Source: a virus
Lineage: Duplodnaviria; Caudoviricetes
IMG/VR virus record: IMGVR_UViG_3300017754_002176
Span: 1-46,536 of that record
Length of the DNA stretch: 46,536 bases
Direction: 5' to 3' (one strand)
Shown piece after piece: positions 1 through 46,536 of this stretch (position 1 is its first letter; the number at the start of each line of letters is the position of its first letter). The notes under the pieces are model-generated. The model was not told the origin of the DNA, searched no databases, and was given only the letters and a program-made list of their open reading frames with translations. The position numbers and the translations under genes were made by a program.

Positions 1-2
1 CT

Positions 3-107
3 GAGCGTAGAGCACCTGAAGTTGTCAACAAAGGAGGAATGCAGGTAAAGGCGGTGAGCCAAGATTCCGGAAGGGGTCTAAAAATCCGCAGTATTAAAAA
101 AGTTTAA
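3..107 (+). CDS. 3' end of upstream gene, probably capsid scaffolding protein (partial)
   Basis: Open frame ERRAPEVVNKGGMQVKAVSQDSGRGLKIRSIKKV* ending just before the major capsid gene; product inferred from position only. Confidence 0.5.
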   Translation, partial: ERRAPEVVNKGGMQVKAVSQDSGRGLKIRSIKKV

Positions 108-127
108 TAATTTAAAAAACAAACAAA

Positions 128-1549
128 ATGGCAGTTTTAGCAACTCCGGGTTTTCAGCTTCAGCCAAGTGCGGAGCAAGTCCCATTGTCCACGAACTATA
201 TTACCAACTTCAACTTCTTGAATCAGTATCTTCCTGATACTTATGAGAAGGAGTTTGAGCGTTATGGTAATCGTACTATAGCATCTTTCCTCCGTATGGT
301 AGGTGCTGAAATGCCTTCTAACTCAGACATGGTTAAGTGGGCTGAGCAAGGTCGTTTGCATACCAAGTATGTAAACTGTGATTCAAGTGCTGCAGCAGCT
401 GCTGATTCAGCAACAATTACCGTAGCTGATGCAGGCGTTACCGCTATTGCAATCCGTGCCGGTCAAACTGTTTACATCTCTGACAATGCAACAGGATTGT
501 CAAACAAGGGTATTGTAACTTCAGTAAACGTAGCTGCAAACACTTTCGTTGTTGCATACTACGAAGCAGGTGGTCAAACATTCTCCGGAACAGCTATCCT
601 TTCTGTATGGATTTACGGTTCTGAGTTCAAGAAAGGAACTATCGGAATGATTGGTTCTTTGGAATCTCAAGACGAATTCTTCAGCAACTCTCCAATCATC
701 ATCAAGGACAAATATGCTGTAAGCGGTTCTGACATGGCACAGATTGGATGGGTAGAAGTAACCACTGAGAATGGTGCTACCGGGTATCTTTGGTATTTGA
801 AGAGTGAGCACGAAACTCGTCTGCGTTTTGAGGACTACCTTGAGACTGCAATGATTGAGGCTGTTCCTGCTGAAACAGGTTCAGGTGTTGCTAACGCAGG
901 TCTTAACCCCGACTACGGTAACAAAGGTTCAGAAGGTATCTTCTACGCTGTTAACGACCGTGGTAACGTATGGGGCGGTGGAAACCCAACAACTTTGGCT
1001 GACTTTGATGCAATCATCTCTCGTCTTGACAAGCAAGGTTCTATCGAAGAGAACGTAATCTTCGTTAACCGTGCCTTCAGCTTTGACATTGACGATATGT
1101 TGGCTGCTCAGAACAGCTACGGTGCAGGTGGTACATCTTATGGTCTGTTCCAAAATGACAAAGAAATGGCTCTTAACCTTGGTTTCACAGGATTCCGCAG
1201 AGGTTATGATTTCTACAAGTCTGATTGGAAGTACCTGAATGACCCAACCATGCGTGGTGGTTTGCCAACCGGAGCTTCTGCTTCAGGCACTGTAACAGGA
1301 CTTTTGGTTCCTGCAGGTTCTACTACCGTTTACGACCAAATCCTTGGCAAGAATGCTAAGCGTCCTTTCCTCCATGTACGTTACCGTGCATCTGAGACTG
1401 AGGACAGAAGGTATAAGTCTTGGATTACTGGTTCTGCCGGTGGTGCTCAAACAAGTGACCTCGATGCAATGGAAGTCAATTTCCTTTCTGAGCGTTGCGT
1501 ATGTACCCTTGGTGCCAACAACTTCGTGTTGTTCCGCTACGGTTCATAG
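128..1549 (+). CDS. Major capsid protein
   Basis: 473 aa, first gene of the structural block, followed by a strong terminator; resembles capsid proteins of Bacteroidota podoviruses (recognition, not a search). Confidence 0.8.
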   Translation: MAVLATPGFQLQPSAEQVPLSTNYITNFNFLNQYLPDTYEKEFERYGNRTIASFLRMVGAEMPSNSDMVKWAEQGRLHTKYVNCDSSAAAAADSATITVADAGVTAIAIRAGQTVYISDNATGLSNKGIVTSVNVAANTFVVAYYEAGGQTFSGTAILSVWIYGSEFKKGTIGMIGSLESQDEFFSNSPIIIKDKYAVSGSDMAQIGWVEVTTENGATGYLWYLKSEHETRLRFEDYLETAMIEAVPAETGSGVANAGLNPDYGNKGSEGIFYAVNDRGNVWGGGNPTTLADFDAIISRLDKQGSIEENVIFVNRAFSFDIDDMLAAQNSYGAGGTSYGLFQNDKEMALNLGFTGFRRGYDFYKSDWKYLNDPTMRGGLPTGASASGTVTGLLVPAGSTTVYDQILGKNAKRPFLHVRYRASETEDRRYKSWITGSAGGAQTSDLDAMEVNFLSERCVCTLGANNFVLFRYGS

Positions 1550-1562
1550 TTAAAATAAAAAA

Positions 1563-1597
1563 GGGGAGTGTCTTTAAGGACACTCCTTCTTTTCTTT
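1563..1597 (+). terminator. Intrinsic terminator after capsid gene; its stem-loop is a copy of the GTGTC-N6-GACAC palindrome
   Basis: GGAGTGTC-TTTAAG-GACACTCC followed by TTCTTTTCTTT. Confidence 0.7.
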
Positions 1598-1617
1598 AAA
1601 AAATCAAATTATATCAA

Positions 1618-2367
1618 ATGAAAAAGAATGCTGCATTAGTAGATAAGATTTACAAGCTGAAAGGAGAAGCGGCTCCGCTTTCCTATACTCTTCCATCAAG
1701 AAACAATAAGAGGTATCCACTTCTTTGGTTTGATGAAGAAAAAAATATTAATAAACCACTCAGGTACGCAATCAACCAAAAGACTCCTTTTGAGGATGAG
1801 CAAGATGGTAATGCAATTGTGGAACCGGTTATTTTTGAGAATGGTTTTCTTAGGGTTCCTAGAAACAACCCTGCACTTCAGCAGTTTTTGTTCTACCATC
1901 CTTTGAATGGAAGGACATTTGTGGAAGTTGATAATGAAAAAGATGCAACTCAAGAGGTTGAGATACTCAATGCAGAGGTTGATGCCTTGGTTGAAGCACG
2001 TCAATTGAGCATAGAGCAGTTGGAGACCATGTCTAGGGTTTTGTTCTCTAAAGACCCATCTAGGTATACCACCGCTGAATTAAAGAGGGATATTCTTGTT
2101 TACGCTAAGAGGGACCCTAGGGGATTCCTTAATGCAGTAAGCGACCCAATGCTTAAGTTGCAGTCAAATATCCATGTATTCTTCGAGGAAAAGCTGTTGG
2201 TATTTAAGAATGGCAAGAAAGAGGTTTGGTTTAATACCGCAACCAATAAGAAAAAGATGCTGAATGTGCCTTACGGCGAAGACCCGTACGCTACCATTAC
2301 TCAGTTCCTTAAGACTGATGACGGTATTGATGTTCTTAAAATGCTAGAAAATAACATATCACAATAA
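1618..2367 (+). CDS. Conserved phage protein downstream of capsid gene
   Basis: 249-aa ORF with A-rich translation start. Confidence 0.75.
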   Translation: MKKNAALVDKIYKLKGEAAPLSYTLPSRNNKRYPLLWFDEEKNINKPLRYAINQKTPFEDEQDGNAIVEPVIFENGFLRVPRNNPALQQFLFYHPLNGRTFVEVDNEKDATQEVEILNAEVDALVEARQLSIEQLETMSRVLFSKDPSRYTTAELKRDILVYAKRDPRGFLNAVSDPMLKLQSNIHVFFEEKLLVFKNGKKEVWFNTATNKKKMLNVPYGEDPYATITQFLKTDDGIDVLKMLENNISQ

Positions 2368-2397
2368 CTCTGTGTTTGGTTTACAGTTTAAATGACC

Positions 2398-2427
2398 GGG
2401 GGGTACTTCTGTACCCTCCTTTTTTTT
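2398..2427 (+). terminator. Intrinsic terminator
   Basis: GGGGGGTAC-TTCT-GTACCCTCC followed by a T run. Confidence 0.8.
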
Positions 2428-2430
2428 AAT

Positions 2431-2438
2431 TATATTTG
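2431..2438 (+). promoter_or_regulatory. Bacteroidota-type -7 promoter box
   Basis: TATATTTG matches TAnnTTTG, 14 bp before the ATG at 2453. Similar boxes at 10038 (+), 42724 (+), 43120 (+), 45663 (+), 45892 (+), 33581-33588 (-) and 38953-38960 (-). Confidence 0.6.
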
Positions 2439-2452
2439 TAAAAAATAAACAG

Positions 2453-3208
2453 ATGATTAATTCAGTTAGGAATACTGTTTTATCCGTTTTGAACAAAAAT
2501 AATTACGGCTATATTTCTCCTTCAGACTTTAATCTGTATGCGAAACAAGCACAAATGGAAGTGTTTGAAGAATACTTTTCTGCATATAACAAGACGATAA
2601 ACATGGAGAACGCTCGCCTGTCGGGTAGTTCATACGCTGATGCTAAAAAAACAATAGAGGAATGTATTGAGGTTTTTTCACAAACATCATCTCTTACCCA
2701 AGTTACAGCTGCAACAAACAAATACTATTTGCCTTCAATCTCTACAACGGGATTTGATTATTATATGATTAATAAGGTGCTTTGTTTTGATGCATCGGGT
2801 ATGAGTAGGGTGTATAAGGGAGAAGCTGAGAAAGTCAATCATAGCAAGATAACCATGTTGCTTAACTCAATGCTTACTGCTCCAACGGAAACATATCCTG
2901 CATATACGCAAGAAGGAAGTATAATGACTGTGTATCCGGCAACCATAAATCTACCCGGTGAGGTTGATGCACAATACTTTAGGTATCCAAAAGACCCTAA
3001 GTGGACATACATTACACTGCTAAATGGTACTCCTGCATTTGACCAATCACAACCCGACTACCAAGACTTTGAGGTTCCTATAGAGGACGAGTATAAATTA
3101 GTTCTTAAAATTTTGCAATACTGTGGTATCTCCATTAGAGAGAATGAGGTTGTTCAGTTTGGAATGGTACAAGAGCAAATGCAAGAACCAAGCTTTACTG
3201 CTAAATAA
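2453..3208 (+). CDS. Tail tubular/ring (head-tail adaptor) protein
   Basis: 251 aa, Y-x-R-x-P-x-x-P motif; position between capsid and muzzle genes as in crAss-like podoviruses. Confidence 0.6.
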   Translation: MINSVRNTVLSVLNKNNYGYISPSDFNLYAKQAQMEVFEEYFSAYNKTINMENARLSGSSYADAKKTIEECIEVFSQTSSLTQVTAATNKYYLPSISTTGFDYYMINKVLCFDASGMSRVYKGEAEKVNHSKITMLLNSMLTAPTETYPAYTQEGSIMTVYPATINLPGEVDAQYFRYPKDPKWTYITLLNGTPAFDQSQPDYQDFEVPIEDEYKLVLKILQYCGISIRENEVVQFGMVQEQMQEPSFTAK

Positions 3209-3221
3209 TAAACTATAAAAG

Positions 3222-4145
3222 ATGGCATATATTTCTCAATATCAATACTACGAAAATGGTGGAGTAAACCCTAAAGATGAAAATTGGGGTTCGTACCAAT
3301 ACGTTAGCTTGTATGATATAGTAAATAATTTCTTGTTGATGTATTCCGGTAATCACTCTTTGGTGAATAACTCAGAGCGATTTAAGATTTTATTCCACGC
3401 AAAACGTGCCATTCAAGAATTAAACTACGATGCGTTTAAGGAGATTAAGATGCTACAACTTACCGTTGACGAGGGTCTTAGGTATGTTCTTCCATCTGAT
3501 TATGTAAATTGGGTTAGGGTAAACCTATATAAGGACGGTTATCTTAGACCACTTACCGAGAACATTCAGATATTGTCTTCACTAGCATACCTGCAAGACC
3601 AAACCGGTAAGATATTGTTTGACCAAAATGGCAATGCTCTTTCTCCTGAGTTTTCTGAGATTGAATTACAAAGATTGAGGGGCACAAAGAAAAGTATTTA
3701 CCTCAATCCTCAAAGCATGTACAATGGTGAATATGGTTGGGACACGGGTGGTACTTGGTATTTTGAATATACTCTTGGTGAGAGATATGGGTTGAATACT
3801 GAGACAGCAAACTTTAATCCGACATTTGCTATTGATAAGAATACGGGTGTAATCAACTTCAACTCAGACATGTATAACCAATCTGTTATACTTGAGTACA
3901 TCTCTGATGGTATGGAGAATGGTAATGATGCAAATGTTAGCGTAAATAAACTATTCGAGAAATATGTTTATGCGTATATTCAATATGAGATACTAAACTC
4001 TAAGCTTGGTGTTCAAGAGTATGTGGTTGCTAGGGCAAGAAAGGAAAAAAGTTCTTTGTTGAGAAATGCTAAAATAAGAATTAGTAACATACATTCAGGC
4101 AGATTGCTAATGAATTTGCGTGGAATGGATAAGTGGCTCAAATAA
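3222..4145 (+). CDS. Second tail ring/tubular protein
   Basis: 307 aa with LPSDYVNWVRV motif; position in structural block. Confidence 0.55.
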   Translation: MAYISQYQYYENGGVNPKDENWGSYQYVSLYDIVNNFLLMYSGNHSLVNNSERFKILFHAKRAIQELNYDAFKEIKMLQLTVDEGLRYVLPSDYVNWVRVNLYKDGYLRPLTENIQILSSLAYLQDQTGKILFDQNGNALSPEFSEIELQRLRGTKKSIYLNPQSMYNGEYGWDTGGTWYFEYTLGERYGLNTETANFNPTFAIDKNTGVINFNSDMYNQSVILEYISDGMENGNDANVSVNKLFEKYVYAYIQYEILNSKLGVQEYVVARARKEKSSLLRNAKIRISNIHSGRLLMNLRGMDKWLK

Positions 4146-4146
4146 T

Positions 4147-7100
4147 ATGGCAAACATTACAAGGAATTTCATAGCAGGTAGGATGAACAAGGTGGTTGAT
4201 GAACGCCTTGTTCCCAATGGAGAATACATTGATGCGATGAATATTCGCATGGGTTCTACCGAGAACTCAGAAATTGGAGTAATAGAAAACGTAAAAGGTA
4301 ACGATGCCCTTACCCAAATAAAATATATAGACGGCACTCCTCTTAGTGCATCTGCAAGGTGTATTGGAGCAATAGAAGATAGTGCCAATGAAACTATCTA
4401 TTGGTTTATTCACGATACAGCATTCCCCGTTGGAGATACAGGAAAGCTTGATATGATAGTTTCTTTTAATGTGTACACCAATGTACTGACGTATCATGTT
4501 ATTAGTATCGATGATGGAGGAGGTATTAGCACTACCCTTAACTTTAATGAGAAGTATCTTATAACGGGAGTAGATATTGTAGATAATCTTGTTTTTTTTA
4601 CTGATGATTATAATCCTCCTAGAGTTATAAATAGGAAAAGGAATTACCCAAATCCTGTAGCAAACATAGACCAATTCAGTGAAGAGTCTATTCTTGTAAT
4701 CAAGAAGCCTCCTATTGAGTCACCTGCTGTTCAGCCCATAACTACGGGTGCTCAGGATGTTTTTATGCAGACTAGGTACATCTGTTTTGCTTACAGGTAT
4801 CGATACCAAGACAATGAGTACTCAGCTACTTCTCAGTTTTCAGCACCTGCATTCTTGCCTAAACCATTTGATTTTAGTATTAATAGTTACCTAAATGAGG
4901 GTATGATTAATGCTGCAAACTCAGCAATTGTAACATACAATTCAGGCGGTCCATTGGTTGTTGGTATTGACTTGCTATTTAAAGAAGCTCAGAGTAATGT
5001 AATTAGGATAATAGAAAAGTTAGACAAGTCTATTTTAGGATTGTCAGACAATACTGAGTATACCTATACGTTTAGCAACAGCAAGATATTCACAATTCTT
5101 CCCGAATCTGAATTGCTAAGGCTTTACGACAACGTACCACTTCTTGCCAAGGCTCAGACAATTATGGGCAACAGGTTGATGTATGGTAACTACGTAGAAG
5201 GTTATGACTTAATTGACAAGGACGGTAGTGCTGTAAAGTTTGAGTACGATGTTGAGTTAATAACTGAATTAATAGATACAACTACCCTTACGGATACTAC
5301 AGGAAGTGGTAATTATACTTTCAATGGTTCTCAAACAATACCAAACTCTGTTGTTTACTTTGATTTAGCTGATTCAGAACTCATCGAAGGTTCTTCCGTT
5401 ACGCTTGAGGTAAGGATTAACCATAATTCATTCTCAGGTATTGCTCCATTTCCAACTGAAATATCAGAAAACATTTCAGCTACATTCTCATTTTCTTTGC
5501 CTACAACATATACATCAGTATATGAGATGGCAACTAGCATTGAGTTTCAAGATATGGTTGGAACGGTTGCAAACATTCAACCTATAGCTACTGCTTGTAA
5601 TGGTACAACATTTACAGACCAAATCAATTGCGCTTTACCAAACAACTTAGATGCTCTTATTAAGTATGAGAGTGGTATAAGTGCCGGCAATCAAGGAATT
5701 GGTATTATAACCACTCCTGCAAGTACGCTAATAGGGTTTCAGTTCTTGGCAATGAGGTATGTTGATAATACTACTACTCCCGTTCAGAGTGTTTACGAGT
5801 ACTATGAGGTTGTGTTTGCAGAAGCTACATACCAAAGAATAAACTCACCAAGAAGTCTTCATAGCAACAGAGGATATGAGATTGGTATAGTTTACATGGA
5901 TGATTTTAATAGGTCATCAACTGCGTTGGTTAGTCCTAACAACACTGTAAGCGTTCCATGTTCAGCATCAGATACCAAGAACAGCATTCAAGTTACAATA
6001 CCAAGTACACAGATTGCTCCCTATTGGGCGACTAGGTATAAGTTTGTAATTAAGCCTGACGAGGAGAACTACGATACCATATACAGCAGCGTATTCTTTA
6101 ACGACCCATTGTCTAACGATGCATTCTTCCTTCTTGAGGGAGAGAATGCTAGGAAGATTGAGCAGGGAGATAGGTTGATTGTTAAGGCTGATACTAGCGG
6201 TCCAACAAATAGTTGCGTCTATGCAACAGTTCTTGAGAAAGAAGCTAAGGCAGAAGGGTTTATAACTATACCAAGTGAACTAGACCCTGCTGTTGATATA
6301 CCTGTTCCATCGGGAGTTTACATGAAAATTAATCCAAGCAACTTTGCTGTTGTTCAAGATGAACTTTCAATCATTGCACCCGGAACTCTTCAGTTTGATG
6401 AGAATACACCGGGAGAGTTTGTGTTAGGTCAGTATCCAATGAACAGGTTTGATACCGCTACAAGTGCTTGGGTTGACTATGACGTACCGGCAGGAAGCAG
6501 AATAAAAATATCATTTAAGTTTCAAAGGCTTGGAACCGGTGACGGGAATAGTGCCTGCGAGAAAAGAATATACACATTAGAAAAAACACTAATATCTTCT
6601 TCCACTTATAACAACATGAAGGATTGGTGGGATGGAGACAATGTCGCTCAAGTAATTGACGATGGTGTTCAAGATGTTGGTGCAGGCGGTGGCGTTATCA
6701 ACAACACCTATATCTCTACATTGGCATCTTCAGTATTTGATATACCAACAGCTGTAGATACCAACTACTATAGGTTCTATAGGAACGGAGCAACGAATCA
6801 ATTGCAACTTCTTCTTTCTGGTACAGTAAGGTGCACGGGCGTATTGTCTGCTTCAAAAAGAAGGTCAACCATTATTGCTAACGTAGAAGTATTTAGGGCA
6901 GAGACCACATTAATATTCGAGACAGAGCCGTCAGATGCTTTGCCTGATGTATTCTTTGAGAACGATTTATCATTCTCTATTGATGCTGATGGTAATCATA
7001 GTGGCAATGTTCAAGACCAAGATATAATAACGGGTACTCCTGCAATTGTAAACACTGAGTTCTTTAATTGCTTCTGCTTTGGCAACGGAGCTGAGAGTTA

Positions 7101-8556
7101 TAAGATTAGGGATTCGATTGTTGGAAAGACGTTCAACTTGGGTAACAGGGTTACTTCTGTAGCTGCCCAAGACTATAAGCAATCAGACAGGTTTGCTGAC
7201 ATTACTTACAGCGGAACGTACAATGACGAGTCTAACATCAATAGATTCAATGAGTTTAACATTGGACTAATAAATTACAAAGCACTTGAGGATTCTTTTG
7301 GACCTATTTACAAGATGGACGGTCGTGAAACAGATGTACTTGTTTTACAGGAAGATAAAATATCTTACGTCTTGGCAGGTAAAAACCTTCTTTCGGATTC
7401 TGCAGCAGGTGGTGCTATCACTTCGGTCCCTGAAGTTTTGGGTACACAAATAGCTAGGGTTGAGAAGTATGGCATTAGTTTTAACCCTGAGAGTTATGTT
7501 CAGTGGGGATATGACAGATACTTTACTGATGTAAAGCGTGGTGCTGTAATCCAATTGAAAGGAAACTCTTATAGTAATGACCAACTTCGTGTGGTATCTG
7601 AGAGTGGAATGAGGACTTATTTTAGGGATACATTTATTGAATCAATGAATACTCAAAAGCTTGGAGGTTTTGACCCATATCTTAATGAGTATGTATTGAG
7701 TATTAATGAGAACCTATTGCCTAGTATAGTAGAGTGTGTAGATTGTGGAATATCTCAAACAACTACAGTACTTGCAGGTGCAACTTTAAATTATTGCGTA
7801 GAGCTAGGTCCAATAGTAGGACTTGTTACTATTGACTATGAAGTTCCTGCATTGTCGACAGGTGAATTTACTGTTATAGCTACATACAACGGGACACCTG
7901 TTTCTTCAGGATTGGTCTCTGCATCGGGTTCTATATCTTTTAACAAAGATGAAAATAGCATAAACTTTGTTGACATATCTGTAATTGCAAATGATGAAAT
8001 AAGCATAAGCGTTACAACACAGTGTCCTGTTTCTGCTTTGCTTACCATAATAGAAGTGTGTGTAACTAGTAATACTGATTCGGGTTTGTTTATACATAAT
8101 GAACACAGGTATACCAACGGAGCATATACATCTCCATTACAATCAAACTTAGTTACGTTTGCAACGGGAACAGAGAGCCCATTGGTTTCTAGGTACAATG
8201 CATCAACAGGCTATCCGGGCACAGGTGGTTTCCCTCCTGCAGCAAGTACAATGAGGCTTGCATCAAACAAGATTGGGTTTGATACCTTTGATTTTGACAT
8301 AGCATCTGACAACTTCATGTACTTAAGAACCAATACCCTTTATAATAATATAGCATCTGAAATAGCTACACTGTTGGGATTAGCTACTTCAATTGCTCCT
8401 GTTGCAGGTGGAACGGGATATTATTATGGTGATTTCACAGTACCTTCGGTAGGACAGTATTTATATATTATTTGGGACTATAGAAACTCAAACCCATTAA
8501 CATTGTGCTATAGTGATGTAGACCAATTTGATGCATGCTGTTTGTGTGGTGGTTAA
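4147..8556 (+). CDS. Tail stabilization/muzzle (nozzle) protein, P22 gp10-like, with inserted beta-rich domains
   Basis: N-terminus F-x-x-G-R-MNKxxDERLVPNGEYIDAMNIR is typical of this family; start moved to ATG 4147, just after the upstream stop. Confidence 0.7.
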   Translation: MANITRNFIAGRMNKVVDERLVPNGEYIDAMNIRMGSTENSEIGVIENVKGNDALTQIKYIDGTPLSASARCIGAIEDSANETIYWFIHDTAFPVGDTGKLDMIVSFNVYTNVLTYHVISIDDGGGISTTLNFNEKYLITGVDIVDNLVFFTDDYNPPRVINRKRNYPNPVANIDQFSEESILVIKKPPIESPAVQPITTGAQDVFMQTRYICFAYRYRYQDNEYSATSQFSAPAFLPKPFDFSINSYLNEGMINAANSAIVTYNSGGPLVVGIDLLFKEAQSNVIRIIEKLDKSILGLSDNTEYTYTFSNSKIFTILPESELLRLYDNVPLLAKAQTIMGNRLMYGNYVEGYDLIDKDGSAVKFEYDVELITELIDTTTLTDTTGSGNYTFNGSQTIPNSVVYFDLADSELIEGSSVTLEVRINHNSFSGIAPFPTEISENISATFSFSLPTTYTSVYEMATSIEFQDMVGTVANIQPIATACNGTTFTDQINCALPNNLDALIKYESGISAGNQGIGIITTPASTLIGFQFLAMRYVDNTTTPVQSVYEYYEVVFAEATYQRINSPRSLHSNRGYEIGIVYMDDFNRSSTALVSPNNTVSVPCSASDTKNSIQVTIPSTQIAPYWATRYKFVIKPDEENYDTIYSSVFFNDPLSNDAFFLLEGENARKIEQGDRLIVKADTSGPTNSCVYATVLEKEAKAEGFITIPSELDPAVDIPVPSGVYMKINPSNFAVVQDELSIIAPGTLQFDENTPGEFVLGQYPMNRFDTATSAWVDYDVPAGSRIKISFKFQRLGTGDGNSACEKRIYTLEKTLISSSTYNNMKDWWDGDNVAQVIDDGVQDVGAGGGVINNTYISTLASSVFDIPTAVDTNYYRFYRNGATNQLQLLLSGTVRCTGVLSASKRRSTIIANVEVFRAETTLIFETEPSDALPDVFFENDLSFSIDADGNHSGNVQDQDIITGTPAIVNTEFFNCFCFGNGAESYKIRDSIVGKTFNLGNRVTSVAAQDYKQSDRFADITYSGTYNDESNINRFNEFNIGLINYKALEDSFGPIYKMDGRETDVLVLQEDKISYVLAGKNLLSDSAAGGAITSVPEVLGTQIARVEKYGISFNPESYVQWGYDRYFTDVKRGAVIQLKGNSYSNDQLRVVSESGMRTYFRDTFIESMNTQKLGGFDPYLNEYVLSINENLLPSIVECVDCGISQTTTVLAGATLNYCVELGPIVGLVTIDYEVPALSTGEFTVIATYNGTPVSSGLVSASGSISFNKDENSINFVDISVIANDEISISVTTQCPVSALLTIIEVCVTSNTDSGLFIHNEHRYTNGAYTSPLQSNLVTFATGTESPLVSRYNASTGYPGTGGFPPAASTMRLASNKIGFDTFDFDIASDNFMYLRTNTLYNNIASEIATLLGLATSIAPVAGGTGYYYGDFTVPSVGQYLYIIWDYRNSNPLTLCYSDVDQFDACCLCGG

Positions 8557-8571
8557 ATAAAAAATAATTAT

Positions 8572-9210
8572 ATGGCAATTTCAGCAACATATTACTTAGA
8601 CGCACCTTCACTTGGTTCTGCATCCATTATCTATAGCGATGCAGCTTTGACTACCGTTGCAGCAGACGGTTACTACTCTGATGGTATAATAGTTCGTGAG
8701 CAAGTGTCAGGCGTATTGCTTCCTCAAGAAGTATGTCCATCGTGCACACCTGTAAGCTACAACTGCGTAGAGGGTACATGCGTTGACCCCGGAGATGGTA
8801 GCGGAACTTACGATACACTAGAAGAATGTATTGCTTCTTGTGGCGCAAGTCCTGTTCTTAGAATAGATTGGGCAGTTGGGAACCAAAATGGAGGTCAGTT
8901 GATTATATATAACAGCTCAATGGTAGAGCTATTAAATATAACTAGTACTTCTGCAACACCACAAAACGGGACAATATTCCCATTGGTATCAGAGATGCCG
9001 TACACTGTAAGGGGTCAGTGGTTGACCGGAAGCGGTAACATAATTCGTTATAACATTTGCAATATCATAGATGAATTATTGGTGTATGCTAGTTCGGTGA
9101 TTGACATTAGTAATCCGTATGAGGATTATGTAGTAACACCAACTCCTGTACATACACTTGTACAACTAAACGCAGGGAACGTACCTCTTGCTGCTTGTCC
9201 AATTGCTTAA
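8572..9210 (+). CDS. Cys-rich putative tail accessory protein
   Basis: 212 aa, contains SYNCVEGTCVDPGDGSGTYDTLEECIASC module. Confidence 0.55.
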   Translation: MAISATYYLDAPSLGSASIIYSDAALTTVAADGYYSDGIIVREQVSGVLLPQEVCPSCTPVSYNCVEGTCVDPGDGSGTYDTLEECIASCGASPVLRIDWAVGNQNGGQLIIYNSSMVELLNITSTSATPQNGTIFPLVSEMPYTVRGQWLTGSGNIIRYNICNIIDELLVYASSVIDISNPYEDYVVTPTPVHTLVQLNAGNVPLAACPIA

Positions 9211-9221
9211 AATAAATATAT

Positions 9222-10028
9222 ATGCCAAACGATACATTAACATATAGCGAGTCGGCTCAAGGATGGGTATCATTCTACTCATTTTATCCTGATTGGATGA
9301 TAGGTATGAACAATTACTTCTATACATTTAAGGAAGGTAATTTATATAGGCACAATGTGAACGAATCTAGAAATACGTTCTATGGGGTTTTTACACCGTC
9401 TCTCATGAGGTCTGTATTTAACGATGCCCCATTGGAGAATAAGCTGTTCAAGACTTTAAACTTAGAGGGTGATTCCGCTTGGAGTGCTACTCTTGAGACT
9501 GACATTCAAGATTCGGGATTTATTGAAAAGGATTGGTTTGAGAAGAAGGAGCAGTCTTGGTACGCTTTTGTAAGGAACTCAGGGACTACTCCTGCTCTAC
9601 CATCAGAGTACTTTCTTAGGTCAATGAATGGTATAGGCAGAAGCACTACCATAACAGGTACAGGTGCTGCTGTTCAAGTAAACTTTGTAATCGGGTCAAG
9701 TCCTATTCAGATAGGGAGTATTATAAGCATAGGTGATACGTTATACTATAACCTACCACCTTCGTTTTCTTCTCCTGTTCTTTTTGGTAAAGTAACCAAT
9801 ATACAGGTTAACTACCCGTCTTCTTTAAATAGGATTACAGTGGATACGACAATACCGGGAGCAACTATACCGGGAATACAGAATCCATATATCATGTATA
9901 TTAAGAATTCGGTAGCAGAATCTCATGGAGTTTTAGGACATTATTGTGTTTTTGAGTTGGAAAATGACTCCGCTAGTAAGATTGAGTTGTTTGCTACTGA
10001 GTCTAGTATAATGAAAAGTTATCCTTAA
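9222..10028 (+). CDS. Structural protein resembling the C-terminal part of tail stabilization proteins
   Basis: TLTYSESAQGWVSFYSFYPDWM...YFYTFKEGNLYRHN and KEQSWYAFV motifs. Confidence 0.55.
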   Translation: MPNDTLTYSESAQGWVSFYSFYPDWMIGMNNYFYTFKEGNLYRHNVNESRNTFYGVFTPSLMRSVFNDAPLENKLFKTLNLEGDSAWSATLETDIQDSGFIEKDWFEKKEQSWYAFVRNSGTTPALPSEYFLRSMNGIGRSTTITGTGAAVQVNFVIGSSPIQIGSIISIGDTLYYNLPPSFSSPVLFGKVTNIQVNYPSSLNRITVDTTIPGATIPGIQNPYIMYIKNSVAESHGVLGHYCVFELENDSASKIELFATESSIMKSYP

Positions 10029-10050
10029 AATTTTCAATATCTTTGTGTAG

Positions 10051-10461
10051 ATGGCACTTAATATACGACCATTGAACATAAATGATTACGACACCATTTT
10101 GGTGGGGTGGTGGAAGGATTGGGGATGGACTCCTCCTGAAAAGGACTTCCTCCCGGGGGATGGGACAGCAGGTATAATGGTTTTAGATGAAGAGGTTCCG
10201 GTTTGTGCAGGGTTTATGTATACCACCAATTCAAAGGTGGCTTGGATTGATTGGATAGTATCCAACAAGGATTATAGGAAGAAACCACACAGGAAAGAGG
10301 CATTATCATTACTCGTAGATACACTGACTAATATTAGTAGAAATACGGGTCATAAATATGGTTACGCATTAATAAAACACCCAAGTCTGATAGATACCTA
10401 TAAGGAATTAGGTTATATAAAAGGCGATGGGTACACAGGAGAAATGATTAAAGTATTATAA
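10051..10461 (+). CDS. GNAT-fold acetyltransferase-like protein
   Basis: 136 aa with WIVSNKDYR and YKELGY motifs; sits before the ejection genes, as T7 gp13 does. Confidence 0.55.
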   Translation: MALNIRPLNINDYDTILVGWWKDWGWTPPEKDFLPGDGTAGIMVLDEEVPVCAGFMYTTNSKVAWIDWIVSNKDYRKKPHRKEALSLLVDTLTNISRNTGHKYGYALIKHPSLIDTYKELGYIKGDGYTGEMIKVL

Positions 10462-10462
10462 T

Positions 10463-11326
10463 ATGGCAGTTACAACAGCAGCAATAGTTGGTATAGCAGC
10501 AACAGCAGGAACAACAGCTATGTCTTTCACACAGGCAGGTAAGCAAAGGAAACTTCAGCGTCAGGCAGAATCAGAAGCGGCTGAAGCAATGTCTGCAGCA
10601 AGGAAAAAGCTTGATGTAAATTTCTATGAGCAACTAGCTATTCAAAAAGAACCATACGAACTTGAGCGTGAGGCTTTGCTTTCAGCAGGAGCACAGGCTA
10701 TTGAGGCAGGACAAGAAAGTGAGAGGGGTGCAGCAGCTACAGCAGGCAGGGTTATGATGGCACAGCAAGCCGGTCAACGCCAAATAGCAGGTGCTATGGG
10801 TCAAGAGATGGCAGGTCTTGAGAAACTTACTGCTGCAGAAGACGCAAGGCTTGCAGGAGCTCAAGCCGGTCTTGATTTGGCTACGGCACAAGGTGCTCAA
10901 CTTGCAGCAAGAGATGCTCAGCAAGCAGCAAACCTAGCAACAACACAAGGTATGGCAGGCGTTACAAGTCTTGCAGGTCAAGTTGCTACTTCTTTGCCGT
11001 TGTTTGCAAAAACACCAAGTGCTAGGATTACAGGTCAAATAGAAAATTTTGGAACCAATAAATTGGGACTTCAACAATCTGATATTCAAAAAAGTATCGG
11101 GTTATTAGGTGTCGTTGATAATGTAGACTTTAGCAGGGTTGGAAACATGAGTGAGCTACAATTTAAAGATTTTATGGGGAAAGTTAATCCTGATACATTA
11201 AGAAAAATACAATCACAATTCCCAACTTCAGCAAGTTCGTTTATGCCTGATATGTATAAATCCCCTAACTTATTTTCTCCATCATCAACATTAGGAGCAT
11301 TTGCAATACCGGGTATTGGTGGTTAG
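10463..11326 (+). CDS. Putative DNA ejection/internal virion protein
   Basis: Ala/Gln/Gly-rich helical 287-aa protein with hydrophobic N-terminus. Confidence 0.6.
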   Translation: MAVTTAAIVGIAATAGTTAMSFTQAGKQRKLQRQAESEAAEAMSAARKKLDVNFYEQLAIQKEPYELEREALLSAGAQAIEAGQESERGAAATAGRVMMAQQAGQRQIAGAMGQEMAGLEKLTAAEDARLAGAQAGLDLATAQGAQLAARDAQQAANLATTQGMAGVTSLAGQVATSLPLFAKTPSARITGQIENFGTNKLGLQQSDIQKSIGLLGVVDNVDFSRVGNMSELQFKDFMGKVNPDTLRKIQSQFPTSASSFMPDMYKSPNLFSPSSTLGAFAIPGIGG

Positions 11327-11347
11327 TAAACAATAAATAATTAAAAG

Positions 11348-13129
11348 ATGGCAGGTACATATTTCGGTTATGCTGAGAGGAATGCGAGTGATGAAATAAA
11401 TTGGTCGCAGGTTGGTAAAAATCTTACCGACATGCTTAGCAGTGAGGCTAAGATTCGTGAAGAGAAGAAGGCGGCTATTGACAAGGCGACAAGAGAATAT
11501 GGTGAGACGTTGGCAAATGCTCCTCAAGGTGAACACCAAGGTATAAACCAATGGGCATTGACCTATGCAGATAGTGCTCAGCAAGCTAGGCTTATGCAGG
11601 ACAGGCTTCTTAAGTCAGGTCAGCTAAAGCAAAGAGACTATTTGGTTATGCGTCAGAACATAACTGATGGTACTTCTCAAGCTTTTAACCTCATCAAGGA
11701 GTACCAAGCTGAGTATAAAAATAAAATGGAAAGGTTTCAGAAAAAAGAATCTTCAGGATTTGAAGCTGATTTAATGGCTGAAGCTGAAGGATTTGCGAAT
11801 TTTAATGAATCAGAATTATATATTAATCCAACTGACTTTACTGTTAACATAGCAAAAAAAGAAAAACAAATAGTTGATGGCAAGGAGGTTTATGTGATGA
11901 GTAAAAACCCAAATAATTTTACTACGGTAAATGCCATGAGGAATAGAATCACAGGAAAGTTCAACAGGTTGGATGTATCAAAAACTCTTCAAGCGGGAGT
12001 AAACGTATTGGGTAAAGAGAAAGATGCTATAATTAAATTGGGTACACTTACTCAAGGTGGTTCAATTACTGAGATAATTGATATAACAAGACGTAAAGAT
12101 TTTGGTGTAGAGGCTAAAGAGGCTGTGTCTCTTTATCAAAGAGCAGAAGACACATATCTCGATTCAGTATTATCTAGTCCTGATGATGCCATGTCGGTTC
12201 TTTACGACTATGTAAACATTGACCCAAAGAATAAAAAAAACTATACATACACTTGGGACCCTAAAGAAGCAGGTGGTAATGTTATATTGTTTAAAAATAG
12301 TCCTGCAGGTAGACCTGTTGCTCAACTTGATGATGCACAAATGGAAGTAGCTAAAAATGCTCTTCGTGAAAAGTTTAGGATAATGCTTGATAGAGAGGTT
12401 GAGATTAAGCCTACAGCACAGGCACAGCTTCAACAGCCAAGACCACCATCAGAAGGTGAGCTAGACCGTGCTGATAAGAAAAGAGAAGCAAAAAACTTTG
12501 CAGAAAATCTATCTTCCCTTTTAACGGGTAATGACGACCAAGTAAATAGTGCTTATGGATATTTTGGAGGATTGGGAGTACGATTGAGAAGAGATGAAAA
12601 TGGAATATATGTAAAAACAAAAAGAGGAGAAGTTCCCTACCTATTTAAGAATAATACTCCTGATGATTTGGCTAAAGCAATAGTAAGTGCAACAAATGTA
12701 AATACCCTTAACGAAGATGATATTGTAGGGTTTTCAAAACAATTTAATAGGGGTCGTGGATTGAATAGAACATCAACAGGAGAATCAATAATTAGCGGAA
12801 CTGCTCCTGCTGAAGAATTTACTGCAGTGATAAATCCTTCAATATTTACTAGCAAGTCAGAAAAGTCAAGTGTAAATCTACAATCAATTTTACCAAAAGG
12901 TTTTGTGGTTAAAGACATAGGAGGACTTCTAGGTAATGATGTTGAAGTTACTGCACCTGACGGAGTTACAAAGTATATATATAACGCAAATATGAAAAAG
13001 GATGATGCAGAAGCTGCAGTTGATGACCTTCAACAATTTATACAACTAAATAATGTAACTTCAACTGCAGCACCTGCTGCAGTAAAACCTGCAGTTCAAT
13101 CAACAATGAAACCGGGAAGGGATAGATAA
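11348..13129 (+). CDS. Putative internal virion/ejection protein
   Basis: 593 aa, helical; middle gene of a small-medium-giant triplet. Confidence 0.55.
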   Translation: MAGTYFGYAERNASDEINWSQVGKNLTDMLSSEAKIREEKKAAIDKATREYGETLANAPQGEHQGINQWALTYADSAQQARLMQDRLLKSGQLKQRDYLVMRQNITDGTSQAFNLIKEYQAEYKNKMERFQKKESSGFEADLMAEAEGFANFNESELYINPTDFTVNIAKKEKQIVDGKEVYVMSKNPNNFTTVNAMRNRITGKFNRLDVSKTLQAGVNVLGKEKDAIIKLGTLTQGGSITEIIDITRRKDFGVEAKEAVSLYQRAEDTYLDSVLSSPDDAMSVLYDYVNIDPKNKKNYTYTWDPKEAGGNVILFKNSPAGRPVAQLDDAQMEVAKNALREKFRIMLDREVEIKPTAQAQLQQPRPPSEGELDRADKKREAKNFAENLSSLLTGNDDQVNSAYGYFGGLGVRLRRDENGIYVKTKRGEVPYLFKNNTPDDLAKAIVSATNVNTLNEDDIVGFSKQFNRGRGLNRTSTGESIISGTAPAEEFTAVINPSIFTSKSEKSSVNLQSILPKGFVVKDIGGLLGNDVEVTAPDGVTKYIYNANMKKDDAEAAVDDLQQFIQLNNVTSTAAPAAVKPAVQSTMKPGRDR

Positions 13130-13150
13130 AATTAAAATAAAAAATTAAGC

Positions 13151-16100
13151 ATGCCGGACTTAAGACAAGCATTAAGAGATTTTGTAACTACATCTAATAG
13201 TGGAAAGTATAGTGATGAGGCTACCTTGTTATCAAAATTCCCTGAACTTAAAGGATATAGTATTGATGCTTTAAGGGATTTTGTAACTACATCAAATAGT
13301 GGAAAGTATGCCACAGAAGATGAGTTGCTATCCAAGTTCCCCGAATTTGGGATTGGTACTACAGAAATAAAAAAAAAAGAGGTCGTCCTCCCTCCAAGCC
13401 CAAACCCAAATGCTACGGATTTACCATTGGGCATTGGTTCATTGGAATATGCAAAACCAACTAAGCCTGTTGCAGTAAAAGATGCAGAGAAACTTGCGGT
13501 TGGTCCAATGGGCATAACAGGACTAGAGAGAACTAAAGACTATGTGCCTGCTAGCGACCAAGGCAAACAGGGTACTATATTAAATACCGTATCATCATTA
13601 GATAAAGGTTTCTACAAGAACCTTATAGGTAGTCCCGTAAAAGGATTAGGTACTGCTTTAGAGGGTGTTACAGGAAAAGGATTTGTTAGTGATGCACTCA
13701 TTAGGTTTGGTGACTATTTCAATAAAACAATTGACGAACTAACTCCTCAAGATGAAGAGTTTAAGAATAGCTTGACCGACCAATTTGGTCAAGCGTTTGG
13801 ACAGGTTGCATCACTAGTTGTTACGCAAGGTGCTGCAGGATTAGCATCAAAAGCTCCAACCGCAGCAGCTGCAGCGAAATCAGCATTGGCGGCACAAACT
13901 GCACCAACTGCAGCAGGAGCAGTGTCAGCTTTAAAGACATTGGGTTCTGAACTAGCTAGTCCAACTGCAGTAAGTGCCGGCTTGGCAATGGGTCAAGGAG
14001 AATTTGAAAGGGCGAAGGCAGCAGGGGCAACAGACGAGCAAGCGTTTGAAGCATTTTACAAGAACGCAGCTGTTGGCTCAGTGCTAGAGAAGATACCTGT
14101 CATGCAGTTCTTGAAACGATTCGAGAAGGCAAGTGCAGGTGGTATCAGCAATTACATTAAGACAAAAGGAGTTTCAGGTATTGTAGGAGGTATTGAGGAG
14201 ATGACCACTGAGGTTCTCCAAGGTATCTACGCAAACTTAACAGCACAAGATATTTACGATTCGAATCAAAAGATGTTTGATGGTATTGGTGAAGCAGGTG
14301 GTGTAGGATTTGGTGTTGGTTTCTTGCTTAATGCCATGGGTGTTAACGTAAAAATATTAAGAAGCGAAGGAAGAGAAGAGGAGGCACAGGTTGTAGAAAA
14401 CCAAATTGCACAGTTTGAATCTCAAGCAGCTAATGGTGGTGTATCTTCTTATAAGATTAGTGGTGTATCTGTAAAGTCTCCTGAGATTATCAATAAGATG
14501 ATTGATAATATGGATGCCACTGACTTGCTAAGGGCAAACATTGAGATAGAGAATGACCCCGAACTTAATACCAAGTTACAGGATAAGATTGTAACATCAT
14601 CTATTAAGGAGCAGGTAAGACAAGGGAATCCCGACCTCAATGAGACTAGTCTTGATGCCATCACTAAATTAGAGTTGGAGTTAAGAAAGCTAGAAGGAAA
14701 TACAACACAAACCGGTAAGGACAAAGCTGCTGCAATAAGGTCTCAGATAAAAAACATTCAAGAGAATCAACTAACCGAAGAGGTAGATAATACAGCTAGG
14801 ATTGCTGAGTTGGAGGGAATACTTTCAAGTGCTGACAGTAACCTTGCAGAGACAGGCTTTACATCACTATCTCAAGATGCAAGAGTTGAAATAGAAAAAG
14901 AATTACAAGACTTAAAAACAAAACAAGATGTTCAAAAGCAAACAGCAGGTCAAGTACCTGTACAGTCAAGAACCGAAGGTGGCAGAGAAGTGGCGGAAGG
15001 AGAACCCGAAGCAGGACCTCAAGTCACTACCGAAGAAGGTGTCCAAGCAGAAGTCGTCCAAGAAGAAGTAGACCAAGACATTGAAAGGAATAGGATTAGC
15101 GATAAAGTATTTGAAGCCAAGAAGAACATGGCGAGGGCAGATGATACTGAGGCAGCAATAAAAGAATACAATGCAGCCAAGAAAGAGTTGGATGACTTTG
15201 ATGCATCTGTAGAGGAAAAGAAGGATAAGAAAAGGGCACAGTTAAGTGTTCAAAATATTATTGAGGATGAGAAGACTGAATCTCAAAAGCCAAATTATGA
15301 GTACAAAGAATTGTACGACCAAGACCCAAGGTTAGCTGCATTGCAAAGTTCAAAAGACTTGCTTGACTTTATTAAGTCTGAAAACCTAGAGGAAAGAAGT
15401 GCTACAAGAGGACAGACTATTGAAGAGGCAAAGAAATCCCAAGAACGTAGCATATCATATATTGAGCAAAGCATTGCTGACTTAGAAGCAGACCTTCAAG
15501 CTAACCCTATAGTGTCCTCAAAGACACAGGAGGTTGCACCCGTTGCTGAAGCAGTACTTGAGGTAGAGCAGTACGTCCCAATAACTGAAAGTGAATTGTC
15601 TCATAGCAAGTTTACAAGAGACAATGCCACTAATTACGAAGAAGATGAAAGGGAGTTAGAAAGTGGTAGAATGTCTACATATCTTTCATCCATAACAGTT
15701 TCATTAGAGGATGAAAACGGAGACACTGTTGGTGGTCTTACAAAACTTACTGATGAATACGGTGATGTCACTTGGAATGTTGAAGACGAGGATGGTATTC
15801 AACTATCGGAAGATGGATACGATACTAAAGAAGAAGCAAAGAAGGCTCTTGTAAATAAAATTAATAAGACAAGAAAGAAAGAGTTTGATAAGGAAGTAAA
15901 AAGAAAAGCCAAGGCTGCTGAAAAAGAAGCTGCAAAAAAAGCTAAGGCTGAATCAAAGAAAAAAACTAAATTAGCAAAAGATGAAACAGTACGACCCCAA
16001 CCAACCGGAGACAGAACAGGACGGACAGAGAGCAGCCCAATTACGCCTCTTGAAGGTGCACCGTCAGTTCCGGGCGTTAACGGACCGGACCCACAACTTG

Positions 16101-19100
16101 TTGCCGTTGCAGAACAATATGCAAAAGACAACGGAATCCCCTTCAAAAGACAGGCAGAGTACGTCAAAGTAGACGAGAAAAGAGCAAAGAGAATAGCTGA
16201 TGCCTATGAGGCAATGGCTAATGACCCACAGAATCCCAAAGTAAAGGAAGCGTATCAGAACCTTATCAAGCAAACAATTGCCCAATACAAGGCATTGGAA
16301 GATGCAGGATATAAGTTTTGGTTTATGGATTTGAACATACCTAGTAATGCTGAGTATGCATCAACTCCATATAATGCTATCCGTGATTTGCGAAAGAATA
16401 AAGAGATGGGTGTATTCCCAACTACAGATGGATATGGTGATGGTGGTTTAACTGAAATAGATGTAGAAAACAATCCAATGTTAGCTGACACGGGATTGAA
16501 ATGGGCGGTTGGTGGACCGGGTGGTGAAATGAAAACAGTATTAGCCAATGACCTTTTCCGTGCAGTACATGATGCGTTTGGTCATGGCTTAGAAGGTGCA
16601 GGATTTAGAGCAAGGGGAGAAGAGAATGCTTGGCAAGCTCACGTAAGATTATTTACAGGCTCAGCTATTGGTGCTATAACAAGCGAGACAAGAGGACAGA
16701 ATTCATGGTTGAACTACGGACCTAATGGAGAGCAGAACAAAACAGCGAAAGTTGAGGACACTGTTTTTGCAGAACAGAAGGTAGGTCTTATGCCCAAGTG
16801 GACATGGACAGAAGGAAAGGCTGCTGACATGGAAGAAAAGCAGCCACCAAAACCAAAAGCAAAACCTGTTGTAGAAGAGGAAGCCGGACCTACTGCAGAA
16901 GACTTATCCTCAATTGAAGCGATGCTTGATTTGGATATGGATAACGAGGATAATATGCTCAGTGTCCTAAACGCTCTTGATAAAGTAGATAATGCAATAA
17001 CAAAAAGGCTTCGTGGTGGTGCTAACGATGCTCTACTTGCATTACCATTATCTACTGTACAATTAGTAGTGAAAACACTTAAGGCATTGGTCAAGGGTGG
17101 TATGATGCTACGTGATGCCATCAGGAAAGTATCTGCTGACAATAACATCTCTCAGCAATTGGTCAAGGATATACTTAACATATCTGAGATTCAAGATGGT
17201 TTCAATGAGTTGATGGATAAGGTTGGTGCTATGATTGAACGCCAAAGAAGAAGAGGCACTCCTGAAGCTAGAATGATTAGCAACATTGATACCCTTGTTA
17301 GGAACTCAGAGGTATACCAAAATGCAAATGATGCACAAAAGAAAATCCTAGAAAGGGAAGCAAGGGCAAAGGCAGGTGCTCCTGCTAGAAGAGCCCCGTC
17401 TATAGGTCGTATCCTTGGTGCACTAAAAGACATTACAAATGTGTCTAGGGAAGACAAGCTTAAAATCATAAGTCAGATAAGGCAGTTGTCAAAAGACGCA
17501 GCCAAAGATTTGGCAAATGAAATCCGTGACCTGCAAAAGACCGGTAAGATTACTGTCAGCCAAGCAGCGAACATTGTTGCAAGGTTTGGTAAGGTAAATA
17601 TGCTCAGCGAAATATCAGTGTCAAAGTTTGTTGATTACATGACCAAGGTCTTTAACGATGCTGAGTATAATTCAAAGTTGAGTTCAGCAAAGAGCACCAA
17701 GAGAGATATTGCCAAGCTTTCAAAGAACAAAGACAAAGATGCCAACCTCAGAGACTTGGGTCAGGAGTTTATCAAGATAGACCCATCAATGGTTAAAGAC
17801 ATTGACGAGTATAATGAGATGGCATCTAAGATAAAGGAAGCCATCAAAGGGTCAACCATTAGAGGTCAGAAGGTGTCATTCGCTAGTACCGTTAATGTTC
17901 AAGATGCATCTGCATATATTAAGGATACGTTGGACGCTCAAGACAAAATGATGCGTGCAGAAAAGGCTGCTGAGATACAAAGCCTTATGGGAATTGACGT
18001 ATCTGAGTTTAGCTATGACGATATGATGATGCTGTTAGAGAGTGATAAACCTATTACCAAATACAATGAGGGCATCATCAGAGATACTATTAACAGAGCG
18101 TTTGGTATATACTCAAGCATCATAAAGGATGCGATGAGAACAGGCAAAGACCCATTCACGGGTGAGGATGTTAAGTTCACTGACTCTCAAAAGGATGTGG
18201 TTAATAGGTTCATGGCTATGGACTTGAATGTTCTTAGTCCTAAAGAAGCACTTCAGGCTGTTGACGCTCTTGCTAACTTCTTGCAGAATCAATCTACTGC
18301 AAGGATGGAGGCTGTCGTTTCACAATACAATGGAATTGTAGGTACAAAAGAACTTAAGGCAAAGGGAATAAAAGCTTTTAAACTAAGGAAGTACGGCTCT
18401 CCATTGCTTGCAAGATTCTTAGGAGAGCAGACCACAAACCTTAATGTTCTTTTTGAAAGAATGTTTAAAGGTGTTACTGCAGGAGGCATGGTGATGGATA
18501 AGATGGGATTAACAAAGCTTATCAATAAGAAAGCAGCTGCGCAAACAGAAGCCAATAAAATTGTAGATAGATTTGTTAATTTATTCTACGATAAGAAAGC
18601 AAATGGAGAAGCATTTAACTCTTCATATAACAACACTGAAAGGGGCATGGCAGCCTTTATGATGAGGAATGTTATTGGTACTGAGCAGGAGATGAAGGCT
18701 GAGTTCAATAGAAGGAAAGGTCTTATAAAAGAATCAATAACTGCACTTAAAAAAGGAAATGACAAAGAGAAGGCTAAAGCTGAACTATATCAAAAAGTTT
18801 ACGATAATATACTAGCAGATTCAAATACAATTGAAGAAGTAAAAAAGAAAGTAGACGAAGTAAACCTAGAAGGTATTAACTTTTGGTTGGATGAGTGGAA
18901 CAATAAATACGACCAATTAGCTGAGGTAGCTGAAAACGTATACAATAAAAAACTAGACAAGGATATTAACTACACCCCTGATAGGTTCTTTACGCTTAGC
19001 TCAGATACGGGTGCTGTAGAGATTAGCAATAGTGAGTCTGCGTTCTTGGTCAATAGCGGAACAAACGATTTATACCAAAGGGAGACAGGCGTTTTGATGG

Positions 19101-21070
19101 AAGCAGTTAGACCCGACTCATTGTCTAAGGGTAGGTATATTGATTTGTCATTTGATAATAACAATGCAAACTCAATGTATGATGCATTGGTTGACATTAA
19201 TACTGCTGCACCTATAAGACAGATTGAAGCATTCTTGAACTCTCCTGACTTTGAAAGCGTGTTTCCTAATTCTGATGATGCAGAAATCATAAAGGGTAAA
19301 AAAGGAAAACCGGGAAGGATTGATATGTACATTAGAAACATAAGGAATAAGAATCCTTATTCTAATGATGAGTTAGCTTCGGTAGTAAAGAAACTTAATA
19401 AGATTGCCGCCATTGGTGTTGGTCAAGCGTTGGGTGGTTTTACTCAACCATTCAAGCAGGTTATTCCTGTTATGCTTAACACTCTTGTCAATGCAAAAGG
19501 TAAGCTAGACTTGTCTGCAACATTTAATAAAGCTAAGAACGACTTTATTAATAATTCAGGATACTCAATTGCCAATAGAGGTATTGAGTCTCAGGCACAA
19601 GTAGAGTCATTAAATAAGTTGGTAGAAGAGGTATCAAAGTCTAAGGGTGAAAAGCTTATCAATGGCATTGAAAAACTGAACAAGTGGTGGCTAGATACAT
19701 TCTTGGTTAAGCCGGATGTATTTATTGCTAGAGCATCTTGGCTTACGTACTATGAACAATCTTTGCAAAAGCAGGGTATTGATACAAAAGATTTAGACTA
19801 CTCTACTCATAAACTAAATGAGGATGCTGCCAACTACGCTCAGCGTATGGTTGATAGGCAACAGAACGTGTCAGATTCAGACCTAGCAGGAAAGTTTTTT
19901 GCAAGCAGAGAATCGTCAACTCAATTGTTGGTTAAAACAATAATGCCATTTGCTAGCTTCAGAATGAACCAAGCATCTAGGTTGGGTGCTGACCTTGCTA
20001 CATTAACCAATAAGACATCTTCAAAAGAAGATAAGGACATAGCAGCAAGGTCTCTTGCAGGATTTGGTGTTGAGGTGGCAACATTTAGATTGGTGTCAAT
20101 CGGCATATCAATATTGTTAGGCAGTTTGTCAAAGGCAATAATGGGGATAGATGAGGATGATGAGGAGTATGAAAAGAGGGTTGACAACATTATAAAGGGT
20201 GCTAGGACAGGAACATTTACTGACATCTTCTCTCCTTTGCCTATTTTAGATAAGCCAATTCAAGAGATAGGTGCTGCTATAACACAACAAATTGAGGATG
20301 TAACAGAACTTCCTGTTGCTATGTACTCTCCAAAATCAGGAGAGTACTTCCAAAGTGCAGGTTTGTTTGGTATATCTCTTGAACGGGCATCTCAATTAGC
20401 TGAAATAATAAAACTGTCTGTAACAGGAGAATATACCGATGACTTTGGCAAAAAGAAGACAATATCTTCTGATGCACAAGACGCTCTGAAGATGCTTATT
20501 GTTCCTGCATTAATGACAAATGTTGGACTTGCTCCATCTGAGGTTAACAGCATTGTTAGATATGGTATTAAGGATTCAAAAAAGGCAAGGAAAAGCTCTC
20601 AAGAGAAGAAAGAAAAGGTAGAAAGAACAGAAGATAGAGAAGAGAATAAACAGCAGAAGCTAGAAGCGTTTGAGAATGTAAAACAAGAAACATCTGACCC
20701 CGAAATTCTTAATGCTATAAATGAGAAGATAAAGGAACTTAAAGCAACTTCACAGCAGAAGACTCAGATTGAAAAGAAAAACAAAGCTGAGCGTTCTTTA
20801 AAGAAGTCTTTACTCGTAGACCCTGCAACCGGAGAAGAGTATGATACCGAAACAGAACTCAAGAGGTACAACAAAGACTTATGGGAGCAAAACTTTGGAG
20901 AGGATTCTAAATGGTTCAGAGAGCATGAGGCAGAAAAAGAAGCAGAGAAGTTATTGAACCAAGAGATTAGGAGAATGGAAGACGAAGAGTATGACTACAC
21001 TGCTCCCAAGAAAAAGAAAAGAGCAAGGAACTCTGACGGAACATTCAAAAGAAAGCGAAGAGAACTCTAG
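13151..21070 (+). CDS. Giant internal virion/ejection protein (polyvalent type)
   Basis: 2639 aa, last structural gene; N-terminal 33-aa duplication, Gly/Ala-rich segments, FRAVHDAFGH...GEENAW motif. Confidence 0.65.
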   Translation: MPDLRQALRDFVTTSNSGKYSDEATLLSKFPELKGYSIDALRDFVTTSNSGKYATEDELLSKFPEFGIGTTEIKKKEVVLPPSPNPNATDLPLGIGSLEYAKPTKPVAVKDAEKLAVGPMGITGLERTKDYVPASDQGKQGTILNTVSSLDKGFYKNLIGSPVKGLGTALEGVTGKGFVSDALIRFGDYFNKTIDELTPQDEEFKNSLTDQFGQAFGQVASLVVTQGAAGLASKAPTAAAAAKSALAAQTAPTAAGAVSALKTLGSELASPTAVSAGLAMGQGEFERAKAAGATDEQAFEAFYKNAAVGSVLEKIPVMQFLKRFEKASAGGISNYIKTKGVSGIVGGIEEMTTEVLQGIYANLTAQDIYDSNQKMFDGIGEAGGVGFGVGFLLNAMGVNVKILRSEGREEEAQVVENQIAQFESQAANGGVSSYKISGVSVKSPEIINKMIDNMDATDLLRANIEIENDPELNTKLQDKIVTSSIKEQVRQGNPDLNETSLDAITKLELELRKLEGNTTQTGKDKAAAIRSQIKNIQENQLTEEVDNTARIAELEGILSSADSNLAETGFTSLSQDARVEIEKELQDLKTKQDVQKQTAGQVPVQSRTEGGREVAEGEPEAGPQVTTEEGVQAEVVQEEVDQDIERNRISDKVFEAKKNMARADDTEAAIKEYNAAKKELDDFDASVEEKKDKKRAQLSVQNIIEDEKTESQKPNYEYKELYDQDPRLAALQSSKDLLDFIKSENLEERSATRGQTIEEAKKSQERSISYIEQSIADLEADLQANPIVSSKTQEVAPVAEAVLEVEQYVPITESELSHSKFTRDNATNYEEDERELESGRMSTYLSSITVSLEDENGDTVGGLTKLTDEYGDVTWNVEDEDGIQLSEDGYDTKEEAKKALVNKINKTRKKEFDKEVKRKAKAAEKEAAKKAKAESKKKTKLAKDETVRPQPTGDRTGRTESSPITPLEGAPSVPGVNGPDPQLVAVAEQYAKDNGIPFKRQAEYVKVDEKRAKRIADAYEAMANDPQNPKVKEAYQNLIKQTIAQYKALEDAGYKFWFMDLNIPSNAEYASTPYNAIRDLRKNKEMGVFPTTDGYGDGGLTEIDVENNPMLADTGLKWAVGGPGGEMKTVLANDLFRAVHDAFGHGLEGAGFRARGEENAWQAHVRLFTGSAIGAITSETRGQNSWLNYGPNGEQNKTAKVEDTVFAEQKVGLMPKWTWTEGKAADMEEKQPPKPKAKPVVEEEAGPTAEDLSSIEAMLDLDMDNEDNMLSVLNALDKVDNAITKRLRGGANDALLALPLSTVQLVVKTLKALVKGGMMLRDAIRKVSADNNISQQLVKDILNISEIQDGFNELMDKVGAMIERQRRRGTPEARMISNIDTLVRNSEVYQNANDAQKKILEREARAKAGAPARRAPSIGRILGALKDITNVSREDKLKIISQIRQLSKDAAKDLANEIRDLQKTGKITVSQAANIVARFGKVNMLSEISVSKFVDYMTKVFNDAEYNSKLSSAKSTKRDIAKLSKNKDKDANLRDLGQEFIKIDPSMVKDIDEYNEMASKIKEAIKGSTIRGQKVSFASTVNVQDASAYIKDTLDAQDKMMRAEKAAEIQSLMGIDVSEFSYDDMMMLLESDKPITKYNEGIIRDTINRAFGIYSSIIKDAMRTGKDPFTGEDVKFTDSQKDVVNRFMAMDLNVLSPKEALQAVDALANFLQNQSTARMEAVVSQYNGIVGTKELKAKGIKAFKLRKYGSPLLARFLGEQTTNLNVLFERMFKGVTAGGMVMDKMGLTKLINKKAAAQTEANKIVDRFVNLFYDKKANGEAFNSSYNNTERGMAAFMMRNVIGTEQEMKAEFNRRKGLIKESITALKKGNDKEKAKAELYQKVYDNILADSNTIEEVKKKVDEVNLEGINFWLDEWNNKYDQLAEVAENVYNKKLDKDINYTPDRFFTLSSDTGAVEISNSESAFLVNSGTNDLYQRETGVLMEAVRPDSLSKGRYIDLSFDNNNANSMYDALVDINTAAPIRQIEAFLNSPDFESVFPNSDDAEIIKGKKGKPGRIDMYIRNIRNKNPYSNDELASVVKKLNKIAAIGVGQALGGFTQPFKQVIPVMLNTLVNAKGKLDLSATFNKAKNDFINNSGYSIANRGIESQAQVESLNKLVEEVSKSKGEKLINGIEKLNKWWLDTFLVKPDVFIARASWLTYYEQSLQKQGIDTKDLDYSTHKLNEDAANYAQRMVDRQQNVSDSDLAGKFFASRESSTQLLVKTIMPFASFRMNQASRLGADLATLTNKTSSKEDKDIAARSLAGFGVEVATFRLVSIGISILLGSLSKAIMGIDEDDEEYEKRVDNIIKGARTGTFTDIFSPLPILDKPIQEIGAAITQQIEDVTELPVAMYSPKSGEYFQSAGLFGISLERASQLAEIIKLSVTGEYTDDFGKKKTISSDAQDALKMLIVPALMTNVGLAPSEVNSIVRYGIKDSKKARKSSQEKKEKVERTEDREENKQQKLEAFENVKQETSDPEILNAINEKIKELKATSQQKTQIEKKNKAERSLKKSLLVDPATGEEYDTETELKRYNKDLWEQNFGEDSKWFREHEAEKEAEKLLNQEIRRMEDEEYDYTAPKKKKRARNSDGTFKRKRREL
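13171..13343 (+). repeat. 99-bp-period tandem duplication in the N-terminus of the giant gene
   Basis: ALRDFVTTSNSGKY...LLSKFPE encoded twice. Confidence 0.9.
14928..15071 (+). CDS. Nested +1-frame small basic protein, 47 aa
   Basis: MFKSKQQVKYLYSQEPKVAEKWRKENPKQDLKSLPKKVSKQKSSKKK*, preceded by A-rich AAAAACAAAACAAG; resembles small phage proteins beginning M(P)FKSxxQ. Confidence 0.6.
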   Translation: MFKSKQQVKYLYSQEPKVAEKWRKENPKQDLKSLPKKVSKQKSSKKK

Positions 21071-21483
21071 ACAAACCTTACATACTTCAGACCTCTCTGC
21101 TTATCGTAATACACCATAAGCTCATCGTCTGAGGTAGCACTTTCACGGGGAGGGCGACCTCCCCACTTTAGTGTTCCTTCAAGTTGATTCGCTTTGCCGT
21201 AGATAATACCATCCTCACACGCCCAAATTATTACGGGCGTTATCCTCTTGTCAACCAACTTGACAAGCTTCTTCGCTGATATAGGTAGAGGGTATGCATC
21301 ATGCATGGTTCTTATTCGACCCTTCACCTCAACGTATGAGATTAGTTTACCCTCCTTGTCAAAGACTTTGTAGTCTATATCGTGTGGGTCTAACTTTTTA
21401 AATGACCCTTCAAAAATCTTTACGAATACTTCAATTGCCTTCTTCTCCCTTATTAGGTCTTGCTCTGTTTCAAAAATCATCAT
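21067..21483 (-). CDS. PD-(D/E)XK-like nuclease
   Basis: DIDY...YVEVKGR catalytic-type motif. Confidence 0.55.
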   Translation of the reverse strand: MMIFETEQDLIREKKAIEVFVKIFEGSFKKLDPHDIDYKVFDKEGKLISYVEVKGRIRTMHDAYPLPISAKKLVKLVDKRITPVIIWACEDGIIYGKANQLEGTLKWGGRPPRESATSDDELMVYYDKQRGLKYVRFV

Positions 21484-21661
21484 CCTCCATTATTTTAATT
21501 GCTTCTCTAAGGTCTCGCATTAGCGATTTGATGTTAATCCGTGCGTCAATATATTGCTTGTCTACCAAATTATCGTAAATTTTAGTGACAAGGTCGTGGT
21601 ATCCCTCCGTCATAAACGAAATTCTTCGACCCCTTTCATATTGCTGCTCCTTATTCATCAA
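21470..21661 (-). CDS. Hypothetical protein
   Basis: 63-aa ORF overlapping its neighbours in operon style. Confidence 0.6.
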   Translation of the reverse strand: MMNKEQQYERGRRISFMTEGYHDLVTKIYDNLVDKQYIDARINIKSLMRDLREAIKIMEDDDF

Positions 21662-22175
21662 ACATGTTCCTTATTTTCCTTTCAATTATAAACTCATGAC
21701 CTACCGGAGTATTTTCGTCTATAAAATTAACAATTCTATTTAATCTTTTATCATTACCTGCCAAGTCTTTCTTCATATTTGCCATCTTTTCTTTCAACAA
21801 AGTGTTTTCATTTATCAGGTAGGCAATTTTAGTGCTTAATCTGAATATCTCATTCTTTAAATCATACTCTGTTGTCAACTCTTCAGTTGGCTGCTTCTCT
21901 AGTATAAACAACTCCCTGCACTTTGTATACTTACCTAGTATCTCAATATCTACATCCAATAGTTTATTTATTGTTCTAGTGTAGTGTATTATGGTGGTAT
22001 AATCTTTGCCTAAAAATGAACCTATTCTGTTCAGACTGTACCCATACTCTCTGAGTATCTTTGCAAAAATCATCCTTCCCTCTACTAAGTATCTCATTCT
22101 TTTCTTTGCAGTTACGTCTGTTACTAGAACCATATTTATAATATCACGTAGCACCTCTAAATCATTCCTTTCCAT
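21651..22175 (-). CDS. DnaA C-terminal (domain IV)-like HTH protein with coiled coil
   Basis: RMIFAKILREYGYSLNRIGSFLGKDYTTIIHY resembles the DnaA SLxxIG...DHTTVxH motif; start moved to MERND. Confidence 0.65.
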   Translation of the reverse strand: MERNDLEVLRDIINMVLVTDVTAKKRMRYLVEGRMIFAKILREYGYSLNRIGSFLGKDYTTIIHYTRTINKLLDVDIEILGKYTKCRELFILEKQPTEELTTEYDLKNEIFRLSTKIAYLINENTLLKEKMANMKKDLAGNDKRLNRIVNFIDENTPVGHEFIIERKIRNMFDE

Positions 22176-22404
22176 ACACTTCTGTTTTAATTCCGATTTG
22201 ATTAAGTTCTTTGATTCTAAATTCCTGCAACTTTGAAAGCTTTCCGCCCGGTCTTTTGATTTCGCTGAACAGCACGTCAGAGTTTGGTGGTATAGCAATG
22301 AGGTCAGGGATACCATTCTTATTAGTCCTAATAAGCTTAATAACGTAGTATCCCTGAGCCTCTAACTCCTTTATCCTCTTACTCTGTATCTGCTGCTCGG
22401 TCAT
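22162..22404 (-). CDS. VRR-NUC domain nuclease
   Basis: EQQIQ...GIPDL...FSEIKRPGGKLSKLQ. Confidence 0.8.
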   Translation of the reverse strand: MTEQQIQSKRIKELEAQGYYVIKLIRTNKNGIPDLIAIPPNSDVLFSEIKRPGGKLSKLQEFRIKELNQIGIKTEVYGKE

Positions 22405-25400
22405 AACTGTCCTTATAATATTTATTTAGCATATCAATATATGAATATCCAAAATAGATTTCTGCATTTTCTTCTGTATCATTCTCAATCATCCATTTAT
22501 GAAAGTCAATCATTTGATTATAAAACATTATACTTGCCTCCTCAATAAGTTCGGGTCTTATAAATGAGGAGTTAAGACAATCTGAATTTACTTCTTCAAC
22601 CAACCAATTTACTGCTGTTTGTTTTCCCATTGTGTATTAATTTCATTATCAAATAACTTAAGTCTATCTTTCAAATCGTTTATTCTATTGTCGTCTAATA
22701 TGTTAGACATTATACTATATAGCCAACTATTTTCCTGCATCTCAACAATGTCAGGGTTTACGGAAATCCTTGTTTTAATGTCTTCTATTATTTCATTTCC
22801 TAGAATAAGCATTCTGTCAAACTTCTCGTATACGTCTTCTGTTTGTGCCATAGTTTATTTGTTTATTTCTAATAATAGTTTGAATAGAACATAGGTTATA
22901 CCGAATACTAATACACTTGATGCTATAATTAATCCACCTCCGTGCTCTTCCATTATATCATTAAGTTTCCTAATATACCAATTAAATAGGTGTTGTATCA
23001 ATACGATGAATAGGCAAAGAGATATTGTTGCGATTGTTAGTGCCATGTTATTTGTATTTAGGTATGTCAATATCAAACTTATATATGCAAGTATGTTCTA
23101 CGTATTTGCTCATTAATAAAGCATATCTCTCTTGGTCTTCTTTTGATTCCGATGGGGTGTTGAAACTCAAAATACCATGTTTATTCCAATAGGCACATAC
23201 ATAAAAGGTTTTATTAGTGCTGATAGCTACCTCTTTTGCCTCTACTTTTATTATCTCAATGTCTGTTTGTTGTGCCATAGTTTATTTGTTTTGATTTAAT
23301 TGTCCTTGCATCCACAATGCACCTCTTGAAAATCCATCGGTGAAAGTGCATTCATTTGTTAAGTCAAAGTTGTCTTTGTTGTACAACTTCCAATCATCAA
23401 ATCTCTTCATTGCTATTTCTTCTTTAGTTACCACTACGCTTGGAATATAATGTGGTATTGAATTAGTTCTTTCTATACTTTCAAGTGATTCTAATTGTTC
23501 TTCTAATGCTTCTATTTTTGCATCAATGCAGAGTTTATTGTTTCTTAATCTTTTAAGTTCAGTTCTCGTGTCTTCTATTGCTCTTTCTATTTTGTTCATG
23601 GTCTTTGTTTTTGTAATTATCACTTCTATACTTATCAATAAGTCGCTCAGCAGCTGCCTTTAAACCATCAATACTATTGCTACTACTCAGCTCTTCTTCT
23701 GTTACCCAAACTTCAGTAGATTTAATAGTGTTATTAAGATAGTCCACGTATTCCAATTTAAGTTTATAGTACATGTTTACTTGTATTTACCCACCCATTG
23801 TACTCCTTGGGCGGTGGTGATTGTTTTGGGTTTAAGTTCATGTTCACTATAAGTTATACTGTAATCAACTTCTTTAGTTACTGTGAAGTCTACCATCTCA
23901 CACTCAAACTCTGTTGGGTATTGGTGGAGGGATTGGATGTATTCATCAAACCATACTGTATAGTTTTTAATAGCCTTAATTATCTCCCAAGCAGTAGGAT
24001 TTGTTGTTGGTAATATACCGACAAGAGTATTCCTAAGAATTGTAATATCCTTCTCTGTGTACTTATACTTCTCACGGGCAACTTGATAACCTTCTTTATG
24101 ACCTTCTTCCCAACCATCCATCCAAGTCTTTATCTCTCTACCATCTCTACAATGATATTCAGGAAAGGGTATAAGTATCTCAACATCATCCTCAATAGGT
24201 GGTAGTAAGTCTACACCTTCAAGGATGGGTGAACCGTTGAGTGGGAGGTGGGCAATGATTTTTTTGTAATCAGAAGATGTGTTGTAATGATGTCGTTTAT
24301 ATACTTGTGATGGATATTCTTTATTCCAATAGTAATCACCTACTTCAATCCCCGAATCATCTACTACCAATAGGTAGTTGTCTGTTTTAATCAGTTTGTG
24401 TGTCATTTTATCTTCTTTTAAATGTTAGGTCATAGTTTTCAATACCTCTTAAATACATTTCTTTCAGCAATTGTTGTTCAATCTGTCTTGCTTTCTTAAA
24501 TATTGCTTCAAATTTGGAATCATCCATTTGTGATAGTTCTTTGGGGAATTGGTCTTGTAATTCATATAGTAACCAATTGACTGCTGTCTCACCGCCAGAT
24601 TCACCTAACATAAATTCATGCTGTTGTGCCATAGTTTATTTGTCTTGATTGTTATTCATTTCTTCTATCAGGTCAAACATAGAGTTAAAGGCATCCATTT
24701 CAGTCTTGCCAAATGTATGTATCCATACTCCTTTTCTTTTTACTGAACACTTGTAATCTCCATCAGCATCTTGTTTTATTATACAAGTGCTGAAGTCTTG
24801 GTATATCATTTGTTTTTCTATTTTAATTCTGTTCTTGCAACCATAGCATCTAGTCTATCAAATGCATCTGCTAGTTGTATGAAAGCTCTTTTCCAATATG
24901 AATCCATTGCTGGAGTCATTGAATGAGAAAGGGCAGCTTGTCTCATTTCTATTAGAAATTCTCTGTTTGAAAAATCAATAGTTTCAAACACTTTTGTGTT
25001 GTTGTTACTTGTTTCCATTTTTATTTTGTTTTTGTATGAAGAGGATGTCTAAATTTTGGTAGTCCACAAATTTTACATTGAGAGGTTGTTTCATCTTCTT
25101 CAAACAAATGAAAGTTTGATATGGATGTATTTGCAGTTGAAGAAACTTGTATCTGTTGTGGACAATACGAACATTGATTTGTGTATGGAGAATACACCCT
25201 TCTGCATTTAGGGCATTCCCATCCTGAATTTTGTGACATATTATTTGTTTTTGTAAAGTTATTTAATCATCGTGTCGGTTAGGTGCGCACTTATACGCAT
25301 TTTTTTTAAATCTTTATCCAATCTTTCAAGGAACGACTCCTCGCCATCATCTCCTGACAGTAGCCAATCTATCCTGTGAGCATACACCTCAGCTATCCTT

Positions 25401-26485
25401 AAATACTTGACAGCTAACTTGAACCTTTCGATAACCTCATCGGGATATTTGTAGTGACACAGGTCTTCAGGATACTTCTTATACCATTCATCGCCATGCC
25501 ATGACTCTTCCTTGAGTTCTTGCCTAGTTTTTGGCTTGCCACTCATCTCTATGGCTTTCTCGATAGTTTCAGCTATGTAGCCTATCTTATATTGGTCGTA
25601 GTTGAATCTTCCTCCGCTCATAGTTTTTCTATTTCTTGTTTTACTTCCATCCAAAATAAATACTTATTCCCGTAGTAAGTGCCTTTTGGGTATATTGGAG
25701 TATTATACTCATTAAGCAATTCATCTACTGCAACCAATGCACATTGTTTTGCATACTGATTTCTATTCAAATGAGTGCTATCGCTTATACTCATTGATTT
25801 TACAAGGCTAATTGCTTTTTCTTGTGGTGTCATATTGTTTATTTGTTATAGGTTTCGTTAAATGTTTCATTGTAATAGGCTTCAGCATATTCATTCTTAT
25901 AATCAATTAATGATTGACCATCTAAATGAGCATCTTTCAAATTGTCCTTTTCAATCTGAAGAAATCTGCCGAAATCCTCGTGACCATGAAATTTAATTGA
26001 ACCATCTTCCTGTCTGCGTTCAACCAAGATAAAATTCAATAATTGCATAACCGCACTCATTGGTTTTTTCCTTACTTCTACTGATGGTTTCCAAGAGATT
26101 GTTGTTGTTCCTGTCTGATTCATGTTATTTGTTTTTTGTAAAGTTGATTAAATAATTGTGCAATAGACTACGCATTTATACGCATTTTTATTGTGCCATG
26201 TTATTTGTTAAAGGTTTCGTTATAATAAATTTCAAACATTGGTTTATCTATTTCATTCTCCTTGCCTCTCCAAAATGATGCACACTTATGCATATTATCT
26301 TTCTCCATTTCCTTTGCTTGTTGAACAGTGTAGTCGTATCCTTCAAGCTCAAGTTCTTTAACCAACCAATCAACTGCAGTCAACGATTTGTTGATTTCAT
26401 TTTCTATCTCAAGAGCAGTGGGGGCGTATTCACGCCCCTTTGTTCTTGTTATTTTATCGTGTGCTTTTTTTATCAACTTTTCCAT
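22379..26485 (-). other. Array of about 17 short hypothetical genes (22379-22630, 22609-22851, 22855-23046, 23048-23278, 23282-23599, 23559-23774, 23777-24406, 24408-24632, 24636-24809, 24818-25018, 25021-25239, 25259-25621, 25618-25833, 25839-26123, 26201-26485 and others)
   Basis: Tightly packed co-oriented ORFs; several share a TAV(N/D)WL motif or MAQ starts and NK* ends. Confidence 0.7.
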
Positions 26486-26495
26486 GATATTTGTT

Positions 26496-26654
26496 TTAAA
26501 TTAATCCGTACAAATCTGAATACTTGTCAACCTTTTTAATCTTTTTAATCTTCTCGCAAACTTTACAATAGACGGCTAACTTGTCTAACCTTGTATTGCT
26601 TTTGTGAAATTCTGTCTTCGGTTTTTCTTCTTTACATCTTGGACACTTCTTCAT
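26496..26654 (-). CDS. Small zinc-finger protein, 52 aa
   Basis: MKKCPRCKEEK...YCKVC, two CxxC pairs; below the ORF-track length cutoff. Confidence 0.65.
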   Translation of the reverse strand: MKKCPRCKEEKPKTEFHKSNTRLDKLAVYCKVCEKIKKIKKVDKYSDLYGLI

Positions 26655-26666
26655 TTTGAAAATGTT

Positions 26667-27173
26667 TTAATAAAAAATTGCATTTAAATTATTGCTGTAA
26701 ATATTATTTAATTTTTGACTTACCTGAGTCAATGATATTTTTTTATATTTAGAAAAATCTCCCATGGATTTAAATACTTTATTTGTCTTTAAACATAATA
26801 CTTTTTTATTAAGTCTTTCTTTTAATTGTTTTTTTTGTTTTTCTGTATATTTCCTTGGTTTGAATTTATCTGATAAAACAAAGTGAATTCTATTTTCACT
26901 TGATGATACCCATTCTAAATTAGATGCACTATTGTTATACCTATTTAAGTCTTTGTGGTTTACACAGTCTTTACCTTTTTGTTTTTTACAGAAAGCGTCT
27001 GCAACTAATCTGTGTACATAATGCGATTTCCTTTTATTGTTGTTATATAAAAGAACCATCATGTATCTGCCTGCAACTACATTAACAAGATGTTTGTTTC
27101 TTTTTATATTTAGTATCATACCCGTGTCTGATACCATATAGTTTTCATATCCTTCAATTTTTTTATAGTTCAT
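26667..27173 (-). CDS. HNH homing endonuclease (NUMOD4-HNH type)
   Basis: YENYMVSDTG, YVHRLVA and VNHKDLNRYNNSASNLEW motifs; visibly more AT-rich than its flanks. Confidence 0.85.
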   Translation of the reverse strand: MNYKKIEGYENYMVSDTGMILNIKRNKHLVNVVAGRYMMVLLYNNNKRKSHYVHRLVADAFCKKQKGKDCVNHKDLNRYNNSASNLEWVSSSENRIHFVLSDKFKPRKYTEKQKKQLKERLNKKVLCLKTNKVFKSMGDFSKYKKISLTQVSQKLNNIYSNNLNAIFY

Positions 27174-28629
27174 TGTTGTTATTTATTGTTTTTGAAAAGT
27201 GAGATAATGTGAAATCTTTCTTTTTAGTAACTGCTTTGTATATATCTTCCTCAATTCCACCCTTTGAGAACACCCAATAGACATGGTTAAACTTCCTGTC
27301 CTTGGTGGTCATCCTGTCCTTGCTCTGCCAATAACTCGTAGCACTGAAGTCAATGTTGTAGTACACCAAGTAGTCGGCTTCCTTCAAGCTGATGCCCTCC
27401 CTACCTGAAACAATCTGCAAAGCTATGTTTTTATTCGTGTCTTCAAAGACACTTAGCTCAGTAGTTAGCTCGTCACCGAATACCTGCTTCAATGCTTCCA
27501 ACTCCTCCTTGAACTTATAAAAGATTCCAATCTTACAATCAGTAAAATGGTTCTTGATAAACTCAGCCTTGGTGGTATCAACAATCATTGACGCACCACT
27601 CTCAAACTTAATTGTCCCTGAGCAAAGCTGATGAACCTTCATCATAAGTTTAACGGGAGTGTCGGCAAGTATCACCTCAGTCTTGCCCTCTATAACCAAG
27701 TCCTTCTTGAGTCTTTTAATCATGCTGTAAGTTGACGGCTTCATATCAACATACAACACCTCCTCAATAGTCTTAGCCAAGAACCCTGCTTGAGCCTGCG
27801 TGTAGTTAATGGTATACGGCTTCATCAATTCAATGATAGTATCCAATCCGTTTGAGTAGTCATTGACAAGCATACCATTTACCTTACGCTGCTTGACCTT
27901 AACGTAGGTCTGTGCAAACTTATAAAAGTTACGGCATCCTTGAAATGGATTTCCCGGTATGCCATACACTTGATGGTACATCTGTGAGTATGACTCAGGC
28001 GTTGGAGTGCCCGACAGAAGGATAACCATTGAGTCATTCTTATCAATCAAATCTTTTACCGCCTCTGCTCTGTTACTTGGTTTAGGAAACGCACCCATGC
28101 CATGAGCCTCGTCACAGATTACCAAGTCCCAATTTGTATCGGGGTCAATGGTATGCAGACTTTCATAGTTTATCACACATAGAGAAAATGATGGTGATAG
28201 CAACTCAAAGTCTAAGAGAATAGAACTGATAGCCTTCTTCTTGGTTATGAACAGAACATTGTCTGCGTTAATCTTGTCAGCAATGCCAAGACTCGTCAAT
28301 GTTTTTCCCGTTCTAACTTCCATCGCAAGGTATAGGAACCTGTTTTTAAGCAGGATTCCTACACCATTCTCTATAATCTGCAACTGATAATCTCTGAACT
28401 CAACACGACCAATCTTCTCATGAAGGCTTTTGTAATACTCGCAACTATCTACAATACGTTGAACCTCTTCGTTGCTGTTTGAATACTTCTTAACCTTTAC
28501 AGTCTCCTTTGTCTTGCCTCGTCCTACGATGGTATCCTTTGTTGTCATCATTATTGTTTTTAAACTCTCGCAATATTGCCACATATCGTAGTCACTATAC
28601 CCAAGGTTTCTATCAATCAGCTTCTTCAT
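27163..28629 (-). CDS. Superfamily 2 (SNF2-like) helicase
   Basis: MEVRTGKT Walker A, DEAH, LSGTP, GREGISL and QSKDR motifs. Confidence 0.85.
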   Translation of the reverse strand: MKKLIDRNLGYSDYDMWQYCESLKTIMMTTKDTIVGRGKTKETVKVKKYSNSNEEVQRIVDSCEYYKSLHEKIGRVEFRDYQLQIIENGVGILLKNRFLYLAMEVRTGKTLTSLGIADKINADNVLFITKKKAISSILLDFELLSPSFSLCVINYESLHTIDPDTNWDLVICDEAHGMGAFPKPSNRAEAVKDLIDKNDSMVILLSGTPTPESYSQMYHQVYGIPGNPFQGCRNFYKFAQTYVKVKQRKVNGMLVNDYSNGLDTIIELMKPYTINYTQAQAGFLAKTIEEVLYVDMKPSTYSMIKRLKKDLVIEGKTEVILADTPVKLMMKVHQLCSGTIKFESGASMIVDTTKAEFIKNHFTDCKIGIFYKFKEELEALKQVFGDELTTELSVFEDTNKNIALQIVSGREGISLKEADYLVYYNIDFSATSYWQSKDRMTTKDRKFNHVYWVFSKGGIEEDIYKAVTKKKDFTLSHFSKTINNNNEL

Positions 28630-31033
28630 CCTGCTCCTTTTTCTTATGAATTATTATCCACCTACCCGTCAAATCCCTTCCTTCTTCCGGAACTGAGTTC
28701 TCTTTGAAGATGCCATACGATATTAACCACTTGTAGAACCTAGTCCTGCTGATGGTCATCTTGGCTTTTGGTCCGTAGTCAGGATACTCGCTGATGAACT
28801 CGTAGTACAAGTCTTGCTTGTACAACCTAACACCAACCTCCAAGCTTGTATTCTTTACTTGACCCTCAACCAATCCGCACCACTCAATGAAGTCATGGCA
28901 GGTCTCCGCTGACAACTGACGAATCTTTAAGTTGACAAACTTAGACTTGACCAATCCCGTCCTCAAGTAGTTCTTTAGACTACCTATCATATAGTTATCA
29001 AACTCACACCAATCGTCATCGTTCCAATCTCCAAACATCAACTTGCCAAACTCATCCAATGGCGTGAATGCCTTGGTATAATATTGGTGCAACTCCAACT
29101 CCCACTTGCGTCTTGCAAATGAATTGCCTGACCCCTTGATGGCATAGTTCGTGGTTATGGCAATCTTGGGAGACTTGCTGAATGGTATCTTGATGGCATC
29201 CTTGTTCTTCTTCTCAAGAGTCAACCCTTCAGTGACTACGCTGAACAGACGCTCGAAGTCGAAGTGTTTCTTCACATCATCAAAGCAAAGTATCTGAGTG
29301 TCAGCAGACACCAACTGATAGGCAAAGCTTCTCTCAAACGTGAATGACTTACCATCTATAACCACCAACTTCTTCATCTTGCTGAGGGCGTTCATAATCA
29401 ATCCCTTACCCGTACCACCTTCAGGGTTGTCGCTAATGACCTCGTCATTCAGAATCACTGCCGGACAGAATGATAGGTTCTTGTACCCGTGAAGTAGGAA
29501 TCCAATCGTGCTCTCCATTGCCTTTACCCTGCTATCATCACCACCGCAAATGTTCTTTATGAATCTCTTGAAGTCGCAGTTTCCGGTGACATCGCACATG
29601 GAAAAGTTCCTATCAATCACATGGTCTTTCCACACGTAACCGCCAAGGTCAAGATAATCTATCGTAATAACCTCATCCTTGGTAATCTTAACCGCACAAT
29701 TCTTGTAGTACAAGTAGGCTGAGTCCTTGGTATCCTCAATAAAGTAGATGTCAATCGTACTCAGCATTGACAAGAACTCCTCCTTAAAGAATCTCGTATT
29801 GTCAGCGAAGTAATTGTATACCGCCACATCATCCAACTCAAGCAAGTGCCCAAGCACGTAGTCCTTAATCTCCTTGTCTGAGGTATGGTCAATCAAGTTG
29901 TTAGTAACTTTTACAAACACGTAGTTCTTGCCACCTTCAGGACAATACTTGTAGAATCCGCTGTCCTCCAAGAATTGTTTGAACAAGATATGTACGATTT
30001 TTATAACTCCTCTATCGTTCCTGTCCCAAAATGTCTGCTTCGCATTCTCTTCCTCAACCTTATTTAGTACAGCGTCAATAGTCTCGCTATCCAAGTTGGA
30101 GTCTTGCAATTGGTAGCGAATCTCTTTTTTTGATACACCTCTCCTCAACTTCGCTTTGATTTGGTTTACCCTCTCCTCATCCTCGTAGTACTTCGTACCG
30201 AAGTTTGCAGTATGCTTGTATGCTGAGTCAATCGTTGTCTGAATCTCACGAAGTGGGAAGTCATCCGTTGCGAATTGGTTCAGCACGTAGGAGGCAAGGC
30301 TCTTGTTAATCCCAAAGTCATTGAACGCCATAGCCAAGATGTAGGCATTGTGGTTACGCTGACCCTCAGCCATTGGGTACTTCTTCTGCCACCACTTGAC
30401 AAGTATCTCAACTATCTTGTTCTCGTCAGTGATTGGTATGGTTGCTTGGTCTCTGTACTTGCTCACCTCCGTGTACTCAGCATCCTCAATCGTATCCCAA
30501 ATTGACGAATTCTCGTTAACGTGAATTAGAGGGTCATAGGACTCGTAACAGACTCGGCTAAGGTTCTTACTCGTCTTATCGAAATAAGGCGAATTAAACG
30601 CCTTTTCTAGGCTATTAAAGTAGTTTGTATGGTTGTCAACATCAGCAGGTATCTTGACCAAGACTTTTAGACCATTACCCGAAGGTGAAATGAAGACGGA
30701 GAAAACATATTTATTTTTTGATAATGTCTCCTTGTCTTGAAGTAGTTCCTTCTGCTTCTGATACCCATCAAAGTCAAGGCATATTAAACCACTATGCTCA
30801 ATGATGGAAGAGTCTGACCGCTTGGAGAATGTACCGCTGAAACAAACAGCAGGGAGTAGCTTCTTAATCTCGTTACGCTCCTGCTTACCCTTCTCCTGCC
30901 TAATCTTCTTCACCAACTCTTTACTTGCCCCACTCTTAACCCTATCAAGGATTACCCGTACATCTCTGTAGAACGGAGTCTCTGTTTCCTTGATATTTTG
31001 GAATATAGTTATGTTGTATGTCGATAATGTCAT
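28613..31033 (-). CDS. Primase-helicase (BT4734/VirE_N-like primase domain, primase C-terminal domain, P-loop helicase)
   Basis: KKLLPAVCFSG...SGLICLDFD...FISPSGNGLK, EGQRN, GGTGKG Walker A, LCFDD Walker B. Confidence 0.8.
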   Translation of the reverse strand: MTLSTYNITIFQNIKETETPFYRDVRVILDRVKSGASKELVKKIRQEKGKQERNEIKKLLPAVCFSGTFSKRSDSSIIEHSGLICLDFDGYQKQKELLQDKETLSKNKYVFSVFISPSGNGLKVLVKIPADVDNHTNYFNSLEKAFNSPYFDKTSKNLSRVCYESYDPLIHVNENSSIWDTIEDAEYTEVSKYRDQATIPITDENKIVEILVKWWQKKYPMAEGQRNHNAYILAMAFNDFGINKSLASYVLNQFATDDFPLREIQTTIDSAYKHTANFGTKYYEDEERVNQIKAKLRRGVSKKEIRYQLQDSNLDSETIDAVLNKVEEENAKQTFWDRNDRGVIKIVHILFKQFLEDSGFYKYCPEGGKNYVFVKVTNNLIDHTSDKEIKDYVLGHLLELDDVAVYNYFADNTRFFKEEFLSMLSTIDIYFIEDTKDSAYLYYKNCAVKITKDEVITIDYLDLGGYVWKDHVIDRNFSMCDVTGNCDFKRFIKNICGGDDSRVKAMESTIGFLLHGYKNLSFCPAVILNDEVISDNPEGGTGKGLIMNALSKMKKLVVIDGKSFTFERSFAYQLVSADTQILCFDDVKKHFDFERLFSVVTEGLTLEKKNKDAIKIPFSKSPKIAITTNYAIKGSGNSFARRKWELELHQYYTKAFTPLDEFGKLMFGDWNDDDWCEFDNYMIGSLKNYLRTGLVKSKFVNLKIRQLSAETCHDFIEWCGLVEGQVKNTSLEVGVRLYKQDLYYEFISEYPDYGPKAKMTISRTRFYKWLISYGIFKENSVPEEGRDLTGRWIIIHKKKEQDEEAD

Positions 31034-31042
31034 GGCTATGTC

Positions 31043-31174
31043 GATTTTATGTCGTTTTTTCTTTTATAACTACTTGATAATGAACCACCTGATAGTTTAT
31101 GTCAATTATTTTCTTCCTTTCTATTTAAAAAAATAATAATAATAATAGAGAATATATATATATATAGGGAAGGA
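31043..31174. repeat. Origin-like AT-rich element, copy 1
   Basis: TATGTC repeats, IHF-like TAACTACTTGATA and (AT)n tract ending GGGAAGGA; homologous to 42566-42699. Confidence 0.65.
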
Positions 31175-31204
31175 AGAGTTTGTCATGTCTGTCATGGTAT
31201 AGTG

Positions 31205-31241
31205 CCAAAAAAAGGGGGACAAGTCCCCCTGTTTTTTTTGG
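31205..31241. terminator. Bidirectional terminator-like hairpin
   Basis: A run, GGGGGAC-AA-GTCCCCT, T run. Confidence 0.65.
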
Positions 31242-31250
31242 TATTGGATT

Positions 31251-31520
31251 TTAGAACGGGACATCTTCAAATGAATCGTCTGCCTGCTTGGGAGCAGGTG
31301 CTTGACCCTTTCCTTTTGGCTCGAAGGTGTCCAACTCCATGTAGAAGTTACCGCTGCGTGCAGTCTTCACATCCATGTTTACCCATCCACTCTTGTCATG
31401 CTTACGCAAGAAGGCAATGGCTTCATCAACCTTTACTGATACCCTGCCAACCACGAAGTCGGGGGCTTTCTCGTTTCTCTTGAAAATAAATCCGTCTGCG
31501 AATACTTTTTCCTTTTCCAT
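31251..31520 (-). CDS. Putative single-stranded DNA-binding protein
   Basis: 89 aa with acidic tail ending DDSFEDVPF; next to recombination genes. Confidence 0.6.
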   Translation of the reverse strand: MEKEKVFADGFIFKRNEKAPDFVVGRVSVKVDEAIAFLRKHDKSGWVNMDVKTARSGNFYMELDTFEPKGKGQAPAPKQADDSFEDVPF

Positions 31521-31544
31521 GTTATCTGTTTTAAATTTTAAAAA

Positions 31545-32279
31545 TTAATCAAGAACCTCGTCAATGTAGTGATTGTCAATGTCATCGCTTGAGTCGGTTC
31601 CAAAGTACCTTTCGTACACCTCAATTGCCTTCTCAACCTTTAGTTCCCCACCACGGATGAAGTTCTCCGATGGTCTGAAGATGCCAAGCTGAGCCGTAGC
31701 CTTGTCAATTACGTAGAATACCAATGGCTTACCGAACAACTGCTGATAGATGTAGCACTGAGAATCATAATTGTAAGCCTTGGCTGACCACTTGAACTTG
31801 TTGATGTCTGATGTGGTCTTCAAGTCAATTATCGAATCATGTGTTACGATGTCAGCCTTGCCTTTCCATTGCTTCCCCTTGATGTCAGCTATCATCGGTT
31901 GCTCGTAGATGTTACCCGACCTATAGATTTCATCGAAGAATGTGATATTTTTCTTCATTGTACCTACAAGGGTATTGATTTCCTCAACCTCCTTGGTCAG
32001 AAGGCAGAACTCAAGTCCATTGTCCGAACAAAAAGTTTTATATTCCTTCGTGGTTCGGGTGCTTACATCAACGTGTGGCACGTTTACAGCCTTCTCAGGC
32101 TCGATTAACAGCTGATGGAATAGTCTACCCTCAGCGAAGGTCTTATTGTCCTCCCTATGGGCTCTAAAGTTCTTAGGATTTGAAAGCAAAGCACCGATGT
32201 CTGAATTGCTAAGGTAGTACTTACCAATTCCTTGGTAGTACTCCTTATCGTCATTAAGCTTTTCGATTATGTCCTGCAT
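31545..32279 (-). CDS. RecE/exonuclease VIII-like PD-(D/E)XK exonuclease
   Basis: GRLFH, KGKADI, IIDLKTT and YNYDSQCYIY motifs. Confidence 0.8.
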   Translation of the reverse strand: MQDIIEKLNDDKEYYQGIGKYYLSNSDIGALLSNPKNFRAHREDNKTFAEGRLFHQLLIEPEKAVNVPHVDVSTRTTKEYKTFCSDNGLEFCLLTKEVEEINTLVGTMKKNITFFDEIYRSGNIYEQPMIADIKGKQWKGKADIVTHDSIIDLKTTSDINKFKWSAKAYNYDSQCYIYQQLFGKPLVFYVIDKATAQLGIFRPSENFIRGGELKVEKAIEVYERYFGTDSSDDIDNHYIDEVLD

Positions 32280-32281
32280 GA

Positions 32282-32920
32282 TTATTGGTTTATAATTGCC
32301 ATGATGTCTTTCTTGATAGCAGGACTCATCTTGTACTTCCTGCTCAACTGCTGACCAATCTTCTCAATACCAATATCCTTGTTCGCAGTAACGTAGGCAA
32401 CAACCTTATCCCAATTCTCTGTGCCCTTCTTAAGTTCTGCAAGTTCTATTGGTGCAGGTGCTTTTTCAGGAGCAGGAGTATTTGTTGAATGAGACTCTGA
32501 CTCAGGCAAGTCCTCTCCTGCAAATATGTACAATCCCAATCCAAACATAGCCAAGTTCTTAACCAAGCATCTCATCAAGGTCTTGTTGATGTCAAACGTA
32601 GTGGCTGCTTCTACGGACTTATCTCCGAAACGTGTAGAGTAAGTGTAGGATTGCTTTTTCATTGACTTGTTGGCTCCATCCATAACGGGCAACCACATTT
32701 CCAATGTCTCGCCTTCAATTGTTACTGATGTGTGACACATGAAACCAAGTGCATCATCGTAATCTGTCTGACCTATCTTGTAGGTAGCATCGGGGCAAGC
32801 CCTCTTAACTTCTGCCCATGCCCATGCCCATGACAGATAGGTAAGGTCTTTTTTCTTTTCAACTCTTTCATTGAGATTGATGGCGTTGAGCCTTTCAAAA
32901 ACGCTTTGCTTCTTTTCCAT
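32282..32920 (-). CDS. Single-strand annealing protein (DUF1071/Sak3-like)
   Basis: LTYLSWAWAW, MWLPVMD and INKTLMRCLVKNLAMFGLGLYIFAGEDLP motifs. Confidence 0.8.
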   Translation of the reverse strand: MEKKQSVFERLNAINLNERVEKKKDLTYLSWAWAWAEVKRACPDATYKIGQTDYDDALGFMCHTSVTIEGETLEMWLPVMDGANKSMKKQSYTYSTRFGDKSVEAATTFDINKTLMRCLVKNLAMFGLGLYIFAGEDLPESESHSTNTPAPEKAPAPIELAELKKGTENWDKVVAYVTANKDIGIEKIGQQLSRKYKMSPAIKKDIMAIINQ

Positions 32921-32936
32921 TGTATTTGATTTTGGT

Positions 32937-33239
32937 TTAAATGAATACTGCCTTTTCCATGTCCTTAACTACTTGAGCGTAGTCCACATCCTCTTTTACT
33001 TTGACGGATACTGAACTAACTCCATGGATGATTGATGAATGCTTGATGTCATAGCCGTTTGCCTCCATGAACTTCTGAATGTAACCGAAGGTCATCGGTC
33101 TTCTATAGCATAGGTAATAAAGCAAATGCCTCGCATCTACTATCTCCCTCTTCTTGGTCTTAGAGAACAACTCCTCCCTCGTAATGCCAAATAGTTCGAT
33201 AATCCTATCGACATATTGGTTAAAAATCTCTTGCTTCAT
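32937..33239 (-). CDS. Second DnaA C-terminal-like HTH protein
   Basis: EELFSKTKKREIVDARHLLYYLC...HSSIIHG. Confidence 0.65.
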   Translation of the reverse strand: MKQEIFNQYVDRIIELFGITREELFSKTKKREIVDARHLLYYLCYRRPMTFGYIQKFMEANGYDIKHSSIIHGVSSVSVKVKEDVDYAQVVKDMEKAVFI

Positions 33240-33294
33240 TCTGATTTAATTTAGTCAACGAATATAGTTAATATGTACAATACTCGTATAATGT

Positions 33295-33555
33295 TTACTT
33301 AATTTTTTTCCACAAATAATCTTCGACCTTATCCACACTCTTGTCTGAGATGCCATCCACAAAGAACTCAGCCGTGCTAAGTATCTGAATGTAGTGTGAA
33401 CCCGCATAAACAATGACGTTCTTGGCATCCACGTGCAAATTTTCATTGGAAAAATTGTCTTTGAAGACACTAATCGGAACGATACGTCCCGTCTCTACGA
33501 ACTCTTCTTTGGAAACGATTCCCTCCATTGGGATGACTTGTAATTGATAATACAT
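33295..33555 (-). CDS. Hypothetical protein
   Basis: Start moved to MYYQ, downstream of a TATATTTG box. Confidence 0.6.
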   Translation of the reverse strand: MYYQLQVIPMEGIVSKEEFVETGRIVPISVFKDNFSNENLHVDAKNVIVYAGSHYIQILSTAEFFVDGISDKSVDKVEDYLWKKIK

Positions 33556-33594
33556 AATGTTAATTTGATTTAATTTGGTACAAATATACAACAA

Positions 33595-33837
33595 TTATTT
33601 TACATTGCTACTTCTTTTTATCATGTCATAGCATTTCTGAGCAAGCTTGACTTTGAACTCCGTCTCATGGTTACTAACCTCAAGTGCATACATGACTGCT
33701 GACTTTATCTGAAACTCCTCATCAGCCAACCTACGCTCAAGTTCATCTCGCATTATGGTATTTATGAGGTTCTCGTAATCATTCCCGTTCTTGTGAAGGG
33801 AGTCGAAGGTCTTAATTAGTTTTTGAATTGTTGTCAT
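33595..33837 (-). CDS. Hypothetical protein
   Basis: 80-aa ORF in operon. Confidence 0.6.
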   Translation of the reverse strand: MTTIQKLIKTFDSLHKNGNDYENLINTIMRDELERRLADEEFQIKSAVMYALEVSNHETEFKVKLAQKCYDMIKRSSNVK

Positions 33838-33949
33838 TTCTTTAGTTTTTTAAGCATCCAAAATAGTTCATTGCAAAAATATAGGCATACCATAATCGGT
33901 ACGCCTATAAAAATAAATGAGAGAATTTCTAAAATGAATTTTAAATTTT

Positions 33950-34135
33950 TCATCCCCAATCTTCTTTTTTGTGTTGAACAACTTCCTCAATGTACTTCAT
34001 GTCCATGTTGTCAACCAACAACATGAGTATCATCTTCTCCCTTTTCAATGCCTTGATGCATAGGTAGAGTTCATACGAACCGATGTTCATGTCCTCTATT
34101 TGCTTGATTAGTGCTTCAGTTTTTTCTTTGCTCAT
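33950..34135 (-). CDS. Hypothetical protein
   Basis: 61-aa ORF overlapping the upstream stop. Confidence 0.55.
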   Translation of the reverse strand: MSKEKTEALIKQIEDMNIGSYELYLCIKALKREKMILMLLVDNMDMKYIEEVVQHKKEDWG

Positions 34136-34503
34136 CCGAAAACGATTTCACCCATTACAAGGTATTGAAAAATAACGTCACTGCTTTCGGCATCACCATC
34201 CTCGTTCAGTTCTATTTCCCAAAAACTTCTGAAGTTCTCATTGTCTGCCAACACATTTAGGCTTTCCATTATTGAGGCACGGCTAAGAGTACCAAGGCAC
34301 TCTTCGGGGTTTTCTGCATCATGGACTGCCACCTCAACGCCTTTGTCAAATATTGCCATAAACATTGCTACTGACAAGGCAGGTTCATCAGTCTTGGGGA
34401 CTTCCTTCCTAATCTTCTTTACCTCTTTGCTTGGTAGAAAATACCAATAGTTGCTACCACCTTCCAAGGCAGTTACAAAAATGTTTTCCAAGATGTCTCT
34501 CAT
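34132..34503 (-). CDS. Hypothetical phage protein
   Basis: 123 aa with ALEGGSNYW and DAESSDVIFQYLVMGEIVFG motifs. Confidence 0.65.
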   Translation of the reverse strand: MRDILENIFVTALEGGSNYWYFLPSKEVKKIRKEVPKTDEPALSVAMFMAIFDKGVEVAVHDAENPEECLGTLSRASIMESLNVLADNENFRSFWEIELNEDGDAESSDVIFQYLVMGEIVFG

Positions 34504-34811
34504 AAATTAAAAGTTTTTTTAATGTTTAACGATTCCGCTGCGGAGTCAATGGCTAAGAAGATTTGGTCAACCACGGCAGGATTTCTTAAGGCAATGTGCA
34601 ATATGCCTTGTGCCTCGTCCTCTGTACAACTATAGTTTTCCGTTACGTCAGCCGTACACCAAAGGTTGTCTGTGTAGTAACCCATCTTCTTGAGGTTACC
34701 TTTCAGCGTTTGTCTGTCTGTTAACTTCTTTCTTGCAATCAACAATTGCTCTCGCAAATAGTCAATCTCAAGTTGGGCTGATGCCCTTTCTGTCATTTCC
34801 TTGTGCGTCAT
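34500..34811 (-). CDS. Hypothetical protein
   Basis: Start moved to MTHKEM, downstream of the tRNA-like element. Confidence 0.6.
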   Translation of the reverse strand: MTHKEMTERASAQLEIDYLREQLLIARKKLTDRQTLKGNLKKMGYYTDNLWCTADVTENYSCTEDEAQGILHIALRNPAVVDQIFLAIDSAAESLNIKKTFNL

Positions 34812-34832
34812 TTTGATTTGATTTAAAGTGAG

Positions 34833-34905
34833 CCATCGGGGCAGGATTCGAACCTGCATCTCTATGCAATACTGCACCGCTTTTACCAATTATAGCCACC
34901 CGATT
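34833..34905 (-). ncRNA. tRNA-like RNA 2 with non-canonical anticodon arm
   Basis: Acceptor AUCGGG/CCCGAU, D arm GCU...GG...AGC, T arm GCAGG-UUCGAAU-CCUGC; anticodon arm GUGCA-GUAU-UGCAU has a 4-nt loop; no CCA encoded. Confidence 0.75.
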
Positions 34906-34971
34906 GTGTGCCCGTCTTTCCGAGCTGTCAGCATTCTATTGAAATAGGAAGTTAGTGTGCTTATACCTCTG

Positions 34972-35042
34972 TCATCGGGGCAGGATTCGAACCTGCATTA
35001 TAGAGAGAAATCTCCCTTGCATTACCAAGTTGCCACCCGATG
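34972..35042 (-). ncRNA. tRNA-like RNA 1 with non-canonical anticodon arm
   Basis: Acceptor CAUCGGG/CCCGAUG, D arm GCA-ACUUGGUAA-UGC, identical T arm; anticodon arm AGGGAG-AUUU-CUCUCU has a 4-nt loop; no CCA encoded. Confidence 0.75.
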
Positions 35043-35070
35043 AAAAAACCCCAATGTAGAAACATCGGGG
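35043..35070 (-). terminator. Terminator-like hairpin abutting the 5' end of tRNA-like RNA 1
   Basis: CCCCGATGT-TTCT-ACATTGGGG-TTTTTT on the minus strand. Confidence 0.6.
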
Positions 35071-35093
35071 GGATTAACCATTAAAACACAACA

Positions 35094-36200
35094 CTATGCG
35101 TTGTAAGTTATTACTTCATTCTCAGAAAACCAACCACCACATGCACCACAATAATAATTACTGAACCCGTCATGCTCAAGGTCATTGAAGCAACTGATAC
35201 ATATTGGCGTTTCATTCTTGACATCGAACTCGTCATCAATATCCGTGAACTCGTCAATGTACAACTGCCTACCTAACTTCCTTTCCGCCTCAATCACCTC
35301 CTCCTCGTCTTCCTCCCACCACTTCTTAGTCTCGCTCTGCTTGATGAATGAGAAGGTCTGAGTGTATGTCTCATGTACCTCCTGCCCTCTGTACTTCTCA
35401 GCTATGTTGAAGTATATCCAACAAGTCAATGTCCTGCCGTCCTTCATCTTGATTGGTATCTGCTTACGCCTATACCAATTGGGATGCCCCTCCAACGCAT
35501 CTAAACTCTTCAATACCGAATCACTCACCTTGAACACATCAACCTCAACATTGTAGCCTATGCCCTTCATCTCAATGAGGTAAGGCAAACCCGATATAAT
35601 CATTGGGTATTTGTTCTCGGTGTTACCCCCACCCAAATGCTTTGAGAATGTCAAGAACCTATTGTAGTTGCTGTACCCCTTCTTGAGCGTACCATATACC
35701 GCAACCAAGTTATCCTCAAGCACATTGCCCTTGCTGTACCAAACCCCGTCACGCTGAACCCATAGGTGCTTGTTGTACATCTGAAACGTGCGATTGCGTG
35801 TGTTGATGGTCACGAACCTGCTGTCATGCTTCTCCAATACCTTCTTCCATGTGTGCCTTGGAACTTCACCAAGGGACTCAGCGAGTACCCTTGAGTCACT
35901 CCTATTGGTATCACCCAAGCCTCTGATTGTGCCGTTCATCATCAACCACTCATGCTTGTTTGTACCGCACCTGAATGGGTGAGTGTTCTCTCTGTTGACC
36001 GCACCAATGGTGGCGAACCTAAAGTGACAGATGAATGGTCTGTCGGTGTCAAGTACCTTGTACTGATTGGACTGATGGTAAGTAACCTCGAAGGTATCCA
36101 ACCAAATAACTCCCAACCCATGCGGATTGATTCTGCTTGAGGTCTTCGCAACCTCCTTCGGAAGGGTCATGCCCTTCTGCTTGATGATGATAATACACAT
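35094..36200 (-). CDS. Class II glutamine amidotransferase fused to gamma-glutamylcyclotransferase (AIG2-like), with C-terminal Zn ribbon
   Basis: N-terminal M-C nucleophile, NPHG, HFRFAT, NTHPF, NG, SDS motifs; VAVYGTLKKG...LDALEG motif; CxxC...CxxC. Confidence 0.85.
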   Translation of the reverse strand: MCIIIIKQKGMTLPKEVAKTSSRINPHGLGVIWLDTFEVTYHQSNQYKVLDTDRPFICHFRFATIGAVNRENTHPFRCGTNKHEWLMMNGTIRGLGDTNRSDSRVLAESLGEVPRHTWKKVLEKHDSRFVTINTRNRTFQMYNKHLWVQRDGVWYSKGNVLEDNLVAVYGTLKKGYSNYNRFLTFSKHLGGGNTENKYPMIISGLPYLIEMKGIGYNVEVDVFKVSDSVLKSLDALEGHPNWYRRKQIPIKMKDGRTLTCWIYFNIAEKYRGQEVHETYTQTFSFIKQSETKKWWEEDEEEVIEAERKLGRQLYIDEFTDIDDEFDVKNETPICISCFNDLEHDGFSNYYCGACGGWFSENEVITYNA

Positions 36201-36326
36201 TTGCGTTTGATTTGTGGGCAGTGTCTAAGGGCATTCGTGTCTTCGAAGACACTCATACCCGACTCAGAACCAGATTAATGAACTAAAGATGAACGAAGAT
36301 AAGACAATAATTGAACACTACCAAAT

Positions 36327-36488
36327 TTACTTTTTTAACCTTGCCTTGAACTTCTCCCTTACAAGTAGTGGACGGGTCGGTGAGAACTTTGTCCAAGCCT
36401 TCTCAACCGCCTCCCACTTGCTGTGGGCAATGATGTCTATAACGAAGACACCACCATAGTAGACCTTGAATAGCATTTCTGATTCCAT
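36327..36488 (-). CDS. Small hypothetical protein, 53 aa
   Basis: MESEMLFKVYYGGVFVIDIIAHSKWEAVEKAW...; fills the intergenic gap. Confidence 0.55.
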   Translation of the reverse strand: MESEMLFKVYYGGVFVIDIIAHSKWEAVEKAWTKFSPTRPLLVREKFKARLKK

Positions 36489-36495
36489 TTGCGTA

Positions 36496-36693
36496 TTATT
36501 TTGTTAAAAATACAATAGATGTTAGCCTACTATTTGTCTCTTGGTCAAAAAGGTCTTCTTCCAATTTTACACACACCTCCACATCTGAGTCTTCATCGTG
36601 TCGGTAGTTAATTGTAATAGAGGATAGGTCTTCGCCTTCATTTTGAAGGTCAGTGAGAAAGTCCATTACTTGTTGTGCCGTAATTGATTCCAT
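36496..36693 (-). CDS. Hypothetical acidic protein
   Basis: Start moved to MESIT, after the A-rich leader. Confidence 0.6.
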   Translation of the reverse strand: MESITAQQVMDFLTDLQNEGEDLSSITINYRHDEDSDVEVCVKLEEDLFDQETNSRLTSIVFLTK

Positions 36694-36712
36694 TGTATTT
36701 GGTTTTGATGAG

Positions 36713-36758
36713 TGGCTGAGGGCAGTATTGCTCTGCCTTCGCTCATTGCTCTCAGCCA
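36713..36758 (-). ncRNA. Unrecognised structured RNA motif, copy B
   Basis: UGGCUGAG-AGCAAUGAGCGAA-GGCAG(AGCAAUA)CUGCC-CUCAGCCA; paralog at 37221-37266 with compensatory changes. Confidence 0.65.
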
Positions 36759-36764
36759 TGGGGG

Positions 36765-36965
36765 TTACCCATTGTATTGGTCATAAATCTCTTTAACTGA
36801 TTCCAATACCCAATTTGTAGTGACCATTGCACCAACGCTTCTGATTTCTGTTACCTCCATTTTAAGACCATGGTGGTACATTTTCTTTGCCTCAATGATG
36901 TTCTCAGCACCGATTAGAATAGTTGAATTGTCTTTTGGTGATGTCAGCCTTAATAGTCCTTTCAT
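36765..36965 (-). CDS. Hypothetical protein
   Basis: 66-aa ORF with A-rich start. Confidence 0.6.
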   Translation of the reverse strand: MKGLLRLTSPKDNSTILIGAENIIEAKKMYHHGLKMEVTEIRSVGAMVTTNWVLESVKEIYDQYNG

Positions 36966-36976
36966 GTGTGTTTGGT

Positions 36977-37201
36977 TTAAAAAGTTAGTGTTTCAAATTG
37001 ATAGTAAAAATTTACCTGCTCGTTGGGAAACCTCTTCTGAAGTTCATTCACGTAATCCTCATTGTCATAAAGGAAGTCATTCACCCTCTCTGAGTGAACC
37101 ATTGGGGCAATAACGCTCTTCACTTGCTCCTCTGTTAGTGTGGTCAAGAGATGGAAGTCTTCTTCATCCCATCCCGATGTGCTGATTCTGTAAACTTGCA
37201 T
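36977..37201 (-). CDS. Hypothetical protein
   Basis: Start moved to MQVYR. Confidence 0.6.
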   Translation of the reverse strand: MQVYRISTSGWDEEDFHLLTTLTEEQVKSVIAPMVHSERVNDFLYDNEDYVNELQKRFPNEQVNFYYQFETLTF

Positions 37202-37220
37202 TGTGTTTGGTTTTGATGAG

Positions 37221-37266
37221 GGTCTGAGGGTGGTAACGAACCACCTACGCACATTGCTCTCAGTCC
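37221..37266 (-). ncRNA. Unrecognised structured RNA motif, copy A
   Basis: GGACUGAG-AGCAAUGUGCGUA-GGUGG(UUCGUUA)CCACC-CUCAGACC. Confidence 0.65.
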
Positions 37267-37274
37267 TTAGGGCG

Positions 37275-37502
37275 TTAGTTTGTCGGAACCCAACCGACCT
37301 CAATGCCAATGTCATTCCCGTTGGCAATGGCATCCTTGATTTGCTGAAGGTTTATCAGCAACCTCTCTGACCCGTCATCGAATAACTCATAATATTCGAA
37401 GATAATGGGAGCGTTCATGAATAATATCTCTGCAAATGGCGTTACAATATGCCACACAAAGACTGAATCCACCATCTTGTCTGTTACTTTAAAATTTTTC
37501 AT
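37275..37502 (-). CDS. Hypothetical protein
   Basis: Start moved to MKNFK. Confidence 0.6.
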   Translation of the reverse strand: MKNFKVTDKMVDSVFVWHIVTPFAEILFMNAPIIFEYYELFDDGSERLLINLQQIKDAIANGNDIGIEVGWVPTN

Positions 37503-37512
37503 GCTGTTTGGT

Positions 37513-37719
37513 TTAATAGTCATCTTCTAAATACTCACCTGCATCCATGTAGTCATGGTATCTGTCACGCCTATACGGGTACTTGTCCCCCTCGTAACAC
37601 TCGTCACACCACCACCCCGTACTATATCCATACGCATCTGACCTCTCGTCCACCCACTTGTCGGGGTTTGTCTCATGGGATTGGTCGCAACCCCTACAAA
37701 GAATCTTCTCTTTTCTCAT
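37513..37719 (-). CDS. Small Zn-binding protein
   Basis: Start MRKEK; CRGC...CDEC. Confidence 0.6.
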   Translation of the reverse strand: MRKEKILCRGCDQSHETNPDKWVDERSDAYGYSTGWWCDECYEGDKYPYRRDRYHDYMDAGEYLEDDY

Positions 37720-37894
37720 CGTCTTGGTTTTGATTGGTGAATACTTCGACACCCCACTTGGTATGTCTGTCATGCTTGTACATTGAAAACAAAGCGTCAA
37801 CGTACTTGAGGAACTCTTGTCTGTCTGAATCATTGAGGTAAAGCAGTCGGTCAATGACCCCCTGCACAACTTTGAGGCGCTCTTCTTCTGTCAT
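37694..37894 (-). CDS. Hypothetical protein
   Basis: Start MTEEE. Confidence 0.55.
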   Translation of the reverse strand: MTEEERLKVVQGVIDRLLYLNDSDRQEFLKYVDALFSMYKHDRHTKWGVEVFTNQNQDDEKREDSL

Positions 37895-37948
37895 GTGATA
37901 AAGTTTATCGGTTAAAAAATTGAGGGTCACGTACACTTGTGTACGTGA

Positions 37949-37999
37949 TTCTGTTTCGTCCTATAGGACTCATCAGCATGGGCACACCCATGGACAGAA
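37949..37999 (-). ncRNA. Hammerhead ribozyme, type III
   Basis: UUCUG-UC^CAUGGG(UGUG)CCCAUG-CUGAUGA-GUCC(UAUA)GGAC-GAAA-CAGAA; complete core and three stems; predicted cut between 37993 and 37992. Confidence 0.95.
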
Positions 38000-38030
38000 G
38001 GGAGTGTCTTCGAAGACACCCCCTTTATGG

Positions 38031-38591
38031 CTATGCTAGGCAATAAATCTCAGACAAAACCCTTACCGCCCTCTCAACGTCACTCGGCTTTACAATGATA
38101 AAGTAATGAGGCTTGTACTCGCCTGCTGTGTCTGACTCCATCCTTCTTGAAGGAATAATGGCATCATCAAACAACTCCTCAACCGCATCCAAATTATGCT
38201 TGTTTAAGGTATGGAATACTGAATACAATGGTCGGCTGTAACGCTCCTTCGCCAACCACTCACTCGTCACATCAAACTCAATCTCCTCAACCACCTCATC
38301 AACAGAACCATTGAACCCGTACACGCTAACCCACTCCCCGTCCCAAGCAATGTCATTGAGATACCACTGCCCCCTGCGTTGATAGATTGATACCCCACTC
38401 AACCCATTTAACCTTTCCTTGGTGGTATTACTTTGCCAACCTGCATTAGTAATCCATAGCTGACCTCTTCTGAACTCAGCAATTTTGTTGTCATGCAGAA
38501 ACAACGCATTGCCATCCGTCCTGCTGTTTCCGATTTTTTTTGGCTCCCGATTGTGGAACGCCCTTGTGATTTCTCTCGTAACTTTTCGCAT
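38031..38591 (-). CDS. Hypothetical phage early protein
   Basis: 186 aa with LFLHDNKIA...AGWQSNTTKERLNGL motif. Confidence 0.7.
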   Translation of the reverse strand: MRKVTREITRAFHNREPKKIGNSRTDGNALFLHDNKIAEFRRGQLWITNAGWQSNTTKERLNGLSGVSIYQRRGQWYLNDIAWDGEWVSVYGFNGSVDEVVEEIEFDVTSEWLAKERYSRPLYSVFHTLNKHNLDAVEELFDDAIIPSRRMESDTAGEYKPHYFIIVKPSDVERAVRVLSEIYCLA

Positions 38592-38611
38592 AGTTTAAAA
38601 TTTTAATGGTT

Positions 38612-38664
38612 TGCCGTTTCATCCTATTGGAATCATCAGTCAAGGCAACTACCTTGATACAGCA
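38612..38664 (-). ncRNA. Hammerhead ribozyme, type III, variant
   Basis: UGCUG-UA^UCAAGG(UAGUUG)CCUUGA-CUGAUGA-UUCC(AAUA)GGAU-GAAA-CGGCA; GUA triplet, U.U at positions 10.1/11.1; predicted cut 38658/38657. Confidence 0.85.
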
Positions 38665-38701
38665 GGGAGGTGGGGAAACCCCACCATCCCTAAATTAACG
38701 A

Positions 38702-38935
38702 TTATTGGATTACGTTCTTCACGAACACCACCACCATGATGCCAATGATGTGAATGAGCCATACCAACTTCACCCTCTCCAATGGTATCTCACTTTCATC
38801 AGCAACCCCCGACACTATCATGCCAAGAATAGTACCAATACATAGAACAATTGTCGCACCCGTATTCTCAAGGAAGAGGGCAAAATAAGAAGGCAAAGCG
38901 GATAAAATGCAAAGCAAAGCGAGTGATTTTGTCAT
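38702..38935 (-). CDS. Small membrane protein with 2-3 TM segments
   Basis: Hydrophobic stretches; start MTKSL, downstream of a TAACTTTG box. Confidence 0.6.
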   Translation of the reverse strand: MTKSLALLCILSALPSYFALFLENTGATIVLCIGTILGMIVSGVADESEIPLERVKLVWLIHIIGIMVVVFVKNVIQ

Positions 38936-38984
38936 GTTGTTCAATTTTAGTTCAAAGTTAGTATAATAGTATGATATATCCAAA

Positions 38985-39428
38985 TTAAATTAATCCACCC
39001 TCATTAAATGAGAAATAGCTTTCATCTGTGATGATAAGGTGGTCAAGCAACTTCATGTCGAAGAATGCACACGCATTCTTAATCTTCTCAGTGATTGCCT
39101 TGTCACCCTCAGAAGGTTTGAGGTTGCCACTTGGATGGTTGTGGGCAAGGATGATTGAAGAAGAGGCGTTGTTCAATGCTATGGTCATTACAACCCTTGG
39201 GTCTAAAACTGTACCGCTGAACCCACCCGAACTGACTTTGTAGTAACCTACCACGTCATTGGCTCTGTTGAGGCATACCATGATGACCTCCTCAGTCCAC
39301 AAAATGGTGTCAGCATCGAAGATTGAACGCATAACTTCAACCATCTTTTCGGGGCTTGTAATGGTCACCTTGTCACCCTTGGTAACGCTGACCTTGACCT
39401 TAATTTTCGGAAACTTGTACTTTTTCAT
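38985..39428 (-). CDS. radC: RadC-like JAB/MPN domain protein
   Basis: E...IILAHNHPSGNLKPSEGD...LLDHLII. Confidence 0.9.
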   Translation of the reverse strand: MKKYKFPKIKVKVSVTKGDKVTITSPEKMVEVMRSIFDADTILWTEEVIMVCLNRANDVVGYYKVSSGGFSGTVLDPRVVMTIALNNASSSIILAHNHPSGNLKPSEGDKAITEKIKNACAFFDMKLLDHLIITDESYFSFNEGGLI

Positions 39429-39444
39429 GTGTGAAATTTTAATT

Positions 39445-39498
39445 GGTTAAGAGCCCCCAAGGGGGGCTTTCGAGTATTCAACCCATCGTCAGTTAACC
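39445..39498 (-). ncRNA. Hammerhead ribozyme, type I
   Basis: GGUUAA-CUGACGA-U-GGGU(UGAAU)ACUC-GAAA-GCCCCC(CUU)GGGGGC-UC^UUAACC; predicted cut 39451/39450. Confidence 0.85.
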
Positions 39499-39759
39499 TA
39501 AGATAACTTTGAACCCCTTGTATACGCCCTTCTTGTAGGCTTCTGAGGTGAACCCCAATTGACTGCTCATGAGGTTTGAGGTGATTGATACGTACCTAAT
39601 TTCAATCTGCCTGAGCACCTCCGCAAAGGTCTTGCCATCCCTAAGAAGGCTTAGAACCTCCCCTTTGGTATTGGCGTTAGGGTTGTCCCACTTGCCCGTT
39701 ATTTTGGCTTGGATGTGAGCGTCTGCAATGGCTTTGATTTGTGGCGTGATTCGTTTCAT
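39493..39759 (-). CDS. Hypothetical protein
   Basis: Start moved to MKRIT; stop codon lies within stem I of the type I hammerhead. Confidence 0.6.
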   Translation of the reverse strand: MKRITPQIKAIADAHIQAKITGKWDNPNANTKGEVLSLLRDGKTFAEVLRQIEIRYVSITSNLMSSQLGFTSEAYKKGVYKGFKVILG

Positions 39760-39760
39760 G

Positions 39761-39847
39761 TTAAAACAATTTTGATTTGTTTGAGAGAATTGAATTGGTA
39801 AGAAAGGCTGAGGCAATGGCTGAGGCAAGGAAAATGAATAAGAGCAT
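39761..39847 (-). CDS. 28-aa hydrophobic peptide
   Basis: MLLFIFLASAIASAFLTNSILSNKSKLF*, with A-rich leader; stop is adjacent to the next start. Confidence 0.5.
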   Translation of the reverse strand: MLLFIFLASAIASAFLTNSILSNKSKLF

Positions 39848-39901
39848 GACGTTTGGTTTTAATGGTTTCTGAGGGGGCAGTCACGCAGAGCGTGGCTGTT
39901 T

Positions 39902-39950
39902 CCGTTTCGTCCTTTGGGACTCATCAGTCAGCGTACACACGCTGAGACGG
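39902..39950 (-). ncRNA. Hammerhead ribozyme, type III
   Basis: CCG-UC^UCAGCGU(GUGU)ACGCUGA-CUGAUGA-GUCC(CAAA)GGAC-GAAA-CGG; predicted cut 39946/39945. Confidence 0.93.
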
Positions 39951-40005
39951 GGGGGGTGGGGAACTCGTGTCTTTAAGGACACTCGTACCCGACCCCCTTC
40001 GCACT

Positions 40006-40896
40006 CTAAAGGTATTGGCGAATCTCAACGTCAGCAGTTCCATCAATGATGAACTTGCGGAACTTTCGAGCCAATTCGAGAATCTCATCCGTCTTGGTTT
40101 CGTCACCATTGTACATGGATTTGATGATGGGGCGAATGGTTTTGAGGAAAGCCTCATGTGACCCGTTCGGCTTGTTCACGCTGAAATCAACCAACTCATG
40201 GAACAATTCGTACCTGCGAATCATTTGCTTAACGCTCTCGAATTTTGAAGGTAAGCGGAACTCTAAGCAGTTACCTTTGACAAGGGCAACTTGATATTTA
40301 TGATGCCAATTGTTGCACTCGCCATAAGATTGCAACCTCTTGTTGTAACCACAAAAATCATTTTTCAAACGATTGCGAAACAAGGCAAGAACAATGCCCG
40401 AATTGATGCGGACAAGTTTTCTGAGGTCATCGCCATCCAATCCATCAACAGCAAGGGTGATATGCCCACCACATTTGTAGTGACTCCCTCTCTTCTCATT
40501 CGAAGGGCTGAATCTGTCATCAATGATGCGCTCCGCTTTATGCATCATGTCGAATACCTTTGTCCTCCATGTTGATGCAGGGACAAGGGGCAGGATATGG
40601 GTCACCGCTTCGTAACCGCATGAGCCATCCGTTTCGAATCCGCAAAACAATTCATACTCCTTCACCGCACCCCTATGAAGGGAATTTTTTTCGACCTCGA
40701 AGCCAATTGTGAACTTTGAGCGAAAATCCCCCAAAGATTCAATGAAATTGCCCCTTTGAGCCTTTTTTAACCCTGCAATATCGCAGTTTTTCGCTCCCCT
40801 GCTAAGGTTAATGGGGTCGGGCTTACCATGGTAACGGGTCACTGACCCCCTTGCTGAATTTCCCGTTAACGTGTACTGAATTCCTTGAACTTGCAT
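40006..40896 (-). CDS. Putative amidoligase (COOH-NH2 ligase, glutamine synthetase-like fold)
   Basis: IGFEVE, DGSCGYEAVT, CGGHIT and LEFR motifs. Confidence 0.75.
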   Translation of the reverse strand: MQVQGIQYTLTGNSARGSVTRYHGKPDPINLSRGAKNCDIAGLKKAQRGNFIESLGDFRSKFTIGFEVEKNSLHRGAVKEYELFCGFETDGSCGYEAVTHILPLVPASTWRTKVFDMMHKAERIIDDRFSPSNEKRGSHYKCGGHITLAVDGLDGDDLRKLVRINSGIVLALFRNRLKNDFCGYNKRLQSYGECNNWHHKYQVALVKGNCLEFRLPSKFESVKQMIRRYELFHELVDFSVNKPNGSHEAFLKTIRPIIKSMYNGDETKTDEILELARKFRKFIIDGTADVEIRQYL

Positions 40897-40919
40897 AAAA
40901 AAAATGGTTTAATGGTTTT

Positions 40920-40968
40920 CCGTTTCGCCCTTTTGGGCTCATCAGCATGAGCGAACACTCATGGACGG
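40920..40968 (-). ncRNA. Hammerhead ribozyme, type III
   Basis: CCG-UC^CAUGAGU(GUUC)GCUCAUG-CUGAUGA-GCCC(AAAA)GGGC-GAAA-CGG; predicted cut 40964/40963. Confidence 0.93.
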
Positions 40969-40998
40969 GAGCGTGTCCTTGAAGACACGCCCTTTGCC

Positions 40999-41619
40999 CT
41001 ATTGGGGCAATGCATCAATCAAAAATGCAATTGCACTCATAATCTCATCCCTTGAATTGGTGGTCTTCACCTCACCCGCCTCATTAATGCGGACAGAAAT
41101 ATTTTTGTCGGGATGCTTGAAAGCAAGGGTGAAAATGGTTTGAGCCCTTGTTTCCACCTCAGCACCTTCGCCTTCGCCCTCTTCTTGTCCACCTTCATTG
41201 CCTTGTTCCACCTGCTTTGCAAATTTCAATAAGTTCTCAATCGACCTCACAGCCTCTTCGCCCCTTGCCTCTACCTCAATGCACTTTTGATTGAAATTTT
41301 CAACAATGGCGTCATCCAATTTGCCGACCTTTAACAATTTGTAGCTAAATGACTTTTGCCACCCAAAAACCTTCTGAAAAAATTCCTCATTGCTCCATGA
41401 AATGCCTTCCTCATTGAATTTCGCCTTGCCCTCCTCAGATGAAAACCAATTGAAAGACTCCTTTACTGCCTTCGCCAATTGGAGGCTATTCTCGAATTTT
41501 TTCTTCTGTGCATTGCTGTCCGCCCTTCTCAAGGTGTTGATGGCTTGCAAGTTCAAAGCCTGCTTAACTTCGGCAAGGGCTAGGAAACTTCTCTCGATTG
41601 AAAGTAATTGTGTGCTCAT
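40999..41619 (-). CDS. First gene of the leftward early unit; hypothetical, possibly DNA-binding
   Basis: 206 aa, helical, with HTH-like EEFFQKVFGWQKSFSYKLLK segment. Confidence 0.65.
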   Translation of the reverse strand: MSTQLLSIERSFLALAEVKQALNLQAINTLRRADSNAQKKKFENSLQLAKAVKESFNWFSSEEGKAKFNEEGISWSNEEFFQKVFGWQKSFSYKLLKVGKLDDAIVENFNQKCIEVEARGEEAVRSIENLLKFAKQVEQGNEGGQEEGEGEGAEVETRAQTIFTLAFKHPDKNISVRINEAGEVKTTNSRDEIMSAIAFLIDALPQ

Positions 41620-41823
41620 TTGTTCAAATTTTGTTTAGTGAGTGATTAATTATTTCACAAATCACGTTCAATTATTTCACATAAACAAATTTTCCACCAA
41701 CTTTTTTTTATTTCCGGTTCAATTGTGGCTGAAATGGTTGATTAATGGGGGCGTTGAATATTGGAATTGATGGATATGTTTAAACATTGAATTAGGGGGG
41801 CGGACATTACCCCCCTCTTCTTT

Positions 41824-41839
41824 GTGTCTTTGAGGACAC
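41824..41839. promoter_or_regulatory. 16-bp palindrome GTGTCYTYRARGACAC (representative copy)
   Basis: Copies at 1568, 15512, 27437, 33455 (1 mismatch), 36237, 38004, 39967, 40973, 41824 and 43801. Confidence 0.75.
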
Positions 41840-42145
41840 AATTTTAATTCAAGTGTTACTTTAGGTAAGCCTTGCAACGTGTTGATACTGAGCGCATAAC
41901 GTGACGCAATACTTTTCGCATGGGTCGGTAGGGGTCGGTGGGCATGAGCGGAAAGGGTCAGCCCATTGAATCCATCCCATGGGGAAAAGCCAAAAACATG
42001 GGACAAAAGTTGCCAAAAGCGACCCCCACCCCCTCAAAGCAAACCCGTTTCCGCCCGGGGCAGCCGCTCGCAGAACCGCTATATAACCCCCGTACTCCAA
42101 TTATCTGATGCCGAATAATACGTACCTTTATTAAAATTTTTGATT

Positions 42146-42346
42146 ATGCAATACAATGATTTGACTGTTAAGAATGGTCGGTTGATTAACAATAGACCGA
42201 ATGGAATTACGGGTATTCAGCAAGCTGCTGAGATTAAGAAAGCCATGAAGAAGGCTGAGAAAATTGAGATGATGGCACAGGCGGTTGCCATTGGAAACAT
42301 CAAAGCTGATGCCATTGAGTACATGAATCCTATGATGAAGGACTAA
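42146..42346 (+). CDS. Hypothetical protein
   Basis: Start ATG 42146 (MQYND); followed by a terminator. Confidence 0.65.
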   Translation: MQYNDLTVKNGRLINNRPNGITGIQQAAEIKKAMKKAEKIEMMAQAVAIGNIKADAIEYMNPMMKD

Positions 42347-42370
42347 GAGTTTTTTGCGTTTCGATTTATG

Positions 42371-42399
42371 GGGGGATGTGTCTACATCTCCCTTTTTTT
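42371..42399 (+). terminator. Intrinsic terminator
   Basis: GGGGGATGT-GTCT-ACATCTCCC-TTTTTTT. Confidence 0.8.
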
Positions 42400-42565
42400 G
42401 TTACTAAACTCGTACTTCAATGTCCTTTGTTGTTTAGTAACTCAACAGTTTTTCGTTCATACTACACGCTTCGTGTAGTAACCAACAAGGACTTTTAACA
42501 AGGGTTATTTTTTAAGTTTAGTAACTAGTGTTTTTTATTACCCGATTATCTGTCATAAGATGATA

Positions 42566-42699
42566 GATTTTATGTCGATTTTAGCTTTCTAACTTATTGA
42601 TAATCAATTTACTGATAGATTATGTCAATTATTTTTCTCCTTTCTAGTGGGAAAAATAATATATATATATAGTAATATATATATATATATAGGGAAGGA
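42566..42699. repeat. Origin-like AT-rich element, copy 2
   Basis: Homologous to 31043-31174, same orientation. Confidence 0.65.
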
Positions 42700-42761
42700 G
42701 AGAAACGGTATTTCTTTTTCTTTTATCTTTGTGGTATTATTAACCCATTAATTTTTTTAAG

Positions 42762-43052
42762 ATGGAAAAGTTTTTAAGTATCCCCGTAACGAACGAGCAG
42801 CGTCAGTTGGTTTCTGCAACAGGAATTGTTTTGATTTCTCAAAACTCAACAACAGTTGTTCATGTTCACTACAAGTCTAGTACAGGAACTGATGTTGTGT
42901 CAATTACTCATGCTACAGCTCCTGCAGGTGACGAGTCTATGCGTGATGCTATTCAAGATGCTGTTGTGGCTGCCTTGGGTACATCATGGACGAATGTAGC
43001 TTATGAAGTTACAAACCTGCCTTTTGCGGTATCGGGTATTGTCGTTGCTTAA
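42762..43052 (+). CDS. Hypothetical protein, possibly virion-associated
   Basis: 96-aa ORF with its own promoter box and terminator. Confidence 0.65.
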   Translation: MEKFLSIPVTNEQRQLVSATGIVLISQNSTTVVHVHYKSSTGTDVVSITHATAPAGDESMRDAIQDAVVAALGTSWTNVAYEVTNLPFAVSGIVVA

Positions 43053-43072
43053 TGCTGAAAAGCTATCAAGAG

Positions 43073-43097
43073 AGCCATTCTTCGGAATGGCTTTTTT
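43073..43097 (+). terminator. Intrinsic terminator
   Basis: AGCCATTC-TTCG-GAATGGCT-TTTTT. Confidence 0.85.
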
Positions 43098-43148
43098 GTT
43101 TTATTCCACAATTATTATTTAGATTTGTGGTAATTAAATTTAATTCAA

Positions 43149-44759
43149 ATGGACGCAGGATATTCACCAAAGGATTTAAAGTTTGGGGAGGATGGTCGTA
43201 AACGGCTGATTAGTGGTATAGAGAAGATTGCTTCGGCAGTTAAGAGCACGTTAGGTCCAAGTGGGAATACGGTGCTTATAGAGTCTCCCAATCATACTCA
43301 TGGTATAACGGTTACGAAGGATGGTGTCACGGTTGCTAGGTCGGTTGATTTGCTTGACCCGATTGAGAACTTGGCGGTGAAGATGATGAAGGAGGCTGCT
43401 GACCGCACGTCAACAAGTGCCGGTGATGGTACTACTACGGCAATTGTGTTGACGGAGGCTTTGGTTCTTGAGGGTGTTAAGTTGATGCATGATGGTTTGA
43501 ACCGGACGGAGGTGTTGAGGCACATGGTGGACATTAGTGGAAAGGTGGTGGACAAGTTAAGGAGGAGGGCAAAGAAGGTTTCGGAGGGAATGTTATTTGA
43601 TGTGGCTACGATTAGTGCGAATAATGACCGGGAGACCGGGAGGATTATAGCTGAGGTTTATAAAAGCGTTGGCAGAAGCGGTATAGTGACCGTAGAACGC
43701 TCTCAAACTGCTGAGACATACGCAGAGACCACTTTAGGATTAAAGGTCGACAGAGGGTATCTAAGCCCCTTATTCATCAATGACCAAAAAAAGGACGAGT
43801 GTGTCTTTGAGGACACCATGGTCTTGGTAGCTGACATTGAGATAGGGAACATCCTGAGCATCGAGGGGATACTAAAGCCAATCATACAGGAGGGGAAGAA
43901 ACTGCTCATCATTGCACCATGTCACAATAACGTGGTGAACACGTTGGCTGCTAACGTGATGAAGGGCAATTTGAAGATATGTGCGATACAGCCTCCCAAT
44001 TTCGGGTACAAGCAGCATGAGCTGATGCAGGACATAGCGGTTAGCTTGGGTGCTACGTACTTTAGCGAGAAGACCGGTGATGACTTGAGCCATATCACGT
44101 ACGCTGACTTGGATCATGCTGCCAAGGTTATCGTTGGCAAGGATAAAACTATCATCCTTAAGTCTGACCTAAAGGTTGACCAAGCTAAGGTTGACGAGAG
44201 GGTTCAGCAGTTGTGGGATGCACATGCGGTTGCGGTTAGGAAGAATGACAAGGACTTTTTGTTGGAGCGGATAGCTTCCCTTACGGGTGGTATTGGTGTC
44301 ATCTTTGTTGGTGGGAACACTGACCTAGAGCAGAAGGAGTTGTATGACAGGGTTGATGATGCGGTGTGTGCGGTTAAGTCAGCTCTTGACGAGGGCATAT
44401 TGCCGGGTGGTGGCAAGGCGTTGTATGAGACTGAGGTGTTTGACATAATCAGCAATTACGCTGAGGTAACTCGTGAGTTGCATGTCGCTGCCTCAATTTT
44501 GGATAGTGCTTTGAAGGCTCCGTTGGAGCAGATACTGACCAATGCCGGGTTGAAGGTTGAGGACTACTACACAATTGACGTGGAGGATGGTCATGGATTG
44601 AACTTGAAGACGGGTAAGATGGGTGCGCTCATCAAGATGGGGGTTATCGACCCGTTAAAAGTCACCCGTTCTGCTTTGCAGAATGCAGTCAGTGTTGCAA
44701 CAACAATTCTTAGCACCAATGCTATCATTACCATGGCAAGGAGCTATGAGTCAAAGTAG
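43149..44759 (+). CDS. groEL: Phage-encoded chaperonin GroEL
   Basis: TLGPSG, TKDGVTVA, AGDGTTTA, ERIASLTGG, GILPGGG and GVIDPLKV motifs. Confidence 0.95.
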   Translation: MDAGYSPKDLKFGEDGRKRLISGIEKIASAVKSTLGPSGNTVLIESPNHTHGITVTKDGVTVARSVDLLDPIENLAVKMMKEAADRTSTSAGDGTTTAIVLTEALVLEGVKLMHDGLNRTEVLRHMVDISGKVVDKLRRRAKKVSEGMLFDVATISANNDRETGRIIAEVYKSVGRSGIVTVERSQTAETYAETTLGLKVDRGYLSPLFINDQKKDECVFEDTMVLVADIEIGNILSIEGILKPIIQEGKKLLIIAPCHNNVVNTLAANVMKGNLKICAIQPPNFGYKQHELMQDIAVSLGATYFSEKTGDDLSHITYADLDHAAKVIVGKDKTIILKSDLKVDQAKVDERVQQLWDAHAVAVRKNDKDFLLERIASLTGGIGVIFVGGNTDLEQKELYDRVDDAVCAVKSALDEGILPGGGKALYETEVFDIISNYAEVTRELHVAASILDSALKAPLEQILTNAGLKVEDYYTIDVEDGHGLNLKTGKMGALIKMGVIDPLKVTRSALQNAVSVATTILSTNAIITMARSYESK

Positions 44760-44761
44760 TT

Positions 44762-44947
44762 ATGGAGGTCGGTGTAAGATATGAGGCTGACCTGATAGAG
44801 TGCAAGTGGTGTGAGCATAAGTGGTTGGGACACATACACATAGACGTGATTATATGGAGTAATGGTGTAATTGAGGAGAGTCGAGCTGAGGTGTTTGAGT
44901 GTCCTAAATGTGGGATGTTTGAGGGATATATTCAAGGAACCGTTTAA
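44762..44947 (+). CDS. Small Zn-ribbon protein
   Basis: CKWC...CPKC; fills the gap between groEL and groES. Confidence 0.6.
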   Translation: MEVGVRYEADLIECKWCEHKWLGHIHIDVIIWSNGVIEESRAEVFECPKCGMFEGYIQGTV

Positions 44948-44957
44948 AAGAAAAGAG

Positions 44958-45215
44958 ATGAAAGCGATTGGCAAAAATATAGTAATTGAGATAGTTGACG
45001 AAGAGGTTAAGACTGATTCGGGACTTATATTGTCGGGTGATGACACCAATAAGTTTAGGTATAAGCGTGGCAAGGTGGTCACTCCGGGCACTGAGGTGCA
45101 CTCAATTGCTGAAGGTGATGAGATATACTACGACAAGTCCAATGGGTATACCATGATTATCCACAATAAGCAGTATACCATCATCAATGAGCGTGATGTT
45201 GTTATTGTTCTCTAG
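44958..45215 (+). CDS. groES: Co-chaperonin GroES
   Basis: MKAIGKNIVI...KTDSGLIL...GKVVTPG...GDEI...IINERDV; start moved to 44958. Confidence 0.9.
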   Translation: MKAIGKNIVIEIVDEEVKTDSGLILSGDDTNKFRYKRGKVVTPGTEVHSIAEGDEIYYDKSNGYTMIIHNKQYTIINERDVVIVL

Positions 45216-45648
45216 ACTTTTCCCTGTCTTCCCGTATTTCCTTGTTCATTTGCTTAATCATGTTGCGGTAGACCTTGTCATTGTAGTCTACTTTTTTCAT
45301 AAACAGGGGGTTGCTTGTGTTGGTCATGGGTATTTCCTCCCCGTTTAGCTTCTTATATACGGTATCCATCATCCGGGTAGCCTTAAAACTTAGGGCATAT
45401 AGTGCCTTTACCCCTCTTTTGTGTGGTCTAAAGTTCTGAATCCAACCTTCGTCTCTTAGTCTATTGAATCTGTGCTCGTCCCAAGAGAGCAGTTCGTTAA
45501 ATTCTTGGAATCTGTCTCTACCGAAGTATTGTTCTGAGTAGAGGAAGAAGAGTATATCCATGTCTGCTTGTGATAGATTGTACTTTGCTTTTACCCAATA
45601 CCTTATAACCCTCCAATACTTAAGGTAATCGTTAGTTCTTGATTTCAT
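45202..45648 (-). CDS. Winged-helix (MarR-like) DNA-binding protein
   Basis: YNLSQADMDILFFLY...FNRLRDEGWI...LYALS pattern. Confidence 0.5.
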   Translation of the reverse strand: MKSRTNDYLKYWRVIRYWVKAKYNLSQADMDILFFLYSEQYFGRDRFQEFNELLSWDEHRFNRLRDEGWIQNFRPHKRGVKALYALSFKATRMMDTVYKKLNGEEIPMTNTSNPLFMKKVDYNDKVYRNMIKQMNKEIREDREKSREQ

Positions 45649-45690
45649 TTGATATAATTTATTACATTTGTAGGACAAAAATAAGATATT

Positions 45691-45816
45691 ATGAAAAAAG
45701 ATGTTCCTAAACTTCCGAAATCATCTATGCTTCAGCCTCCTCCAAGTGCTTCTGTTAAGAAAGTTGCTAAGAAAGCTGCCAAGTCTGCTCCTAAGAAGGG
45801 CAAGATGATGTACTAA
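45691..45816 (+). CDS. Small Lys/Ala/Pro-rich basic protein, 41 aa
   Basis: MKKDVPKLPKSSMLQPPPSASVKKVAKKAAKSAPKKGKMMY*, downstream of a TACATTTG box. Confidence 0.6.
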   Translation: MKKDVPKLPKSSMLQPPPSASVKKVAKKAAKSAPKKGKMMY

Positions 45817-45920
45817 AATTATTATTACCGTGTTGTTGCCCTAATGGTTGATTGGGCGGCAGCACGGTATAATGATTAAGTCAAAAAATAGTATATTTGT
45901 ACAAATAAAAATCAAATCAA

Positions 45921-46325
45921 ATGTCACAAAAAGTAACAAGAACGTATTCAGATTTGCTAGATTTAGTTAGGAGTCTGAACTCAACACCTGCAGAAAAGGG
46001 TAGCAAGAAAGAGGTTAAGTTGAAGAAGATTGCTGAGAAGGTTAAGCCAATCTTTGAGGAGTACAATGAGAAGCGTGAGGATATCAGGCTTGACAATGCT
46101 CATGCTGATAGCAATGGTGTAATGGATTTGAACGAGAAGGGTGAGTATAAGTTTACCAAGGATGGTTTAAAGAGCATGAGCAAGAGTTTGAAGGAACTTC
46201 TGAGTGAAAGCTTTGATTTCTATCAGTTCAGCTTTTCAACAGAGGGTATTGAGGACTTGTTGTTTCTTGAAGGTTGGGTTGAAGGTATCGTAAAACCAAT
46301 AGAAGAAGATGGCGGAGAAATCTAA
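45921..46325 (+). CDS. Hypothetical protein
   Basis: 134-aa ORF with promoter box and A-rich start. Confidence 0.7.
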   Translation: MSQKVTRTYSDLLDLVRSLNSTPAEKGSKKEVKLKKIAEKVKPIFEEYNEKREDIRLDNAHADSNGVMDLNEKGEYKFTKDGLKSMSKSLKELLSESFDFYQFSFSTEGIEDLLFLEGWVEGIVKPIEEDGGEI

Positions 46326-46536
46326 AATGAAATGTAACAGCCCCGTTGCTTCTGACCGTCCCGGTAAGAAGAAAATGGTAAAGGCGTGTGCCAATGGACA
46401 AGAAAAACTTGTCCATTTTGGTGCTGAGGGGTATGGTCACAACTACTCAGCAGCTGCAAGGTCATCGTTTAAGGCAAGACATAAGTGCGGTGAGGCAAAT
46501 GACAAGTTGAGTGCACGCTATTGGGCGTGTAAGAAC
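46309..46536 (+). CDS. Basic conserved phage protein (partial, runs off the window)
   Basis: MAEKSKMKCN...RPGKKKMV...VHFGAEGY...FKARH...SARYWAC, open to the window end. Confidence 0.65.
   Translation, partial: MAEKSKMKCNSPVASDRPGKKKMVKACANGQEKLVHFGAEGYGHNYSAAARSSFKARHKCGEANDKLSARYWACKN

What the first reader, a model, noticed from the sequence alone, without database searches (positions are those of the whole stretch)
37949..40968. Five hammerhead ribozymes cut the early polycistronic transcript into gene-sized RNAs
Seen in sequence: five complete hammerhead folds on the coding (-) strand within 3 kb, each in an intergenic gap (40920-40968, 39902-39950, 39445-39498, 38612-38664, 37949-37999). 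Stems differ in sequence but keep their pairing. In the four type III copies loop I can start with U and loop II ends in A, which fits the known loop I/II tertiary contact. Established: hammerheads leave 5'-OH and 2',3'-cyclic phosphate ends and are known from phage and environmental DNA. Inference: this is a protein-independent mRNA-processing system, analogous to RNase III cutting of T7 early mRNA. It would release units of 1018 nt (amidoligase), 495 nt, 793 nt (RadC plus membrane protein) and 665 nt. The density and the mix of types look unusual to me.
Basis: partly seen in the sequence, partly recalled or inferred. Interest (0 to 1): 0.92.

Follow-up and report, generated by a model that had tools for sequence, protein, structure and literature searches.

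The report
Swappable RNA cut signals between genes
Five well-formed self-cutting RNA motifs (hammerhead ribozymes) sit between small genes of an uncultured aquatic phage and likely cut its early transcripts into gene-block messages, an idea published in 2011; the addition here is that related phages put tRNA-like motifs or another ribozyme at the same gene junctions, which suggests the cut itself is what matters.

Summary
All five hammerheads are real, at the stated coordinates, on the coding strand. The window is an uncultured, probably Bacteroidota, phage. In 65 related loci 124 hammerhead hits all lie on the coding strand; five copies is the top of the family range, not unique. Clustered phage hammerheads cutting transcripts to gene length was proposed and tested in vitro by Perreault 2011, and this scan noted the same family on other DNA. 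Corrections: a Bacteroidota-type promoter lies inside the 793-nt unit, the type I copy is a doubtful folder, and the series continues with four tRNA-shaped elements (37265-34833). Orthologous junctions hold hammerhead III, hammerhead I, twister or tRNA-like elements, typically just behind a hairpin that often carries a 16-bp dyad. Best reading: hairpin-plus-cut cassettes give each swappable early gene block its own ends. Whether this stabilises or destabilises the RNA is untested; no RNA data. Some junctions and relatives carry no cutting element. New variant of a known kind; interest 0.48.

The parts
40920..40968 (-). Hammerhead 1, type III, predicted cut 40964/40963, after the first early gene
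   Evidence: (E 1.6e-6)
39902..39950 (-). Hammerhead 2, type III, predicted cut 39946/39945, after the 296-aa gene
   Evidence: (E 2.8e-7)
39445..39498 (-). Hammerhead 3, type I with an extra U after the core; stem I holds the stop codon of the upstream ORF; predicted cut 39451/39450; weakest candidate
   Evidence: no Rfam hit
38612..38664 (-). Hammerhead 4, type III with U-U first pair in stem II, predicted cut 38658/38657
   Evidence: (E 3.4e-3)
37949..37999 (-). Hammerhead 5, type III, predicted cut 37993/37992
   Evidence: (over gathering score)
40973..40988 (.). 16-bp dyad (GTGTC-N6-GACAC) inside the hairpin just 5' of hammerhead 1
39967..39982 (.). 16-bp dyad inside the hairpin just 5' of hammerhead 2
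38004..38019 (.). 16-bp dyad inside the hairpin just 5' of hammerhead 5
38665..38690 (-). GC-rich hairpin without the dyad, just 5' of hammerhead 4
37222..37265 (-). tRNA-top-half-shaped element (7-bp stem, 13-nt linker, 5-bp stem with 7-nt loop), derived variant, no Rfam match
   Evidence: not found by the mini-tRNA model
36714..36757 (-). Second copy of the same element with a changed inner hairpin
34972..35042 (-). tRNA-like element with 6-nt anticodon loop, behind a terminator-like hairpin (35049-35070), at a junction that holds a hammerhead in 22 of 38 relatives
   Evidence: tRNA E 4e-6; ARAGORN finds none
34833..34905 (-). Second tRNA-like element with 4-nt anticodon loop
38953..38984 (-). 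Bacteroidota-type promoter-like site (TTTG, 20 nt, TAnnTTTG) inside the 793-nt unit, before the membrane gene
   Evidence: -7 box consensus in PMC7641319
36294..36325 (-). Bacteroidota-type promoter-like site before the GATase/GGCT gene, conserved in relatives, followed by a dyad hairpin (36237-36252)
41658..41689 (-). Probable first early promoter; -7 box degenerate here, consensus at the same place in 13 of 26 relatives printed
40999..41619 (-). First early gene, 206 aa, DUF3102-like lead; candidate reader of the dyad (inferred)
40006..40896 (-). 296-aa protein with predicted glutamine-synthetase/YbdK-like fold (amidoligase-like)
39493..39759 (-). 88-aa ORF of unknown function
38985..39428 (-). 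RadC-like JAB domain gene
   Evidence: E 2e-37
38702..38935 (-). 77-aa hydrophobic ORF, likely membrane protein
   Evidence: sequence; no family hit
38031..38591 (-). 186-aa ORF, Kyano_Gp96 / phrog_554
35094..36200 (-). GATase-II-like plus gamma-glutamyl cyclotransferase gene, right anchor of the variable region

Best explanation
The five motifs are hammerhead-fold RNAs that likely self-cleave during transcription, each a few bases behind a hairpin, so that the phage's presumed early transcripts would fall into gene-block mRNAs with a hairpin-protected 3' end and a fresh 5' end close to the next start codon. The working unit is a junction cassette: stop codon, hairpin (often carrying the 16-bp dyad), cutting element, short A-rich leader. 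The cutting element is exchangeable: hammerhead III, hammerhead I, twister, or a tRNA-like structure that host RNase P or a tRNA 3'-processing enzyme would cut. The likely gain is insulation: every gene of a constantly reshuffled region gets its own ends, stability and translation start whatever its neighbours are, without a terminator that would stop read-through. Shown: folds, strand bias, covariation, junction position, exchange between relatives. From established hammerhead chemistry: cleavage site and end groups. Inferred: activity in vivo, early timing, cutting of the tRNA-like elements, and a stabilising or insulating outcome.
For: Descriptor and Rfam matches. 124 hits in 45 of 65 related loci, all on the coding strand. 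Stem I pairs 5 and 6, which the descriptor did not demand, are paired in 85 of 85 distinct type III copies with three pair types; loop signatures conserved. The 42 nt before the cut fold better than their shuffles in 85 of 85 (mean -16.7 vs -7.0 kcal/mol); the dyad lies within 70 nt in 62 of 85. In type I copies of L003, L043, L048, L049, L053, L056 and in the twister of L036 the dyad hairpin sits inside the ribozyme. Junction after the 296-aa gene (n=49): 37 hammerheads, 7 tRNA-like, 1 DUF805b, 4 none. After the GATase/GGCT gene (n=38): 22 hammerheads, 4 tRNA-like, 12 none. After the first gene (n=47): 7 hammerheads, 1 twister, 3 tRNA-like, 36 none (with five tRNA-like calls added by hand). 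Mini-tRNA-like elements covary at 10 of 12 pairs in 7 sequences; 9 further, non-training matches at E<0.01, all on the coding strand. Their anticodon arm is short, long or absent, so they are not decoding tRNAs. 38 different gene orders in 39 loci. Triples of phage hammerheads cleaved in vitro and one in E. coli (PMC3088659 section 6).
Against: The junction of hammerhead 1 has no cutting element in 36 of 47 relatives, and MW202828.1 has the dyad at 13 places in 15 kb but no hammerhead core or T-arm match, so cutting is dispensable in some lineages. An internal promoter in the 793-nt unit reduces the need for cutting there. Hammerhead 3 misfolds in the energy model. After a type I cut the downstream mRNA has no 5' hairpin, so 5' protection is not general (sequence). 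Hammerheads leave a 5'-OH while RNase P leaves a 5'-phosphate (recalled), so the two element classes would not give identical ends. Ribozyme cleavage speeds decay in the glmS case (PMC11476745 passage). The number of hammerheads and of T-arm matches per locus did not anti-correlate (rho -0.25, p 0.14), on counts that contain false T-arm hits.
Confidence: 0.58

Rival explanations
1. Cutting is a turnover or shut-off device: it opens the early transcripts to host nucleases so that early proteins appear as a brief pulse.
For: glmS self-cleavage leads to RNase J1 decay (PMC11476745 passage); PMC6765202 lists differing stabilities as a possible outcome; type I cuts leave an unstructured 5' end about 20 nt before the start codon.
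Against: A strong hairpin precedes the cut in 85 of 85 type III copies, which fits protection of the upstream RNA; type III cuts leave two hairpins at the new 5' end.
Confidence: 0.15
2. The cassettes are kept mainly as DNA repeats that drive modular shuffling of early genes (PeSL-like), and the dyad is the selected part; ribozyme activity is secondary.
For: 38 gene orders in 39 loci; Sak and exonuclease VIII genes nearby; dyad present without ribozymes; C-A (25) and T-G (16) variants of one dyad pair are about equally tolerated, as expected for a double-stranded DNA site; precedent in the PMC2839356 abstract.
Against: Strict strand bias (124 to 0) and compensatory stem changes at positions the descriptor did not demand need selection on RNA; stems diverge, which lowers recombination homology. 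The two roles are not exclusive.
Confidence: 0.12
3. The compact folds act without needing to cut, as barriers to exonucleases or translation leaders, or the released small RNAs (tRNA-like pieces above all) are the product, for example decoys for host anticodon nucleases.
For: tRNA-like elements keep acceptor and T arms; the window's 37265 and 36757 elements have altered T-loops that RNase P might not read; type I stem I overlaps the upstream stop codon in 19 of 26 hits.
Against: The cleavage triplet and stem III are kept in all 85 distinct type III copies (GUC 50, GUA 32, AUC 2, GUU 1; required by the descriptor, so partly circular); many tRNA-like elements have no anticodon arm at all.
Confidence: 0.1
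4. Pairs of hammerheads excise gene units that are ligated into circular mRNAs.
For: Each unit would carry a 5'-OH and a cyclic phosphate; stem III can re-form across the junction in 41 of 60 adjacent pairs.
Against: Random pairs are as compatible (73%); tRNA-like replacements would not give ligatable ends of that kind; Perreault 2011 could not detect circles.
Confidence: 0.05

Closest known systems
Clustered hammerhead ribozymes in prophages and phages (Perreault et al. 2011, PMC3088659; sections 6, 8 and first part of 11 read)
   Same: Several hammerheads of mixed type flank single genes or short gene blocks; processing to gene-length mRNAs proposed; U10.1-U11.1 variant described; haloviral copy in an early region with a mapped 5' end.
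   Different: Here a whole family of aquatic phages with orthologous junctions, a fixed hairpin-before-cut layout with a 16-bp dyad, and exchange with twister and tRNA-like elements; none of these is in the sections read.
Rfam Hammerhead_3 (RF00008)
   Same: Four copies align over the full model.
   Different: Only one passes the gathering score; short 3-6 bp stem III; the type I copy is not matched by any Rfam model.
RNase III processing of T7 early mRNA (recalled, no call)
   Same: Intergenic cuts turn an early polycistron into hairpin-ended gene-block mRNAs.
   Different: T7 uses a host protein on stem-loops; here ribozymes or tRNA-like elements; several promoters in the region.
tRNA punctuation and t-elements cut by RNase P (PMC4919922 passages)
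   Same: tRNA-like structures as processing signals in long transcripts.
   Different: Known from organelles and lncRNAs; here in a phage, reduced to acceptor plus T arm, untested, and alternating with ribozymes.
PeSL cassettes of T4-like phages (PMC2839356, abstract only)
   Same: Repeated intergenic cassettes in a hyperplastic early region with shuffled genes.
   Different: PeSLs are promoter plus terminator; these cassettes have no conserved promoter beside the dyad and carry cutting elements.
Theta ribozymes of gut phages (PMC10879173 passages)
   Same: Small ribozymes in Bacteroidota phages standing in for host RNases.
   Different: HDV-like fold, at tRNA 3' ends; not gene-junction hammerheads.

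Membership tests
Hammerhead ribozyme | Conserved core CUGANGA ... GAAA with U-H cleavage site | tested here: met
   All five; copy 3 has one extra U after the core
Hammerhead ribozyme | Three stems around the core with compensatory variation | tested here: met
   copy 4 has U-U at the first pair of stem II, a described natural variant
Hammerhead ribozyme | Loop I / loop II tertiary contact | tested here: inconclusive
   Sequence signature conserved; the contact itself cannot be seen
Hammerhead ribozyme | Self-cleavage giving 5'-OH and cyclic phosphate | not testable with these tools
   needs an assay or end-mapped reads
Rfam RF00008 by gathering score | At least 48.5 bits | tested here: inconclusive
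   1 of 5 passes (48.7); three score 30.9-45.3; type I copy unmatched
Clustered phage hammerheads (Perreault 2011) | Several copies flanking single genes or short blocks in phage DNA, gene identity variable | tested here: met
Clustered phage hammerheads (Perreault 2011) | All copies cleave within one long transcript | not testable with these tools
   internal promoter found; no reads
Functional tRNA gene (34833-35042) | 7-nt anticodon loop and canonical cloverleaf | tested here: not met
   loops of 6 and 4 nt; ARAGORN finds none
RNase P substrate / t-element | Stacked acceptor and T stems with T-loop consensus | tested here: met
   35042 and 34905 in the window and mini-elements in relatives
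RNase P substrate / t-element | T-loop consensus in the 37265 and 36757 elements | tested here: not met
   loops deviate; model R1 does not find them, though geometry and flanks match
RNase P substrate / t-element | Cleavage by RNase P or a 3'-processing enzyme | not testable with these tools
   needs an assay
PeSL cassette | Promoter joined to a terminator stem-loop in each repeat | tested here: not met
   no conserved flanking motif around 267 dyad contexts
Retrozyme-like circular RNA | Paired ribozymes selected for a compatible ligation junction | tested here: not met
   41 of 60 adjacent vs 73% random
Amidoligase (GS-like COOH-NH2 ligase), 296-aa gene | Profile match to a Pfam amidoligase family | tested here: not met
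   0 of 49 aligned members
Amidoligase (GS-like COOH-NH2 ligase), 296-aa gene | Glutamine synthetase / YbdK fold with invariant acidic residues | tested here: met
   pLDDT 94.7; all listed Foldseek hits are GS-family or YbdK, E from 1.5e-4, TM only about 0.3-0.39

The most novel reading that the evidence does not exclude
This phage family runs a modular RNA punctuation code in which four unrelated cutting devices (hammerhead III, hammerhead I, twister and a minimal tRNA mimic cut by the host) are plug-compatible behind a dyad-bearing hairpin, showing that the biological job of phage self-cleaving ribozymes is to make terminator-free mRNA ends for shuffled early genes; the unclassified element at 37265 and 36757 would be a further, undescribed cutting signal or self-cleaving RNA derived from the tRNA mimic.
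Probability: 0.3. Interest if true: 0.75.

Novelty: new variant of a known kind. Interest (0 to 1): 0.48.

Why it matters
Why bacteria and phages carry clusters of self-cleaving ribozymes is still open (PMC6765202 passage). A family in which the same gene junction holds a ribozyme, a tRNA mimic or nothing gives natural swap and loss controls, and points to the cut rather than the ribozyme as the selected trait. It also supplies short Bacteroidota-tuned insulator parts and one unclassified structured RNA to assay. The limits: no cultured phage or host is at hand, and the five-hammerhead cluster alone is a known arrangement.

Tried and rejected
No RNA holder was listed for window 36000-41700, so no reads were laid. 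DUF805b, found in the hammerhead junction of L039, was tested as a ribozyme companion: only 1 of 73 distinct viral contexts has a hammerhead within 2.5 kb (80 of 123 loci examined), so it is not counted as a cutting element. The dyad as a hairpin promoter for a virion RNA polymerase: rejected because it lies inside type I and twister ribozymes, has no conserved flanks, and my motif search of the 2639-aa protein gave only two loose matches, neither convincing. Circularisation: no support. A pseudoknot in the 37265/36757 element: pairing not kept across copies. The loosened T-arm scans (87 vs 64 by strand) contain coding false hits and were not used; the statement that no locus lacks both element types is therefore not relied on. 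The tree is the quick search only, 51 rows (loci L059-L065, duplicates and loci without a full-length gene left out); T-arm junctions need 5 changes for 6 rows but strong branches force only 2; its labels missed L029 and mis-tagged L006. Sigma-70 promoter scan: no excess over shuffles. PDB sequence search with the 296-aa profile: nothing. The second fold search (VIA-align) did not run. Genome collection scan gave one partial match in an Erythrobacter MAG contig, which does not fit a Bacteroidota host and may be misbinned. Searches for a paper on this family or on tRNA-like junction elements in phages found none. The supplement of PMC5737381, which describes DUF805b and other phage-associated motifs, could not be read and may cover the tRNA-like elements; the 2014-2015 twister and pistol papers on ribozyme-associated genes are recalled, not seen.
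Full report
Observation. Rfam matches the four type III copies (E 3e-8 to 3e-3), one above the gathering score. The type I copy at 39445-39498 has an extra U after the core and is 5.9 kcal/mol from the best nascent fold, against 0.2-2.6 for the others. Its orthologues argue that it is real: L002 keeps the extra U in two copies with changed stem II pairs, and L001 has a canonical core at the same place. The U-U pair of copy 4 is a described natural variant (PMC3088659 section 8).

Setting. The window is a linear virus record, 77% complete by CheckV, with crAss-like muzzle domains, GroEL/GroES, Sak, exonuclease VIII, primase and helicase. The nearest annotated record is MW202828.1 from a spring; weaker primase hits are mostly Flavobacteriaceae phages. 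Promoter-like sites are of the Bacteroidota type (-7 box in PMC7641319 passages), so a Bacteroidota host is inferred; one partial match in an Erythrobacter MAG is against it. The ribozymes lie in a run of small minus-strand genes between the divergent promoter region and the replication genes; 'early' is inferred from that position. The 296-aa protein has no family hit in 49 aligned members but folds confidently (pLDDT 94.7) and matches glutamine synthetases and YbdK (low TM-scores), so 'amidoligase-like' stands at fold level only.

Family. The 296-aa gene fetched 65 viral loci, some near-duplicates. They hold 124 hammerhead hits in 45 loci, all on the coding strand, and 123 of 124 in loci with the first early gene lie downstream of its start (window included). 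Among 85 distinct type III copies (the window's four included) stem I pairs 5 and 6, not required by the search, are always paired, loop II always ends in A, and 3 lie inside an ORF. Among 38 loci spanning the region the strict count is 0 in 5, 1 in 4, 2 in 5, 3 in 14 and 4 in 10; a looser count reaches 5 in L001 and L049. The window is at the top of a normal range. Gene content between the 296-aa gene and the GATase/GGCT gene differs in 38 of 39 loci.

The cassette. The 42 nt before the cut fold into a hairpin in every type III copy, and in 62 of 85 a 16-bp dyad lies within 70 nt. The dyad occurs nine times without mismatch in the window, also inside groEL, the helicase and the 2639-aa gene (10 with one mismatch allowed, 0.84 expected). 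It has no conserved flanks, tolerates C-A and T-G equally at one pair, and changes sequence in clades where the first early protein diverges. It reads best as a DNA site for a dimeric protein, perhaps the 206-aa DUF3102-like first gene product, built into hairpins that also matter as RNA. An earlier scan note reached the same view.

Exchange of the cutting element. After the 296-aa gene, 37 of 49 distinct loci have a hammerhead, 7 a minimal tRNA-like element, 1 DUF805b and 4 nothing. After the GATase/GGCT gene 22 of 38 have a hammerhead and 4 a tRNA-like element, as does the window itself at 35042. After the first gene 7 of 47 have a hammerhead, 1 a type P3 twister, 3 a tRNA-like element and 36 nothing (with five tRNA-like calls added by hand; twister). 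The minimal elements are a 7-bp acceptor-like stem, a short GG-bearing linker and a T arm; 10 of 12 pairs change on both sides in 7 sequences, and a model built on them finds 9 more at E<0.01, all on the coding strand. Four of the five complete loci without a hammerhead carry such elements (L029, L031, L042, L051). The quick tree places them in several clades, with only two changes forced by strong branches. In the window two more elements of the same 7+5 bp shape, at 37265 and 36757, have altered loops; 12 distinct copies pair at 99% with 4 doubly changed pairs, though the search pattern fixed most positions. Canonical mini-elements nearby share their stem ends and 3' trailer, but the model does not score them.

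Transcription units. Two full promoter matches lie on the minus strand between 34800 and 41800 (0.11 pattern hits expected per shuffle) and none on the plus strand. One is inside the 793-nt unit, so the membrane gene probably also has its own transcript. The first promoter is degenerate here but at consensus in 13 of 26 relatives printed.

Mechanism. Most likely each ribozyme cuts as it is made, leaving the upstream block ending in a hairpin plus cyclic phosphate and the downstream block starting with a 5'-OH some tens of bases before the start codon; tRNA-like elements would give the same break through host enzymes. I infer insulation of shuffled genes as the gain (0.58). Faster turnover (0.15), DNA-level shuffling (0.12), non-cutting or decoy roles (0.10) and circles (0.05) remain. 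Against the best reading: many junctions and MW202828.1 have only the dyad, end chemistry differs between element classes, and nothing here measures RNA.

Prior knowledge. Perreault 2011 already states that clustered hammerheads may process phage transcripts to operon or gene length, shows cleavage of three triples and reports no circles. A 2019 review lists the purpose as undefined. I found no paper on this family or on tRNA-like replacement, but one relevant supplement was unreadable. Four earlier notes of this scan describe hammerhead clusters in look-alike genomes, one of them the tRNA-like swap, and one the dyad; I had seen the swap before reading them. Verdict: real, a known arrangement, with a variant feature that makes the open question of function testable. 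Interest 0.48.

Noticed in passing
window 1568, 15512, 27437, 33455, 36237, 38004, 39967, 40973, 41824, 43801: Genome-wide 16-bp dyad GTGTCTTYRAAGACAC, denser in the early region; other clades use different dyads (L039, L046, L048/L049/L056, L053), alongside divergent versions of the first early protein.
   Followed up: partly
window 37222-37265 and 36714-36757 (-); L066-L089: Unclassified structured RNA with tRNA top-half geometry, 12-25 nt before start codons, in about 12 distinct versions; no Rfam match.
   Followed up: partly
window 36215-36275 (-) and relatives, 5' leader of the GATase/GGCT gene: Conserved leader hairpin whose pairing is kept even where the dyad sequence is lost (L004, L005, L009, L027).
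   Followed up: no
L039 4957-4989 and 8914-8946; L096-L175: Rfam DUF805b motif is common in AT-rich phage leaders just before start codons and looks like a small pseudoknot; not enriched near hammerheads (1 of 73).
   Followed up: yes
L036 7889-7966: Type P3 twister ribozyme that overlaps the stop codon of the first early gene and carries the dyad in its variable hairpin.
   Followed up: partly
window 39493-39498 and type I copies in relatives: Stem I of type I hammerheads often supplies or abuts the upstream stop codon (19 of 26 hits), so a terminating ribosome could gate folding.
   Followed up: partly
window 40006-40896 and 35094-36200: GS-fold ligase plus GATase-II/gamma-glutamyl cyclotransferase genes bracket the variable region in nearly all relatives and are adjacent in distant ones; possibly a peptide- or protein-modification pathway.
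   Followed up: partly
window 43149-45215: Phage-encoded GroEL and GroES right of the divergent promoter region, with a dyad at a conserved place inside groEL.
   Followed up: no
L018 about 12500; L044 9065-9115; L043 10668: Hammerhead core variants (U4C-type core; two-pair stem II; A-A first pair of stem II) at orthologous junctions.
   Followed up: no
L033 7758-7960: Tandem run of dyad plus mini-tRNA-like units with no gene between them.
   Followed up: no
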